52,487 bases of DNA from Kipferlia bialata (Eukaryota). The DNA lies in assembly GCA_003568945.1 (NCBI GenBank), contig BDIP01000006.1, positions 1-52,487 of the forward strand. The letters run 5' to 3'. Below the pieces are notes generated by a model that was not told where the DNA came from, did not search any database, and was given only the letters and a program-made list of their open reading frames with translations. Position numbers and translations under genes: made by a program. The first letter of the stretch is position 1, and each line of letters begins with the position of its first letter. This document shows positions 1 to 52,487 of this stretch, piece by piece.

Positions 1-25490: not shown

Positions 25491-25646
25491 GTGGACGGCG
25501 CTAAAGAGTATTTGCTCGTCTTTCGCGGCACCAACACGAAGTTTTTGCTATAAGGGTGTAGAAGCACAATTCAACTCTCAGCCATTGAAGTCCCACTAGG
25601 CCTAGTATTCTTCTATTCTATTCTACTCCTCTATCCTGGTGCTTTG

Positions 25647-26795
25647 TCACCGAAAGTTCGCGAAACCCACTGTGAGTACTACCAGACCAAACAGCACCTT
25701 GGAGTCAGTAAATAGTTCAGACACACCCATATATACTATAACAAGTAATATAGATTTTTACAAATTGAGATTCAAACAGCACTACTAGGAGTCAGTAAAT
25801 CGTTCAGCACAACACATAGAGCACACTACCTATAATAAAAGACTACATATCACATTGGAGTCAAAGGAGAGGGTATACATAGACATACCGAAATAGAAAT
25901 AACAACCTACCTTACATATCGACACGTATAGGTGCACTGCAAATGACACCCTGAGAGAGGAGGTGGCCTCCGAGAGGTATCGCACATAGTGACCTCCATC
26001 GCCCTGTCTGGGGGTTAGGTGCAATGCTAAGCATACGATATGCAACCCAGATCAGGAATGCTACTTACTTCAAAATCATCAAAACAGTATCCCTCAAGGT
26101 ATCTGTGGTGTTATGGTGAGAGTAGCAGACTAGTACAACAGTACTTACACACACATATATATATGTAAGTATATATTACAATACTAAATATATATATAAA
26201 GCAGCATATATATACCTTAGGAATGGCAGCAGTGACAGTACTGCCATGCCGAGTGACACAGACAGTGCTAGCTCCAGTGTCTGAACCGCCTTAAAGGGCA
26301 CTAGCCCCATATCCCACTTGGACACAAAGACGTCAGTGACAGCCACGCTATCGAGTAGGGACTGCAACCGCGTAGAAACTATCAGTCTCTCTCCATTAAC
26401 AGTGACAGGTGCATACACACTCAGATCGGTGTGTGAGGAAGGGAGGGTCTGGGGGGGCAGGACGCACGTGTACTGGCTGTGGTGACAGCCTGAGGTACAC
26501 AAGATCTTGTCACTGACCGTGTAGGGCTCGACCTCACAATCCTCACAGTTGGATGCGTTATCGAGTAGGTTCTGGTTGGAGTATGGGGCTAGCACCTCTA
26601 GCGTGTCTGGTCTGACATCCCCCAGGGCATACCAGGTCTCTTAATGTCAGTAGAGAGACAATAGCTATATGTATACATACAAATGTATCTATATACATAT
26701 ATATATATATATAGAGAGAGAGATGTGTGTCTGGTCTGACATCACCCAGGGCATACCACGTCTCTGAAGATGAGAATATACATATATATATATAT

Positions 26796-26830
<35 letters not shown>

Positions 26831-29800
26831 CAAGGGCATATCAGGTCTCTGAAGGTAAGAAGAGAGACCCTAGCTGTCTATATACACCTATATATATTCA
26901 TACAGAGAGAGAGAGAGAGAGCATATCAGGTCTCAGGTGGGCGAGGTTTATATATCTATATATATATATATACACCTATTAATATATAGACATATATACC
27001 TGGTGATGGGTACACTATACTCTGCTGCACTATGGAGGGGGTGTGCAAGGTGTATATATTTATATATATTCACCCACCCACATATATCTATCTATCTATC
27101 TATCTATATATACTCTCTTATATACCTGGTGATGGGTACACTATACTCTGCTGCTGTATGGAGTATGGGTGGGCTAGGTGCAGGGGCCCAAGGTCAGACT
27201 GCTTCACACACACACCGCCTGGGGTATTAGCATTTAGCATACCTATAATTATATTTTTCAATAATAGTGTATTATTAAACTGAAGTATAGTCTATATACA
27301 CATTCTATGCAGGGGCCCAAGGTCAGACTGCTTCACACACACACCGCCTGACATTAGCATGTACGATACTATAGAATATATATATATCAATGATACTATA
27401 TATATAATTAGTAGTATATAATCTGTCAATATACACTGTGCAGAGGCCCAAGGTCAGACTGCTTCACACACACACCGCCTGACATCAGGATGTACGATAC
27501 TATAGAATATATATCAATGATATTGTATATATAATTAGTAGTGACCCATGTCAGACTGCTTCACACACACACCGCCTGGGGCATTAGACCACTAGGAGAC
27601 TTGCAATATACCAACATCCACTTATCATACTTCAGAATCACATTTACCTATATAATTATCATACACTACTTCACCGTACCTATCCTAGCTGTGCTGTATG
27701 CTGTCATGATATATAGACACACATATATACATAATAATGATATACTGACATACAATCACAATACTGTTCACTGTACAGTGAACCATGTTATTCCTATCCT
27801 GGCTGTGCTGTATGCTGTATGAGCATATACCATACTATAGTGTACATACAATACTGACACACTGATAATATCCATACATAGAACATACAATACTGTGTAC
27901 TATATCATACCTATCCTAGCTGTGCTGTATGCTGTCTGGGCATCGGCATGGGGAGGGGTGTAGTAGTCATAGACCTGGGTATCAATGCATATGAATAGTA
28001 TATATATATATACATATATATATAGTATGGTAATAATGAAGTATGCATATAATAGTATCGGCATGGGGAGGGGTGTAGTAGTCATACACCTGGGATTAGC
28101 ATATGGATATGAATACACATATATATGTGTGTATATTGGCAGTATCAGAATGGTGTGGTCCATAGATTATATGCTATACCTCAGCCGGTGGGCACAGGGG
28201 TATGGTCCCTGTCTGGATATAATGTATAGTATATGCATACATACACATATATATATACATATATATACATACACTACCTCAGCCGGTGGGCACAGGGGGA
28301 TGGTCCCTGTCTGGATAGCAGCTAACTCCTTGACGCACTGGAAGTAGCCTGTATAGTGAGGATACAGATATAGTGAAGAATAGTGCATACATATGTATAT
28401 ATATATATATTGGTACACATTAACAAACAGTGATAATAGAGTATGTGATGCACTGGTAGTGGCCTGATGGGTGACTATATATATACTATATATACTATAT
28501 ATAGTGAAGAAGAGTGCATACATATCCTGCTAGATATATATAGTATATCCTGCCAACACAGTGTACCTGCAACGTTCTGCACATCACACCCTCCAACACT
28601 AGTGATGACATCCCCACTCTGTATGGACAGGGGCAGACTGGATGCCAGTCTTGGGTCATAGGGGGAGGGGTCGATGTTGGTGACCATGGCACCTCCCTGA
28701 TGTGAGTAATATCCACTGTATTCAAATATCGTGTATGTATATAGTAGTGAGTGTGTGAGAGTATACTACTTTATCAATAGAGAGATAGAGGGACAAAGAG
28801 AGAGAGAGAGAGAATCAATGTTGGTGCCCATGGCACCGCCCTGATATCAGTACGATGCATACACAAGTACTTAGAGAGAGAGGGAGAGATAACAGATAGA
28901 TTCAATGATATATATATATATACTGTGTACCTTAGGGTCCCCCAGTCCCAGTGCCACTATCCACAGGCACAGGTAGACACAGAGACAGAGCAGCGTGTTG
29001 AAGGTACTGCCTAGGACATCAGTATCATACATAGTGAGATATACAAAGAATGAAAGAGAGAGAGATAGAGATAAAGAGAAGTGGCGCACAGACAGAGGAG
29101 GGTGTTGAAGGTACTGCCTGTGATGAGAGGGAGAGAGAGAGGGAGAGAGAGAGAGAGAGACGGGTACTGCAAAAGACAAATACCTGACAGTATGAGAGAC
29201 CGTCTCTGGGCCAGTGACACTGATGAGATGGGGGTGTGATATACATATATATACTAGTATCTATATAAGTGTATAAAAATCAATACTAGTATCTACATAA
29301 GTGTATATCACTGTATATACCTGACAGTATCAATGACCGTCTCTGTGCCAGTGGCACTGATGATATGGGTGTGTGGGTGGCCACATAGAGAGTGACCAGA
29401 CCGTATCTAGGGGGTCAGAAAGAAAGTATAGATATATCTAATACACAACACATGCACAGACCCAACCAATACAAGTAAATACGATATTAAATATTGTATA
29501 TACCAGAAATTGAGGCATATGGCTCTTACTGACACCTCCTGCACCCTGCATGCTACATGGTATTTATATGTATGGTATATATTCATATATATACTCTATA
29601 CATACATACACTACCTAAAGTTCAATCCAATAGCCCTCACTGGTACCCCCTGCACCCTGCATGCCATGTAGTGCCCCATCTCATGCACATATATACTATA
29701 TATACATATACTATATGCTATATACCTGAAATTGAGGCCAATGGCTCTCACTGGTACTCCCACCCTGCATGCCATGAAGTGCCCCATCTCATGCACAGAC

Positions 29801-29985
29801 ATATATATACACATACATATATACTATATGCTATATACCTGAAATTGAGGCCAATGGCTCTAACAGGAACGCCTTGTACCCTGCATGCCATGAAGTGCCC
29901 CATCTCATGCACTGACCCCACTAGTACAATGATGACATAGATCATCAGTACGCTGTTGCCCGTAGGCAACGCAAGACCTGGAATT

Positions 29986-30026
<41 letters not shown>

Positions 30027-30232
30027 AATGACCCAACCAGCACAATGATGACATAGATCATGAGGACACTGTTGCCCGTAGGCAATGCAAGACCTGGAGT
30101 TATAGAGAGAGAGAGAAATGACAGTGGGTAGTGCAAGTCCTAACGTAAGCTAGGGGGGGGGGAGAGAGAGAAAGAGAGGGAGAGAGCATTGATGACATAG
30201 ATCATAGGGACACTTTTACGGGTGGCATAATA

Positions 30233-30286
<54 letters not shown>

Positions 30287-31388
30287 CCCTCTCACCCCAG
30301 GTGCCATATATATATATATAGCGTACCTACAGCCCCCCTCTCCCCTGGTGACACTATGGCAGCTGCATTGTTGTATGCAGTCACAGCTGGGGGTAAGACA
30401 TACATATATGTATCTATTGCATATGTATAATACAAATATATATATAATACCTATATGTATGTATACTGGTTGAATGCAGTCACAGCTGGGGGTGAGTACA
30501 TTTTTGTATAAATATGAATTTTCCATATTGATACTATTCACACCTAGTATGGACATTATGTCTACTACATTATATATACACATAATAAACATACCTAGTA
30601 TGGGTAGAGTGCACAGCAGGGTCAGTGTGCATATATACATAGTATGAGAATACTATTAATATATGTATACAGACATACACACTCTATATACATTATATAT
30701 ACATTATATATACACATAATATACCCACCTAGTATGGGCAGTGTGCAGAGCAGGGTCAATTCGCCAAGGACACACACACAGCTCAGGAGACGCCTGGAGG
30801 GTAAGCGGCGAGATGAAAATATGAATACTGTTCATGTATACCTAATGTGTGCTCCATACATTCTCTCTCTCTCATATAATATATATATACACACCTTGTG
30901 AATGTGTGCTCCTTTCTGGCCTCCTTACTCAGTGGATGCCTGTCATTGGAGTGGTCACGGGAGGACTCGTTGACGCTGCCTAGGAGGGTGAGATGTATTT
31001 ACAAATGAGTACATATATATATATATATATATATATATGTCTGTCAGTGGAGTGGTCACGAGAGGATTCATTGACACTGCCTAGCCAGGGTGGGAGAGGA
31101 ATGTAAATATATATATGTGTGTGTGTAAAGAGAGAGAGAGGGTGAGATAGGAGTCGTTGACACTGCCTAGGGTGAGGGATATATATACATATATATATGT
31201 ATATAGAAAGACAGAGAGAAAGAGAGGATATGACTCATTGACACTGCCATGGGTGAGGGTGAGGGTGAGAGCGAGATAGACAGAGACAGAGTAGGATTGG
31301 ATAGGAATACATGTATCTGTGTGTGGAGAGAGAGAGAGAGAGATAGAGGACTTACTAACACTGCGAATGATGAGAGGGTAATATATGC

Positions 31389-31434
<46 letters not shown>

Positions 31435-31757
31435 GGATAGGACTCGTTGACGCTGCCTAGGGGGTAAGATAGATGTAGGTATATATATGTATGGAGAGAG
31501 AGACAGAGAGAGAGAGAGAGAGTACCTAGGTCCTGGGTGACATGCTCCCATACAAACCCCCACCAGCTGATGGACAGATGTCTCTGGGCCAGGGCAGAGG
31601 ACAGCACATTGCCATTGCCTACCTGCTATGAGACACAATAGCACAAAGAGAGAGAGAGAGTGAGTGAGAGAGAACGTACGTCAAATGCCCTGACGGTGTG
31701 GTACAGACACAGCCACACGGCCCAGGCCCCTAGCGGCAGTAAAAGTATCCCCAGCAT
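25647..31757 (-). CDS. Site-2 protease (peptidase M50, MBTPS2-like) intramembrane metalloprotease; start codon uncertain (31757 or up to ~31851)
   Basis: IYVIIVLVGSVHEMGHFMACRVQGVPVRAIGLNF (HExxH, ~29.84-29.95 kb). PDZ-like segment SLPLSIQSGDVITSVGGCDV (~28.6 kb). Cys-rich insert at 26.4-26.6 kb. ALSVSLGMAVLSLLPFLR|QGDGGH corresponds to the NxLP...DGG motif. Last exon VLFGLVVLTVGFANFR* (TGA 25649-25647). Confidence 0.88.
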
Positions 31758-32135
31758 ATAGGGGACACCCTAGTGCGGGTAACTATACAGGAGGGTAACT
31801 ACGGCTCCTATATAGTGTCAGTGTAAGACCAGTGACTGAGGGAAGCGTCATGATGCTCTTTTTGACAAAAGGGTGTAGTATGTTTTTGATTTCGGTGAGT
31901 AAGGGTGTAGCATATGATTGGATATGAATATCAGACCCTCAGACGTCCGCAGTGCGGCTCTTTCAGTGTCTCTGTTATCCGCTCACAGGCTAGCTAGGGC
32001 GACTTCCCGGCCCGTTTTACTGGGAGGGGGGCGTCCCTGGGAGGGAGAGCAGAGGGAGACAGAGAGAGAGAGGGACAGACACACCTAGAGAGAGAGAGAC
32101 AAACCCACAAAGAGAAAGAGAGAGGGAGAGAGTGT

Positions 32136-32946
32136 ATGGATTCTCATGGTGCTGCCTGGATAGTGGACCCTGACCAGATACCAGTAGGTGCCAGTATACC
32201 CTCTATCAGGGTGGACACCCACGTGCAGGACGGGGCTGTGTCTGCTAGGACACCAAGGGGGGGTAGGGTGGTAGGTGGCAGTGCACGTGGTATTGCCTCC
32301 TCTCGCTCGACTGGTCCTGGGCAGAGACGAGGTCACACACCTGTACACAACCAGCAGAGGGCATCTAGTAGGGGTGCATCTAGGGGTGCAGCAAGAGGGA
32401 CAGTTGCTGGTAGGACCCCTCGGTCTGTGTCCCAGTTAGAGGGACCTCCTTCACACAGAGAGAGGGGGAGGGAGAGAGAGGGGAGGGCTGGTGTGCAAGG
32501 CAGGGTGTCGCCTGGCCTGGCGGTAGGGAGGGAGGCGAGCAGGGGCCCCATGGTAGTGGGGCAGAGAGAGAGAGAGAGAGACACCTCTGGTAGTTCCAAC
32601 TTCTCTCCTCGTAGCTTCACCCCTAGAGGTACACCCCTCAGAGCATGGGGTGCTATAGGGGAGGGGGTATCCCCATCAGGCATACCAACCACGCCAGGTA
32701 CTATATAGTGTATATGGAGTGTATAGAGTGTGGTTTTGTATGCCGCAAGATTGCCCTACTCACCCTCACCCTCACCCTCACCCTCAGTGCGCGCCAGACT
32801 AGACACACCCCTAGGTGGTGGCACATTCAGTACAAGGCTGGTACGTTGACAGTAGTGTATATGAATGGGTAGTTGGTATCTCGTATCTTGCCAAACTGAC
32901 TGATTGTTCTGATACATACTGTGTCTCCTGCTCTCTCTAGCTTCCT

Positions 32947-32991
<45 letters not shown>

Positions 32992-33660
32992 CATATATAC
33001 TCCATGTATACATGTTATACATTACCAATCTCTCTATCTCGATACCTGATTGATTCTACATTCTCTCCCCCGTCCGCCCTCTAATACAATTCTATTCCCC
33101 CACTACCTTCGGCTTCTCTCTCTTCTCTCTCTCTCTAACCCCCTAGGTGGCTCTTCGCCAGAAGGAGAGAGAGAGAGAGAGGGAGAGAGAGGCTGCTGCC
33201 AAGGCCAGTCTGAGGGACGAGGAGAGTAGCCCCAGTCCATCCCCAGGTATATATGTATATTAATAGACATATATATAAAAATATGTATAGGGAGAGAGAG
33301 AGAGAGAGAGTAGTCCTAGTCCATCCCCAGGTATATACATAAATATACATACGTATTATCATACGCTAGACACCTATAGGTACTGATATCAGCCTCCAAG
33401 AGTGTCTCCCTGAGGTCCATCAGACAGGTTGAGAGAGAAAGGGAGAGAGAGAGGAATAGAGAGAGGAACAGAGACCTCTCTGATAGTGCCGCCCAGTCAC
33501 CCCTTGCTGCAACATTTGACAGTGCACTCTCACTGGGAGTCAGGTATATACACATATATACACATTAATATATATATATATATATATGCAATACTGTATA
33601 TACTTAATAATATATGTATCCTCACCCCTTGCATCCACACTGGACACACACACCTGTATC

Positions 33661-33696
<36 letters not shown>

Positions 33697-35097
33697 CTTT
33701 CCCTCTCTCTCTCTCCAACCACTAGGACCTCTGCTGTGCTTGACCTTGCCCTGACATACTATCTCTCTTCTCTCTCTCCCCTCTCTGTATACATCTATCT
33801 ATCTATCTAACCCCTTAGGACCTCCGCTGTGCTTGACCTTGCTCTGACATACTCTCTCTCTCTCTCTCTCTACATACATGTAGACAGTATGGTAACCCCC
33901 TAGGACCTCTGCTGTGCTTGACCTTGCCCTGACCTACACCAGCCAGGGGTCTAGGAAGCCAGGATATGGGGTGAGTAATATACATATTTAGGGATTTACC
34001 GATATTGGTATTCTCAGTGTTAAGTGAGTGGATATATCCCTTACTCTCAGGGCATCACCTCCATGGAGGACATCCGCAGACTCTGTGTCTGTCTCTCTCT
34101 CTCTCTATATATATATTTTCCTAAAGCTATATGCATATACCTAACTCTTAGGGCATTACCTCTATGGAAGACATCCGGCGACTGGTGGATGTGGATGGGG
34201 GGAGAGAGAGGATCAACAACGGGGCACTAGGTACTATATATAGTATATTTAGTATATGGTGTGTATTGTATGTATATAATGTAGTCAAGTATATGGAGAT
34301 ATATATGGATATATCACTCCAGTCATTGCCACCTGATCTCTCTCTCTCTCTCCATATATTTGTGTATATGTATATACCTATGCATCTCACCCCAGTCATT
34401 GCCACCTGGTGGAGAAGGGTCAGGGCCAGGAGGCGCATAGCATACGTCAGGGTGGGTGTGATTGTATTTCATAGCATATCCTATCACATCTCTTTTTCCA
34501 AGCACATGCCATTCACTGTTCAGTGTCTCTGAGCATTAGTATACTAAAGGAGATGTTGATACCACATATGTAACATACCTCTCACCCCCAAGTCCTTCAA
34601 CGAGAGAGAGAGACAGCGCAGACTGAGAGAGGCATTCACACAGTGGGGGCAGTGCAGGTATGTATATATATATAGAGAGATAGGTATATATGTAGAGAGA
34701 GAGGGAGAGAGAGAGACAGCGCAGACTGAGAGAGGCATTCACACAGTGGGGGGGGAGTGCAGGTATAAGCATTCATACATCTACATATATATGTATGTAT
34801 ATATATATATACAGAGAGAGAAAGAGAGAAAGGGAGGCATTCACCCAGTGGGGGCAGTGCAGGTATGTATACACCGTATGTGTATACATATTGGCAATAT
34901 TACTCAGTGTATGAAAGTATTACCACTTATAGATACATAGCTAACTCCCAGGATAGCCGTGTCCCATCGCAAGAGAGTGGTACGCCAGAGATTCATCATT
35001 GTGTGGAGGAAGCAGGTATGGGTTCACTCTCTCTGTCTCTCTCTCCCTCTACCCCCTTAATGTCAGGTCGGTGTTGACTCTGCCTCCAGGGCCCATG

Positions 35098-35135
<38 letters not shown>

Positions 35136-35615
35136 TACACCCCTAATCTCAGGTCGGTGTTGACTCTGCCTCCAGGGCCCAGAAGGTGCTGGCCAAGAAC
35201 ATACTCAGACGGCATCTAAGGGAGTGGAGGGTGAGTTTTATCATTCACTCTCTCTGAGTATATGTATACATGTACATATATACATCAATATTGTATCTGC
35301 CAATTAACATACTCAGACGGCATCTGAGGGAGTGGAGGGTATGTATACGATTATTGGAGATAGTGCTGCAGTGTTATATATATATATATATATATATGTA
35401 TATACATATATCTATTCTCTATCCCCCCAGGCCTGGGCCCGGGAGGAGGCAGAGGTCAAGATCATTATTATATGTATACATACATGTGTATACTATGTAT
35501 AGTGTATATATACACCTTGGTATATCTATTCTCTAACCCCCCAGGCCTGGGCCCGGGAGGAAGCAGAGGTCAAGAGGAGGGAGGCCATGTTCACACAGCA
35601 GAGGAGGTATTCATA

Positions 35616-35647
<32 letters not shown>

Positions 35648-38600
35648 GTATATGTGTGTAGTATATATAGATATTGTATCATGTGTATACTTATATATAT
35701 AGCGTATACAGGTCAAGAGGAGGGAGGCCATGTTCACACAGCAGAGGAGGTATGTGTACTCTATATATAGTGTACAGTAAACATATATATATTGCATACC
35801 ATTTGTTTACTTGCATGTATATATAGTGTGATAGGTCAACAGAAGAAAGGCCGTGTTCACACAGCAGAGGAGGTATGTATAAATATGTACATAGTATGTA
35901 GTGCACACTATAGTTGTAAATGCGTGTACTCACTCTCCAGGGGCTATGTCCTCAGGTATATATATGTATGTACCGATATTTCAGTGTATAAGTATATATG
36001 GATAGAGTATATATACTCCTTTATACACTCACCCTCCAGGGGCTATGTCCTCAGGGCCTATCTCAGACACTGATGTTATGAGTATATATATGTCACATCT
36101 GTAGTATGTATGGAGTATACACTCTGGTATCTGGTATCTGTATCATCCATTCCTTACCCTAGGGGCTATGTCCTCAGGGCCTATCTCAGACACTGGAGTG
36201 CATGGGCACAGTACAATGGCACAAAGGTATCATATATGTATGTATTATATACATATAAGATGTGTATGATTACATAGGGACAAAGGTATATGAGAGAGAG
36301 TATATATATACTATATCAATATACTTGGCACTGGAGTGCATGGGCACAGTACAACGGCACAAAGGTATTGTGTATATGAGTATGTATGTATATATATAGA
36401 GAGAGATTGAGAGAGAGCATATATATTACTGGAGTGCATGGGCACAGTACAACGGCACTGCAATACCTCTATATTATTATCTAATAATATATATATATAT
36501 ACTTTTATATATGTATACATATCTAATAGATATACCTAACTCCAGGACCGAGCCATGTCCTACAACGGCAAGGCCGGCACTGCTATACCTACATATCTAT
36601 ATATATACATATATATAACATAATATAAATATACCTCCAGTATATGTATACTAATGCCTCAGGACCGAGCCATGTCCTACAACGGCAAGGCCGGCACCGA
36701 CGCCTCCTCAGCTGCACTGTACACTGAGCCGGGGGACATATCACTGTACAACCTGCCGAGGAGACTACATAGGATACCACAGGTACTTAACATATTGTAT
36801 ACAGTATATACGTAGCGAGGGGACATATCACTCTATAACCTGCCGAGGAGACTGCACAGGATACCTCAGGTATATATGAGTGGTTTGATGTTGTATGTAT
36901 ACGTGTATATATACCATCTCCCACCCCAGATGCTTGTGCCCATGGCTGCTGACTCCCCAGTCTGGAGACGCTACATGCGCCGCAAGGTATATATGTGTGT
37001 ATTCATATAATGTATGCGTCTCTTCTCCTACCTCTCTGTGTACATATATCTGACCTGTATATATGTTTGTACGTACGTATACATATACATATTTAGCCTC
37101 TAGGCCCTTGTGGCGCAATGACATCCGCATACGTGTTCACACAATGTCTCTCTCTCTCCCCCCCCCCCTCTCTCTCTCTCTGTCTTACCCCCAGGCCCTT
37201 GTGTGGCGCAATGACATCCGCATCACATGTGCAGTCAGTGACGCCATGATTGGGAGGTACCATTATGTATATAGTGTAGTCACTGTAATACTATATATAT
37301 ATATGTATATATAGTATATATGTACTAGAAGTAGTGATATGCTGCATCACATGTGCAGTCAGTGACGCCATGATCGGGAGGTATATATATATTTATATAT
37401 GTATATATATACATAGATGCATGATATTCACTATATACTTGTGCAGTCAGTGACGCCATGATTGGGAGGTGCCATTTAGATATAGTATATTGACTATAAC
37501 ACTGATATATAGGTATATATAGTATATATATGTACCAGAAGTAGTGATATGTTGCATCACATGTGCAGTCAGTGACGCCATGATCGGAAGGTGCCATTAT
37601 GGATATAGTGTAGTCACTATAGTACTATATATATATATATGTATATATAGTATAGTATATGTACTAGAAGTAGTGATATGTTGCATCACATGTGCAGTCA
37701 GGGACGCCATGACAGGGAGGTATTGGGACAATAGATTCTCCCTCTACACCCCTAACCCAATTACCTCATCTCTCTCTCCCTTCCCGCTTAATACGGCGGC
37801 TATCTACTTTCATTTATCTCTCCCCCTCTACACCCTTGATTCCCAGGCCAAAGTCTCTCTCTCTCTCTCTCTCTCTCTCCCTGCACCCTTAATCCCCAGG
37901 CCATGGCTGCAGAGGTGGAGACAGGCCACGGCACTCAGACTGGACGACAGTGAGGTAGCATACATGTATATCGATGAGTATATACAAAGTATATATGTAC
38001 ATTTATATGGAGAGAGAGAGAGACTGGCCACGGCACTCAGACTGGATGACAGTGAGGTATCATAGGGATATACTCTATATATAGTAGATATATGGGGGGA
38101 GAGAGAGAGAGAGAGGCAGGCCACGGCACTCAGACTGGATGACAGCGAGGTATGTATTGGTTTTGGTATCAACAATTGTATATAGAGATCCGATGGATCA
38201 GACCCTTGCCATCCGTGTATTCTCTCTCTCTCTCTATTGTACACTGACACCCAGGCCCTTGCCCAGGCCACAGCATACTATCATATTTATATGTATTCGT
38301 TTCACTATACTATCAACTATTGGTATATACTACTTCCCTCTATCCTAACTAGCAGGCCCTTGCCCAGGCCACAGCTTACTACCGCAGACGGGTGCTCCTG
38401 CCCGCTCTGGTGAGTGGAAATGTCTATATCTATGTATTTGCACCACATATATACATATTTATATTCATCTAGATATATAGATATATATACTGCTAAGAAT
38501 TCAGGGGTGCTCCTGCCTGCTCTGGTGAGAGGATATGTGTATCTATGTCTGTGTATATACCCAATATGATATATAAGTAGACATATTTATATGCGTCAGC

Positions 38601-52487: not shown

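What the first reader, a model, noticed from the sequence alone, without database searches (positions are those of the whole stretch)
29500..29915. Catalytic HExxH exon of the site-2 protease is echoed, with near-saturated synonymous divergence and an in-frame codon deletion
Real exon end (minus, ~29840-29911): VHEMGHFMACRVQGVPVRAIGLNF. The echo at ~29616-29688 differs in 13 codons, 12 of them synonymous plus F>Y. The echo at ~29727-29796 lacks exactly 3 nt (RVQGV>RVGV). A more decayed copy lies at ~29505-29555. This shows the phenomenon on the minus strand and in a conserved enzyme, and the donor sequences can be as distant as separate species at silent sites.
Basis: seen in the sequence. Interest (0 to 1): 0.7.

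Follow-up and report, generated by a model that had tools for sequence, protein, structure and literature searches.

The report
Intron echoes that look like alleles
In the anaerobic flagellate Kipferlia, about 70% of the exons examined have short copies of their own ends and splice signals stacked in the neighbouring introns, and these copies differ from the working exon mostly at silent positions, which likely means they are left-over versions from very different individuals and would be indirect evidence of genetic exchange in a group where sex has not been observed.

Summary
Confirmed, and much wider than the finding. The HExxH exon of the site-2 protease (source label Kipferlia bialata KIPB_000079) has three copies of its 3' end plus donor in the next intron, and copies of its 5' end plus acceptor in the previous one. 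An RNA-like contig uses only the real exon. Window-wide, 74 of 106 exons carry such ~100-nt units (158 copies, 55% of intron DNA). These work like amphioxus 'mirage' repeats, which this scan has noted before in marine invertebrates. What differs: copies mismatch the exon at 27% of fourfold sites but 3% of non-degenerate sites (neutral copies give about 2:1). They are star-like and patchy, and some arrays are recombinant. Best reading (0.6): arrays are refreshed by out-of-register exchange with other haplotypes of a very diverse population, so echoes are former alleles. A toy model reproduces the ratio only with between-chromosome exchange. Against: no second allele, paralog or other isolate was found, and the data are patchier than the model. 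The 3-nt deletion is unconfirmed and carries no frame signal.

The parts
25647..31757 (-). Site-2 protease (peptidase M50) gene, 539 aa, source label KIPB_000079
   Evidence: Pfam M50 46.1 bits vs cut-off 27.2; my 13-exon chain lies letter for letter inside P0001; the two ends read by eye
29839..29977 (-). Working exon with HEMGH zinc motif
   Evidence: RNA-like contig X2 record 11 covers 29839-29975 with 0 other letters
29407..29838 (-). Spliced intron (432 nt, GT..AG) holding the three downstream echoes
   Evidence: joint 29406/29839 in X2, depth 971 (table 5)
29726..29800 (-). Echo 1: exon 3' part plus donor, 113 nt offset; silent changes clustered in codons 12-17 around a 3-nt gap (gap unconfirmed)
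   Evidence: table 4
29615..29688 (-). Echo 2: exon 3' part plus a different donor flank, 224 nt offset; 12 silent codon changes in codons 12-24, F>Y at codon 7
   Evidence: inside DNA contig X1 record 8 (29171-29735, 0 differences, depth 429)
29506..29553 (-). Echo 3: decayed 3' part, acceptor-less, 335 nt offset
   Evidence: X1 record 8
30025..30093 (-). Upstream echo 1: acceptor plus exon 5' half, 116 nt offset, 7 synonymous and 1 non-synonymous difference
30120..30141 (-). Upstream echo 2: short acceptor plus GLALPT-coding piece with silent changes
   Evidence: read by eye; below the score threshold
30187..30227 (-). Upstream echo 3: decayed 5'-half copy without acceptor
1..52487 (.). Same polar echo arrays on 74 of 106 hand-curated exons in five exon chains on both strands

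Best explanation
The echoes are intronic tandem units of about 100 nt that each hold one splice site and the adjoining exon end, with only the innermost copy spliced in the RNA contig seen, and they are likely refreshed by out-of-register recombination with other, highly divergent haplotypes, so that each echo would be a recent former allele. Step 1 (inferred): a local duplication across one splice junction, often ending beside a TA or CT run, seeds the array. Copies spanning both junctions are presumably purged. Step 2 (shown for six S2P joints, inferred elsewhere): the spliceosome takes the first donor after the exon and the last acceptor before it, by position and not by site strength, so extra units are harmless. 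Step 3 (inferred): unequal crossover or conversion between homologues moves exon ends of other alleles into echo slots, and echo tracts into the coding slot, much faster than echoes decay. Echo versus exon divergence then equals allelic divergence (silent about 0.2-0.3 or more, locally saturated), with replacement changes already filtered by selection. Step 4 (inferred): outer and junction-side parts slowly decay.
For: Local: score >=30 match in 100 of 202 adjacent exon-intron pairs vs 103 of 10504 non-adjacent. Polar: 67 of 70 upstream copies start at the exon start and 0 reach its end; 83 of 88 downstream copies end at the exon end. One seed junction reused: 32 of 54 successive copies share it within 4 nt, vs 13.1+-3.2 by chance. 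Allele-like divergence: fourfold 262/973 vs non-degenerate 123/3832; nearest copy 157/598 vs 62/2341; neutral copies through the same detector give 1.83-2.06. Fourfold divergence is flat with rank (0.26, 0.29, 0.22). Star-like: private fourfold states real 30, echo 1 22, echo 2 23 of 217 sites, vs 11, 9, 23 of 894 non-degenerate. Four-gamete incompatibility in 4 of 12 arrays. Silent changes cluster (114 vs 91.3+-6.3 adjacent pairs, p 0.0002). Toy model: within-chromosome exchange never exceeded ratio 2.4 in 23 settings. Between-chromosome exchange at theta 0.2 and rate 1000 mu gave d4 0.33, d0 0.024 and equal private states. Echo splice sites score like real ones (donor 5.44 vs 5.60, 48 of 83 at least as high), yet the RNA contig uses the real ones. 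Metamonads lack NHEJ, and fornicates lack Rad51A and keep two Dmc1 paralogs (PMC8516963, passages).
Against: No second allele is visible. P0001 is a cluster of one and two protein searches returned only it. Contigs over 21800-30450 list no variant in the S2P exons (contigs drop variants). A metagenome scan gave 3 distant loci only, at 43-57% identity. The toy panmictic model gives less clustering than observed (0.97-1.14 vs 1.25), so population structure or added cis conversion is needed; runs are single and noisy. The predicted excess of replacement changes on the junction side is in the right direction but not significant (0.032 vs 0.022, p 0.10). Both echoes carry private silent states in only 13 of 37 arrays. 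The SOUL-like gene shows little divergence (3/21 fourfold). Recurrent mutation can mimic four-gamete conflicts at this divergence.
Confidence: 0.6

Rival explanations
1. One or a few hybridisation or introgression events between deeply diverged lineages (cryptic species) supplied the donor sequences. Homologue-templated break repair then pasted exon ends next to the resident ones, and the genome later became homozygous.
For: Short near-saturated tracts (fourfold mismatch 0.68 in about 30% of echo sequence); clustering beyond the panmictic toy model; no heterozygosity seen here.
Against: Up to three or more states per array and all three bipartitions in one array need several donors; per-echo divergence is a broad continuum (deciles 0 to 0.35). 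It shares the core inference (divergent haplotypes recombined) with the best reading.
Confidence: 0.17
2. Echoes are kept protein-coding by selection in cis: they are used in minor transcripts or regularly swapped into the coding slot, so replacement changes are purged while silent sites drift.
For: Splice sites intact and strong; 10:1 ratio at the nearest copy.
Against: 14 of 18 gaps shift the frame; 5 stops among 114 changed codons, about the random 4.9%; no copy has both splice sites; the RNA contig skips them; cis-only exchange with selection never passed ratio 2.4 in the toy model.
Confidence: 0.1
3. Echoes are neutral snapshots of an exon whose silent sites mutate much faster than intron DNA (exon-specific hypermutation).
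For: Would explain a high silent to replacement ratio with no outside donor.
Against: Echo 1 holds private silent states 10 times more often than private non-degenerate ones (22/217 vs 9/894). Echo 2 of the focal exon has 6 private silent codons where the real exon, echo 1 and echo 3 agree. The intron flank is at least as diverged (donor +4..+12 mismatch 0.41-0.52, ungapped so inflated by slippage). Divergence does not grow with rank.
Confidence: 0.05
4. Assembly artefact: alleles or strains in the culture were joined in tandem by a short-read assembler.
For: Short-read draft; one exact duplicate across an N gap at 21681-21781; the odd double-depth contig at echo 1; X1 may be the window's own source.
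Against: A separately built contig spans echoes 2 and 3 and the next exon with 0 differences at the single-copy depth of its neighbours (429 vs 421-458). The RNA contig splices across exactly that 432-nt intron. Copies lack one splice site, share seed junctions and decay with frameshifts.
Confidence: 0.04

Closest known systems
Amphioxus 'mirage' minisatellites (Adh3, globins BflGb6/BflGb9, troponin C, PGBD5). PMC3087553 and PMC3902484, passages read; original Adh3 paper PMC117041 not held
   Same: Tandem units span an exon-intron boundary on either side, duplicate AG or GT, and do not disturb splicing; unequal crossing-over is proposed there too; units of 10-72, 60-108 and 150-160 bp bracket the ~100 nt here.
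   Different: There a few loci in an animal; here 74 of 106 exons and 55% of intron DNA in a unicellular metamonad. The globin paper describes concerted evolution within clusters, and the word 'synonymous' occurs 0 times in both papers' main text. Here copies show an 8-10:1 silent bias and star-like, mosaic relationships. Haplotype length polymorphism, shown in amphioxus, could not be tested here.
Human F7 IVS7 37-bp VNTR (PMC1557585, abstract and outline read)
   Same: First repeat spans the exon-intron border; downstream pseudo-donors are functional but silent because the most upstream donor is chosen by position.
   Different: Single locus with pseudo-sites identical in sequence; donor side only; mammalian spliceosome, whereas K. 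bialata retains 87 of 174 spliceosomal proteins (PMC6679479, passages).
Intron gain by tandem or internal gene duplication (Rogers model; cited in PMC3087553 passages; related papers seen only as a search listing)
   Same: Local duplications involving splice signals add intron DNA.
   Different: That model creates a new intron from a duplicated AG|GT. Here existing introns grow by about 100 nt per copy, and the polarity is exon end plus its own splice site.
Site-2 protease, peptidase family M50 (the host gene)
   Same: HExxH motif, Pfam M50 above cut-off.
   Different: The enzyme is incidental: four other exon chains show the same arrays.

Membership tests
Mirage minisatellite | Head-to-tail unit that spans an exon-intron boundary | tested here: met
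   150 of 158 copies anchored at an exon end; unit medians 99 and 112 nt
Mirage minisatellite | Splice signal duplicated in most units | tested here: met
   AG kept in 62 of 70, GT in 81 of 88; scores like real sites
Mirage minisatellite | Normal splicing unaffected | tested here: met
   Six listed RNA-contig joints in the S2P gene all join real exons (14 further joints not shown, minor isoforms invisible in contigs)
Mirage minisatellite | Copy-number polymorphism or instability between haplotypes | not testable with these tools
   No second haplotype or isolate found
Mirage minisatellite | Concerted evolution among units within a cluster (reported for BflGb6) | tested here: inconclusive
   Shared junctions and some near-identical echoes, but private states are about equal in exon and echoes
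Mutually exclusive duplicated exons | Whole-exon copies with acceptor and donor | tested here: not met
   3 of 150 copies span a whole (30-35 nt) exon and none keeps AG
Intron gain by tandem duplication of AG|GT | Intron starts with a copy of the next exon's beginning and ends with a copy of the previous exon's end | tested here: not met
   Opposite polarity in 150 of 158 copies
Paralog or second-strain fragment | A full-length gene elsewhere carrying the echo codons | tested here: inconclusive
   None; the whole genome was not available and protein searches cannot see silent sites
Peptidase M50 (site-2 protease) | HExxH in a hydrophobic segment and Pfam PF02163 above cut-off | tested here: met
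   46.1 bits vs 27.2

The most novel reading that the evidence does not exclude
Kipferlia introns are largely built from stacked former alleles of the flanking exon ends. A single genome would then archive a hyper-diverse, recombining gene pool (silent diversity of 0.25 or more, with saturated tracts). That would be sequence evidence of exchange between divergent haplotypes in a metamonad, and of an intron-growth process driven by homologue-templated repair in a lineage without NHEJ or Rad51A.
Probability: 0.55. Interest if true: 0.8.

Novelty: new variant of a known kind. Interest (0 to 1): 0.64.

Why it matters
Sexual or parasexual processes have not been directly observed in Metamonada (PMC8516963, passage). 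Kipferlia's 124,912 introns were read as probably ancestral (PMC5874029, passages). If echoes are former alleles, one assembly yields population-level diversity and recombination signal, and predicts exactly which codon patches other isolates should carry. Independently of mechanism, over half of the intron DNA examined is recent exon-junction duplication. Each exon offers several equally strong decoy sites to a reduced spliceosome, which makes this a natural test bed for position-based splice-site choice. The silent-bias test is also applicable to mirages in amphioxus and other marine invertebrates.

Tried and rejected
No whole genome was held, so genome-wide extent and a DNA-level paralog search are untested. 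Run search: two holders of one sample, no run on record as RNA; X2 is only guessed to be RNA, though its contig is spliced GT..AG. Contigs could be laid only on 21800-30450, so the upstream part of the gene and the other genes have no RNA check. An automatic gene finder took echoes for mini-exons, so exons were curated by hand. The minus-strand gene at 17900-24900, one exon near 44250 with an apparent GC donor, hits with more than 40% dinucleotide runs, and (from then on) 8 unanchored copies were left out of the counts. The idea that an echo is joined through cryptic sites inside the exon was dropped: the RNA contig uses the whole real exon. The idea of one nested insertion of a whole exon was dropped: upstream and downstream copy numbers do not match, and long exons keep short echoes. 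Metagenome loci L001-L003 are distant M50 proteins. Literature: searches listed no paper on such repeats in Kipferlia or on silent-site bias in mirages. The library lacks most subscription papers and the original mirage paper, and no supplements were read (the mirage alignments in PMC3087553's additional files may bear on the bias).

Full report
Observation. The minus-strand exon 29977-29839 encodes the HEMGH motif of a peptidase M50 protein. A search with another exon returned one protein, P0001, labelled by its sources as Kipferlia bialata KIPB_000079 / Endopeptidase S2P, a cluster of one. My 13-exon chain lies letter for letter inside it and Pfam M50 scores 46.1 bits. Echo 2 differs in 13 of 24 codons, 12 silent, with P = 3.8e-5 for a neutral copy, uncorrected for selection of this case. 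The differences are patchy: the real exon differs from all three echoes in 5 of codons 12-17 (codon 13 is deleted in echo 1), and echo 2 stands apart in codons 18-24 and its donor flank. The previous intron holds copies of the exon's 5' half with the acceptor.

Is it real and intronic? Contigs of two runs of one sample were laid on 21800-30450. An RNA-like contig (depth 971) carries the real exon with no other letters and joins it to 29406, skipping 432 nt GT..AG that contain all three echoes. The six RNA joints listed in this gene all join real exons; 14 further joints were not shown. A DNA contig spans 29171-29735 (echoes 2 and 3 and the next exon) with no difference at depth 429, like its neighbours (421-458). 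That run may be the window's source, so it checks the assembly and is not an independent strain. One contig of depth 807 shows the missing codon at the echo 1 gap; a collapse of real exon and echo 1 is the simplest cause, so the deletion is unconfirmed.

Extent. A self-comparison showed ~100-nt-period duplications along the whole window. I curated five exon chains (106 exons, 101 introns), stop-free except for one stop in the SOUL-like chain, whose last exon runs to its terminal codon; Pfam gives weak FERM_N, LRR and SOUL hints for single exons. Exons match an adjacent intron in 100 of 202 pairs and a non-adjacent one in 103 of 10504; the top-scoring ones of these come from GA-rich exons. After removing low-complexity hits, 158 copies remain on 74 exons. 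Upstream copies start at the exon start (67 of 70; AG kept in 62) and never reach its end. Downstream copies end at the exon end (83 of 88; GT kept in 81). Units are about 99 and 112 nt. They cover 16302 of 29450 intron bases, and intron length tracks copy number (rho 0.87; median 141.5 nt with none, 692 nt with five). Successive copies share their inner junction (32 of 54 vs 13.1 expected), so arrays grow from one seed. Junctions lie beside a dinucleotide run in 25 of 45 and 30 of 51 arrays vs 36% of background windows (modest, and the upstream test used fewer run types).

The anomaly. A copy that is identical at birth and neutral afterwards can reach at most about 2:1 for fourfold vs non-degenerate mismatch; simulation through the same detector gave 1.83-2.06. 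Observed: 262/973 vs 123/3832 overall and 157/598 vs 62/2341 for nearest copies. It holds in four of five chains; the SOUL-like gene has few data (3/21 vs 0/106). Fourfold divergence does not grow with distance from the exon. In 37 arrays with two echoes, private fourfold states are 30, 22 and 23 of 217 for exon, echo 1 and echo 2, against 11, 9 and 23 of 894 non-degenerate. Four of 12 larger arrays fail the four-gamete test. Silent changes cluster (p 0.0002), and a two-state fit puts 30% of echo sequence in short tracts with 0.68 fourfold mismatch (tract lengths are rough and double changes in one codon contribute). The replacement changes that do occur look like decay: 5 stops among 114 changed codons, and 14 of 18 gaps shift the frame.

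Mechanism. Shown: structure, polarity, statistics and the splicing of one gene. Inferred: the copies behave like random alleles of a coding sequence, with little decay added. A toy population model with a working first unit and out-of-register exchange never passed a ratio of 2.4 when exchange stayed within a chromosome (23 settings). Between chromosomes, theta 0.2 and a rate of 1000 mu gave d4 0.33, d0 0.024, pi4 0.315 and equal private states; theta 0.03 never combined high d4 with a high ratio (single noisy runs). In the fast between-chromosome settings (rate 300 mu or more) echo divergence is close to population diversity, which implies silent diversity of roughly 0.2-0.3 or more. The model under-predicts clustering (0.97-1.14 vs 1.25), so deep structure, introgression or extra cis conversion is probably involved. 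The needed rate is small in absolute terms, so rare exchange in a mostly clonal, homozygous line is compatible (inference). Echo splice sites are as strong as real ones (donor p 0.66, acceptor p 0.18), so site choice is positional, as shown experimentally for F7 IVS7 donors (PMC1557585, abstract). Loss of NHEJ and Rad51A with two Dmc1 paralogs (PMC8516963, passages) makes homologue-templated repair plausible but is not evidence for it.

Against. No second allele, paralog or conspecific locus was found. The genome paper reports two k-mer peaks and infers diploidy but gives no heterozygosity figure in the passages and sections read (PMC5874029). The junction-side excess of replacement changes is not significant. 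Only 13 of 37 arrays have private silent states in both echoes. One window of a 51-Mb genome was examined.

Known relatives. Earlier scan notes on sea-urchin DNA pointed to amphioxus 'mirages', and 64 notes in at least 6 other genomes hold those search words, the 8 shown all invertebrate (unchecked). The papers confirm the class: tandem copies of exon-intron boundaries on either side, harmless to splicing, unstable in length (PMC3087553, PMC3902484; passages). Three defining features are met here, one is untestable and one inconclusive. Neither paper's main text contains 'synonymous'. The original Adh3 paper was not available and supplements were not read. The Kipferlia genome paper has 0 occurrences of 'duplicat', and my searches listed no description of these arrays in a protist.

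Verdict. A real, near-saturating mirage-type architecture in a metamonad, with an allele-like signature that I did not find described: a new variant of a known kind. The protease is incidental and the in-frame deletion is not meaningful. Interest 0.64; 0.8 if other isolates confirm that echoes are former alleles.

Noticed in passing
window 13500-13690 (minus): Short dynein heavy chain motor fragment (Pfam AAA_6, 32.6 bits) beside an N gap, followed by ordinary non-echo sequence; possibly a mis-scaffolded or partial gene.
   Followed up: partly
window 17900-24900 (minus): Thr/Ser/Gly-rich protein with long internal coding repeats at 66-86% DNA identity (18899-20895) and two-exon modules; no Pfam hit for one repeat exon. 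Looks like a surface or fibre protein. Its 3'-proximal introns seem to have fewer echoes; left out of the counts.
   Followed up: no
window 44245-44320 (plus): An exon whose donor appears to be GC; one downstream echo has GT and another GC at that place. A possible non-canonical donor (by eye).
   Followed up: no
window 14572-17294 (plus): SOUL heme-binding-like gene (weak Pfam hint) with fewer and less diverged echoes than the other genes (4 of 10 exons; 3/21 fourfold).
   Followed up: partly
window 21681-21781: Exact 46-nt duplicate on both sides of a 9-base N gap: an assembly artefact, unlike the echoes.
   Followed up: yes
window 33147-52424 (plus): Very large gene (over 1860 aa in 51 curated exons) with W/R-rich repeats that recall Sfi1 centrin-binding repeats (label from memory; two exons gave no Pfam hit).
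   Followed up: partly
all introns: Branch-point-like CTAAC/CTCAC/CTTAC within 20 nt of the acceptor in 75 of 101 introns; donor-side spacers are TA-rich and acceptor-side spacers CT-rich (spacers by eye).
   Followed up: partly
window 6388-6746 (plus): Compound units holding two stacked donor copies inside one larger repeat, suggesting arrays of arrays.
   Followed up: no
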